A stretch of DNA of 49,909 nucleotides from a virus. Shown one piece after another: positions 1 to 49,909 of the stretch. How positions within the stretch are numbered: position 1 is the first letter of the stretch; every line of letters begins with the position of its first letter. The notes beneath the pieces are model-generated. The model had not been told where the DNA came from. It was given only the letters and a program-made list of their open reading frames with translations, and ran no database searches. Location: the IMG/VR virus record IMGVR_UViG_3300028837_003833, positions 1 to 49,909 of that record. One strand, 5' to 3'. The position numbers and the translations under genes were made by a program.

Positions 1-192
1 AGAAAAAGAGAAAATCCTGTCACCTTCTGCAAAAGAAGCATCCAATTTTACACATGAATTTACAACCCCTTCATATTCCTTTGCAAAGAACATTTTAGAA
101 CAACCGCCTAATGCAATACCTCCTACAACAAAAATGATAAGTATAACAACCAAAAGCTCTATCAGAGTAAAACCTTTAGAATGCTTTAACAT
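1..192 (-). CDS. Prepilin-type N-terminal cleavage/methylation domain protein (type IV pilin-like), runs off the window edge
   Basis: Not in the ORF track. Manual translation from ATG at 192: MLKHSKG-FTLIELLVVILIIFVVGGIALGGC..., the class III signal peptide motif G|FTLIE followed by a hydrophobic helix. GAGGGGG RBS upstream at about 198-204. Confidence 0.85.
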   Translation of the reverse strand, partial: MLKHSKGFTLIELLVVILIIFVVGGIALGGCSKMFFAKEYEGVVNSCVKLDASFAEGDRIFSFS

Positions 193-273
193 AAAAACCC
201 CCTCATTGATTAAGTATGAATTTATTTAAAAATACATCAGTAGTATAATCACAACCATCAGTCTTTACAAAAA

Positions 274-588
274 TCATTCATAAATTTCTAAACAATTTTC
301 ATGTCCTTCTATTAAGAAGACTTTTCTAAGATCTTCAATATATTGTATGTCGGAAAAAGTAGCATTATGAATACTCTCAATAAGTTTACTTTGAACTTCC
401 TTTATAGAATTTTTTATAATAGATTGAGATCTCTTTAAAAATTCTTCTTTAAGATAACTTTGTATATCTACTATCTTATTCGTGGGGATTGGGACGGCAG
501 TTATAGGGGTAATAGTCATTTCACCATTTACCATCCAATGCACAATCGCAGAAATAAATTGATTATTTTCATTAGATATAAGTTTCAT
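274..588 (-). CDS. Hypothetical protein (104 aa)
   Basis: ORF in the co-directional run with an AAGGA RBS upstream; no recognised motif. Confidence 0.7.
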   Translation of the reverse strand: MKLISNENNQFISAIVHWMVNGEMTITPITAVPIPTNKIVDIQSYLKEEFLKRSQSIIKNSIKEVQSKLIESIHNATFSDIQYIEDLRKVFLIEGHENCLEIYE

Positions 589-609
589 TTCGATTCCTTT
601 AATGATATC

Positions 610-1467
610 CTAACGAGTATTATTAAAACGATATATTAGACCTCTTTGACGAGCCTCTCGTACAACAGTGATAAGACTCTTCAAATCAAACTTATGATCA
701 TTACCACTCAAACAAATACCCGCAGTAATAACCATGCGTTTATTATCCTTAGAAATATGGCTGATAAACTCTTCACCATCAACCCTATAAGTTACACTGT
801 AATGATCACTACGCTCAGTAAATCGAACAAATCTTCCTCCAGCATGCTCAACATCACTTTTAAGAATGCTCTCTTTTTTATTTTCGAAAAATATTTTATC
901 AAATCCTGTTCGAAGCGTGTATGCAAGTTTTTCTTCAAAAGTAAGATCCTGATATTTAATTCTTTTAGGATCAACAAATTTTTCCAAACTCGTTCTGAGA
1001 TAATCTGATTTCATGGGATTATTAGCCATATCAACACTCTCAAACCATAAATTAACCCCATCATACCGAGTAAGCACACGATCAAAATTAAGTACGGTGT
1101 CATCAAAGAGTAATACAGGAAGCAGTTCATTAGGAGGAAGCTGATACTTATTATTTTTATCGGGTACAGCAAGAAAAACTTTGTCCTGTTTAAATGCCAA
1201 AGTTAGTCTTAACTTTCCAAGACATTTTAAATATTTTTCTCGCTCAAAGATATCAGCCCCACCAACAATCATAGCTCTTTTATAGTCGATTGGGCGAATT
1301 TTATACCATCCAGGATTAACTTTTTTTATTTTAAATTTATAAATTAGTCCATCGATAGTAGTCATTACAGTGTCATTGTAGAAAACAGGAGAAATAAACT
1401 CAAGATCAGTGATCTTTTGTTCCTTCTCTCCAATTTCTTCAATAATGTTTAAAACATCAAGACCCAT
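610..1467 (-). CDS. Conserved hypothetical protein downstream of the TROVE/vWA gene (about 285 aa)
   Basis: The track start at 1566 overlaps the upstream gene. A better start is ATG 1467 (MGLDVL...) with a GGAGAG RBS. The C-terminal motif AGICLSGNDHKFDLKSL resembles, from memory, proteins encoded next to this vWA family in bacteria. Confidence 0.75.
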   Translation of the reverse strand: MGLDVLNIIEEIGEKEQKITDLEFISPVFYNDTVMTTIDGLIYKFKIKKVNPGWYKIRPIDYKRAMIVGGADIFEREKYLKCLGKLRLTLAFKQDKVFLAVPDKNNKYQLPPNELLPVLLFDDTVLNFDRVLTRYDGVNLWFESVDMANNPMKSDYLRTSLEKFVDPKRIKYQDLTFEEKLAYTLRTGFDKIFFENKKESILKSDVEHAGGRFVRFTERSDHYSVTYRVDGEEFISHISKDNKRMVITAGICLSGNDHKFDLKSLITVVREARQRGLIYRFNNTR

Positions 1468-1490
1468 AATGATACTCTCCAAGTGAGAAA

Positions 1491-1508
1491 TCCCCACCGA
1501 AGTAGGGA
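1491..1508 (-). terminator. Intergenic cUUCGg tetraloop hairpin (weak terminator or stability/processing element)
   Basis: Minus strand TCCCTAC-TTCG-GTGGGGA followed by TTTCTCACTT, directly after the vWA gene stop. Confidence 0.5.
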
Positions 1509-1513
1509 CTGTT

Positions 1514-3088
1514 TTATCGGAAATCTCCACGAGTAATAAGTGGAGTATCCATGATCTCATAAACAAGATCTAATTTTGAAGTTTTTGCAAGAAGAGGTAT
1601 CAATCCAGGTAATGAATAATAATCATTACCTGCAGGAGTATACATGTCATACTCAATCCCCGCTTTTTTCAAACTCTGAGAAAAAGTATTTTCAGGATAA
1701 CCTACATGAATAATCACAACATTTGGACGAACATTAAACTTCTGAACATATGTCTCATATACCCGAAAGAAAAAAGGATTGGAATTCTCACCCTCATCGG
1801 TAATTACTACAATGCTCTCTACAACTTTATTTTTCTTCATAAGATAGTCAAGAGCACACCCCATAGAAGTACTTCCACCAGGACGAACAGCTTTAAAAGC
1901 ATTCTCCCAGTCAGTTAAAGTACGACCCTTAGGTACTATTTCCATAGGCATAATATCAAATGCTATCACACTCAAATCGGCTACCGTAGCTCCAGAAATA
2001 AGTGATGCTACACTCTTACCTACCTTAATAGCCTCATGCATAGAACCTGACCGGTCAACAAACACTGCCGTAGGTTCGGTAATAACTCCGCTTTTCTTAA
2101 CCTGTGAATCAGCAACCCTATCCAGCTGCTTCAGAGTCTCTTCATCTTTAATACGACCAGTCTTAGCAGCAGTCTTTGATTTAAGAGTGGAAACATTTTT
2201 AGATTTCTCAGCCCTCTTAAGCTTCTCCTGGATCAATGCTTTAGTTTTATCATTCTTCATAGCACCCTTCTCTTCAAGAGATGCCATGTTATTAATAACC
2301 TCCATAGGTGACATACTATTAATAAGTGCTACTAATATTGAAGGAGTAATCTTTTCAACTAATCCAACAGCAACAGTATAGGGGATCTTATTCTCCACAA
2401 TTAATTTAGCTGCTTTGACAGGGCTTGCTTTCGCAATCTCTTCAAGAACATTCAGCTTTGAACCTTCAGGGATCTTCTTATCGAAAAGAATTGCCTGAGC
2501 TCGATCACTACGAGGAAAACTTCTCTTACCATCAACAAAGTATAAAGCCTTAAGATCTGCACCATTTTTAAGTACTACAGCATCAAAACGCTCAGGATCA
2601 GACTCCAACCACTTAAGATATTTAAAGACATCTGATTTAAAAGAAGTTGGGATATTAGCTTTTAATCCCACCTGTTTCTCTGAAATAGTTACCTCATCAA
2701 CCTTCTTACCCTTCTTACCAGTACTGATCTTATTACCAGTTTTAGTACGAATCTTAACCTTTTTACCCTTGATAAATCCAAGAATTTTAGCTTTCATAAA
2801 GACAGCATGTTTCCGGAAAAGAGCAAGACCTACCTCACGATTATCAATAAAAGGATCAGTGATCAACATAGCTGTGAACACCTCATTATGATCGCGGATT
2901 TCACCTTTCTTCAAATACCAGCATGCAAGATGTGAATAGAATAAAGGATCTTGCTCACGTATTTCTGCGTGAATTTTTTTTAAAGAGTCCGTGTCCCGGT
3001 GAGGGCAAGTCATAAAAGAATTCAATATCCTAACCCGGATATCCTCCTCAGCTGCAGGAGTTGCCAAAGTAGTTGCACGACGAGTCAT
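1514..3088 (-). CDS. Ro60/TROVE-like RNA-binding protein with C-terminal vWA domain (524 aa)
   Basis: C-terminal vWA: AVFVDRSGSM (MIDAS DxSxS), GGSTSMG, IVVITDEGEN. The N-terminal region is Lys-rich and predicted helical, with 'EQDPLFYSHLACW...IRD' and 'MSPMEVINNMASL', similar to TROVE segments (DPxF..LA.Y.R; M....LLRNL..L). GGAGG RBS. Confidence 0.75.
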   Translation of the reverse strand: MTRRATTLATPAAEEDIRVRILNSFMTCPHRDTDSLKKIHAEIREQDPLFYSHLACWYLKKGEIRDHNEVFTAMLITDPFIDNREVGLALFRKHAVFMKAKILGFIKGKKVKIRTKTGNKISTGKKGKKVDEVTISEKQVGLKANIPTSFKSDVFKYLKWLESDPERFDAVVLKNGADLKALYFVDGKRSFPRSDRAQAILFDKKIPEGSKLNVLEEIAKASPVKAAKLIVENKIPYTVAVGLVEKITPSILVALINSMSPMEVINNMASLEEKGAMKNDKTKALIQEKLKRAEKSKNVSTLKSKTAAKTGRIKDEETLKQLDRVADSQVKKSGVITEPTAVFVDRSGSMHEAIKVGKSVASLISGATVADLSVIAFDIMPMEIVPKGRTLTDWENAFKAVRPGGSTSMGCALDYLMKKNKVVESIVVITDEGENSNPFFFRVYETYVQKFNVRPNVVIIHVGYPENTFSQSLKKAGIEYDMYTPAGNDYYSLPGLIPLLAKTSKLDLVYEIMDTPLITRGDFR

Positions 3089-3152
3089 ATTTATGCCTCC
3101 AATTTTATCTTATTTTTATAATATGGGAGACTTTACAAGTACTCCCTTAAAT

Positions 3153-3407
3153 TTATCCAAATACAGTATCCGCTCTTACTGTGATGTTTCCGTTTTTGTT
3201 GATTTCGACCTTATGATCTGAAAACTCACCTACACCAACATCATAATGCTGAGCTAAAGCCATTACAATTTGATCCTGACTAACTGTAGATGGTGTTGGA
3301 GTCGTACCCTCAACTATACCGAGTTGCTGATATCGCTCTACAGGGAACAAATCTTCAAAAACAAAATCATCAGTATTTCCTCTAAACATTACATGTACGT
3401 CTGACAT
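3153..3407 (-). CDS. Small ubiquitin-like (beta-grasp) candidate protein, 84 aa, ending ...VRADTVFG
   Basis: ATG at 3407 with a GGAAGG RBS. Pattern of strand (VHVMFRG), strand, helix (QDQIVMALAQHY), strands and a terminal Gly fits a beta-grasp fold. The fold is inferred. Confidence 0.55.
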   Translation of the reverse strand: MSDVHVMFRGNTDDFVFEDLFPVERYQQLGIVEGTTPTPSTVSQDQIVMALAQHYDVGVGEFSDHKVEINKNGNITVRADTVFG

Positions 3408-3462
3408 ACACACCTTCCTTTCCTGAATAAATATAATGATGTGTCAAAAACTTTTAAAATAG

Positions 3463-3780
3463 TTATTTTGCTATTTTAAATCGCCATCGAACATATACCT
3501 CTAAGTCTTTATCATTTATGTACAAAGGTGTTTGCTCAAGTTCTGTTTCGAAAACAAATTCTATTACTTTTTTTGTACTATTAGCTTTCAAAAGATTTTC
3601 CGTCAGCCATTTTCTCAAAAACGTATAAACATCTTCCTCAGTAAGTTCTTCCCTTGATGCTTGTACACGTCCCAAGTATATAACTTTTTCATAAAAATCA
3701 ATTGATGCATCACTTCCCACAACACTACTGATAACCTCATTCAGTATTATACAATCTCTCATTGTGTACTTATTCGGCAT
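3463..3780 (-). CDS. Hypothetical protein (105 aa)
   Basis: ORF with an AAGG RBS between the RNA array terminator and the Ubl gene; ends ..PLYIND...VRWRFKIAK. Confidence 0.7.
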   Translation of the reverse strand: MPNKYTMRDCIILNEVISSVVGSDASIDFYEKVIYLGRVQASREELTEEDVYTFLRKWLTENLLKANSTKKVIEFVFETELEQTPLYINDKDLEVYVRWRFKIAK

Positions 3781-3815
3781 ACCTTTATTAATATACTATT
3801 TTAAAATAAATTTTG

Positions 3816-3854
3816 AAATAAAAAACCTCGACAAAATTTTTAGTTCTATCGAGG
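3816..3854 (-). terminator. Rho-independent terminator closing the ncRNA array
   Basis: Minus strand CCTCGATAGAA-(7 nt)-TTTTGTCGAGG, an 11 bp stem whose two G-U pairs form only on the minus strand, followed by TTTTTTATTT. Confidence 0.8.
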
Positions 3855-3875
3855 CTTCATCTCAAGTCATTTTTA

Positions 3876-3977
3876 GAGAGTCAGTATTAGATAGAACACT
3901 CCTTAATCCACAGTACTGGATTACCTTGCGGCATCCTCGTACTTTTTTCTAATGTTGTTATAATAAAATACTGTCTC
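3876..3977 (-). ncRNA. Array unit E: degenerate scaffold with non-tRNA insert
   Basis: Closing stem GAGACAGTATT / AATACTG(AC)TCTC, inner helix TATAACA/TGTTCTA with one mismatch, ACATT retained before the insert, internal hairpins. Lacks the GAC seen in the other four units. Confidence 0.45.
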
Positions 3978-4023
3978 ATAATTTTCACTTTTGTTTTTAA
4001 AAGTAGAACTAAAAAAATTTATG

Positions 4024-4164
4024 AAAAACTACGCATAAGTCGCAAGTGCTAATTTTTGGCATCAAATGAAGGACTTGAACCTCCGACTTATTTCTTTGCA
4101 AGAAATCGTCCTACCACTGGACGAATTTGATAATGTAAGCATCTACAGTAATTGCGTAGTTTTT
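4024..4164 (-). ncRNA. Array unit D: scaffold enclosing a complete tRNA-Cys(GCA)
   Basis: Perfect 12 bp closing stem (aaaaactacgca 4024-4035 / tgcgtagttttt 4153-4164). The 22-nt flanks 4035-4056 and 4132-4153 are identical to those of unit B. Confidence 0.85.
4057..4131 (-). tRNA. tRNA-Cys(GCA)-like gene with encoded CCA, nested in array unit D
   Basis: Acceptor ATCAAAT/ATTTGAT, D arm GTCC-AGTGGTA-GGAC, anticodon arm ATTTC-TT GCA AA-GAAAT, T arm GGAGG-TTCAAGT-CCTTC, then G-CCA. The discriminator is G, not the U73 typical of tRNA-Cys. Confidence 0.8.
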
Positions 4165-4188
4165 ATTCATATTAAAAAAAGCAAAAAA

Positions 4189-4308
4189 GGTTTTTATCAA
4201 GGTCTTTCGTACTTTTCGGAACAGCTCTCTACCCCCCATGGGTAGCGCCATTCCGGATTTTATTGATTCCGCATCAAAATGTAAGTCCGATAGGTAAGGA
4301 TAAAAACC
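4189..4308 (-). ncRNA. Array unit C: scaffold enclosing a non-tRNA two-hairpin insert
   Basis: 10 bp closing stem ggtttttatc/gataaaaacc. Scaffold CUUAC-CUAUCGGACU-UACAUU ... AGUACGAAAG-ACCUU. Insert hairpins TTGAT/ATCAA and CGGAATGGC..CTACCC-ATGG-GGGTAG..GCTGTTCCG. Confidence 0.75.
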
Positions 4309-4322
4309 CTATAAATTTATGT

Positions 4323-4461
4323 AAAAAGCTGGTATAAGTCGCAAGTGCTAATTTTGTGCGATTACGAGGGTTTGAACCTCGAAAAGCGAGAACCAGAATC
4401 TCGTGCCTTATCCGATTAGGCGATAATCAATGTAAGCATCTACAGTAATTACCAGCTTTTT
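4323..4461 (-). ncRNA. Array unit B: scaffold enclosing a tRNA-Gln(CTG)-like module with eroded acceptor stem and no CCA
   Basis: 12 bp closing stem aaaaagctggta/taccagcttttt. Insert about 4356-4428: GATTA/TAATC acceptor remnant, D arm GCCT-AATCGGATA-AGGC, anticodon arm CGAGA-TT CTG GT-TCTCG, T arm CGAGG-TTCAAAC-CCTCG. Confidence 0.85.
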
Positions 4462-4486
4462 AATTTCAATGATCTTAATAAAAGTG

Positions 4487-4609
4487 GTTGAAATTACATA
4501 AGTCGTGTATGCTAATTTGATGGATTTGAACCACCGACCCATTCGTTATCAGCGAATTGCTCTTACCAACTGAGCTAATGTAAGCCTTCACCGTAATTGT
4601 AATTTCAAC
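4487..4609 (-). ncRNA. Array unit A: scaffold enclosing tRNA-Ile(GAT) D, anticodon and T arms with no acceptor stem
   Basis: 12 bp closing stem gttgaaattaca/tgtaatttcaac. Insert 4519-4577: TA-GCTC-AGTTGGTAA-GAGC-A-ATTCG-CT GAT AA-CGAAT-GGGTC-GGTGG-TTCAAAT-CCATC, joined directly to the scaffold. Confidence 0.85.
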
Positions 4610-4616
4610 TACATCA

Positions 4617-4645
4617 ATAATAATATATTTTTTTATAAAAAACAA
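4617..4645 (-). promoter_or_regulatory. Candidate sigma70-type promoter for the RNA array
   Basis: TTGTTT (4640-4645), 17 nt, TATTAT (4617-4622). The predicted start near 4610 coincides with the 5' end of unit A. The region is very AT-rich, so a chance match is possible. Confidence 0.4.
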
Positions 4646-4702
4646 ATACTTTTTTATAATGAGTATAAAATTATATTTAATATAGATCGTATAAAAATAT
4701 TT

Positions 4703-5092
4703 TTATTTATATTTTTTTTCTTCGATTTCCATCCCAGGAAATTTACCTTTTACTGCCCGTACAATTGCATTTTTAAGCTCTTCAACAGATCCTTCCCACC
4801 AGGAAGGTTTAGAATCTTTAAATTGACTTAATCTTTGAAGTGCTGACCTTCCATGTGTTTTGTCAGGAATAGGGTAATGATCTTTTCCGTCATTAACCTT
4901 AGGATGAGTACTTGGAAAAATAGCAGCAGGTCGATTATCTCCCGCAGGAATTTTCTTAGCCATTTTTTCAAAAGTATTAGAAATTACATCAAGTTCTTCA
5001 GCCTCTTTAAGTAATCCTTGTTTCTCTACACTACTTGCAATTTTATCAATACTATCTACTATCGAAGCTATTTTATCTTTTAATAAAAACAT
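4703..5092 (-). CDS. Hypothetical phage protein (129 aa) with DUF6582-like YPIPDKTHGRSALQR motif
   Basis: AAGGA RBS. The motif resembles the (Y/F)P(I/L)xDxxHxRxAL motif of small phage proteins; recalled, not searched. Confidence 0.65.
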   Translation of the reverse strand: MFLLKDKIASIVDSIDKIASSVEKQGLLKEAEELDVISNTFEKMAKKIPAGDNRPAAIFPSTHPKVNDGKDHYPIPDKTHGRSALQRLSQFKDSKPSWWEGSVEELKNAIVRAVKGKFPGMEIEEKKYK

Positions 5093-5104
5093 AGAAACAT
5101 CCTT

Positions 5105-5383
5105 TCACTTTTTATATTTTATTCTTCGTAACCTTTCTTCATCAAAAGGTCTACAACATTCTTTCATATATTCACTTTCAGGACAAAGACCACAATTTAA
5201 ACAATTATAAGGGATAGTTTCCGCCCATTCTCGAAAAGAGTGAGCATATTTTTCAGTCCAGTCAATAGAAGAATTTTCTGAAACATCTCTTCCAGCACGT
5301 TCAGATTCTATCCAATTATGGATTTCAATTTGCCGTCTTTGCTCTCTATTAGCTTGTCTAACATGATCGCTTGGCCCCATCAT
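5105..5383 (-). CDS. DUF4032-like small protein with C-terminal Cys cluster
   Basis: IEIHNWIESERAGRDV...DW matches the H(K/R)WxxSExAGxD(V/I) motif; CxxCxxC...CC near the C-terminus. Start reassigned to ATG 5383. Confidence 0.6.
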   Translation of the reverse strand: MMGPSDHVRQANREQRRQIEIHNWIESERAGRDVSENSSIDWTEKYAHSFREWAETIPYNCLNCGLCPESEYMKECCRPFDEERLRRIKYKK

Positions 5384-5470
5384 TAACCACCCTGTAAAAA
5401 ATGTACAGATTACATATGATGACGACAATAGGTTAATGTTATTAAGTTACTAATATGAACAGATTATTAT

Positions 5471-5517
5471 GTCAACTACCTCGACCACGAGGGTCGTGGT
5501 TTTCTCTCACTAGGATC
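5471..5517 (+). mobile_element. Minimal IS200/IS605-family (IscB-type) end remnant / palindrome-associated element
   Basis: GTCAACTACC followed by the imperfect hairpin ACC-T-CGACC-ACGAG-GGTCG-T-GGT, then TTTCTCTCACTAGGATC and ATAAA. GC-rich island in an AT-rich spacer; resembles the termini of IscB/omega-RNA elements. Confidence 0.55.
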
Positions 5518-5518
5518 A

Positions 5519-5555
5519 TAAAAAAAGCGATAGGAAATAACATTCCAAATCGCTT
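5519..5555 (-). terminator. Rho-independent terminator after the 5590 gene
   Basis: Minus strand AAGCGAT-TT-GGAA-loop-TTCC-T-ATCGCTT followed by a T run. Confidence 0.6.
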
Positions 5556-5589
5556 CACCACACTCAATTAATACTAATATAAGACTTTT

Positions 5590-6666
5590 TTATCCTACAG
5601 GCAATCCATTTAACATACCATTCTTACAATCACTAAAATCTTTAAAACCTGCTGCAGCCATCCTATCAAATTCTTCCTGAAAGACAAAGTAAAGGGTCAT
5701 AACAGAATCTGGAGTATCCTTCCAGGTATCAAGAGCATAATTATCCACAGGAAGTTCCTGACGAATCTTTGCCCCCGCTCCAACAGCCACTTCCTTCTGA
5801 GGAATAATACAACGTTCCTGTATAACAGTATTATCAAAAGAAGCACTTATTGAATATGCTGTTGCTATTGGCTCACCAAGTGAATCAAGTGAATCATCAG
5901 AAGAATAATCTCCCGAATATGATTGTTCTGATAGTGAGGATTTTGATACAGACTTATATTTAATTCCTTTATTCAGAAGAAAAGAACCTTTAGTAGTAGT
6001 AGGAAATGTAGAATACCCAATAGATGATGGAGAAACAAGATATTTCATATTATCACTTATGTTTATACCACGAGTTACTGATCTATATGAAATTCTTGGT
6101 TCTTTAGGACTATAAAAAGCAAAACCAAATGCTGGTACAGTATTCTCTTTACCAATCATATGTGTTGCTATATCACGCATCATTTCTTCTGTGAAAAAGA
6201 ATTGTCTTACATCACCCTCTGATCTGAATCCATCCCACCATAAAGGAGTACCACTTACATAATTTCTATCAGGCCATTTATAACCACATTCAGGGCAAAA
6301 TCGAAGAGCTTCAAAGTTACAACCATGCTTTGGGCATTTAGTCTCATATTTTTCCAGATGGAAACCAGTAGTCTGCATACCAGTAATAGGATTGCAACCT
6401 TTTACGGTTGGAATAATAGCTGTATTGTTCTCATCATTATTCCGCCAATTAAACCAAAGTCCTTTATTTGGTCTAACAGGGACAACAAAAACTCCTGGAC
6501 CTTTCATCCAGTTTTCAGGATAAGACTTGAAGGAATCAGCATGGTAAACGGTAAGGGCATTTCCTGGGGGCAAACCAAATGTTTGTTCTCCTGTAAGACG
6601 CTCTGCTTCCATTATCTCTGCTTTAAAACCTTTGTGTTCCATTACTTTTGTAGTATTAATTTGCAT
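5590..6666 (-). CDS. Conserved uncharacterised protein with inserted Zn ribbon (about 358 aa)
   Basis: Motifs LPPG, W..GPGVFVVP...LWFNW, NPITG, NYV..PLWWDGF...VRQF, GAGAKIRQ...D.Y....W; CPKH/C...CPEC insertion. Start reassigned to ATG 6666 because the track start overlaps a hairpin. Confidence 0.75.
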   Translation of the reverse strand: MQINTTKVMEHKGFKAEIMEAERLTGEQTFGLPPGNALTVYHADSFKSYPENWMKGPGVFVVPVRPNKGLWFNWRNNDENNTAIIPTVKGCNPITGMQTTGFHLEKYETKCPKHGCNFEALRFCPECGYKWPDRNYVSGTPLWWDGFRSEGDVRQFFFTEEMMRDIATHMIGKENTVPAFGFAFYSPKEPRISYRSVTRGINISDNMKYLVSPSSIGYSTFPTTTKGSFLLNKGIKYKSVSKSSLSEQSYSGDYSSDDSLDSLGEPIATAYSISASFDNTVIQERCIIPQKEVAVGAGAKIRQELPVDNYALDTWKDTPDSVMTLYFVFQEEFDRMAAAGFKDFSDCKNGMLNGLPVG

Positions 6667-6694
6667 ATTATATCCCAGAAATAAAAATGAATTG

Positions 6695-6717
6695 ATAAAG
6701 GGCTGACTTAACAGCCC
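6695..6717 (-). terminator. Intergenic hairpin, possible weak terminator
   Basis: GGGCTG-TTAAGT-CAGCCC followed by TTTAT on the minus strand, just after the 6730 stop. Confidence 0.45.
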
Positions 6718-6729
6718 CATTACTGATCT

Positions 6730-7701
6730 TTAGTACTGACGATTACCCGCTACGTGAAAAGGATCCATAGGAACAATAGATGGACGATTAGCAATTTTCT
6801 TTAACTTCGGAAGATTACCCATAAATCGTAATTCCTCAAATTCTTTAAAGATAATAGGCCATGTAATTTTAAGATCATCAATACCCTTTGCAGCACTTAC
6901 TATTACAGCTTTACGATCAGAAGCTGTCTTAGTATTGATTTTTCCGGAGTCGACTACCAGCTTGATGTAAGCTCTTTCATCATCACCGATACCCGCAAAG
7001 TTTGAAACACAATCTGAGCAATACCCTTTCCAGAGAATTTCTCCGCAAATAGGACACATTTCAATAATGCGATCGTTAAGATTTAGTTCGGAAATCTTAT
7101 ACACTGAAGCAAAAGTATTATTTTCATAGGGGATTATAGTAGGATTGTTTCGCTTTCGGGCAGATTTTAACATCTCCAGTGTGTAGTCAATATCAATCAC
7201 TTCTTTTCCTGGGGTTTGAGTACCAGCTTTTAAAACAATAAAAGGCTGACCTTTCACTCTTCTATTAATTTCCTGTTCTGTCAATTCATCACGATTTTTA
7301 TCCCAGAGAATCAAAAGATCAGTGTCATTCATCTGACCAATTGGTTTGTTTGCCTGAATAAATTCAATAATAGCTGAATTTCCAAGATTAGCAGACTCAG
7401 CATTATCCGGTTTTATTACTACAGGGGATTCTTCTTCAAAGGGATCATTTCCTTTGAGATATATAGAAGCAGCTTTGATACAAAATTTCCCTTTGTCTTC
7501 AAAAAAGTTTTGAAGAATTTCAAAAAGGTCTTCCTGAGTAACCATTTTTGAATTGAGGTATTTCAAACCGGAATCATCTTCCGAAATACCATGATCTTCA
7601 AGAATTTTTTTTAATTTGGGAACTTCTGTATCTTGGAGTTTGAGGGATTCTGCAGCTTTTTGAAAACGTGCAGTTACAGAGGCGAGATTAGAGGTAGACA
7701 T
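6730..7701 (-). CDS. Hypothetical protein with Zn ribbon (323 aa)
   Basis: AAGGAG RBS; CPICG-x7-CSDC. Confidence 0.8.
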   Translation of the reverse strand: MSTSNLASVTARFQKAAESLKLQDTEVPKLKKILEDHGISEDDSGLKYLNSKMVTQEDLFEILQNFFEDKGKFCIKAASIYLKGNDPFEEESPVVIKPDNAESANLGNSAIIEFIQANKPIGQMNDTDLLILWDKNRDELTEQEINRRVKGQPFIVLKAGTQTPGKEVIDIDYTLEMLKSARKRNNPTIIPYENNTFASVYKISELNLNDRIIEMCPICGEILWKGYCSDCVSNFAGIGDDERAYIKLVVDSGKINTKTASDRKAVIVSAAKGIDDLKITWPIIFKEFEELRFMGNLPKLKKIANRPSIVPMDPFHVAGNRQY

Positions 7702-7847
7702 AACACTTCTCCTTGTGCTTGCCGACGTATAACGGTCAGCGGTTTTTGAGCATCTCGATAACAGCGGCTCACCTGTACATGCCTTTAAACCTGCATGTTC
7801 GGTTTTGTGAGTCCTATAATAATCTTATAAGATTCACGAATATTTAA

Positions 7848-7876
7848 AAACTATATGGTTACCAAAGTAATGTCAA
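7848..7876 (-). promoter_or_regulatory. Sigma70-type promoter TTGACA-N17-TAGTTT
   Basis: Consensus -35 at 7871-7876, 17 nt spacer, TAGTTT at 7848-7853. The same arrangement recurs at 27966-27994. Confidence 0.75.
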
Positions 7877-7887
7877 TAATTTTTTTT

Positions 7888-7920
7888 AATTATCATCAAT
7901 TATCATCAATTATCATCAAT
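7888..7920. repeat. 10-bp tandem repeat (TATCATCAAT x3.3) spanning the stop codon of the 7906 gene
   Basis: aat tatcatcaat tatcatcaat tatcatcaat read directly. Confidence 0.9.
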
Positions 7921-8301
7921 ATCTAAAATATCTTTAAGAAGACTCACTTCAAGAGGGGTCATTAATTGATCACCAGATACTTTAATCTTTTCTGTTAATG
8001 CTATATCAATCTCTTCATTTTGAATTTCTTCAAGCTCTTTTTTACATTCTCTTTCTAATTCTGATGTATCAAACAAAAGTTTACCATTAGTATCAGATAA
8101 AGGATTTCCAATATCATCTTTTTTACAATATTTATCAGCTACAGCTTTTCGTGCTCTCTGTACTATTTGATGTTGAGCTATTAAATCTTCTAGGCAAGAG
8201 GAAACTTCAAGACAACTTCTAGCAGGCATTTTTAAGTTCATGACATTTGTAAAAGCTTCAATAAATTCTTTTTTCATTATTAAAGAGTTTTTGATAAGCA
8301 T
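7906..8301 (-). CDS. DUF1617-like phage protein (131 aa), possible tail/fibre assembly chaperone
   Basis: KYCKKDDIGNP...ECKKELEEIQNEEIDI pattern; directly follows a fibre-like gene. Confidence 0.55.
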   Translation of the reverse strand: MLIKNSLIMKKEFIEAFTNVMNLKMPARSCLEVSSCLEDLIAQHQIVQRARKAVADKYCKKDDIGNPLSDTNGKLLFDTSELERECKKELEEIQNEEIDIALTEKIKVSGDQLMTPLEVSLLKDILDIDDN

Positions 8302-8345
8302 ATTTAATCCTTATGTTATTTATTTTTATTTATATATATAAAAGT

Positions 8346-9731
8346 TTATTCTACAAATAAAACCCCGGCACATACAAAAACTTTTTTAGAAGAACCTGTA
8401 GATTGATCTCTTAAATAAATATATTCATAAGCAAGTCCTAGTGTACCTATATGAGCACCAGTAGCATCAATAGGATAAATACTTCTAGTATACATTGGAA
8501 CTAATGCATCAATATATGATGCACATACACTAAATGTTCTTGCACTATTTACAACAATATCTAAATTAGGTCCGGAAATATACCAAGTACCAGTCATGGC
8601 AACATCTACACTATACATTCCTTGAGTAGAATAAATTTTATTAATATAAGCATTAGTAAAAATATTACTACTATCTCCAAGAGATATACCACTCCCAGGA
8701 ATAACATCTCTATTAACATAGATACTACTGTCATCTACATGAAATGCTTCTGATGAACTAGAATTTGTATAGACACTAAAGCTAGGAGCATATACCGTTA
8801 AATAATAATTACAATCATAATTACCTAATTGTATACCATCTTCATCATTTACAGAAATAATTTTATCCTCAGGATGATTGAGATGATACATATCAAAAAA
8901 TTGAACATTTATTCTTATATTGTCTAAACAAGAAGCACGACCAATTGTTAACAAATCTTCTTCTTCAGGAGAATAAATACGATTAGCAAGAAGATCTCCT
9001 ACAAAATCAGTAGCATAAATTTTATTATATGTACAAAGGCTTGATCCGATGTTATATGTTGGTGCATTAGGTACTATATCATTTGTCTTAAGATCTCCTC
9101 TTACTTCTAAGATACCATCAATAGGTAATAGAAACCTTGGTATACCACCATCCTCACCAAAAAGATATTCTTTAGTATTTACAATAATAGAATATTCGTG
9201 TTCACCACTAAAAGAACGAAAAGTAGACGATACCGTTTTATATGTTATCGTACCTTGCTCAGCATTTGATGCGATTATAAAATTAGTACTTAAAGTTATA
9301 GAATCTTCAGTAATTTCAAAAGTATCACCAATAGTAATCTTATTATCAGAACCATTAATGACAATATCACCAAGAATCATACTCGGAATGGTAAGATCAA
9401 AAACTCCAACATCAATACCCGATCGACCTATAAGCCTGATCATATTCTTGGCAACATTGATTTCAGAACCAGCTTCACCCGGTACAAGACTTACACTAGG
9501 AATAGAATTATAAGGATCAAAAAGAGTCTTGTAAATTTTGGCGATAAAGTCATAAGATCTTTCATCACCTATCCTTTGTGTACGTCCCCATTCATCATCA
9601 TCATCCGTTTGAGGAGTGTTAATGATAGCACCAGGTAGCATCTCATCACCAATACCGTAATAGACACTCTTTGGACCCTTAGAGAAAGAATCATAAATAG
9701 AACTATATGAAAGAAAATCGCTGTCAGCCAT
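8346..9731 (-). CDS. Putative virion structural / tail fibre-like protein (461 aa)
   Basis: Acidic, rich in S/I/G/T. Repeated IxP-x3-5-(Y/S/H)(N/L/I)G...(Y/F)xxIY motifs as seen in fibre shafts; AAGGAG RBS. Confidence 0.55.
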   Translation of the reverse strand: MADSDFLSYSSIYDSFSKGPKSVYYGIGDEMLPGAIINTPQTDDDDEWGRTQRIGDERSYDFIAKIYKTLFDPYNSIPSVSLVPGEAGSEINVAKNMIRLIGRSGIDVGVFDLTIPSMILGDIVINGSDNKITIGDTFEITEDSITLSTNFIIASNAEQGTITYKTVSSTFRSFSGEHEYSIIVNTKEYLFGEDGGIPRFLLPIDGILEVRGDLKTNDIVPNAPTYNIGSSLCTYNKIYATDFVGDLLANRIYSPEEEDLLTIGRASCLDNIRINVQFFDMYHLNHPEDKIISVNDEDGIQLGNYDCNYYLTVYAPSFSVYTNSSSSEAFHVDDSSIYVNRDVIPGSGISLGDSSNIFTNAYINKIYSTQGMYSVDVAMTGTWYISGPNLDIVVNSARTFSVCASYIDALVPMYTRSIYPIDATGAHIGTLGLAYEYIYLRDQSTGSSKKVFVCAGVLFVE

Positions 9732-9844
9732 TACAGACTCCTTATGAATATCACAATAAACGTACTATTAATAAGGATATACATTAGTAGATTATTATAA
9801 GATTTAAAAATGAATGTAAAAAGTATTAAGTTTCCTTTAAAAAA

Positions 9845-10741
9845 TCAATCTATTGGTTTAATTACCAATTTGAATGTGACATAACACTTAAATTTTTCAG
9901 GATGACGAAGATATTGCAAATAATGTTCAATAGGAACTTCTTCATCCTCAGATTTACCAAGTACTTTAAAAGCCTCAGTATTCCCATGCTTCTCTATGAC
10001 AAGCTCTCCCTTATGCTTATACTCTATCGGAGAATCTGTAGAAGGAGTATCATCATCTATAGCATCAGAAGATGTTTCAGAAGCATCAGAATCAAGATTA
10101 TTCTTTTTATAATTTTTTTCTACAGATTTAAGTATCGTAGGAACATCTCTAGCCGGAGATTCATGTTCCATAATAAAATCTACGGTATCCTTAATAACAT
10201 CCGGATCTTCAGTTTTTTCTGAAATTTTAGACCAATGAGAATCATTAAAAGTAGAGTCACCTATAGGTTTAGAAAGTTCTGTTATAGCTTCCTCTGGTAT
10301 TCTACCTAAATCCTGAGACAATGTGGCAAGTCTCTTCAATCGATGCGGAGTAACTTGTAGTATCTCAGAAATTTCTTTATCAGTCTTATCCATACTATTT
10401 AACTTTAAATATGCTCTATTTAAATCCATAGGACTAAGATTTAATCGTTTAATATTCTCATCCAAAGAAATAAGAAAAGCTTCTTCATCAGTAGCTTCTA
10501 AAATTACATATTCTTCTGGAGGAAGCTCGTAATCCTCTCCATGTAATTTCTTTAAAGCTTCCAACCTACGTTGACCTGAGACTACCTCATAAACCCCATC
10601 ATCCCGGCATCTTAGTGCCAACCTATTAATAAGATGATGTTTTTTTATCGATTTAGCTAAGTTTGAAATATTTCCAGCATCAGTATCCTCAACAACAGTA
10701 CGAGCATTACATTTGGAAATAATTATTTCACTTATTTTCAT
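9845..10741 (-). CDS. ParB/Srx-family N-terminal domain protein (298 aa)
   Basis: NAR...LAKSIKKHHLINRL...YEVVSGQRRLEALK...SLDENIKRLNLSPMD followed by an HTH-like segment. Confidence 0.9.
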   Translation of the reverse strand: MKISEIIISKCNARTVVEDTDAGNISNLAKSIKKHHLINRLALRCRDDGVYEVVSGQRRLEALKKLHGEDYELPPEEYVILEATDEEAFLISLDENIKRLNLSPMDLNRAYLKLNSMDKTDKEISEILQVTPHRLKRLATLSQDLGRIPEEAITELSKPIGDSTFNDSHWSKISEKTEDPDVIKDTVDFIMEHESPARDVPTILKSVEKNYKKNNLDSDASETSSDAIDDDTPSTDSPIEYKHKGELVIEKHGNTEAFKVLGKSEDEEVPIEHYLQYLRHPEKFKCYVTFKLVIKPID

Positions 10742-10764
10742 AATAGGATTCCTTCCATAACCGT

Positions 10765-12735
10765 TTAGAAAAGACTTTCCGAAACTATGTCTATTACATC
10801 CGATTTATTATCTATTTTCTTTTCTTCCTTTTTTTGCATACCACCTATGATCTTAATAAATTCATCTTCATTAATCAATTTAACTCCGAGTTTCTGAGCC
10901 TTTCTATTCTTCGATGTTCCAGAATTTTTATCATTTGTAACCAAATATGTGAGTCCATCTGACACTGAATCCTTTGAAATACCCCCAAGGTCTACCACGG
11001 TTTTCTGAAACTCTTTTCTACCCATAGAAGATAATGAACCTGTCACACAAAATGACATCCCCGTCAAAATACCCTTTTTCTTTTCTTTAATCTTAATAAC
11101 CTGAAGAAGATCATCAGCCATAGGCTTAATCTCGGAAATACCATTACAAACACTATGGGCAGAAGTTTCCGCAAACCCGGCAATTTTTTCCAAATCCGAG
11201 GGTACTACACAGGCAATTTTTTCCCATGACTCATATTTCTCCACCAAAATTCCTGAGGTGGTCTTGGAGCATGTAGGAATACCAAGTGCTGTGATAAACT
11301 TCTCAAGATATAGCTCTTTTGTCTCTTCTATTGTTTTAAAGAATGTTTTTACGGTTTTCTCCCCAATACCCTCTACCGCTATAAAATCATCTGCAGTCAA
11401 TTTATATAAATCAGATACCGATCTTATTTTACCTAAATCCCACAACCTAGAAACAAATCTCTCAGAAAATCCCTTCATATCAAGAGTCTGTATCCAATAA
11501 ACTATTCTATTGATATCTCTCTCCTTGCATATTTTATTCCGACACCAAATATTTACTCCATCATCTTCTACAGGACCACCGCAAGAGGGGCATACTTCTG
11601 GTTTTGGAAATGGATCTCCTTCCATGATAACTTCTGTAACTTGTGGGATTATATCTCCCTTCTTCTCAATAGTAACTTCAGCGCCTACTCCTATACACAT
11701 TTCTTCCATATAAGCAAAGTTATGGACAGAAGCTTTTTTAATGGTACTTCCCATAAGTTCTACATCTTCAAGTTTAGCTACAGGAGTAATTTTACCAGTA
11801 CGACCTATTTGAAGTAATATATCTAAGACTGTTGTCACACTTTTTTCAGATTCAAATTTTAAAGCTATCTGACCTTCTGGACGATTTCGTTTTGTTCCGA
11901 GTTTCTCCTGAAGATCAATATCATTAATCTTTAAAACAAGACCATCAATTTCATAATCATATTTAGTACGTTGTTTATCCCGAATCGATTTATAGATTGC
12001 TATAATTTCTTCGATCGAATGACAGATAAATGTTTCTACCGTAGTAAATCCTAACTTTTGTAAAATTTCAATTTTTTCAGTTTCCTTTTTTACTTTAGCA
12101 TTAATATCATAAGCTATTACCCTGATATACTTACTATAAGAACCATCAAAACGTCTACTGATACCACTTGCAGCATTTCGAGCATTCTTATAAGGTTTTT
12201 CTCCCATCTTTTTTCTTTGTTCTTGTACAAGTACATAGTCTCTTTTTGGCAGTACACCCTCACCACGAATTATTATATCATTTTTAATAGGTGTAATTAA
12301 AGGAACTTGTCGAAATAACAAAACATTCTCATAAATGTTTTCTCCGATATACCCATCACCCCGTGTTAAACCACTCTCAAGTTTACCATCACTATAACAG
12401 ATTTCTAAAGAAAATCCATCTATTTTATGTTGTAAAACCCATTCTAATTTTTTAAAACCAAGTTCAGCAAGAGTTTTCTTAACCCATTCTCGAATTTCAT
12501 CTTCTGATGAAACCTTGTTTTGGGATCCCATAGCAATAATATGTTTTTTCTTAGACCAAGAGCTGCAGACTGAATGACCTATCTTAGATAGTCGGGGATG
12601 ATCCGGAGGAAGATTTCGAAACACTTTATCTTTAAATGCATCATATCCAGCATCATCAATAAGAGGCTCACTATTATAGTACGCATTTTCATACTCATCT
12701 AATTTCTTAAGCCATCCTGCTATTCTATCGTTCAT
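10765..12735 (-). CDS. ligA: NAD-dependent DNA ligase
   Basis: KIDG adenylation motif, TRGDG, RGE, NARNAASG, IDGLVLK, QIGRTGKITPV, Zn finger CPSC..C....C, HhH repeats, BRCT (FCVTGSL...KAQKLGV). Confidence 0.97.
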   Translation of the reverse strand: MNDRIAGWLKKLDEYENAYYNSEPLIDDAGYDAFKDKVFRNLPPDHPRLSKIGHSVCSSWSKKKHIIAMGSQNKVSSEDEIREWVKKTLAELGFKKLEWVLQHKIDGFSLEICYSDGKLESGLTRGDGYIGENIYENVLLFRQVPLITPIKNDIIIRGEGVLPKRDYVLVQEQRKKMGEKPYKNARNAASGISRRFDGSYSKYIRVIAYDINAKVKKETEKIEILQKLGFTTVETFICHSIEEIIAIYKSIRDKQRTKYDYEIDGLVLKINDIDLQEKLGTKRNRPEGQIALKFESEKSVTTVLDILLQIGRTGKITPVAKLEDVELMGSTIKKASVHNFAYMEEMCIGVGAEVTIEKKGDIIPQVTEVIMEGDPFPKPEVCPSCGGPVEDDGVNIWCRNKICKERDINRIVYWIQTLDMKGFSERFVSRLWDLGKIRSVSDLYKLTADDFIAVEGIGEKTVKTFFKTIEETKELYLEKFITALGIPTCSKTTSGILVEKYESWEKIACVVPSDLEKIAGFAETSAHSVCNGISEIKPMADDLLQVIKIKEKKKGILTGMSFCVTGSLSSMGRKEFQKTVVDLGGISKDSVSDGLTYLVTNDKNSGTSKNRKAQKLGVKLINEDEFIKIIGGMQKKEEKKIDNKSDVIDIVSESLF

Positions 12736-12956
12736 AAACTATCCTCATCATACTTTAGATCATTTTTAAAAATTTGTCTTCGCTTTTTTTTATGCATCTT
12801 CTTTATTTCTTGTCTCTGTACAGAACCATACCCTACATAACTATCAAGAGTTGTGCCGTCTCCAAAGGAAAGTGTAACCTTTTTTTTCTTTTCCATTTTC
12901 GGGACACTTTTAAAACAAGAGTGTGAACTTCTATTGGTACTTCCCCATGAAGGCAT
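12732..12956 (-). CDS. Small basic hypothetical protein (74 aa)
   Basis: 4-nt overlap with ligA (ATGA); tight operon packing. Confidence 0.65.
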   Translation of the reverse strand: MPSWGSTNRSSHSCFKSVPKMEKKKKVTLSFGDGTTLDSYVGYGSVQRQEIKKMHKKKRRQIFKNDLKYDEDSL

Positions 12957-12959
12957 CTA

Positions 12960-13466
12960 TTACTCTCCAATTTTTTCAGTACAGGTTAATTCTATAACAA
13001 TATTCATCATATTATTAGTTAAAACGTACATATTCTTTTTACGCATGTTTTTTATGGTACAAGAGCAAGGAATGAGAATTCTCCAGAATTTAGATGCCTT
13101 TTCTCTCTCTAAAACGATCTTCTTTTGCTCATCAGATAACCCATCAAAAGATATAGAAGAAAGCATTGTGAAATCTTTAACATCACTAATTTGATTCTTA
13201 TCAACATCCATGATTGTTCTACCTGTACCATAACATTTGTTACAATTACTTTTTCCGAAAGACATTACTTCACGAATGGGGATATGCCGAGGTTTAATTA
13301 TAAAAGTTTTTTCGCCATTATTTTTTTCTATAGTATCATAGGAGAAAACTTCTTCACTCACAAACTTCCTGGAATCCATAATTTCTTTATAAATAACTTT
13401 AGCGAGAGTAGGATTAAAGGCTTCTTCTACATCATATGTTTTTTTTACCTGAGTCTCCTCTAACAT
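12960..13466 (-). CDS. Hypothetical Zn-binding protein (168 aa)
   Basis: CNKCYGTG and distal PCSC; overlaps the upstream stop. Confidence 0.75.
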   Translation of the reverse strand: MLEETQVKKTYDVEEAFNPTLAKVIYKEIMDSRKFVSEEVFSYDTIEKNNGEKTFIIKPRHIPIREVMSFGKSNCNKCYGTGRTIMDVDKNQISDVKDFTMLSSISFDGLSDEQKKIVLEREKASKFWRILIPCSCTIKNMRKKNMYVLTNNMMNIVIELTCTEKIGE

Positions 13467-14647
13467 TCTTCAACCCCCTCCGAAAAAAATAAGTTTAGAT
13501 AAATCCCGATCGCTTTTTCTATTTTAAGCCTTTTCAAAGATTCAAAATCTTTAGCCACTAATCCTATGTGCCTAGCAAGATCCCAAGGAGAATTTATTTC
13601 ATCTTCACACTCAGCTATTTGATGATAAATTGCTTTCTTCATCTTAGAGGTTAGTCCTTTTGTTTTACAAATCTCTATTGCATCAGATTCAGGATAAAAA
13701 TTAGATCTATCACAGTCAGATTGTTTCTTTTTTAATCTTTCAAAAATTTCCGGAACTTCATCATTTAATCGAATAAGCATAGCTGGAAGTATATCTTTAA
13801 GACTTGAAGGTTGTAATCCTTTATAATCAGATTTGAAAAAAGATTCTCCCCCATAATTTGCTACACAGTATGTTTTTGATATTTTATTATATAACAGCAC
13901 ATCGATAGTTAATGGGCAAGCATCTAACTCTGAAGCGGATATCGAAAAACCAAGCTGTACGGGACCATTAAAATCATACTCTTTCTCAAATAAAAATCTA
14001 GCATGAAATATTAAATCATCTTTATTATCCCCATAAACACAATCCAATTTAAGAGATACCATAATAGAATCTCGAATAATTTGAATTAATTCATAAAGAG
14101 GAATAAAAGATTTAGCAGTAGAAGTAATAGCTCGTATAATAGTACACCCATCCGATTCCCTAATTTTTAATATATTTTGAGCTTTCTTAACATCATCCGC
14201 TAAACCTGCTTGCCATGTTTTAATGATATTCATTTTTAGGGTAGGTCGACAGGTAGCAAAAAAAGAATAAGGGATACCTATTATTTTACAGAGTTGTTTT
14301 GTTGCATGTATTACTTTTTCATCTTTTGGATTATCGGGGTCAACTTTGAAATATAAGCGATTAGAATAATAATTTTTATCTTGAAATTCTATATAAGTAT
14401 CTTCATCAACAATCGTATAGTTTATTGTCCTTAAATCTACCAATAAATCTATGCACCTTTTATGCCACATCTCTAAACGACCACACAAATCAGGAATATC
14501 ATTGGAATTATCTTTTATATCTTCATGGACTTCTATAGTATTAGGTAGATTTTTAGAAGACAATTTATCTCTTGCAATACGTTCTGGTAGCTCTTTCTCA
14601 AAGAAGTCATCATCACCATTAAGAAGTTCTTCTACATCAATGTCCAT
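13460..14647 (-). CDS. Hypothetical protein, possibly DUF932-like (395 aa)
   Basis: ATKQLC..IGIP..F, IRAITS..., LGFSISASE.....LTID..LY...(S)..YC pattern reminiscent of DUF932-type phage proteins. Family call is weak. Confidence 0.55.
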   Translation of the reverse strand: MDIDVEELLNGDDDFFEKELPERIARDKLSSKNLPNTIEVHEDIKDNSNDIPDLCGRLEMWHKRCIDLLVDLRTINYTIVDEDTYIEFQDKNYYSNRLYFKVDPDNPKDEKVIHATKQLCKIIGIPYSFFATCRPTLKMNIIKTWQAGLADDVKKAQNILKIRESDGCTIIRAITSTAKSFIPLYELIQIIRDSIMVSLKLDCVYGDNKDDLIFHARFLFEKEYDFNGPVQLGFSISASELDACPLTIDVLLYNKISKTYCVANYGGESFFKSDYKGLQPSSLKDILPAMLIRLNDEVPEIFERLKKKQSDCDRSNFYPESDAIEICKTKGLTSKMKKAIYHQIAECEDEINSPWDLARHIGLVAKDFESLKRLKIEKAIGIYLNLFFSEGVEEC

Positions 14648-15186
14648 GACTCTATCCCCATATCTTCTTTAAGAGTAACTTCTCCATTTTTAATCCAAGA
14701 CAATATCTTCTGAATATCTTTTTCATAATATAAATTAAAAATTGGTATATTGTGGTATTGAGCTATTCTAATAGCCTGACCGGTACCTCCAGAATCCTTT
14801 CCATTATAAGTATAACAAATGACTAATTTTACTGGGTCATTAAGTTGTTTTCCAAGTATTTGGTATCCATTCCTGGCGATTAGTAATTTCGTAGTATTAG
14901 ATAAATATTTCCAAGAAGAATGAAATTTTTCTGCCAGATCCATTGCTCCCTTTGATACCTTATAATTCTTTGAATCATTACCATTAAAACCCTCCCAGGG
15001 TAAAAAGATACTCTTTCTCCATAAATGTGTGACCCCTTTCTCAAAAGCTTTATCTGCCCCCTCAGCTCCCCCTGAACGTAAGACATACTTTTGACTGTCC
15101 ATAAACTGTGCTATTTCAGTCATAAATTTCATAATGTTAATAGGAGTTTTACGCGATCCTATTCCACTATAAGCATTGATTATCAT
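14632..15186 (-). CDS. SLOG-superfamily (DprA/Smf-like Rossmann) protein (184 aa)
   Basis: YSGIGSRKTP, LRSGGAEGADKAFE, ARN..QILG, GGTGQAIRIA...IPIFNL. Confidence 0.85.
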   Translation of the reverse strand: MIINAYSGIGSRKTPINIMKFMTEIAQFMDSQKYVLRSGGAEGADKAFEKGVTHLWRKSIFLPWEGFNGNDSKNYKVSKGAMDLAEKFHSSWKYLSNTTKLLIARNGYQILGKQLNDPVKLVICYTYNGKDSGGTGQAIRIAQYHNIPIFNLYYEKDIQKILSWIKNGEVTLKEDMGIESWTLM

Positions 15187-15397
15187 ATTGTTTCTTAATT
15201 TTTTTGTTTGTAGAATTTTTACGACATCTTAAGGAATACAATCGCTTAACCGCCTGGGCATAGGGTTCATCACCTAGAGCAGATAGGTTACCTTCTTGAT
15301 ATTGCCTTATATTTTTATTTAAAAGTTCTATATCAAAAATAATTTTTCGATATTTCTCTAATTTAATATTTTCTTCTCCTAACTTAGCATCTTCCAT
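15167..15397 (-). CDS. Hypothetical protein (76 aa)
   Basis: Fills the gap with short overlaps on both sides. Confidence 0.55.
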   Translation of the reverse strand: MEDAKLGEENIKLEKYRKIIFDIELLNKNIRQYQEGNLSALGDEPYAQAVKRLYSLRCRKNSTNKKIKKQYDNQCL

Positions 15398-15990
15398 ATT
15401 TCGAATTTTTCTTGAATTCTTTTTTTAATAATCTTAACTAAATTATTGCTTACCCCTAAAACTATTGCTATTTCCGAAGAATTACACCCCTCCACTTTTT
15501 TATCGAGAAAAATAAACATTTGCTTAGCACATCTTTTTGATTCTGTATGGGTTATATATTCTTTAAAATCATTCAAGTATAATTTAAAAAGATCTTCCTC
15601 ATCATCATCAATAATTCGAGGAGTACATGGAGCATATTCAAATTTATAGGGACCTGTATCTTTAGTTGTATATTCCCAGATATCTTGCATACCCGAATAT
15701 TTTTCTTGAGAATTATTTACTTGAGTTATAAATTTGTACTGTACATTGACATTCTTTTTTGCCATTTGAGGCATTACCCAACAAATTAAAGTACCTATGT
15801 AAGAATCAAAAGATCCTTTTTCTTCCCTATACCTCTCAAGAGCTTTTGTTTGTATCATTTTAACATAAAATTCTTGTAGATGTTCATGTACAAGTTCTCG
15901 ATCGAATATCCCAGTTTTGTAAATGAAAAATTTTAGCAACTGGTCTCCATTTTTTTCCACAAACGATTTTATATCTCGAACTATTTCCAT
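15379..15990 (-). CDS. Sigma70/ECF-like RNA polymerase sigma factor (203 aa)
   Basis: Region 2-like (EHLQEFYVKM...RYREEKGSFDSYI) and region 4-like HTH (EGCNSSEIAIVLGVSNNLVKII). Confidence 0.75.
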   Translation of the reverse strand: MEIVRDIKSFVEKNGDQLLKFFIYKTGIFDRELVHEHLQEFYVKMIQTKALERYREEKGSFDSYIGTLICWVMPQMAKKNVNVQYKFITQVNNSQEKYSGMQDIWEYTTKDTGPYKFEYAPCTPRIIDDDEEDLFKLYLNDFKEYITHTESKRCAKQMFIFLDKKVEGCNSSEIAIVLGVSNNLVKIIKKRIQEKFEIWKMLS

Positions 15991-16015
15991 AAAAAGACTC
16001 CATTAATATATGTGA

Positions 16016-19000
16016 CTATTTAAGATATAAAGTACAAAGGACTATAAAAGCATCTACAGACATTTTTTCTACAGTTTTGTGAAGAATTTCTCCATTCTTA
16101 CCTATAAGACAAATTTTCATTTTTGGACCAATATAGAGATTATTATCCGTTTCTTGGATCATATCAAAAATGAACCTAAGTTTTTTTGCAGAAAGAGTCT
16201 CAAAATTTACAGGATAATTGAAATATCCATCTTTATCTATATTTTTACTATAATCTGCATCAACAAAAAGATTTTGTTCTACCTTATTTATCAACAATTT
16301 AGAATCATTTTTCTTTGCAACCTCCCCTATTTGATTATTATCTTTTATTACCATAGTTCTACAATAGCTCATCGTTTCCATAGACGCTGTACCAACTATA
16401 GATGGGGTACAGTCTTTTGTACTCTCTTCTTCTACTACCGATTCTTTTGTCTCTTTCTTTACAGGCTCAGACTTTTTTATAGATACAGTTTCTTTTGAAG
16501 ATTCTACTTTTTTCTGTATAGGATTAACTTCCTCTTTAGATTTTTCTTTTACTTCCTTCCAATAATCATGGTCTACGTAAAAAGTATCACCATACTCAGC
16601 ATCTACCTCAAGGGGAACTACCCATTTTAATTTATCTGTGACATCCCTAATTTTCATAAGCTCACATAATTCAGGGATGATCATATGCATTTTTTCTTCT
16701 CGTACTTCAAAGAGTATTTCATCATGAACGGGAAGAAGAATTCTAATGTCTTCCTGAAGATTATTATCTTGTATCCACCGATATACTCTCCACATAGCTA
16801 TCTTAATAACATCAGCACCCGTATTCTTACTGATTATCCCTACTGAATCAAATCTATGAAGATCAGAATGAACAGACAAAGTATAAGTCTCTTCTTTTTT
16901 GTCTAAAATAACCTTCTTTTTTAATTTGTAATGATAATATATTTCTTTTGGAAGATCACAATTATAGTCCTCTAACATAGATATCATACCAGGTAATGTT
17001 ATAGCTTTACCAGTATTGAGTTTAGAAAAATAACTACAATCTTTACTACTCTTACGATCATATATGGGAAATAATTTAGAATGAAATTCTTTCCTTAAAA
17101 AATCTGGAAGAAGCATCTTATTAGAAGTATTACGACGTTTCCACTTAGTACTTTGTATCTCTAATAATTCTTCCACTTTCTTTAGATCTTGCCACTCAAG
17201 TTTAAAGTTCCCCCTATTAACAGGGTATATTCGTGAGGGTATTCCCAGAGTCCATCCTATGAGTTGAACATCTCGCAAAAGACCCATATTAGGAGTATGG
17301 AAACCATATCTATTTCGTCTTTTTTTACAACCATCCGTATCAAAATAACCCTGTAAAAATGACTTTCTCATACTGACTGGTACTTTGAATATTACTTCTG
17401 GAATTCGTTTATGCCTTGCATCATCAGATTTATATCCAAGCTTAGTAAAAAGGTCAACTAATCCTTTTGAATTTATCGACACCTGATAAGACTCTCCTTT
17501 AGCAGAGTAAATCTTATTAATTTTAGATAAACATAAACCAAAGTTCTCTAAAGAATTTTTAATATTAGGTAAATACTTTTTTATTTTTTCTTTATCAAGA
17601 CATAAGGTTATTGATTGTCGAGATTTAATCCGAATATTCCCATACCCTATAACATAGCCCATAAGATATGCTATAAAATCCCACTGTTCTGGAGTGTTTA
17701 TCTGAAAATTTTTATCATTATGTGCTATGGATTTATAATGATAATCTTCAGGGTATACACCAAAATCTTTAAGAGAAGGTATTGAAACACATATATCAGT
17801 ATTTTCATCTATATTTTCAAAATGTCTAAATTCATATCCATTTCTTCCTACAACAAGTACTTCATGCCTCGTATCACATCTTAATATCATACCATTAGAT
17901 AATTCTATTATTGCTAACTGAGCTTCACCTCTATTTAATACATCAAATGTTTCCCATGTAGTACCCGTCCATATTTTTAGATCTTCTCCATTATCTTTTA
18001 ATTTCTTTATTTCAATTATAGGTATATATCCATATTTATCGGTTAAGCACTTCTCTTCTTTCATTAAACAACCTTGGATCGCTGAATTTATTGCACATCT
18101 ATCACCTTTTGCTTGTATTCCTTTATCTGGATGATTATAATATTCGTCAAGAGGACGCCTTCTACCAAAAGCTGTTTTACTATACCCTCGTTTACGAGAA
18201 GCTTTACATTCTATTTTAATCCATTTTTCTAATCCAGAGTACTGTTTAAAGAAATTGAGTATCATTTTTTTAGCAGTATCATAAGCTATTTTAGCCTGTG
18301 CTGCAAAACCCCCTGCGCCCCCGCCGTACATCGTTAAGAAGTTAAGAGTGTTGTGTGTCACAAAACCTTGAGCTACATAAGTATGATCGTCTTCTATGGA
18401 GATATCCCACAGTTCAACTTTTTTTACTAATTCTATATTTTTTATTTTGGTATTCCAATATTGATTCTTTCTGGAGCACTTAGCCATTGGTTTAGTTACA
18501 TAAGCTTTTAATTTATTTGTTTTTAATTTACTTATAAAACCTATTTCTTTTGCAAATTTATTAGCTGCTACTCTTCCCATCTGTACCTGATAATAATCTC
18601 TTTTATATTTCTTAGAAGGTTTAGTATATATATAAGCTTTTATACCGAATGAGCTTAACAATAAGACTATGTCTTGTGCTAATTCCTTATCTTTAATACA
18701 TACAGATACTAAGCTATCAACAGTACCATCAGCTTCAAATAATCTTTTTAAAAATTCTTTTGAGATATACTTTGGAGATTTAAATATAAAATCAGGTACT
18801 CTAAATACTTTACCTATTATACACAAATAACCTATTAACCTAGCCCGTAAAGGATTTATCTCTATGTAAGGTAATGATTCAGAGATAAAATTATTATTTC
18901 CCTTATCCCAAAAATTAAAATGTACTTTATATATCTCTGTAGGATTGATCTGTTCACAAGAAATAGATTTTAATTCTTGTCCTTCTCGAAGATCTTCTGC

Positions 19001-20698
19001 TCTAACCCACTTATCCTCTGTTGTTAAAAATCTATGGTTATAACCACATATAATCTTATAGCCTGTAGTAGATTCTATAACCTTTGCCTTTTTTACGCCC
19101 ATAAAATGAACTGCGGTCACTCTTTTAAGTTCTCCGGTATGTGTAACTACTTTATCCCCCTCTTTAAGCTCTTCAATAGGTATCCAACCCATTTCAGAAG
19201 CAATTAATGTTCCTTTAGCTACACATTTACCCATCGAACGCTCTTTCTTAGTAATCTCTGTTTTACCTGTAATAATCTTACCCGTGATAGTATGAAGGTC
19301 ACCAATACCATGGAGAAACTCTTGTATCCATTTTGGTTCTCTTGAAAAATTAGTAGCAATCCTCAACTCTTCACCACTATAATCGATTGACACCATCTTA
19401 AAACCATGGTGTGCTATCATAGCTCTTCTTAAGTTTATTGCATGAGGGTCTGATTTATCATATGTTGGAATGTTCTGACAGTTTACACCACAGTATCCAT
19501 CTACTAAAAGCCCCTTACCACCTGATCCACTAAATCTCCCTGTATCAGCTTGTACCTGATTAAGCTGAAACTTTACTTCATCATTTTCATCTGCATTTAC
19601 TAACCAATTATGTAAATAAGTACTTCTAATTTTAACATAACCCCTATAAGTTAGAATTAAATTAATGATAGGGTTTTTAGTGGATACTAATTCAAGAATT
19701 TCACTATTAGTATGATGATGACCTGTTTTAGTCTTTATAGCTTTTGCAGGGTAAGGGAGCTTAAGTTCTTCAAAAAGAACAACACCAAGCTGTTGCGTAG
19801 AGTTAATATCAAATTCATGCCCAGCAATAGAAAAGATATCCTTAACTAATTTAGCCATTCTCTTTTCTATGTCAGCATTAACACTAATCAAATACTCTTT
19901 GTCTATTTTTACTAAATTTCTTTCCATCTCCATGGTAACAAATTGACAACGTTTCTCTATTCGATAAATAAACCATGGACCCATCTTTTCATTGCCGTTT
20001 ATTTTATCTAATCTATTTTTAAGATATAAATACAAAGCCAAAGTATTCATACCATCCCCTCCACCGTAATACACTGCTTTTTGAGGAGGGACCATATGAA
20101 ATGCTACAATATTCTTTTTAGTTCCCTGAATACCAAGATCGTTTATTTCAAGCTGCGGTCTATCAAGAAGTGTCTCAGATAAATATTTTAAACCTTTTAT
20201 CTTCCTTGAAGCATCCTCTATAGATGCCATTAAGTAAGTATCTTCATACTGATCTATACTATCAATAATTATTCCATTAGCTCTAAGTATCTGTCCATCA
20301 TATTTAAAGTTGTGAAATATTAAAACACAATTTGCAACTAATCTTTTTGTCTCTCTTAGTATAAAAGAAAGTGAAACATTAAATTCTTGAGCATCTTCAT
20401 GAGCTATAGGGATATAAATTCCCTCATCAGGGTCATGAGCCAAACAAAGACCTACTATTTTTGCATATGTCCCACCCTCAGGATCTTCCCGGGTATTAAG
20501 ACCAGTAGTTTCGAGATCATATGAACAAATACCTTTTTCTATACATCTATCAAAGTATTCTTCTATTTCATGCTTTTTTGTTAACAATCTGAATAATTTA
20601 GTTTTCATCCAAGGTCGAAGCTCTATAAGCTCCTTTACTTGCACTTCTGTAAATTCATCCAAACTTGCTGATGCTATATCTATACCAGACTCTGCCAT
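16016..20698 (-). CDS. polA: Family A DNA polymerase with 3'-5' exonuclease and two inteins
   Basis: Exo I YDLETTGL, Exo II FHNFKYD, DTGRFS, NCQNIP, motif A DYSGEELRI, motif B RSMGK|TLNFLTMYG, NSAIQG|TGADVIK, motif C VHDEI. No 5'-3' exonuclease domain. Confidence 0.95.
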   Translation of the reverse strand: MAESGIDIASASLDEFTEVQVKELIELRPWMKTKLFRLLTKKHEIEEYFDRCIEKGICSYDLETTGLNTREDPEGGTYAKIVGLCLAHDPDEGIYIPIAHEDAQEFNVSLSFILRETKRLVANCVLIFHNFKYDGQILRANGIIIDSIDQYEDTYLMASIEDASRKIKGLKYLSETLLDRPQLEINDLGIQGTKKNIVAFHMVPPQKAVYYGGGDGMNTLALYLYLKNRLDKINGNEKMGPWFIYRIEKRCQFVTMEMERNLVKIDKEYLISVNADIEKRMAKLVKDIFSIAGHEFDINSTQQLGVVLFEELKLPYPAKAIKTKTGHHHTNSEILELVSTKNPIINLILTYRGYVKIRSTYLHNWLVNADENDEVKFQLNQVQADTGRFSGSGGKGLLVDGYCGVNCQNIPTYDKSDPHAINLRRAMIAHHGFKMVSIDYSGEELRIATNFSREPKWIQEFLHGIGDLHTITGKIITGKTEITKKERSMGKCVAKGTLIASEMGWIPIEELKEGDKVVTHTGELKRVTAVHFMGVKKAKVIESTTGYKIICGYNHRFLTTEDKWVRAEDLREGQELKSISCEQINPTEIYKVHFNFWDKGNNNFISESLPYIEINPLRARLIGYLCIIGKVFRVPDFIFKSPKYISKEFLKRLFEADGTVDSLVSVCIKDKELAQDIVLLLSSFGIKAYIYTKPSKKYKRDYYQVQMGRVAANKFAKEIGFISKLKTNKLKAYVTKPMAKCSRKNQYWNTKIKNIELVKKVELWDISIEDDHTYVAQGFVTHNTLNFLTMYGGGAGGFAAQAKIAYDTAKKMILNFFKQYSGLEKWIKIECKASRKRGYSKTAFGRRRPLDEYYNHPDKGIQAKGDRCAINSAIQGCLMKEEKCLTDKYGYIPIIEIKKLKDNGEDLKIWTGTTWETFDVLNRGEAQLAIIELSNGMILRCDTRHEVLVVGRNGYEFRHFENIDENTDICVSIPSLKDFGVYPEDYHYKSIAHNDKNFQINTPEQWDFIAYLMGYVIGYGNIRIKSRQSITLCLDKEKIKKYLPNIKNSLENFGLCLSKINKIYSAKGESYQVSINSKGLVDLFTKLGYKSDDARHKRIPEVIFKVPVSMRKSFLQGYFDTDGCKKRRNRYGFHTPNMGLLRDVQLIGWTLGIPSRIYPVNRGNFKLEWQDLKKVEELLEIQSTKWKRRNTSNKMLLPDFLRKEFHSKLFPIYDRKSSKDCSYFSKLNTGKAITLPGMISMLEDYNCDLPKEIYYHYKLKKKVILDKKEETYTLSVHSDLHRFDSVGIISKNTGADVIKIAMWRVYRWIQDNNLQEDIRILLPVHDEILFEVREEKMHMIIPELCELMKIRDVTDKLKWVVPLEVDAEYGDTFYVDHDYWKEVKEKSKEEVNPIQKKVESSKETVSIKKSEPVKKETKESVVEEESTKDCTPSIVGTASMETMSYCRTMVIKDNNQIGEVAKKNDSKLLINKVEQNLFVDADYSKNIDKDGYFNYPVNFETLSAKKLRFIFDMIQETDNNLYIGPKMKICLIGKNGEILHKTVEKMSVDAFIVLCTLYLK
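16823..18070 (-). mobile_element. Intein 2 in PolA (416 aa; LAGLIDADG)
   Basis: IQG|CLMKEEK ... YTLSVHSDLHRFDSVGIISKN|TGAD; motifs YLMGYVIGYG and FLQGYFDTDG. Confidence 0.92.
18350..19225 (-). mobile_element. Intein 1 in PolA motif B (292 aa; partly deleted LAGLIDADG endonuclease)
   Basis: K|CVAKGTLI ... DISIEDDHTYVAQGFVTHN|T. The second motif FLKRLFEADG is present; the first (RLIGYLCIIG) is degenerate and the inter-motif region is nearly absent. Confidence 0.92.
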
Positions 20699-20700
20699 AT

Positions 20701-21261
20701 TTATACCTTTTTCTCTTTTAATCTTTTAAAAACTCTTAGCATACTCGCCTTTAACTTGGCGAATTGTTCTTCAAATTTTTCATCTGATATTGCATATTTT
20801 AGCATCATATATGCATAAACAAATTTAGTATAGATAGATTGTTCCACTTCATCTCGCACAGCAGTAATAGCCATATATATTTTAGCTATAGCTAATTTTC
20901 TATTATCTATTTTTGGGATAACTTTTTTCGTTAATATCTTTACATGCTCTTCAGTAGCTTCCGGTAAAACCGATATATCAATTCTATATTCTTTTACTAT
21001 ATGATTGATAGCCCCACTAAAACTTAATCCCTCCTGTTTTCTTATATATGAAATAAAATCTAACTTTTCTTTACATACCCAACAATAAGATGTATCAGTC
21101 TGTCTATAATACCGAGCACTCTTTTTTCTATCTACACCATGAAATTTACAGGAAAATTGTTCTTCATCAAGCTCACCCGTAATAAGCCCTTCCCTTTTCA
21201 TCAAATTTCCTAATGAAACATTCTGTAATATTAATTCTTTTAAACTTTCAAGATCTTTCAT
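20701..21261 (-). CDS. Stand-alone CHC2 (primase-type) zinc finger protein (186 aa)
   Basis: CKFH...S...YCWVC...D.I.YI...EGLSF..AI; no TOPRIM domain follows. Confidence 0.85.
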   Translation of the reverse strand: MKDLESLKELILQNVSLGNLMKREGLITGELDEEQFSCKFHGVDRKKSARYYRQTDTSYCWVCKEKLDFISYIRKQEGLSFSGAINHIVKEYRIDISVLPEATEEHVKILTKKVIPKIDNRKLAIAKIYMAITAVRDEVEQSIYTKFVYAYMMLKYAISDEKFEEQFAKLKASMLRVFKRLKEKKV

Positions 21262-22793
21262 ACGATATCACTTATATCTATAATATTATCAGCATTCTCA
21301 ATAGAATGAGTGTAGTTCCAAATAAATCCAGTATCAAAATCTATGCATGCATCAAAGGGCTTGAAAAATCTATTTCTTCTATTTTTAAGACAACAAAATT
21401 TTAATCGATTATTATCCCCATCATTATCAAACTTATACTCGGATACAATTAAATCTGCAGATCTCTCTATTTCATGATTATTACTTATTGCTGTAAGATC
21501 ATATATTCCCTCATTCTTTTTCGCCTCTTTGTATCCATCACGATTACACTGATGAGGAGACAATATCCTCATTCCCATACCATTATTAAAAGTGATACAC
21601 AATCTCTTTAGATTCTTTACAATATTATTGGTAGTCTCGTTGTGATCCCTAGAACGCTCCTCCTCATCAGCTCCCATGAGACTAATATAATCTATCACCC
21701 CAAATTCAAGATTTCTACCCGTAAGCTGGAGATCTTGCTGATACTGTCGAAACCTCAACTCAATATCAGAAAGAGTTGTTACCGTTTTATCTGGCTGCCA
21801 AATGTAAACCCTCCCATATACATTACCATCAGTATTGGTATCAAAGTCATCACAAACTTTGAAATAGTATTCTTTTTCTTCAGCATTTAATCGAGCATAT
21901 ATGACATTGTTATAAGAAATTTTACCTACGAGATGAGCATACTGGGGCCATAAGACTCTAAAACGAGGATTACAACTATGAAGAACATAAATTTTATCAC
22001 GAATTTCTCTAAATGACATTTCCAATGTAATAAATGCTGTATTCCATCCCCCATATAATGCTCTATATGCCATATTAAGAGCAAAGGTAGTTTTACAATG
22101 TCCTGTAAACGCTGTAATAATCATCAACTCACCACTCTTAAGACCTCCTGTAGATTCATCAATATTCTGAAGCCAAGTTTGTATCCCGATAGAACCCCCT
22201 GGATTTGCTTCAGCTTTATTATAATCCTTTTTTGCTTCTCTTATGTCCTCTTCACTTATAATCTGACTCTCTGTTTTTATCCCATTTTCTTTTTCACTAA
22301 AAGGTCTGGTTTCTCTTGCAATATAGGATATTGAATCTGAGATGCCTTTTAGTTTAACTTTATGCCTCTTCTTCGTAATGACAAGACCACTTGAAGCTAT
22401 TTTTTGAGCATTATTAAGAACTTTATCTAATTCTAAAATTTGTTGTTGTTCATTATACTGCTTAACTATCGTACGATAATCCATGCCAACATAGGGTTGC
22501 TGCCCTTTTATTTTATCGAGGATTACCAGAACCGATTCACTCCCCTCAACATTTTTAAAGTGATTTTTTATAAATTCAAAAGAGGGAACTTCCTGTACAT
22601 CTGCATCACACTTTTTAATATATTCAAGAATAAAATAGTAGATATTCTTATATGCTTTTTCTTCCGGAGACTTGGGTATTATCTTCTGAAGAGCTCTAAA
22701 ATTCTTTATACAATCCATTTGAGAAATTGTTTCTCTACCCTCAGCATTTTTTATATAAATAATAGATCTAAATATTTCATCTATTTCTATCAT
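21258..22793 (-). CDS. DnaB-like replicative helicase (511 aa)
   Basis: IDESTGGLKSGELMIITAFTGHCKTTFALN (Walker A variant), FITLEMS, VIDYISLM (Walker B), QCNR, IERSADLI, KNR. Confidence 0.9.
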   Translation of the reverse strand: MIEIDEIFRSIIYIKNAEGRETISQMDCIKNFRALQKIIPKSPEEKAYKNIYYFILEYIKKCDADVQEVPSFEFIKNHFKNVEGSESVLVILDKIKGQQPYVGMDYRTIVKQYNEQQQILELDKVLNNAQKIASSGLVITKKRHKVKLKGISDSISYIARETRPFSEKENGIKTESQIISEEDIREAKKDYNKAEANPGGSIGIQTWLQNIDESTGGLKSGELMIITAFTGHCKTTFALNMAYRALYGGWNTAFITLEMSFREIRDKIYVLHSCNPRFRVLWPQYAHLVGKISYNNVIYARLNAEEKEYYFKVCDDFDTNTDGNVYGRVYIWQPDKTVTTLSDIELRFRQYQQDLQLTGRNLEFGVIDYISLMGADEEERSRDHNETTNNIVKNLKRLCITFNNGMGMRILSPHQCNRDGYKEAKKNEGIYDLTAISNNHEIERSADLIVSEYKFDNDGDNNRLKFCCLKNRRNRFFKPFDACIDFDTGFIWNYTHSIENADNIIDISDIV

Positions 22794-22801
22794 AATATCC
22801 C

Positions 22802-23485
22802 CTATACATTAGAAACAGCATCATTTAAATTTTTTTCATTCTTAATCAAAGATTCTGCACGAGAAACATACCCTTTAAATTTTTGCAGTGTATCCAAGTT
22901 AATGTGCTTATATGTTGTAAGATAAGACTCTAAATCAACACTATATTCTCGAGCTTCTTTTAGATGTTCTTCACTGTAAACATAAATCCAAGTAGGCTTT
23001 GCAATTCTACTACGATTTTTAATCACCTCTGAAACACAGTCCTTAAGACTAGTATATCGGGCACTGGAGGTAAACATCAATGCCATCATATCATATTGAT
23101 TAAGATGACTCGTTGTTAACCAATCTCCTGAAGTACCTCTTGGAACATTGTACTGTTCAACGATAGTCCCTCCTTCAAGAATTATGTAATTTTTATACAT
23201 AAACCCTTTTAAAAAATAACATTTTACAATGTAAAGAAAAATATCTTCTACACCATAAAAAATGTAATTTTTATTATTACCATATTCACTATGAACTAGT
23301 ACAGAGTCCTCCGGGTGAGGCATACTTACGGGGGATAGTATTCCAAATTTTTTACCGATACTAATGTTTATTTTACAATAGCATGGCTCGGTATGGGGGT
23401 AGAGTGTTCTGTGACCCCCAACATTTTTTTCCACAAAACCAGTTGAGATAAAACCAGTGTCATGACAATATGGGCATTTTTCCAT
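22802..23485 (-). CDS. Degenerate DnaC/DnaI-like helicase loader (227 aa)
   Basis: N-terminal CPYCHDTG...PCYC and C-terminal 'HLNQYDMMAL...EVIKNRSRIAKPTWI' resemble loader AAA+ elements; sits directly upstream of the helicase. No GxxGxGKT motif. Confidence 0.6.
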   Translation of the reverse strand: MEKCPYCHDTGFISTGFVEKNVGGHRTLYPHTEPCYCKINISIGKKFGILSPVSMPHPEDSVLVHSEYGNNKNYIFYGVEDIFLYIVKCYFLKGFMYKNYIILEGGTIVEQYNVPRGTSGDWLTTSHLNQYDMMALMFTSSARYTSLKDCVSEVIKNRSRIAKPTWIYVYSEEHLKEAREYSVDLESYLTTYKHINLDTLQKFKGYVSRAESLIKNEKNLNDAVSNV

Positions 23486-23491
23486 AAACTT

Positions 23492-26400
23492 TTATGCAAC
23501 TTTTTTGAAAACTGAATTATATAGGGCATCAATTATGCCCTCTTCATCCTTAAACAAAATCTCATCATCTTTAAACTTTATTGCACCCTCAGCTATATCA
23601 CCAATTACTTCACTTATTAAATTTTTCTTACTATCAAGGATATCAAGGACATGTTCATCGATAGTCTTTTGATTAACCATATGAAGAAGCAAAATATGTT
23701 CCCTGATACTACCTATCCTCTGAGCTCTACCAATAGATTGATAAAGATCCCCATAAGACCATGGTGTATCATAATAAAGTATTATTCCTGCAGCTTGCAA
23801 ATTTATTGCTGCAGATCCAGCCTGAGTAATAAAAATAATCTTACAATCTTGCTTTAAATCTTGGAAATATTTACGAGAATCATTTCTTTCCTGAATATTG
23901 TTATCTCCGGTAATCTGTGTGTATTTTATACCAAGATCATCAAGTATTACTGATAATCTCTTAATACCCGTTTTAAATCGTGTAAATACAATTGTTTTTT
24001 CATCTGAAAGTTCTTGATCAAACAATCTTCTAAATTCGGTTTCTTTTGAACTCTCACCTTCTTCACCTAACCATCCAGGACCATTAGATACTAACTGACA
24101 ATAAGATAAAGCAGCTATCTTATTTTTTTCTAAACCTTCTTTAGTAAGAGATTCTTCATATCTTATTCGAAGTAACTCATACATCTTTTCTTCTTTTTCA
24201 GTAGGCTGAGCAGTGTTATTATAATAAGATTCGAATTTAAAATATTTTTCTCTTATCAACTTACAATAAAGCTCACCGCTTAATGCTTTTCTATAAAGCT
24301 GTGTCTGTTCCTCAGACATTTCCAAAATAACCTTTCGAGAGATAAGTCGAGGAAGTTCATCTGCTACTTCTCTGGTTTTTCTTGCTAAAAAGAAAGGATC
24401 AATAATCTGCTTAAATTTTCCAAGATTTTTGTATCCTACTACTTTATTAAAAAATCGCTTTTTACCTTTTCTCCATAAAGACATTTTTTTGCGCACAGCA
24501 TATTCATTAAGAAAAGCTATTTTCCCTGGAAAAATACCCGGAGTTATTACCCTATATATAAAATAAGCTTCCTCTAATCTATTTTTTATAATAGTTGCAG
24601 ACATTCCATAACAATATGTTGCCTTATCCGATATCTCGTTAGCACCAAACCATGTTTTAGTTTTCCCGTTTTTAAATTCTTGGCAGTTACTTACGAGAAT
24701 ATTATTAGCGAAATAACTGTGATTATCCTCTACTTCAATATTATACTTGTATCTCGAAAAAGTTTTTTTAGAGTATTCGAATGGGGTGCTATATTCAATA
24801 ACATCCTCACACCTTTCCCAACCATCATCTTCAACTTGATAAGTCTCCCAAAACCCCCCACACGGAAGCATAGATTTATACAACATGCACGGGGGTATGT
24901 AATCAGATATCAAGTGTAATAACTTTATGCTACTATCTTTATTTGCTCTTAAACTATATAATTTCTTTCCACTTTTTGTTTGAGGGACGATAATAAACTC
25001 GATTCCCCAAGTAACTCTAAAATAATCTATGATTATCTCATTCTCTTTTTTAGAAAAGCCATGCGTACTTAAAGTTACTTTATCCCCATGTCTATTAGAG
25101 TATGACCCATCATCACAATACCATATTGCTATCCCAATAGGAGTTAGGCTCTCCAACCACTTTTTTGATACAACTTTTTTCCCTGATTTATTAACTATAT
25201 TTAAGTCACGTATAATATCTGTAATTGCAGTGGAGCACTCCGTACCAATGGTGTGCATAGGCTCTTTATTCCAACCGCTTTTCTGAATTGTTTCAAATGT
25301 TATGTGGTGAGACATCAGTTTTTTCTTAAAATCTAAGTAATCTAACCTCTTCCTTGATTGCATCATTTTTACTCCAGTACCAAGACCCTGAAGCAATCTT
25401 TTTATATATCGTATACTCCCATCACCTAACAATGATCCAAGTATAATCTGTTTTTGTATATCTGTTATTTTCTTTATAACCCCATAGACTATATCTCCTG
25501 GAATTAGCTCATCTGCTCTCTTTTTACCTAAAGATGTGTAGAATCCATGGTTAGGGCTACATATTACAGACAGAGTTCTTTTTCTTTTTACCTTGTACCA
25601 ACGTACAGCCTCATTCCTAAAAAAACTTACAACTTTTTTAACCTCAATCTTATTAGTCTCAAAGTTAAAAGACAAGACATCTACGCTCATTTCTCTGGAT
25701 ACAATCTTGCCGATAAGTTCGGTAGTACCATCTGCTAATGTGATCGGGGTATGATAGCTAAAGCATTCGTCAAAGGCTACCTGATATGTAGGTAATCTAT
25801 TTTCAATAATAAATTTATAATCTTCTTTAACGGCATAGTAGTTCACTATAAGGACATCAGCTTTTATAACCTGATATTGTGCCTTACGAGCTGCAAAACC
25901 CCTAATGATACAGCATTTGTGACCTGCTGCCTTTAACTCTTCTATTGTACCATACTGACCAGTACTCTTCATTCTACGTGTTTTTGGGTCCTTACACCGA
26001 ACCTCACCAAATTCATTAGTGAGAACATGCACAGTGATACCTACACAGAATGTTTCAAATTCCTCTTTCCATTGCTGCATAGCTGATTTTGGAGTTGCTA
26101 CTATAAGTTTAAGTTTTGGTTCCGTCATACGACGATAAACGTATGAGGTTATCATCTGTAAGGTGTTGTGGTTTACAAAGCCATTACCAACAAAGTTATG
26201 CTCTTCAGGAACATGAAAGTCTGCAAATGTATCTCTAACTTCTTCTACCAAAACTATCTTATCAAAATAGTAATTCTTATCTTGAATAAATTTTAAGATA
26301 GAATAGTTCGAAACTACTTCTTTTAAATTATGTGTCGCTATCGCTTGCATAAATGAATCAAGTAAATCATAAGTCAGTCTTTTCTTCTTATAAATAACTT

Positions 26401-27739
26401 CTTCAATCATTCTTTTTAAGCGATAACCTACCAAACCCTTCCAACCAGATCCTTTTACAGAAAAACCTTTATGTTCAGGAAGACTTTTTAAATGAAGAAC
26501 GATATCCTTTATTGCTTGTTTTAATAAGGGTTTACCTATAGGTATTATATCTGTATTACTATTTCTTTTCTTTTTTGCTATCTGATTAAGAAGATCATTT
26601 TTTCTATTTGATATAAACCCTATCGTTTCTTGAAATTTGACAAGATCTCTACCACAAAAATAAAGAATAAAATAAGGCTTTCTTTCTTCCCTTATTTTTA
26701 TATTTTTCTTTTTTAACCTTGATGTAATTCCAAAACTCAACAACAACAACTGTATTTGTTTTAAAAGTTCCTGAGATTTTGAAGAACAACTGATTATATT
26801 GTTTGATAGCTCTACACCACCATCCCCTTCAAAATATGCCCTTAAAAAAGCTCGAATAACCGACTTTGGGGACGACAAAATGGAATTAGGAACTGTTTGA
26901 TCACCTGATCGTGCATCAGGATTAATCCCTAAAAGTTCAAGTACTCGTACTATTTCCAAACTATTTATGGTTATTTCTTTTTTATAATTTAGAACATCTT
27001 CGGATTGACTATATCCAAAAACTTCTTGTAATAACTCACGTATCCGACTATTAATAGAAGAATCAAATTGTGTAATAACCACGGTATACTTACGGGGACA
27101 ATGCCCCTCTGATACATAGAAACCTAATAACTCTGCCAATGCCTCATCAAGATATCCTGGAATTTTATAATCTATAGAATGACTACTATCTTTTTTATAT
27201 GTAATATCAACATAAGTATCCGAAAATAAACCTTCCCTACAAATACAAACATAGTCTCCCACTTTTAGAGTATCTAATCGTTTGTATTCAAAAGAATCAA
27301 TATCCGGAGCATATATTGGATGGTGACCCAAACCTATTAATTCATAACCCTTCTGAGTTACTACCTTAATACCTTCTCTATCACCACAATAATACACAGC
27401 ATCAGGTCTAACCGCACCATTTATAGTAAGCAGCCCACAGTTACCTGAATACGGATAAAGAGTATCCTCTTTTGGGTTTTGTGGAATAAACTCTTCCAGT
27501 CTCTTAAAACCTTCAGTCGTGGGTAGGTAGGTATCTTTCGTTAAGCACTTACCTAAACCTACGCCGTCTCCCAAGACCATACGAGCGAGGGAAAGGAGAT
27601 GAAGAGCTCCTATTACTTGATAATCACGAAGTTTTGTTGTGGATTTGAGATATGAGCAAGGTTTTAAAGTTGCTTTTTTTGCCCGTCTGAGTTTTTTTAA
27701 AAATTCATAGTTAGACGGAATGCTAGCAAATGCAGCCAT
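23492..27739 (-). CDS. SNF2-family (DEAD/DEAH-like) helicase with two inteins
   Basis: LRDYQ (Q motif), GDGVGLGK|T (motif I), FDE|CQ (motif II), MSAT (III), IVFTRF, AGSAAINLQAA, QSIGRAQRIG (VI). Confidence 0.93.
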   Translation of the reverse strand: MAAFASIPSNYEFLKKLRRAKKATLKPCSYLKSTTKLRDYQVIGALHLLSLARMVLGDGVGLGKCLTKDTYLPTTEGFKRLEEFIPQNPKEDTLYPYSGNCGLLTINGAVRPDAVYYCGDREGIKVVTQKGYELIGLGHHPIYAPDIDSFEYKRLDTLKVGDYVCICREGLFSDTYVDITYKKDSSHSIDYKIPGYLDEALAELLGFYVSEGHCPRKYTVVITQFDSSINSRIRELLQEVFGYSQSEDVLNYKKEITINSLEIVRVLELLGINPDARSGDQTVPNSILSSPKSVIRAFLRAYFEGDGGVELSNNIISCSSKSQELLKQIQLLLLSFGITSRLKKKNIKIREERKPYFILYFCGRDLVKFQETIGFISNRKNDLLNQIAKKKRNSNTDIIPIGKPLLKQAIKDIVLHLKSLPEHKGFSVKGSGWKGLVGYRLKRMIEEVIYKKKRLTYDLLDSFMQAIATHNLKEVVSNYSILKFIQDKNYYFDKIVLVEEVRDTFADFHVPEEHNFVGNGFVNHNTLQMITSYVYRRMTEPKLKLIVATPKSAMQQWKEEFETFCVGITVHVLTNEFGEVRCKDPKTRRMKSTGQYGTIEELKAAGHKCCIIRGFAARKAQYQVIKADVLIVNYYAVKEDYKFIIENRLPTYQVAFDECFSYHTPITLADGTTELIGKIVSREMSVDVLSFNFETNKIEVKKVVSFFRNEAVRWYKVKRKRTLSVICSPNHGFYTSLGKKRADELIPGDIVYGVIKKITDIQKQIILGSLLGDGSIRYIKRLLQGLGTGVKMMQSRKRLDYLDFKKKLMSHHITFETIQKSGWNKEPMHTIGTECSTAITDIIRDLNIVNKSGKKVVSKKWLESLTPIGIAIWYCDDGSYSNRHGDKVTLSTHGFSKKENEIIIDYFRVTWGIEFIIVPQTKSGKKLYSLRANKDSSIKLLHLISDYIPPCMLYKSMLPCGGFWETYQVEDDGWERCEDVIEYSTPFEYSKKTFSRYKYNIEVEDNHSYFANNILVSNCQEFKNGKTKTWFGANEISDKATYCYGMSATIIKNRLEEAYFIYRVITPGIFPGKIAFLNEYAVRKKMSLWRKGKKRFFNKVVGYKNLGKFKQIIDPFFLARKTREVADELPRLISRKVILEMSEEQTQLYRKALSGELYCKLIREKYFKFESYYNNTAQPTEKEEKMYELLRIRYEESLTKEGLEKNKIAALSYCQLVSNGPGWLGEEGESSKETEFRRLFDQELSDEKTIVFTRFKTGIKRLSVILDDLGIKYTQITGDNNIQERNDSRKYFQDLKQDCKIIFITQAGSAAINLQAAGIILYYDTPWSYGDLYQSIGRAQRIGSIREHILLLHMVNQKTIDEHVLDILDSKKNLISEVIGDIAEGAIKFKDDEILFKDEEGIIDALYNSVFKKVA
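24686..25765 (-). mobile_element. Intein 2 in SNF2 Walker B (360 aa; LAGLIDADG_2-type)
   Basis: DE|CFSYHT ... YNIEVEDNHSYFANNILVSN|C; motifs ILGSLLGDG and IAIWYCDDG. Confidence 0.92.
26165..27547 (-). mobile_element. Intein 1 in SNF2 Walker A (461 aa; LAGLIDADG)
   Basis: GK|CLTKDT ... ADFHVPEEHNFVGNGFVNHN|T; motifs LLGFYVSEG and FLRAYFEGDG look intact. Confidence 0.93.
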
Positions 27740-27965
27740 CAGGTATATCTCCTGCTCAGATTTCCAGAAACGACTCTTATAAGACTATTAAATCTTATAC
27801 AAAGTCAAAAACAATTCCAAAAAAGACAGTTTGTCTTATAGGGGCTAATTCAAGCTAAATTCGGACTATCAAACTTGAACCTCAGATTTGTAACCCCTTG
27901 TCCACTCTAAAGATATGTAAGAATGGTTTACTTTTTAAGACTCTGTCGAAGCGATACTATTATTA

Positions 27966-27994
27966 AAACTATATACAAAAAAAATTGGTGTCAA
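27966..27994 (-). promoter_or_regulatory. Sigma70-type promoter TTGACA-N17-TAGTTT heading the replication operon
   Basis: -35 at 27989-27994, 17 nt spacer, TAGTTT at 27966-27971; shares ATATAGTTTT with the 7848 promoter. Confidence 0.75.
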
Positions 27995-28002
27995 CAGATT
28001 TA

Positions 28003-29187
28003 TTAAAGTTTTTCTAAATCTTGAAATTGCTGCATTACTTGTGCCATTTCATCATACTTTTTTGCTAAAGTTCGATTTTTAGTAGCTTGGGTTCTATACT
28101 TATCAACTTCAGATTTAGGATTAATACCAATACCTTTTACGGTTGTACTGGTTGTAGTTGCTTCCTCTTCCTTAGAAGCTTCTTCTCCCATATATCCTGC
28201 AAGTATTCTTCGCGCCATCCGCTGGATTTTATAATTCTCAGATGAAAATCGCTTTTTATTTTGTTCCATAGGACTCCCTGTTGGTTTTTCCAATACATCT
28301 CCTTTTACACTGTTCTTATTCTGCTCATCCACAGATTCAAAAGGAGATTTTTTTTCTATATCAGGACTTTCTTCTGTTTTATTTAATAAAGAGGGTTCAT
28401 TTGGATTCTCTTGCTCTTTTTTTTGTATTTTCTGAAGTACAGGTCCCACAACTTTATTAAATACCGCCTGACCTCCCATATAATGACCTCCCGGTACATC
28501 ATCATTTTTAGGAATATCAAAATTAGGAAGAAGAAGCTGATTTAAATTAGTTGCCCAAATACGGTATTCATCAAAAATCTTCGAGAAATCAGAAAAATTA
28601 ATAAATTTCCCTGCTGGTCGAGTTCGATTCAATAAAACATTCCCAATATTATTTGGAGGATCCTGATCTGAGAAAAGGGACTCTCCCGAATTATCTATAT
28701 TAATAACCCCAGAATTACCTCGTTTATCAGAATAAAGTATAAGATCTGCTTCAAAATTCTCTATAGTAGCATTCGATTCTTCAGGATAAACTTTTTCACT
28801 ACCCATTATCTTTGTACCCATAGGAGTTAAATCAGCTTCATAAACTGTTAAAGTATTACCATCTTGAGAATACTGGGTAGTAGCTATAATCACCTTTTTC
28901 CAGCTAAAATAATCAGCAAAATATTTACCAGTGTTTCCTCCCTGGAGTTTTTTTATTAAAGCATCTCTTTCCGGAGTATCACTATCCAGGATCTCTGAAA
29001 GATAACCAAATTTTATGCTATTTTCAGGAGGAGCATCAAAAAAATAATAGCGCCATCTCTGTACTGGTTTATCAATATTTTGTTCAGGATGACCTGATAT
29101 ACCCTGCTGCGGATTCATAGAAGAGGGTTCATCATCAGCCGCTACAATATTTCTTAAAACATTATTGAGAATTTTCTTACTTATCAT
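28003..29187 (-). CDS. Hypothetical protein, possibly virion-associated (394 aa)
   Basis: Long ORF 1 nt after the upstream stop; low-complexity acidic C-terminal third. Confidence 0.75.
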   Translation of the reverse strand: MISKKILNNVLRNIVAADDEPSSMNPQQGISGHPEQNIDKPVQRWRYYFFDAPPENSIKFGYLSEILDSDTPERDALIKKLQGGNTGKYFADYFSWKKVIIATTQYSQDGNTLTVYEADLTPMGTKIMGSEKVYPEESNATIENFEADLILYSDKRGNSGVINIDNSGESLFSDQDPPNNIGNVLLNRTRPAGKFINFSDFSKIFDEYRIWATNLNQLLLPNFDIPKNDDVPGGHYMGGQAVFNKVVGPVLQKIQKKEQENPNEPSLLNKTEESPDIEKKSPFESVDEQNKNSVKGDVLEKPTGSPMEQNKKRFSSENYKIQRMARRILAGYMGEEASKEEEATTTSTTVKGIGINPKSEVDKYRTQATKNRTLAKKYDEMAQVMQQFQDLEKL

Positions 29188-29188
29188 A

Positions 29189-32100
29189 TTAACCTCTAAT
29201 TATAGGTCTTCCTACTATTTCAAAAATATCTACAACATCTTTATCTAAAAATGGGTTCAAAAGATTTTCCGTATCAATAATAGTTTCACCAGCTACTATC
29301 ATAAGAAATATCTTACCCATAAGATTTGAATTATTATAATTATTATCAATTGATTTATATCCCTTACCCGATCTCATAAATAAATAGAATTGATAAACTT
29401 TCTTATTATGACCTGTAGATAAAGAAACCGTTTCTGGATATATAACATAAGGTCTACCCTCACCTACCTTAAATAATGAATAACCACTATCAGTTAACTT
29501 AAAGTCATTTCTTCCACGCTTTGCTCCTGTATTAGATCCAACCGTAAAATCATTTGTCATAGCATTTAAAGGATCTTGGAGTTTTCTTTTTGCAAATGTC
29601 ATAAGGATATTATCTGGATTAGAACCAATCTCTAAAGGATCAGAATAACAAGTATAATCCGTAATGTTTGTCGTGGAAACCATACTCAATGCCGGAAGTC
29701 TATCTACTATATTAGAAATAATATCATTAGGAATATCCAATCGAACTATTTCATAATTAGCATCTAATACTGTTGCCTCTTTATATTTTTCTGCTAATGT
29801 AATAGAAGTATCTGATCCAACCGTAAGAATCCTATAAAAATAAGAAGAATCTTCTAATCTTATATAATCCCCCGCTTGAGCAAAATCTACCCATGATGTA
29901 TTTGTGCCAACAACACTTCGAGAACCCTGTGTAAAATCTGCGATATCTCCAAAAGTAACATCACTACTAAGAACATAGTCAACAATGGCACCTGATCCTG
30001 AAGTAGTTATAACTGCTGAATTATCATCTATGACTTTTCCGTAAATAGAATCAGTTGTAGTATTAAGCATACCCTGATAAGGAATAGTCTTATAGTAAAA
30101 ATTATAGGGATCTTCACCAAGTGTTACATAACTATGTACTAGTACCGGGACTCTCAATTTAACTAAACCTGAGGCTGCTTCTACTTTCATTATTGTAGGT
30201 AAAAATTCTGAAGTATACGTAGTATCATCTAAAATAGGATAAATAGAATTATCCGAAATATTTGTAATTTCAACTTCATCATTACCATCAAATTCATAAG
30301 CAAATGGAGTACCTTCTACGAAACCCATAGAGGTTACTGCTTTAGTTGCTATCTTGATAATGGGTTTGTCACCTGTATCAAGAGTATACTCTCCCGCAAC
30401 TCCCTCTACTGCAATAGCTTCTATAAGCTCATAAGTATCAATTATACCCTTACCTTGTTTAGACAACTCAAAAAATTTAACAGAATCGGTGATAGAATAA
30501 GTGTCTCCAACATCCTCTATGAACTTACTACCGGTATAAAGTGTAATAATAACATCAGTACTAGGATAGCTCGCCGTGGTGATTATATAATCTGTGATAG
30601 CATATGGAGTAGTAGTAATCATTCTTTCTGAAGTAAAGTCAATAAGAACATCTCCAGCTTCTACTGATTTTACTCCAAGGATATAATATTCATTATATTT
30701 ACTATCATCAAGCGTAAGTGTAACAGTGCCTGTCAATGAAGTAGTTCTATGAATAATAAGTTCATGACCAAAATTTGAAAGTTCAGTATAATTACCCCCA
30801 CAATAATGAATCTTATCAAGAACATTAATATCTCCTGGATACCCATACTCACCAGGACTCGCTCCAAAATTAAGTAGTTCTGGTGTACTTTCATTATTAT
30901 GTTTTAATAATACATCGTTATCACGAGTAGCAATAGTAACGGTATCATCTTTATTTATTTCAATAAATTCTTTTGGGATATCTTTAAATCCATATGAAGA
31001 GGAATCATACTTAAAAGTAAATTCCATAAATAAGCTGCTACTTGTTCCTACTATAGAATCAGAACCTGTGTCTGCTACAGTGATACTCGTACCATCAGAA
31101 GTCACACCACTAACCAAACCCTGATCAGGAGAATAAAATCCGTCTACTAATACTATTGTACCTGAAGGGAGTGTCACCTTGGATGCTATAGTAAATGTTC
31201 CTGCTGCCCAAACACCCACATTATTTATTTGTATAATATTGTGATCATGAGTTATTTCCGCATTACAAAAAGCACGACGTTTAAAAGTACTTCCACTAGT
31301 AGCAGAACCATCTCCAATACTAGGAATACCACTGATACTATTTACTCGTTCTATCTTTAATACAGTATTACCACCTGAACTTGGAGGAATAATATACCCA
31401 TCCTCTCCAAAACCTTTTCTAAATACCGTAGCTAATTCTCCAGCCATTAGTTTACTAATAGTAGAATCAGCAATACTTTTAATACTTTCAGAAATAACAA
31501 TTTTATGCCTTAAATCTACGATATCATCCTTATAAATAATATCAACTGCTTTATCATCAGGACGATCAGATCTATATCCTAATGCCATCATATCTTTAGT
31601 AACCATAGTATTATCGATCGTAGTAGAGACAAATTCATCAGTCGACAATACTCTTCGATATACAATGAACATTGGGATAGCATAAACATATCCATCAACT
31701 GTACTTAAAAATGCTTCATCAGTTGATGAGCCATCTCCAGAAATATATAGACCAGGATCAGATGATCCATAAGGTTCAAAAGGCTTGGTTGTTGCTGGAG
31801 AAGTTCTTCCTCCCCATGGATAAATAGGAATAAGATCAAATATTTCTTTGGTTACATCTGTTATTATTGATGTTATTTTCTTAGATCTTATACGATACTG
31901 TATTTGTACCCTTTTAGTAGTCTCACAACCTATTACAGGCCATTCAATTTCATTATCAGAATAAGGATTTGTAAGAACATTTCCGTAAGGATAAATATCA
32001 TCATCAGTCCCTACTAATTTCCTCCATACTTCAAGATATACAAATTCAGACGATTGATTAGTAGGATCATTCAAGATAATTAGATTATTATTATCAGAAC

Positions 32101-32440
32101 TATTCGTTGATTGAACAAGAATAGGCCATCCATTAACTATAGCAATATTATTATTTAATGATGCCAATTTAAAACTATTAGCAGTATACGTACTGGAACA
32201 TAAAACATTCCCAGTACGAGCATCTGCTTCAACAGGATCCTGAAGAATATCATCAATATGCAACCACCCGGATGGTAATGATGCTTTTGCAAGACTTTGT
32301 ATCTTCTCATTACCAATTTGATTTATAAGATTCCACTCTGAAGTTAAAGGAGGATGCCTGTACTGAAATACTACATTATCCAGATTTCTATCTTTAACAT
32401 CAAGCACACGGGTCTGCTGATCACCAAAATATTCTGCCAT
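29189..32440 (-). CDS. Large virion structural protein (baseplate/tail fibre-associated; DUF6519-like N-terminus), 1083 aa
   Basis: VVFQYRHPPLTSEWNL, VYLEVWR, ETTKRVQIQYRIR, VDGYVYAIPM..V.RR, RPD; T/S/D-rich beta composition. Confidence 0.7.
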   Translation of the reverse strand: MAEYFGDQQTRVLDVKDRNLDNVVFQYRHPPLTSEWNLINQIGNEKIQSLAKASLPSGWLHIDDILQDPVEADARTGNVLCSSTYTANSFKLASLNNNIAIVNGWPILVQSTNSSDNNNLIILNDPTNQSSEFVYLEVWRKLVGTDDDIYPYGNVLTNPYSDNEIEWPVIGCETTKRVQIQYRIRSKKITSIITDVTKEIFDLIPIYPWGGRTSPATTKPFEPYGSSDPGLYISGDGSSTDEAFLSTVDGYVYAIPMFIVYRRVLSTDEFVSTTIDNTMVTKDMMALGYRSDRPDDKAVDIIYKDDIVDLRHKIVISESIKSIADSTISKLMAGELATVFRKGFGEDGYIIPPSSGGNTVLKIERVNSISGIPSIGDGSATSGSTFKRRAFCNAEITHDHNIIQINNVGVWAAGTFTIASKVTLPSGTIVLVDGFYSPDQGLVSGVTSDGTSITVADTGSDSIVGTSSSLFMEFTFKYDSSSYGFKDIPKEFIEINKDDTVTIATRDNDVLLKHNNESTPELLNFGASPGEYGYPGDINVLDKIHYCGGNYTELSNFGHELIIHRTTSLTGTVTLTLDDSKYNEYYILGVKSVEAGDVLIDFTSERMITTTPYAITDYIITTASYPSTDVIITLYTGSKFIEDVGDTYSITDSVKFFELSKQGKGIIDTYELIEAIAVEGVAGEYTLDTGDKPIIKIATKAVTSMGFVEGTPFAYEFDGNDEVEITNISDNSIYPILDDTTYTSEFLPTIMKVEAASGLVKLRVPVLVHSYVTLGEDPYNFYYKTIPYQGMLNTTTDSIYGKVIDDNSAVITTSGSGAIVDYVLSSDVTFGDIADFTQGSRSVVGTNTSWVDFAQAGDYIRLEDSSYFYRILTVGSDTSITLAEKYKEATVLDANYEIVRLDIPNDIISNIVDRLPALSMVSTTNITDYTCYSDPLEIGSNPDNILMTFAKRKLQDPLNAMTNDFTVGSNTGAKRGRNDFKLTDSGYSLFKVGEGRPYVIYPETVSLSTGHNKKVYQFYLFMRSGKGYKSIDNNYNNSNLMGKIFLMIVAGETIIDTENLLNPFLDKDVVDIFEIVGRPIIRG

Positions 32441-32454
32441 ATTTTTTACCTTAT

Positions 32455-33414
32455 TCAGTTTTTACTGATGAAGTTATGCCTCATCATATCCAAAGGATAT
32501 ATTATTTCTTGTTCAAATTGAGGAACCTTAAGAGCAAATAAAATAAGATTCTTATAGTCAAGTTTAAGATCTTGGAACATATCCGCATTTATAAACCAAT
32601 TTGCGGGGTAAGAAGTATTCTTTTTAAAAACCTCATCAATGTACACAAAATTTGAAAGCATTAATAGGACATCAGAAACAATAGATTTTATCTTCTCAAA
32701 ACTATGAATAATATTAGGTATTAAAACAGTACTTATTACCTTCTTTTCTTCATCATAAACATTAAAAAGAGGTAACTCTAATTTATGTGTAAAACTGTCT
32801 ATTGATTTTAAGATAATGCTTGTATAAAATTCGATTTTCTCCCAATCTTCATTCTCCATTGCAGAATCTCTCATCTTTTCTAAAATCTGCTGAGTGGGTT
32901 TAGCTCCCCACATACTATCTACAAGTTTACCACAGGTAATAGAGAGTATATCCTCTCGACAAACTTTCAAGGTCTCATTAATGTCATGAATAATCTGTGA
33001 AAAATTCCTTATCTTTTTTAAAAACTTTTCCGGAGCAAAAGCCTCTTCAAAATCTAATTTAACTGGAAAATTATGAGGAATCTCCATAGATTGATTTATT
33101 ATTTTTATAGAAGAACCTAAATCTTTTTTTATACCACTAAGAATAGTATCTGATAATTTTGCCCCCTTTAACAAATAAGTTTGAATAGAATTCGGTTTTT
33201 GATTATCTAATCCACTAGTTATTAAATCTTTAATCAAATGAGCTATTTTATCATAATCAGTTCCTGTATCCTTACAATCAATAACATCATAACCATTTAT
33301 AGAAATATTCGATAATTTATTCTTAGTATTCAAACCATAACAATTACTTCCCGCTTTAAATTGAGCAATTACCTTAGAGCTAGAGGATTTGATATTTCGT
33401 AATAAATGTTTCAT
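32455..33414 (-). CDS. Hypothetical protein (319 aa)
   Basis: Long ORF within the structural operon; no motif recognised. Confidence 0.75.
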   Translation of the reverse strand: MKHLLRNIKSSSSKVIAQFKAGSNCYGLNTKNKLSNISINGYDVIDCKDTGTDYDKIAHLIKDLITSGLDNQKPNSIQTYLLKGAKLSDTILSGIKKDLGSSIKIINQSMEIPHNFPVKLDFEEAFAPEKFLKKIRNFSQIIHDINETLKVCREDILSITCGKLVDSMWGAKPTQQILEKMRDSAMENEDWEKIEFYTSIILKSIDSFTHKLELPLFNVYDEEKKVISTVLIPNIIHSFEKIKSIVSDVLLMLSNFVYIDEVFKKNTSYPANWFINADMFQDLKLDYKNLILFALKVPQFEQEIIYPLDMMRHNFISKN

Positions 33415-33417
33415 ACG

Positions 33418-34005
33418 TTATGACGTTATTCTAAAGATAACCGTTATAGACATCGTAGAAGTTTTATTAATAACCGGAAAAGTTCTCCAATTGATCATCG
33501 TACCAGTATTCAATTCGACTGTAGCATCTCCACCAAATAATGCCATTTCAACAATAGGACCTACCGCTTCACCTTCACCAAATGTCACAGCATAATCAAC
33601 TATGTTCGTGTAAGCATTTGTAGGCTCACCAGTTTCTGGATGAACATATGTAGATACTTCAATAGCCTTACGTGAGAATTCATTCTCAAGCTCGATCTGT
33701 GACGTCGTAGGAGCCGGTGGATCGAACAAATCCCACTCACCACTACCACTACCGACAGCAAGATACGATATTCCATTCTGAGGCTCTGAGTTATCTTTAA
33801 GAAGACGAGAAATAAGGATTGAAGCTGTATTGACTATAATATTCGTTTTATGATAGTCATATACTAATTTCCCACCAAGATTCCAATCATAGGCTTTAAG
33901 GAATAATTCGCCACTCATTCCTGATATCACTTCCTTCTCCCGAATAACAGGCTTGATGCTGAACATGTTCAACATTCTTTTAGTTTTTTCCCTGAAAAAG
34001 CTCAT
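33418..34005 (-). CDS. Putative baseplate / tail-collar protein (195 aa)
   Basis: NIIVN...ISYLAVGSG...LENEFSRK...F..GEAVGPIVEMALF...RTFPVINK pattern typical of myophage tail-fibre attachment proteins. Confidence 0.65.
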   Translation of the reverse strand: MSFFREKTKRMLNMFSIKPVIREKEVISGMSGELFLKAYDWNLGGKLVYDYHKTNIIVNTASILISRLLKDNSEPQNGISYLAVGSGSGEWDLFDPPAPTTSQIELENEFSRKAIEVSTYVHPETGEPTNAYTNIVDYAVTFGEGEAVGPIVEMALFGGDATVELNTGTMINWRTFPVINKTSTMSITVIFRITS

Positions 34006-34073
34006 AAAAATTCCTTTGGATATTTTATCTTAAACTATATAGATAGTATTTAGTATCAACAGATTATTACCAA

Positions 34074-37000
34074 TTAGATTGGTATAAGCTGTTGTACCTC
34101 TATTATTCTAAATAATTCATCATGCATTAATTCACGTATTAATAACTTATTAATTTTATAATTAGTATCACTTAATCCCCAATCAGGATAATCTACAACA
34201 GGATTTGCTGACCTTCTTATAGCATCAACTTGATCCATAGTTAATAATATAAGACCCTCAGGATACAGTGTTGCAGGTTGACTATCATATATAGTTTCAG
34301 TAGATGTAATAAGAGATCCAGAAAAACGTAATTCCCTTAACGTTCCTAAATTAACATTCCAAAATCCCATAAAAATATTATCACCAATATCATCCATCAT
34401 ATTTAAAGGATCTTCTATCAATATCCCCGATGGTGTCAAATTTACAATAATCATATCCTGATCAAAATTTCTCCACTGTACCCGATATTCTGCTTCACTA
34501 TAAGAGATATAAATACCGGTATCTCCTGATGGTATTGTATAAACATCATAATCATCAAGAGTTCTTGGATTAGCATATTCAACAGGTCCTGTTATACCAA
34601 GATTTAATGATCCTGAAGGACCTGTTACTCCTACTATCCCAGTGCATCCTATTGAATTTCCCTCAGCATCTATAATATTAGAGGTTAAGACTATACCCGT
34701 AACTCCCTTTGATCTATTAGTGATATAGGTCTTTCCATCTATAAGATAAGATTCAATATCATAATAACTAACTGCAGGATGACTAATCCAAGGATTATCG
34801 GGGTTCCTTGGGTATGGATCAGGATCTGGATCCGGAAAGCTTAAATAATAATCAAGAGGATAATGAGATACTTGCTCTTCTGTTAAACTATAATTATATC
34901 CTGAGAATCCAAGGAAGAGTTGACGATTTACATTTCCATAAATACAACCGGTCTCCCCATATCCTCCAGCAAGCCCTACATCAACAGCATATGTTTTGCT
35001 TCTTGTAAGAACATACGAATACTCTCCAGAAGTTCCATCATAAGGCTTACTAAAACGTCCTGTTTCAAAATCGATTATTTCTATAAGAGTATATTCCAAA
35101 TCCTTATAAACAGTCTCCCAACTCCCATGATCCGGATCAGGAGGACCAATATAACCAAGTTCTTTTACCCATTCTTGAAAAGGGACATTCTTTATACTAA
35201 GCACATCCCCTATATTAAGAGATTTAAAGTTAACTGTTTCACTCTTTACAATATCTGATCCATTAAGTACCATAATATCCCCATACCGGATTTCTGTAGG
35301 CACTTGATTAATATAATCGAGATAATCGTTTATCCTTATCTCACGATCAGGGAAATATTGATCAATGTAAGTAAATCTAAAAGGTATAGAAGTCTTTGCA
35401 TCATCGATAGTAGCTAAAGGAGCATCATAACCACTGTTACTATGCTCTACTATTTTAAGATCAGAGTATAAATTAATTTTCTCTTTTGTCGTAAAATCGC
35501 AAATAGCATTATAATCTATAATACCCGAATCATCTGGTTCAATAATCGTAAAAGAAGCGGAAAGATCCATACCTCCATCATAATCAGGATCATACGTATC
35601 AGTTTCTTCAGGGAGAAGAAAAGTCTTATGATGACCATCATCTGTATATGTCTTTGCAAAAATAGGAGTACCAGGATTTAAAGTAGTTACTGCAGGTAAA
35701 TTTTTAGTAAGATACTTATCATTAAGTTTTATATTTTTATCTGTATCAGTAAGATACTCTGGACTGAATATAAGACCATACCTACTTATATTACTAGGTC
35801 CGTTGTTAAAAGATGCTCTACCATCTTGTCTCTGATAATCATTTAAAATTAAACTTTCAGAATTAAGTACCGATGAACTAGATAAACTAAAAGCACGATA
35901 GCGATAACCTATCTTAAGTAATGTATCCCACTCCCAGTAAGGTTTATTCCATTCATCCGGATTTTGATCAACAAGCATAGTATGCTTATTTACTGAACTA
36001 TAAATTGTATCTGGAGTATAAGAACTCGATCCATAATATTCACTACCAGTTACAACAGGAGCATCAGGCAACATCAGATAATTGCGTTTTTGGCTAGTGT
36101 AATAGTAATCAAATTTTATGTACGTATTTACCGGAGGAAGAAAATTTATCCGGACATGACCCAATAATGGTCGGACATCTGTTACTGCTCCAGGCTGATC
36201 AACAAAATTTATTATTGTATATGAATATTCTGCCCCAAGAGTAGGAAGCAAATTAGGCACAATACATGTATTAAGAACAGTGTCGATAGATTCAACATAA
36301 TAAATATGCGTATTATCTAAGTAATTAGTTATAGCGATGATAATCATATCACCATTTGTTACACCAGCCCAAGAAAGACCTATACTCTGAAGAGTTGATT
36401 CTTCATTATCAGTATCAAGATTTATAACTCTTAAGGTACCATTAACTATTGGAGATCCTAATGACACTATAATATCTTCTGCAGCAGCAAGTTCCCCCAT
36501 TTGATTCAACATTGGGAAATTATTAGTTTGATAGTCAAGACTATCCCCATAAAGAGCATTGTTGGTAACCTCAAAAGGCCATGTTAAACGAGGGACTATC
36601 GAATCTGTCCCTATAACGGTAAATATTCCCGGGAGATCTCCAGGAATAGGAGTCGGTATTTCAGCTCTTATCTGTCTTAAATAATATACAGGATCTGGAT
36701 ATCTTTTAGCGAAATAATAATCTATGCGTAATTTAGTATTAAAAGGGGGTAAAAAATTTAACCCCACAATACCATTCCAAGGATCAAGGTACGTTACAGC
36801 ATTGCTTATTAACCTACCATTTAAATAAACTACAATATCAGAGATTTCTGCAGGTTTCCCATCACTTCCAAGCATAGGAAGCAAAGGCATTGTATATGTA
36901 TTCGGATCAGAGGAAAGATAATACCAAGCTCCTACATCGAAAGCTCCTTCTGGAGGATCGACTACTTCAAATTCATAAGTAGTATTAAAAAATCCAGAAG

Positions 37001-38741
37001 TAAGTTGAGGATCAGGCCATGTATAAAATTTACGAGTATCTTCATATTCATTAATTAAGTTGCAACTAGCTCTCTGTTCACAAAGTTCAGTTTGAGTACC
37101 TATAGCTTTTATTATTGATTCTGAACCATCAGGGACAAGAACTCCTGTTCTATCTATTGAGATAGAATAGTCAGCCTCTGGAGCCTGAAGACCCGTATAA
37201 CCCATATTATAGATAAAAATATTGGTAGCTTCATCAGTAGTTAAAGTTCTTACAGGATCATTAACTTGAAATTGATCTGTATAAATACCACTTATGTAAA
37301 GATTATATTTATTAATTTTTAATTCTTTATAATTTACTTCATTTTCTTTTTTATAAAATTTAGAAGAGATAGTTTTTACCGTAGCCACACCATCAATAAT
37401 AACAATATGATCACCTTCTGTATAACCGTCCGGTATTGCCTTATTTTTTAAAACATATTCTTGAAAAGATGGTTTTTCTATTATCTTTGAATCAAATTGT
37501 TTAAAGTAGTTGTCAGTAACCTCTTCTGGAGCTATATAAAATTGAAAACTTCTGGTGTATATATCTGCTTTAAAAGTAATTTCATTACCTACAGCTAAAT
37601 CCAAAATGTCTATTCTAAATTCACCTAAATAATCTCGAGTGTATGCCAAAGTATCCGTATTATAAACTATAAGACTACCATCAGATAATTCTATAAGCTC
37701 TTCATCAGGATAAATGTCAACTATCGTTCCGGAATATTCCCATGTAGTATCAATGATATCAGATGATGTTGCAGAATCTTTTGTAGCATAATATCTAATG
37801 TCATCTCCTACTTCAAATACTGTTGGAAGAACGACCCTGTCACCGTCCACATCCCTGATATATAAAATAGTGCTAGAATTGTAAACAAGGATAGTACCAT
37901 CAATAAGATAAAATGTACCGGCATCATAATCCACTGAAAGAATGACTCCGGATGTCCATGTCTCTTCTGAGTCCTCCTGATCATACTTATAAATCTTAGT
38001 CCCAAGAAGGGTGATCCGATAAATAAAGGATGTTCCATAAACCTCATACTCCATAGTTTGGGTGATATATGAAGGTATACATCTTCCATTTTTATTAATA
38101 AATTCATCCGTCCATATTAACCTTGTATTATAGATGACATGAGCAGGTTTTATTAAATCAATGAAAAATTTTATATTCTCAAGCATCAATCCTACAGCAG
38201 TAGAGGAATTAGCTTCATCCATAAGTATATCAAAAAACATTTTATTAGTGTCTTTTAGAGTATATGCAGAATATTCTTGTCGAAGATTTAAATAAACCTC
38301 TTTTAAGATAACAGGTAATCCTAAAATATCCGATATGGAAGATTCGATATTATCTCTTCGACTACCATTGAAATATGCATTTCGTACTTTTGTTAAAAAA
38401 TTTCGATAAGATGTATCATCAAGACTTTCATTTATTGCTTTTTCACCAAGAAAAAGAGAATCGCCAAGTATCTGAAAAAGATATTCTGCTTTAGTCTCAA
38501 AATGAAATTTACTTTCATTAACATCAGAGCTGGATATCTGTAATCTGGCAAACTCTTTGGCTACAGATCTAAAAAACTCACCTAAGTTTGTATTTTGATT
38601 TTTTGGATAATTGCTAGATAAATTATCCAACATTCTTTGTTGAATATTTCGAGTAAGATTCAATAAACTCTTTTGATATTCTATACCAGATTTGAATCTT
38701 TGCGCTGAAGGTTTATATATAGTTTCAAGAGATGATATCAT
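34074..38741 (-). CDS. Large baseplate wedge-like structural protein (1555 aa)
   Basis: N-terminal 'DTSYRNFL..VRNAYFNGS' and 'IDLIKPAHV' resemble P2 gpI-like wedge proteins. Internal duplicated modules: DGxxxVYNxxTxxYxRD twice and P..G.V..NFLPP.NT....DYY twice. Confidence 0.65.
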   Translation of the reverse strand: MISSLETIYKPSAQRFKSGIEYQKSLLNLTRNIQQRMLDNLSSNYPKNQNTNLGEFFRSVAKEFARLQISSSDVNESKFHFETKAEYLFQILGDSLFLGEKAINESLDDTSYRNFLTKVRNAYFNGSRRDNIESSISDILGLPVILKEVYLNLRQEYSAYTLKDTNKMFFDILMDEANSSTAVGLMLENIKFFIDLIKPAHVIYNTRLIWTDEFINKNGRCIPSYITQTMEYEVYGTSFIYRITLLGTKIYKYDQEDSEETWTSGVILSVDYDAGTFYLIDGTILVYNSSTILYIRDVDGDRVVLPTVFEVGDDIRYYATKDSATSSDIIDTTWEYSGTIVDIYPDEELIELSDGSLIVYNTDTLAYTRDYLGEFRIDILDLAVGNEITFKADIYTRSFQFYIAPEEVTDNYFKQFDSKIIEKPSFQEYVLKNKAIPDGYTEGDHIVIIDGVATVKTISSKFYKKENEVNYKELKINKYNLYISGIYTDQFQVNDPVRTLTTDEATNIFIYNMGYTGLQAPEADYSISIDRTGVLVPDGSESIIKAIGTQTELCEQRASCNLINEYEDTRKFYTWPDPQLTSGFFNTTYEFEVVDPPEGAFDVGAWYYLSSDPNTYTMPLLPMLGSDGKPAEISDIVVYLNGRLISNAVTYLDPWNGIVGLNFLPPFNTKLRIDYYFAKRYPDPVYYLRQIRAEIPTPIPGDLPGIFTVIGTDSIVPRLTWPFEVTNNALYGDSLDYQTNNFPMLNQMGELAAAEDIIVSLGSPIVNGTLRVINLDTDNEESTLQSIGLSWAGVTNGDMIIIAITNYLDNTHIYYVESIDTVLNTCIVPNLLPTLGAEYSYTIINFVDQPGAVTDVRPLLGHVRINFLPPVNTYIKFDYYYTSQKRNYLMLPDAPVVTGSEYYGSSSYTPDTIYSSVNKHTMLVDQNPDEWNKPYWEWDTLLKIGYRYRAFSLSSSSVLNSESLILNDYQRQDGRASFNNGPSNISRYGLIFSPEYLTDTDKNIKLNDKYLTKNLPAVTTLNPGTPIFAKTYTDDGHHKTFLLPEETDTYDPDYDGGMDLSASFTIIEPDDSGIIDYNAICDFTTKEKINLYSDLKIVEHSNSGYDAPLATIDDAKTSIPFRFTYIDQYFPDREIRINDYLDYINQVPTEIRYGDIMVLNGSDIVKSETVNFKSLNIGDVLSIKNVPFQEWVKELGYIGPPDPDHGSWETVYKDLEYTLIEIIDFETGRFSKPYDGTSGEYSYVLTRSKTYAVDVGLAGGYGETGCIYGNVNRQLFLGFSGYNYSLTEEQVSHYPLDYYLSFPDPDPDPYPRNPDNPWISHPAVSYYDIESYLIDGKTYITNRSKGVTGIVLTSNIIDAEGNSIGCTGIVGVTGPSGSLNLGITGPVEYANPRTLDDYDVYTIPSGDTGIYISYSEAEYRVQWRNFDQDMIIVNLTPSGILIEDPLNMMDDIGDNIFMGFWNVNLGTLRELRFSGSLITSTETIYDSQPATLYPEGLILLTMDQVDAIRRSANPVVDYPDWGLSDTNYKINKLLIRELMHDELFRIIEVQQLIPI

Positions 38742-38746
38742 TTTTA

Positions 38747-39388
38747 TTAACCTCTATCCAGTAAAAACGCAGGAACACTCTGTCCCTCAGCTCCATCCAT
38801 ACCTGTAGTCCCTTTAACAACAGAAGAGATCATACCTGTATACCCTATAATCCCAGTGAGACCCTGTAATCCTGTTATACCGACTTTACCGGTTTCACCA
38901 TATATACCTGTGATGCCCTTATAACCCTCTTCTCCTTTATCTCCTCGAAGAGTATAGTTACCATATCCTGCATAAACTTCTATATCATTCTTTGTGATAA
39001 CTTTAAATGATTTGAGATCAGTACTACCATCTTGTTGCAATTTTACCAAAACGAGAGGAATTTTACCAGACAGGTTTTCAAAAATTTTTACATCACCAAA
39101 ACTCTTTTTGTTATAGGTAATACTTGGAAGTACTTCAAGTTGCTTTGAGGGATTAAGAGCTATAAGTACATATAAGATGTCATTATAATTGTTGAATAAT
39201 CTTCTCGAAGTACTCAGGATATATTGAGATATTAATTGCTGAATATCTATTCTCAAGTTATTGAGAACTACCCATTTATTCTCAACAATAACTGAACCAC
39301 CCTTTATGAACACGACATTCTCACCATGTTCACGGGTATCTTTCAATGAAGCTGAAAAATCATTTTTATTCTTTGATTTAAATGCCAT
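38747..39388 (-). CDS. Collagen-like (G-X-T/G-X-Y) virion protein (213 aa)
   Basis: GDK GEE GYK GIT GIY GET GKV GIT GLQ GLT GII GYT; N-domain paralogous to the 39431 and 47389 genes. Confidence 0.8.
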   Translation of the reverse strand: MAFKSKNKNDFSASLKDTREHGENVVFIKGGSVIVENKWVVLNNLRIDIQQLISQYILSTSRRLFNNYNDILYVLIALNPSKQLEVLPSITYNKKSFGDVKIFENLSGKIPLVLVKLQQDGSTDLKSFKVITKNDIEVYAGYGNYTLRGDKGEEGYKGITGIYGETGKVGITGLQGLTGIIGYTGMISSVVKGTTGMDGAEGQSVPAFLLDRG

Positions 39389-39430
39389 GCTATGCTAATT
39401 TTATTAGTAGATTATCGTTTAGTTTTTAAT

Positions 39431-40078
39431 TTAGAGCAATATCTCAAACGGTACATAGATATCCCAATTTATACCTGTCATACCCCTAAGACCTGTATCA
39501 CCCCTTATAAGACCTATAGTCGGACCTATATATCCTGTTGGACCCTGACGTCCCGTTGTCCCTTGATATCCATTTATTCCGGTTTCACCTCTCCAGCCAG
39601 TTTCACCATGGATGATACTATCCTCACCAACTACTCCTTTTAAATCTTTATCTATGATATTACCTGTAGCAGAGAAATAGATAAGATTCTCATTTTTTAT
39701 AGGCTTAAATCCAAGTACCAAATCCCGAGTACCATCCTGGATAAGTATTAACCCTATAAGAGGAAGAGCAGTAAAAGACTCGGGTGTTGGGACAGCTTGA
39801 AGGGTAGTAAATAGAATATGCTTTCCTTCAATTACCATAATACCTTCATTAAGATCAAGGCACACCAAAAGATAGACAGCATAATTTCTATCTTTAAAAA
39901 ATCGAGTTCTATTTCCGACTACCACACTCGATATATAGTCTTTTACTTTAAATATTGTCCCTGCAAAACTTACCCAAGTATTATCTATAATAAAAGATCC
40001 TGCATTAATTCTTACAGAATCATTAGATAATATGGGAACTGTTCCAGCGGAAACTTTTTCTGATTTTGGCTTTAACAT
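39431..40078 (-). CDS. Collagen-like virion protein (215 aa)
   Basis: GET GWR GET GIN GYQ GTT GRQ GPT GYI GPT; shared N-domain (GSFIIDNTWV...PLIGLILIQDG). Confidence 0.8.
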   Translation of the reverse strand: MLKPKSEKVSAGTVPILSNDSVRINAGSFIIDNTWVSFAGTIFKVKDYISSVVVGNRTRFFKDRNYAVYLLVCLDLNEGIMVIEGKHILFTTLQAVPTPESFTALPLIGLILIQDGTRDLVLGFKPIKNENLIYFSATGNIIDKDLKGVVGEDSIIHGETGWRGETGINGYQGTTGRQGPTGYIGPTIGLIRGDTGLRGMTGINWDIYVPFEILL

Positions 40079-40117
40079 AATAAACCTTTTAACTACAAAA
40101 TTTAAAATATAAGATTA

Positions 40118-41965
40118 TTAATCAAAAATCAGAGTAGGGCCCCGAGTTCTCGTGAAGCCCCCTCCAGTATTGATACCTAATAAGGGAGGAAGAGTTACAA
40201 CAATATATCCAAGTTTAATTTCAGTATCACTAAAAGGACCTTTAGTGGCAACTAAAGTTACAGTATAACTTCCTGGACTTGTATAGATATGGGTGGGATT
40301 CTGAACAGAACTGTGAGGAGAACCGTCTCCAAAATCCCAATTCCATGATGTAGGTTCACCCGTAGACAAATCTGTAAAATTTACTATAAGATTCACGATA
40401 CCAGATAATGGATACCCTATAAAATCTGCTATCAAGGTAGCACCTTTATCGAGTGCTCCTAAATCAGGCGGATCACCTCTAAGAACACCTATTAAATCAT
40501 AAGGTGGTGTTTCTGGTCGAGTAATACCTACACCTATACAGGGACTACCATCCTGTAATTCATAAGGTACTGGAAGTGTTCCTGTATATAAAGGATCAAC
40601 TGATGTCTCTGTTGCAGTGGGAGATTCTTCAACAGAGTTTACTTCATAATAATAATCACTGGAATTATTATGATCATGAATAAACTTACCCAAATTTCCT
40701 GGGATAGCTAAATATAAATAAAATTCTATCCCATCTACGGAATTGTCAACATTATTAAATAGCATTAAATTAGTAATAATAGCTCCACTACTATCATCTA
40801 TATATCCTGAAAGCATATATCTTAAACAATCATAAAAAGTATTATTAACTATAATTATATCAATAGGAGTAGTATCACTATAATCTATGTACATTGCAGC
40901 ATATCCAGATCTATCTTTAAATACATTATTAAAAATTCTTACTGGATATGCCGTATCATAAACATATATGGCATAACTTGTTCCCGTATCAAATATATTA
41001 TTACTTATTTCAGAGGAAGCCGTTGATGTATCTGTTATATATGCTATAGCTCTAGAATTTGTAAAAGTACAATCAGTAACTAAGGTAGGATTAATAGTTA
41101 TAAAAGTACCTAATAGTGAACCAGATATATTTAATGAAATCAAATTTAATTCATCAAAATTATTATTTCCAAGGGTCCATATATTTGTACTTACATAATT
41201 AGTTACTGTACTATTATTATGACTAATATCACTAGGTATATTATCTGCGCTATTGTATGTAAGAGGTTCAGTTATATCATTTACTAAATAAATTGTATCG
41301 TTATTAAATGCTATATCAGGATTTGCAGGATTTGATACTATCTCCATAGATGTTACTAACATATTATTGATAGAATTAACCTCATTTGTACTAAATCTAT
41401 AAGGAAAACTTCCTGCAGTAAATAATTCGTTCCAGCTACTAAATCCATGCGTATCAACATAAATAGATACACCATTGAGTAAAAGTTCCATAGTAGTAGC
41501 AGATACTCTAAAGGTATAAGTTCTGGAAACACCCGAGGTGAATTTAGTAAATGTTGTAATAGCTATACCATTTTTCTTTATTTCACAAGTATAAGTTACA
41601 GTAGGATCAGAAATAAGCGGATGACTAGATGTAATAACAAAAGCATAGTTTCCTATTATAATATCAGTAGGTCCAAGGTTAGTACCTACTGGTAGTATCC
41701 AAAAACCAGGAGCAAGTTCAATTAGTATAATATCATATTGAGTTATAATAGTATTAAAATCTACATGTTGACTTAATATAGGAAATGGTGGTGTATGAGA
41801 TTCCAATGTAGATATAACATATGAAGAACTGACTAAATGATTTAAGAACCTATAATTATTACCACTAAGATGCTTAGTCAAACGAGTTAAAGATTGAGCA
41901 CCTTTAGCTTCGGTATCATAAGGATAGGTCTCAGTTCCAGAATTATTTATGTAATATGCTGCCAT
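40118..41965 (-). CDS. Parallel beta-helix + PKD domain protein (615 aa)
   Basis: ISNNIF / IFNNVF / IVNNTF repeats, LQDGSPCIGVG...DLGA, PKD FTDLSTGEPTSWNWDFGDG...NPTHIY..PGSYTVTL. Confidence 0.85.
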   Translation of the reverse strand: MAAYYINNSGTETYPYDTEAKGAQSLTRLTKHLSGNNYRFLNHLVSSSYVISTLESHTPPFPILSQHVDFNTIITQYDIILIELAPGFWILPVGTNLGPTDIIIGNYAFVITSSHPLISDPTVTYTCEIKKNGIAITTFTKFTSGVSRTYTFRVSATTMELLLNGVSIYVDTHGFSSWNELFTAGSFPYRFSTNEVNSINNMLVTSMEIVSNPANPDIAFNNDTIYLVNDITEPLTYNSADNIPSDISHNNSTVTNYVSTNIWTLGNNNFDELNLISLNISGSLLGTFITINPTLVTDCTFTNSRAIAYITDTSTASSEISNNIFDTGTSYAIYVYDTAYPVRIFNNVFKDRSGYAAMYIDYSDTTPIDIIIVNNTFYDCLRYMLSGYIDDSSGAIITNLMLFNNVDNSVDGIEFYLYLAIPGNLGKFIHDHNNSSDYYYEVNSVEESPTATETSVDPLYTGTLPVPYELQDGSPCIGVGITRPETPPYDLIGVLRGDPPDLGALDKGATLIADFIGYPLSGIVNLIVNFTDLSTGEPTSWNWDFGDGSPHSSVQNPTHIYTSPGSYTVTLVATKGPFSDTEIKLGYIVVTLPPLLGINTGGGFTRTRGPTLIFD

Positions 41966-41986
41966 CTTATTCTCTTATCCAATTCT

Positions 41987-42295
41987 TCAATCAAAAATTA
42001 AGGATGGTCCTTTATCCCTTACAAAACCAGTACCAGTTTCCTCTAAAAAGATATTTATATAATGATCTTTAGTCATTATACTTTCTATAGAGCCTTCACG
42101 AATAATTAAGCTAACAGTATAAAGACCTTGACTAGTATATGTATGAAGAGGATTTTGAACCGTAGAATTAGGAGATCCATCACCAAAGACCCATTCCCAA
42201 GTAAAAGTTCCACCTGTAGATTGGTCAAAAAATTGAATCAGAGTATTTATATTCCCCGATAATGGATTAGCATAAAAATTAGCAAATAAAGACAA
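41987..42295 (-). CDS. Single PKD domain protein (102 aa, TTG start)
   Basis: FFDQSTGGTFTWEWVFGDG...QNPLHTY...GLYTVSL; C-terminal tag shared with the 615-aa protein. Confidence 0.8.
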   Translation of the reverse strand: MSLFANFYANPLSGNINTLIQFFDQSTGGTFTWEWVFGDGSPNSTVQNPLHTYTSQGLYTVSLIIREGSIESIMTKDHYINIFLEETGTGFVRDKGPSLIFD

Positions 42296-42337
42296 AATTA
42301 ATTCCTATTTTTAATCTCTTTGTAACAAACATTAAAC

Positions 42338-44719
42338 TTACATTTTTCGTAACTTAATACCTACGATCTCTTTAATAGTAGATACTGCCCCTTGTAAAAA
42401 CATATTCTTATCTGGTTCAGGAGCTATATCGTACGTTGCAGGTCCATTTACAATGATATACTCCGTTTTAACTACCGTCAGAATACTATCTGATCCAGAA
42501 GCAGTAAGAGTTACTGTATAATATCCTGGAGAAGAATAATAATGTACAGGATTTCTTTCTGTTGAATAAGATTCATCAGAATATAATTCATCACCAAAAT
42601 CCCAAAACCAAGTGTTAAAGTAGTCACTAGAGATATTCTCAAAAGTTACCGTTAAAAAAGAATTTCCTTCTGTTGGATGACCTATAAAATCTACTAAAAG
42701 TAAAATTGCCTGTATATAATCAATTCTTATTCTTGTAGCTTCTATAAAATTCCGAGTTTCAATCAAAGTAACCGTATATAAACCATTATCCTCATATATA
42801 TGAACAGGACTAAAATCTGAGGAATGTGCAGATCCATCTCCAAAATCCCAATCACGTGTTATTATCTGTGCATTCTCATCAGGCCATCCTGTTGTTTCAT
42901 TCGTGAAAGTTTCTGTAAGAGGAACATAATCACTTAAATTGTCAGCAGAAAATTCAGCCAATAGAAATTGAGGATACATACCTTCTCTCATTTTCCAGAT
43001 AGTCGGAAAGCTCCAACCAGTATATGTGGATTGAAGTTGCATTTGTGCTGTAGTTTTACCTGTCCCATGACCTGATGTTGCCTGTTCTGATGTCTCTATA
43101 TCCCAATAACAACTATTCACAGTTTCTCCATGATCAACAGCAAATCCATTTACTGCAGTTGGACCTGCATAATTAGTACCTCCAATATCCTGAGTGACTT
43201 TACCTATACTATAACAATTACTAACAACACTACTGACCCCGCCAAGATCTCCTGCGAAACCCCCAATAAAAGCGTAAGTATCTCCAGGAGAATTAAGCAG
43301 TACATCGCCAAGTGCATAACAATTTGAAAGACCAAGGCCATAATCTGTAAAGTCTCCAAAAAGTCCACCAAGATTACCTGCTTCTCCTTGAACATTACCA
43401 AAAGAAAAGCATTGATAAGCACTTCCACTATGGTCTGTGATAAACCCCGCTACTCGATAAATTCCTGCTGCATTTCCTATACTATAGCAATGATCAAAAT
43501 CTATCGCTGAAGTATACCCCGCAAAACCTCCTATTAGTTGAGAAAGTATTGATTGAGAAGATAAAGGAGTTTCTACATTTCCTGAAGAAAAACAATAACT
43601 CACTTTACCTCCATCAAAGGATTCTTTACCAATCATATATCCAGCAAAACCACCAACTTCAAAGGAACCTTTTGAAACAGAGACAAATCCAGTAGAATAA
43701 CAGTAACTAAATTCATATTCTGGGAATACACTAGCATACCCTAAAAAACCCCCAATCATTTGACAACTGTCATTCTCGTGGGTGATTACAACATTTCCTG
43801 TTGAAAAACATCTTGTCATAGTATTACGTAAGAAATACCCAACAAAACCTCCTATTTGATAAAAAATTCCTGAAAGATTTAAATTTCCAGTAGAAGAACA
43901 ATTATCAAAAGTATCATAAAAAGTACGTCCAGCAAAACCACCAAGAACAGCAACCTCAGCAAAGCTAACATCAGGAGCAACAACCGTAATTTCAATAGAT
44001 GTTGAACAATCTTCATAAGTATTATTACTAGTTTGTCCAACAAAACCACCTATATTACTGGGTTTTCCATTCAAAATAAGAGTACCCGAAGCATGACAAT
44101 TAGATATAATTTCTAAATCGCTAACATTACCTCCTATTCCTCCTATTCTATTACCATCTTTACCTCTTATTTCTAATGTACTTGTACAATTTTTTATATA
44201 ACCACCTCTTATTAAACCAACAATACCCCCATTATCTTCACTATATATATCAGTACAATAAAATTCTAAGTTAACACTACAATTATCTATATATGAAATT
44301 TGAGCCTCAGAAATAATCCCAGCTAAATTACTCCAAGATTGTATATACCCTGTAACACTACAATTTGTAAATGTAACTTCCGTATTACTTTTTGCCACTA
44401 TTCCTGATGCCCATTTATTCGAAATAACTGAAATATTTTCCATAGCTAAATCATGTATATAAGCTCCCTCTGCATATTCAAATAATGCTTGATATGTATC
44501 AAGAGGTCTATTAATATAAAAATTAGAAATAACAAAACCAGCACCATTTAAACTTCCGGTAAACGATGCAATAGGAATAAAACCTGCCCCACCATTCCAT
44601 CCCATTGTAGCAGAAGCATCTATGTCATTAGCTAACTCATAATCACCATCAATAGGCCATGAGGGTCCACTCCCTATAAGTTGTAATTCTGATATAGTAC
44701 TTATGTATATTGTTGCCAT
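42338..44719 (-). CDS. GLUG-repeat + two PKD domain protein (793 aa)
   Basis: YELANDIDAS...GFIPI..FTGSLNGAG N-cap, many IGGF(V/A)G...C(Y/F)SxGNV repeats, YWDIETS...GKTTAQMQ, two WDFGD PKD domains. Confidence 0.88.
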   Translation of the reverse strand: MATIYISTISELQLIGSGPSWPIDGDYELANDIDASATMGWNGGAGFIPIASFTGSLNGAGFVISNFYINRPLDTYQALFEYAEGAYIHDLAMENISVISNKWASGIVAKSNTEVTFTNCSVTGYIQSWSNLAGIISEAQISYIDNCSVNLEFYCTDIYSEDNGGIVGLIRGGYIKNCTSTLEIRGKDGNRIGGIGGNVSDLEIISNCHASGTLILNGKPSNIGGFVGQTSNNTYEDCSTSIEITVVAPDVSFAEVAVLGGFAGRTFYDTFDNCSSTGNLNLSGIFYQIGGFVGYFLRNTMTRCFSTGNVVITHENDSCQMIGGFLGYASVFPEYEFSYCYSTGFVSVSKGSFEVGGFAGYMIGKESFDGGKVSYCFSSGNVETPLSSQSILSQLIGGFAGYTSAIDFDHCYSIGNAAGIYRVAGFITDHSGSAYQCFSFGNVQGEAGNLGGLFGDFTDYGLGLSNCYALGDVLLNSPGDTYAFIGGFAGDLGGVSSVVSNCYSIGKVTQDIGGTNYAGPTAVNGFAVDHGETVNSCYWDIETSEQATSGHGTGKTTAQMQLQSTYTGWSFPTIWKMREGMYPQFLLAEFSADNLSDYVPLTETFTNETTGWPDENAQIITRDWDFGDGSAHSSDFSPVHIYEDNGLYTVTLIETRNFIEATRIRIDYIQAILLLVDFIGHPTEGNSFLTVTFENISSDYFNTWFWDFGDELYSDESYSTERNPVHYYSSPGYYTVTLTASGSDSILTVVKTEYIIVNGPATYDIAPEPDKNMFLQGAVSTIKEIVGIKLRKM

Positions 44720-44745
44720 TTTCTACTCAATTTTAAATAGTGATG

Positions 44746-46083
44746 TTATATCAAATGTTTTCTTATCTTTATCCCAGTAACCTCTTTACTTAGAATTCCC
44801 AATCCTCGTAGATACATTGTTTTGTCCGGTTCAGGAGCTATATCATACGTCGCAGGACCATTTACGAATATATAATCTGTCTTAGTCTCAGTAATAGTAC
44901 CACTTAGTCCAGAAGCCGTGAGTGATACAGTAAAGTATCCTGGATAAGAATAATAATGTATAGGATCTCTTTCTATAGAATGATATCCATCTCCAAAATT
45001 CCAAGACCAGGTATCAAAAGAACCTATGGAAAGATTCTCAAAAGTTACCGTTAAAAAAGCATTTCCTTGTGTTGGGGAACCTCTAAAATCTACTATTAAT
45101 TCAGAAATCGCTTCATAAGCTCCTATACTTGGTGGGTCTGCATAAGGATACCCTAAAATATCATCAGTTAAAATGCCACCAATAAATGATCTACCAGCTA
45201 TATAACAAGGACTTGAAGTATCAATGGATAATGGGTTAGGTTCTACATTTAAATAGAGCGGGTCTGCTGCAATTTCAGTTACATCAGGAGCAACTACTGC
45301 ACCATTTAAAAAATAACTAAAATTTTGCGACACAGGACTACTATCAGGTATTTTACAAACGTTATTAGAGTGCACTATAGAAGAGGAAGGATATGCTATA
45401 ATTACATGTATTCCCCTATAAGTAGTTTGCATTACATTATTATATATTTCAAAAATTCCTATATTAGCATATTGTGGATTCATGAGTAAACTTATTGCAG
45501 TTCCTATACCCCTTATTGAATTACCCACAATTCTAACAGTAATTGGGAACGTTGAGAGCTTATCTGGAAAGACCAATATTCCCATATATTTAAATCCAAT
45601 TAAAACACTACCTATAACTTGTACATCACACGGATCATAATTAGTATAACCATTCTGTAAAAGGGTCTCTCTTATACCTTTACCATCGATTCTACACTTT
45701 TCTATTAGCTTTGCATTTAAAAAAAGAGGATAAACAGATTGAGTTTCATTATCTGTATAAAAACCCAAATTTTTATAAATTGAACATTCAGCCCCAGCAT
45801 ATCCCATAAAGGTATTATTACTCATATTTATTATATCTACTAATGGATCTGTACCAATAATACTTGCCCCATAAATTTTATAAAAAGTAGTAGGAAAGAA
45901 AGGTGAAGCTACAGCTGGTTCTTCAATAAAACCATTAACATAAACAGTATCACTTTGAGTTAAGTTTGGTATTCCATAACTTTGTAAACTTACAAGTAAT
46001 GAATAAATTGATGTAGCAGCAGTTTCTCTACTATTAAATGGGTATGTATTAGATCCAGTAGCTTCTACATAATATGTTGCCAT
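44746..46083 (-). CDS. Beta-helix + PKD domain protein (445 aa)
   Basis: N-terminus like the 615-aa protein, SSPCYIAG...PSIGAYE, PKD WSWNFGDG; C-terminal tail shared with the 793-aa protein. Confidence 0.85.
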   Translation of the reverse strand: MATYYVEATGSNTYPFNSRETAATSIYSLLVSLQSYGIPNLTQSDTVYVNGFIEEPAVASPFFPTTFYKIYGASIIGTDPLVDIINMSNNTFMGYAGAECSIYKNLGFYTDNETQSVYPLFLNAKLIEKCRIDGKGIRETLLQNGYTNYDPCDVQVIGSVLIGFKYMGILVFPDKLSTFPITVRIVGNSIRGIGTAISLLMNPQYANIGIFEIYNNVMQTTYRGIHVIIAYPSSSIVHSNNVCKIPDSSPVSQNFSYFLNGAVVAPDVTEIAADPLYLNVEPNPLSIDTSSPCYIAGRSFIGGILTDDILGYPYADPPSIGAYEAISELIVDFRGSPTQGNAFLTVTFENLSIGSFDTWSWNFGDGYHSIERDPIHYYSYPGYFTVSLTASGLSGTITETKTDYIFVNGPATYDIAPEPDKTMYLRGLGILSKEVTGIKIRKHLI

Positions 46084-46123
46084 CTTACTATCCTATCCAA
46101 TTCCTCAATCTAAAATCTTTATT

Positions 46124-46699
46124 TTATATAAGACCTAAATAGGTCTCTAAATCAACACTATACGATCCATAATCAACATAATTATGCATAGGAGATGATC
46201 CAGTGGCTCCAAAAGTATCACCAAAATCCCATTGAAGACCTGTAAACTGTAATCCGGTAGGAGTTATATTTTCTTCTTCAAAATTTACAGATAGAGGTTT
46301 ATCACCGTACACTGGTGCTGCAGAAAAATCCGCCTTACCTAATATGATATGATTAGCAGTATAGCCACTTACATTGAACCATATAGAAGTATTATCTTTT
46401 ACTCGCAGAAACACTCTATGATATCCATAAGTACTATAGGTATGAGATGGATCAGGATCAGTACTGTTATCTCCATCTCCAAAATCCCAGTTATATGCTA
46501 TAGGAGGGCTCGATAATCCCGTCTCACCAAATAAGGCAGTGTCCCCTAATGATCCAGTCCACCCTATATAAACACCGGTTTCTCCATATGAAAGCCCTGT
46601 TACCCCAAAGCAAACATCTGCAGGAACTACGTCTATTAATGGAAAGCTCTTTAAAATAAATAGTCCACTGTCCGGATCTCTTTGCTTTATAGATATCAT
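46124..46699 (-). CDS. Two-PKD domain protein with short G-X-T insert (191 aa)
   Basis: YNWDFGDG...PSHTY and LQWDFGD...PMHNY; GVTG/GETG/GWTG repeats. Confidence 0.8.
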   Translation of the reverse strand: MISIKQRDPDSGLFILKSFPLIDVVPADVCFGVTGLSYGETGVYIGWTGSLGDTALFGETGLSSPPIAYNWDFGDGDNSTDPDPSHTYSTYGYHRVFLRVKDNTSIWFNVSGYTANHIILGKADFSAAPVYGDKPLSVNFEEENITPTGLQFTGLQWDFGDTFGATGSSPMHNYVDYGSYSVDLETYLGLI

Positions 46700-46726
46700 A
46701 ATGGTTTGCCCTGTACTTTAAACTTT

Positions 46727-47383
46727 TTACAGTGTATTAAGATAACCTGCTTTACCTCTACCTTCGGTATAAAAAGGTATAGGGCTCTTTGTTTTAGACC
46801 ACACCCTAAATTCATCAATCTTCATAGTGCTATCCGGTAAAATATCGGTTTTAGATTCAGTAACTGAAAGAGGATTATTATTATCAAAAACTATTACTCT
46901 AAGTTCTTTTATATAATAAGAAAAACCACCAGCCCACATTTTATGTGAACTTCTGTCAAAATTAACAAACATCCATTTATTAATCTCTGCGACCTTTTCT
47001 CTCGATCTAAATATTTTAGTATTATCCTCAAACACTAAAAAAAGATCTTGATCAAAATAAAATCTCCAGTATTGACCAGAGTCCCTATCAAATGATTGAG
47101 CTATAATAAAATTCGTAACCGGTTTATAAATATCAATAGTTATAAAATCTTCTTTCTTTACGGTAAATTGTTCAGAGTCCGTCTGAGCTATTAAAATTAC
47201 CTTATACTTACCCGGATAATAGTATGTATGATGAATAGAAGCAAGACCCTCTCCCTCAACTACAACACCATCTCCAAAAATCCATTTTCTATTTATAACG
47301 ATCAAATCCGTAGGATCATTGAACGTAGTAGTAAGATAACCCAATCCGATTCTCTCCGTTGCTGTTATATCTGGTTGTGCCAT
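46727..47383 (-). CDS. PKD + LamG-like domain protein (218 aa)
   Basis: KWIFGDG...HHTYYYPGKYKV; C-terminal NKWMFV...KIDEFRVWS resembles concanavalin/LamG. Confidence 0.7.
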   Translation of the reverse strand: MAQPDITATERIGLGYLTTTFNDPTDLIVINRKWIFGDGVVVEGEGLASIHHTYYYPGKYKVILIAQTDSEQFTVKKEDFITIDIYKPVTNFIIAQSFDRDSGQYWRFYFDQDLFLVFEDNTKIFRSREKVAEINKWMFVNFDRSSHKMWAGGFSYYIKELRVIVFDNNNPLSVTESKTDILPDSTMKIDEFRVWSKTKSPIPFYTEGRGKAGYLNTL

Positions 47384-47388
47384 AATAT

Positions 47389-48573
47389 TTATACTACCGT
47401 TATTTGTTCAGTTCTAGTACTCGATCCCGCCTGATTAGTCGCTGTCAAACTTATGACATAAACTCCCGTCTCTCCAAAAGGATAAACAAAAATCCCTTTA
47501 TCAAAAATATTTCCCTCAATATTCCAAACAGTACTATCGGGATAATATAATGAGGTATTTATGAATCTTACCGGATACGAACCTATTCCAATCTCCTGTT
47601 CATAAATGAAATCTGCTATAGGAGGTTGATTAACATTAATCCATGACTGTATTGTTCCAGTAAAACCTAAGTAACTATCATTTGTATACCCAGATCTTCC
47701 TCCATTATACGTAACATTATGACAGTTATCTATAATACCTTCTTCACTTGTATGGTCTGATTGATCAAGATCAATCATATATATAACCATCCCGGTGTAC
47801 CCTGAAATACCAGTATACCCGAAAATACCTGTGTACTCTGGACCTATACCTGTATATGCTGGAACACCCGTATATCCCGGAACTTCATAGACAAGACCTG
47901 TTACCCAAGCTCCTGTAGATCCCCATAAGAGATCTCTTTCATAAGGAGAGTAATCAGTAACTACATCTTCATCACATTTAAATTTCAAATACATAAGAAG
48001 ATCTAGATCAAGATATACCCCAGTCTCTCCTTGAGGTCCTGTATACCCTTGAGGACCAATACCAGTATCACCATGAGCACCCGTAATCCCCATAGTCCCA
48101 AACATACCTGTAATACCTTGAAGACCTGTATACCCTATAAAACCTGTCTCTCCTACTTCCCCTTTAGCTCCTCTATCTCCCTGTGTAAAATTTTTAGTGA
48201 CTGCAAAGGTCGACATATTGGAGTAAAGATTAATATTTTTTACTTCAAAACTTGATAGAGATTGTTGAAGGATAAATTGCCCGATAGGGATAGCATTAGC
48301 TATTGCTGTACTATCATAAGATGCTAAGTAGTTCTCTGATTTCTTTACAGTATCAAAAAGAAATATACCTTCATCTATTAAGTAATAAACATTTACAACA
48401 GCATAATATCTTTTTTCTGTAGGAAGAGTAAAAAAAGTCTGTTGTCTTAGAGGTATAACAAGATTAGAAAGAGATACTATCTTATTATTATATAAAAGAG
48501 TGCCTATATTTACAACATAGTCTATTGAACCATCGAGATTTTTACGCTCGAAGATATTATTTGCATTATCCAT
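47389..48573 (-). CDS. Collagen-like repeat + PKD protein (394 aa)
   Basis: About 18 near-continuous G-X-Y triplets (GDRGAKGEVGETG...), xYTG repeats, C-terminal PKD (PIADF...FINTS...ISLTATNQAGS). Confidence 0.82.
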   Translation of the reverse strand: MDNANNIFERKNLDGSIDYVVNIGTLLYNNKIVSLSNLVIPLRQQTFFTLPTEKRYYAVVNVYYLIDEGIFLFDTVKKSENYLASYDSTAIANAIPIGQFILQQSLSSFEVKNINLYSNMSTFAVTKNFTQGDRGAKGEVGETGFIGYTGLQGITGMFGTMGITGAHGDTGIGPQGYTGPQGETGVYLDLDLLMYLKFKCDEDVVTDYSPYERDLLWGSTGAWVTGLVYEVPGYTGVPAYTGIGPEYTGIFGYTGISGYTGMVIYMIDLDQSDHTSEEGIIDNCHNVTYNGGRSGYTNDSYLGFTGTIQSWINVNQPPIADFIYEQEIGIGSYPVRFINTSLYYPDSTVWNIEGNIFDKGIFVYPFGETGVYVISLTATNQAGSSTRTEQITVV

Positions 48574-48579
48574 ATGATC

Positions 48580-49909
48580 TTATTTCCGAACAAGAGGCTT
48601 ATTAATTAATCGATACAACGATATCGATGTATCCGCATCTTCTGTATATCTAGGCTGATATTCCGTTCCTGTATCATCATAATATCCCGTTTTATTTTCA
48701 CTTCTTGCTCTATATGTCTTACTAAAAATTACCATAATCAGCTCACCTCTTAAAAAAGGATAAATCATATTAGATCGTACTCTAGCAAGAAAAGGTATAA
48801 AAACTTTTCTTGGTGTAGATATAGTAAGATCTTCACAATGAGATATAACATCTAAAGAGCATTTCTGATAAAAAGGCCTACCAAGTTTATCTCCTATGTT
48901 ATTAGGCATTGAAAGAACTAAATCCTCACCTATATATTGAGATACAATAGCTGGTAATTTAACAAAACCAGTGTCTATCCTAAAATTAGCGAAATCAAGA
49001 TCATCTACATTAGAGAAGAAGTTATCATTAAAGACCTCTTTTGAATTAACCGGGATATGCTCCGCAGGAATCGCATAAGGTTCTCCAACTATAACATCAC
49101 TTGATCCCGTACCTAAATTAGTTATATAAACAAAATCTGAGTTTTTCAAGATCTCAATCTTCATCTCACTAGGTAAATTAGCCACAGGTTGATAAGGAAT
49201 ATACTTATAAAAAACAGATGAAACAGAAGCTTCATCAAGATCAGTTAAATTAGACTGCTTTACTAGTAATGGTACTATAATGGTACCCGAAGTAATAGTT
49301 TTTCTTTCATCGAACGTTATTACAATACTGGAAGTTCCTAAACCCTCAACACTAGCAATAGGTACCATAGTAAAATAATTTGTCTCATTCGACTTATACC
49401 AAGCATACTGTTGTAACGGATTATCCCTTACATCACAGGAAGCTATCCCTAAAATGATCCCATTACTCAGCCCACTAGTATTAGGTCTATCACTTAAATC
49501 AATAGGAATCGTTGTACCGAGACCCTCCGTAATCTGATAAAGAACTCCGGTATACATACCCGCTACTGATCTGGAAGCAATATTAAAATTAGAAGTAAAT
49601 GAGGTCCTAAGAGCATCCTGATTTTCACCACGAGATTTAACAGTTATTCCTACATCATCCATTGTTTCCGCAACAGCATCAGCAGTAACTACCGCTTCAA
49701 GGGTCACCTCTACTATAGAATTACCCGGGATCGTAAACGCTGGATCGAGATACACAATAATATTACTAAGATCTGAACCTTCACGGTCTCTCATAGTTTC
49801 ATTATCTTGATAATTGATACCTATCTTGTATATAGAACCATTCACATTCTTAACCGATCGAGCTCCATAAATAGCATATCCATTAAGATTTTTAGGTATA
49901 AGCAATTGA
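48580..49909 (-). CDS. Large structural protein, C-terminal part (starts outside the window); paralog of the 1083-aa protein
   Basis: FYKYIPYQ...ITNLGTG and terminal LYRLINKPLVRK parallel YYKTIPYQ...ITTSGSG and IFEIVGRPIIRG of 29189..32440. Confidence 0.75.
   Translation of the reverse strand, partial: QLLIPKNLNGYAIYGARSVKNVNGSIYKIGINYQDNETMRDREGSDLSNIIVYLDPAFTIPGNSIVEVTLEAVVTADAVAETMDDVGITVKSRGENQDALRTSFTSNFNIASRSVAGMYTGVLYQITEGLGTTIPIDLSDRPNTSGLSNGIILGIASCDVRDNPLQQYAWYKSNETNYFTMVPIASVEGLGTSSIVITFDERKTITSGTIIVPLLVKQSNLTDLDEASVSSVFYKYIPYQPVANLPSEMKIEILKNSDFVYITNLGTGSSDVIVGEPYAIPAEHIPVNSKEVFNDNFFSNVDDLDFANFRIDTGFVKLPAIVSQYIGEDLVLSMPNNIGDKLGRPFYQKCSLDVISHCEDLTISTPRKVFIPFLARVRSNMIYPFLRGELIMVIFSKTYRARSENKTGYYDDTGTEYQPRYTEDADTSISLYRLINKPLVRK

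What the first reader, a model, noticed from the sequence alone, without database searches (positions are those of the whole stretch)
4057..4577. Graded domestication of tRNA genes inside the scaffold: full, eroded, acceptor-less
Unit D holds a complete cloverleaf with CCA (anticodon GCA, but G73 instead of the Cys identity base U73). Unit B keeps only 5-6 bp of acceptor stem and no CCA (anticodon CTG). Unit A has no acceptor stem, yet keeps well-paired D, anticodon (GAT) and T arms. All three insert immediately after UACAUU. Inference: tRNA genes are captured at a fixed point, then lose the aminoacylation end while the elbow and anticodon remain under selection, which implies a non-translational role and possibly an acquisition mechanism. 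Automated annotation would probably call one tRNA and discard the rest as pseudogenes.
Basis: partly seen in the sequence, partly recalled or inferred. Interest (0 to 1): 0.85.

Follow-up and report, generated by a model that had tools for sequence, protein, structure and literature searches.

The report
Phage Ro60-partner RNAs carrying tRNA look-alikes
The three tRNA-like genes are the variable heads of tandem small RNAs that share one conserved handle and lie just upstream of a hidden Ro60-type RNA-binding protein gene in a huge phage, so they are most likely a Y-RNA-like particle displaying tRNA mimics rather than tRNA genes decaying step by step.

Summary
On the minus strand, 4609-4024, four units share one scaffold: a variable closing stem P1, a conserved internal loop, a 9-bp helix P2, then UACAUU. 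Three units carry tRNA-like inserts: D is complete with GCCA, B is complete without CCA, and A has no acceptor stem.

The scaffold is a structured RNA with strong covariation. It lies about 1 kb upstream, on the same strand, of a 524-aa protein that Pfam does not call TROVE. Its predicted fold matches Ro60 over its full length.

The same protein-plus-array pairing recurs in about 20 huge-phage loci. The inserts there are whole tRNAs (17 of 19 with CCA), acceptor-less tRNAs, permuted YrlA-like tRNAs or non-tRNA folds.

These classes are stable, so A, B and D are not a decay series. Only B's missing CCA is a local loss.

Orthologous units keep every arm, but the anticodon triplet drifts at about the neutral rate: GCA here, CUU in an 89%-identical relative. 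This argues against ordinary decoding.

The best reading is a new variant of Ro60/Y-RNA particles with tRNA-mimic modules. This scan has met similar arrays in more than 50 other genomes. I found no paper describing them.

The parts
4487..4609 (-). Unit A. P1 is 4609-4598 paired with 4498-4487. The 5' loop AUUACG is 4597-4592. P2 is 4591-4583 paired with 4513-4505. The junction UACAUU is 4582-4577. The acceptor-less tRNA-like core is 4576-4519, with anticodon GAU at 4550-4548. The 3' junction AAAUU is 4518-4514 and the 3' loop GACUUA is 4504-4499.
4322..4462 (-). Unit B. P1 is 4462-4450 paired with 4334-4322. P2 is 4443-4435 paired with 4349-4341. UACAUU is 4434-4429. The tRNA-like insert is 4430-4356, with anticodon CUG at 4396-4394. 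Its acceptor has G.U pairs, and CACA stands where NCCA is expected.
4187..4310 (-). Unit C. It has the same scaffold type (5' CUUACC, P2 strand UAUCGGACU, then UACAUU; 3' AGUACGAAA, then GACCUU). The insert is a non-tRNA pair of hairpins.
4024..4164 (-). Unit D. P1 is 4164-4153 paired with 4035-4024. P2 is 4146-4138 paired with 4050-4042 and is identical to B's P2. UACAUU is 4137-4132. The complete tRNA-like insert is 4131-4057, with anticodon GCA at 4099-4097 and GCCA at 4060-4057.
3822..3858 (-). Terminator-like hairpin followed by a T run, closing the RNA array.
1514..3088 (-). 524-aa divergent Ro60 (TROVE ring plus vWA) gene, the presumed protein partner of the array.
610..1467 (-). 285-aa conserved partner gene immediately downstream of the Ro60-like gene. 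It is present in every related locus. Weak fold matches are to tandem OB/S1-type RNA-binding domains.

Best explanation
The three inserts are the effector modules of an array of four Y-RNA-like non-coding RNAs made by a huge phage for its own, highly diverged Ro60 protein.

Each RNA has a constant handle: a closing stem P1, a conserved internal loop (5' UWAC, 3' RACUY), a 9-bp helix P2 and a UACA(UU) junction. By analogy with Y RNAs, this handle docks on Ro60. This step is inferred.

Each RNA also has a variable head that is a tRNA or a tRNA mimic. Heads come in stable classes: whole tRNA with NCCA (D, and B after losing its CCA), acceptor-less tRNA whose elbow and anticodon arm sit directly on the handle (A), and non-tRNA folds (C). 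Related phages also carry circularly permuted YrlA-like heads.

The heads keep tRNA shape but not tRNA identity. Orthologous units keep acceptor, D, T and anticodon stems, U33 and A37, while the anticodon triplet changes freely.

I therefore infer that the particle presents tRNA-shaped RNA to proteins that bind tRNA rather than supplying decoding tRNAs. Candidates are RNase P, modification or repair enzymes, and possibly host anticodon nucleases. Whole-tRNA heads are probably nicked by RNase P after the U at position -1, as happens to M. smegmatis YrlA. This is also inferred.
For: 1. The neighbouring protein is Ro60.
- The AF2 model has pLDDT 84.
- The 13 best PDB matches are all full-length Ro60/TROVE chains, with E from 2e-11 to 8e-9 and TM about 0.6.
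- A profile search weakly hits phage phiLo TROVE, and PHROG 850 'RNA-binding protein' matches at 1.7e-7.
- The invariant residues D345, S347, S349, T407 and D431 fit a vWA MIDAS site.

2. Arrays on the same scaffold lie within about 4 kb of this gene in about 20 of 23 related loci, with protein identity from 29% to 89%.

3. The scaffold is a real structure.
- P2 pairs in 279 of 333 cells, against 197 +/- 7 when partners are shuffled.
- On 19 units, 93.7% of cells pair against 67.6% in shuffles (0 of 500 reach the observed value) and at most 44% when partners are slid. 33 of 40 pairs show compensatory changes.

4. Permuted heads on the same handle give sub-threshold YrlA (RF02553) matches in four loci, best 31.3 bits at E 0.007.

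5. The classes are conserved. 17 of 19 whole-tRNA heads carry CCA. The acceptor-less class has an invariant D arm and a covarying anticodon stem.

6. Anticodons of orthologous D units read GCA, CUU, AUC, UAU, UAC, UCA, UCC, UCA and AUC on one shared body. Pairwise difference is 0.71 at positions 34-36 against 0.25 elsewhere. Fourfold-degenerate sites of the Ro60 gene differ by 0.28-0.61.

7. Same-strand location within 4 kb of Ro60 is the published criterion for Y RNAs (PMC4201824).
Against:
- The canonical Ro60-binding motif GNCGAA is absent from the 5' strand of all 37 units.
- No window unit matches Rfam YrlA even at E 10.
- Strong conservation of NCCA in whole-tRNA heads fits a real tRNA 3' end as well as it fits mimicry.
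- Association with Ro60 rests on conserved gene neighbourhood and analogy.
Confidence: 0.78

Rival explanations
1. The units are tRNA expression cassettes. P1 and P2 are processing stems for RNase III, RNase P or RNase E that release functional tRNAs, at least from D-type and B-type units. Ro60 nearby would be a quality-control factor or unrelated.
For: - D is a complete cloverleaf with GCCA and scores 61.8 bits.
- CCA is present in 17 of 19 whole-tRNA units.
- A U stands at -1 and an A-rich 3' trailer follows, which suits RNase P and RNase E (sequence).
- Huge phages commonly carry tRNA genes (general knowledge).
Against: - One tRNA body carries at least seven different anticodons in close relatives, while acceptor and discriminator do not change with them.
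- Units called Leu by anticodon have only a short variable region in the alignment, and A34 anticodons (AUU, AAU, AUC) occur.
- G73 stands where Cys identity needs U73 (established tRNA identity rules).
- The same scaffold holds acceptor-less, permuted and non-tRNA inserts that cannot give tRNAs.
Confidence: 0.12
2. tRNA genes are captured at a fixed site in the scaffold and then progressively lose the aminoacylation end, so that D, then B, then A are stages of one process.
For: - The bodies of A, B and D look like different tRNA families, so they probably derive from different tRNA genes in the distant past.
- B has lost the CCA that its orthologues keep.
- D's inner scaffold is identical to B's in this lineage only, which shows exchange at the scaffold-module borders.
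Against: - Acceptor-less and full classes are each conserved at the same array positions in 8-9 close relatives and recur in distant phages.
- No intermediates with partly decayed acceptors form a series.
- No donor tRNA was found. Against phage records, only A's core matched generic tRNA-Ile/Thr at 82-84%.
Confidence: 0.07
3. The inserts are decayed tRNA pseudogenes next to chance repeats and have no function.
For: B lacks CCA and A lacks an acceptor stem.
Against: The array is 92% identical to that of a relative whose neutral-site divergence is 28%. Compensatory changes occur in every helix.
Confidence: 0.01

Closest known systems
Bacterial and phage Y RNAs of the YrlA type with Ro60/Rsr (Rfam RF02553; Chen et al. 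2014, PMC4201824)
   Same: - Small RNAs encoded within a few kb of Ro60 on the same strand.
- A terminal stem formed by the 5' and 3' ends, plus a tRNA-like module with D and T arms.
- Several Y RNAs per locus.
- Relatives of this phage carry permuted T / closed acceptor / D heads that weakly match the YrlA model.
   Different: - The handle lacks GNCGAA and instead has the UWAC/RACUY loop, P2 and UACA.
- The window's heads are in normal gene order, include an anticodon arm and, in D, a complete acceptor with encoded CCA.
- There are 3-6 units per array.
- The Ro60 is so diverged that Pfam TROVE misses it.
Mycobacterium smegmatis YrlA, which is cleaved by RNase P and receives CCA (PMC4201824)
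   Same: A Y RNA whose tRNA-like head has a 7-bp acceptor and a CCA end and is recognised by tRNA enzymes.
   Different: There the acceptor is a closed hairpin that RNase P opens and the CCA is added afterwards. Here the acceptor opens towards the handle and the CCA is encoded internally, followed by an A-rich strand. Processing has not been tested here.
Thermus phage phiLo Ro60 with Yrl1/Yrl2 (PMC12135203; PDB 9KOP, 9L5Y)
   Same: A phage-encoded Ro60 with Y-like RNAs just upstream of the gene. It is among the best fold matches and the only sequence-profile match.
   Different: The phiLo Yrls carry the CGAA motif and no tRNA. There are two RNAs rather than a modular array.
Phage-encoded tRNAs that counter host anticodon nucleases, for example T5 tRNA against PARIS (commentary PMC11455837)
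   Same: Phage RNAs with a tRNA shape whose anticodon loop is what matters in conflict with the host.
   Different: Those are free, functional tRNAs. Here the tRNA shape is tied to a Ro60 handle, and a link to nucleases is only a hypothesis.
Dictyostelid Class I RNAs (PMC7919456)
   Same: A short stem joins the ends, a conserved motif lies directly after the 5' strand of the stem, and the rest is variable. Earlier notes of this scan report a motif resemblance.
   Different: They are eukaryotic, 42-65 nt long and have no tRNA head. Rfam gave no Class I match in the window at E up to 10. I recall the motif sequence from memory only.

Membership tests
Canonical decoding tRNA | Cloverleaf with a 7-bp acceptor and D, anticodon and T arms | tested here: met
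   Met for D (61.8 bits). Met for B with two G.U pairs (43.2 bits). Not met for A, whose 'acceptor' is scaffold sequence with 3 of 7 mismatches.
Canonical decoding tRNA | Anticodon conserved between orthologous genes and matched to the identity elements of the body | tested here: not met
   D-type orthologues read GCA, CUU, AUC, UAU, UAC, UCA and UCC on one body with G73. Cys identity needs U73 (textbook rule).
Canonical decoding tRNA | Free 5' and 3' ends and aminoacylation | not testable with these tools
YrlA / Y RNA (RF02553) | Encoded within about 4 kb of a Ro60 gene on the same strand | tested here: met
   The array is at 4609-4024 and the Ro60-like gene at 3088-1514, both on the minus strand. 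The same arrangement holds in about 20 related loci.
YrlA / Y RNA (RF02553) | GNCGAAN0-1G motif near the 5' end | tested here: not met
   0 of 37 units carry it.
YrlA / Y RNA (RF02553) | Score above the Rfam gathering threshold (69 bits) | tested here: not met
   No match in the window at E up to 10. Relatives' permuted units score 24.7-31.3 bits.
YrlA / Y RNA (RF02553) | Bound by Ro60 | not testable with these tools
   Needs immunoprecipitation, gel-shift assays or a structure.
Ro60 / TROVE protein | HEAT-repeat ring plus C-terminal vWA domain with a MIDAS site | tested here: met
   Foldseek returns full-length Ro60 matches. The MIDAS-type residues are invariant. VWA_2 matches weakly.
Ro60 / TROVE protein | Match to Pfam TROVE (PF05731) | tested here: not met
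   Pfam found only a weak VWA_2 match. The profile search against PDB sequences reached only E 0.62.
Dictyostelid Class I RNA | Short terminal stem with a conserved 11-nt motif next to its 5' strand | tested here: inconclusive
   The architecture is similar. Rfam gave no Class I match. The motifs were compared from memory only.

The most novel reading that the evidence does not exclude
The anticodon triplet on these Ro60-handle RNAs is a fast-evolving specificity element. Each phage lineage would retune the displayed anticodon loop to bait, block or recruit an anticodon-reading host factor, such as an anticodon nuclease of a defence system, or a complementary tRNA anticodon. The array would then be a programmable, Ro60-protected decoy or adaptor set.
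Probability: 0.25. Interest if true: 0.9.

Novelty: new variant of a known kind. Interest (0 to 1): 0.75.

Why it matters
Ro60/Y-RNA particles are conserved from bacteria to humans, yet the role of the tRNA-like part of bacterial Y RNAs is unknown.

This phage family has at least 579 protein homologues, on contigs up to 470 kb. It offers a natural series on one handle: whole, acceptor-less, permuted and non-tRNA heads. The anticodon triplets are free to change while the tRNA shape is kept. That gives a direct way to ask which tRNA-binding proteins the particle addresses.

It also matters for annotation. These 'tRNA genes' would be counted as phage decoding capacity, including apparent suppressor anticodons such as UCA in relatives, although they probably do not decode. 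The Ro60 gene itself is invisible to Pfam.

Tried and rejected
- Exact-pattern scans of IMG/VR gave almost only chance or coding matches. One true relative, L137, came from them. The protein route was far more productive.
- blastn of the array against 50,697 phage records matched only the core of unit A to ordinary tRNA-Ile/Thr at 82-84%. No donor tRNAs could be named.
- Rfam found nothing but tRNA in the window.
- Pfam and PHROGs gave nothing for the small neighbouring genes.
- I tested whether the anticodon evolves faster than neutral. Summed over A, B and D against L159, 6 of 21 loop positions differ, against 0.28 at fourfold sites. This shows no constraint on the triplet but does not prove positive selection. 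The excess in D alone (4 of 7 against 6 of 135, p = 4e-4) is relative to the constrained rest of the RNA.
- My motif-and-pairing finder gave 2 likely false hits in 271 kb of this genome's two strands.
- The 285-aa partner gave only weak fold matches (best E 2.8e-4, TM about 0.2) to multi-OB/S1 proteins. This is a hint, not an assignment.
- A diversity-generating retroelement as the source of anticodon variation was considered but not tested.

Full report
**What is in the sequence**

The window is the first 49.9 kb of a 135-kb IMG/VR phage record judged 29% complete, so it comes from a huge phage. It has 33.6% G+C.

The minus strand between 4609 and 4024 holds four units of 123-141 nt. Each unit is built in this order:
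- a closing stem P1 of about 12 bp, with a different sequence in every unit;
- a 5' loop, AUUACN (CUUACC in unit C);
- the 5' strand of a 9-bp helix P2, ending in GCU (ACU in unit C);
- the junction UACAUU;
- an insert;
- an A-rich 3' junction;
- the 3' strand of P2;
- a 3' loop, GACUUA (GACCUU in unit C);
- the 3' strand of P1.

- D is a complete cloverleaf followed by GCCA.
- B has a weaker acceptor (6 Watson-Crick pairs, or 7 with two G.U pairs) and reads CACA where NCCA would stand.
- A has no acceptor of its own. The programs borrow scaffold bases for it, and 3 of those 7 pairs are mismatches.

These three are the only tRNA-like genes in the 135 kb that is held. A terminator-like hairpin at 3858-3822 closes the array.

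**The neighbouring gene**

About 1 kb downstream on the same strand lies a 524-aa ORF (3088-1514).
- Pfam sees only a weak vWA match.
- With 36 homologues, its AlphaFold model has pLDDT 84.
- The 13 best PDB matches are all Ro60/TROVE chains aligned over their full length. They come from human, Xenopus, Deinococcus Rsr and Thermus phage phiLo, with E from 2e-11 to 8e-9 and TM about 0.6.
- A sequence profile weakly finds the phiLo TROVE protein.
- PHROG 850 'RNA-binding protein' matches.
- The invariant residues D345, S347, S349, T407 and D431 fit a MIDAS site.

This is a cryptic Ro60. The family has at least 579 members, on contigs up to 470 kb.

**The pairing recurs**

I fetched 14 IMG/VR loci and 9 further contigs that encode this protein at 29-89% identity.
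- About 20 of the 23 loci carry arrays of 1-6 units on the same scaffold within about 4 kb of the gene, nearly always on the same strand.
- The same finder gave only 2 doubtful hits in the rest of this genome.
- A 285-aa gene follows the Ro60-like gene in every locus.

**The scaffold is a structure**

P2 was not used to find the first 37 units, so for them it is an independent test.
- P2 pairs in 279 of 333 cells, against 197 +/- 7 when the partner strands are exchanged between units.
- On an alignment of 19 whole-tRNA units, RNAalifold recovers P1, P2 and the four tRNA stems.
- On that alignment 93.7% of cells pair, against 67.6% in shuffles (0 of 500 reach the observed value) and at most 44% with slid partners.
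- 33 of 40 pairs show compensatory changes.
- RNAfold of single units B, C and D gives the same architecture.

**Heads come in classes**

Across the loci the inserts fall into five classes:
- whole tRNAs, 17 of 19 with CCA after the discriminator;
- acceptor-less tRNAs with an invariant D arm and a covarying anticodon stem;
- circularly permuted tRNA-like heads, ordered T arm, closed acceptor hairpin, D arm, anticodon arm;
- heads with a T arm plus a long hairpin;
- non-tRNA folds.

The permuted heads give sub-threshold matches to Rfam YrlA in four loci, the best at 31.3 bits and E 0.007. This ties the handle to Y RNAs. Location near Ro60 on the same strand is the published criterion for Y RNAs (PMC4201824).

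The canonical GNCGAA motif is absent from all 37 units. This is therefore a different handle, and membership of YrlA is not claimed.

**Is it a decay series?**

Close relatives say it is not.
- L159, with Ro60 89% identical, has the same A, B, C, D order, and its array is 92% identical.
- L161, L163, L164, L165, L166, L167 and L145 carry A-type, C-type and D-type units in the same relative order wherever they carry them. B-type units are found only in L163 and L166.
- A-type units lack an acceptor in all eight close relatives and in distant phages.
- D-type units keep the acceptor and NCCA in all nine.
- B-type units of L163 and L166 end in ACCA and UCCA. Only the window and L159 lineage lost the CCA.

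One sign of exchange exists. In the window and L159, the inner scaffold of D is identical to that of B. In relatives, D has a different P2. This is what recombination or gene conversion within the conserved flanks would leave.

**The anticodon**

Orthologous D units share one body but read GCA, CUU, AUC, UAU, UAC, UCA, UCC, UCA and AUC. B units read CUG, CUG, CUU and AUC.

| Region compared | Pairwise difference |
|---|---|
| D-type positions 34-36 | 0.71 |
| Rest of the D-type units, on average | 0.25 |
| UACAUU junction | 0.00 |
| NCCA | 0.10 |
| Positions 37-38 | 0.11 |
| Fourfold-degenerate sites of the adjacent Ro60 gene | 0.28-0.61 |

The triplet is therefore unconstrained, or possibly diversifying, while the loop frame and all stems are constrained. 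It does not prove positive selection.

**Mechanism**

Shown:
- a structured, conserved handle;
- tRNA-shaped heads under purifying selection for shape;
- conserved linkage to a Ro60-fold gene and to a 285-aa partner gene.

Inferred:
- the handle docks on Ro60;
- the heads address tRNA-binding proteins;
- RNase P may nick whole-tRNA heads after the U at -1, as it does in M. smegmatis YrlA (PMC4201824).

A decoy or adaptor role against anticodon-reading host factors is attractive but untested.

**Novelty**

Ro60 with Y RNAs, including in phages (PMC4201824, PMC12135203, PMC7824862), and tRNA mimicry by YrlA are known. I found no paper describing this handle, arrays of this kind, non-permuted whole tRNAs on a Ro60 handle, or free anticodons.

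This scan has noted similar Ro60-like genes with handle-RNA arrays in more than 50 other genomes. I tested that link here by fold and by synteny.

Noticed in passing
L137 minus strand about 3580-3556 and 3398-3374 (same contig as L145): Two copies of a 25-nt CRISPR-repeat-like sequence, GTCGCTGAAAAGCG[T/C]GGATTGAAAC, flank the C-type unit of a related phage. L159 has an insertion after unit D with GGATTGAAAT-like words. This may be hijacking of Cas6-type processing or an RNA anti-CRISPR.
   Followed up: no
window 3876-3977 (-): A fifth conserved structured element lies between unit D and the terminator. It is a long irregular hairpin (z -2.8) that aligns with L159, L163 and L164. It lacks the UACA/RACUY handle.
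   Followed up: partly
window 610-1467 (-): A 285-aa protein follows the Ro60-like gene in all 19 loci checked. Its AF2 model (pLDDT 84) has only weak matches to multi-OB/S1/CSD RNA-binding proteins such as exosome cap subunits, RNase II and S1.
   Followed up: partly
L147 2109-2294 (+): A HEARO (IscB-type omega) RNA scores 90.2 bits, above the Rfam threshold, just upstream of the Y-like array of a related phage.
   Followed up: no
L161 2895-3035; L167 1186-1324: D-type heads in two relatives display the anticodon UCA, which would read UGA. Automated annotation would call these suppressor tRNAs.
   Followed up: no
L160 4354-4788: A gene with a weak Prok-JAB match lies a few genes downstream of the Ro60-like gene in a close relative.
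   Followed up: no
L155 700-2090; L156 230-3940: In distant relatives the Ro60-like gene is preceded by ordinary-looking tRNA arrays. In L155 these are interleaved with handle-bearing units.
   Followed up: no
L159 1399-1519: The A-type unit of the closest relative has a 6-nt anticodon loop (CUUAAA) where the window has CUGAUAA. A working anticodon loop does not seem to be needed there.
   Followed up: partly
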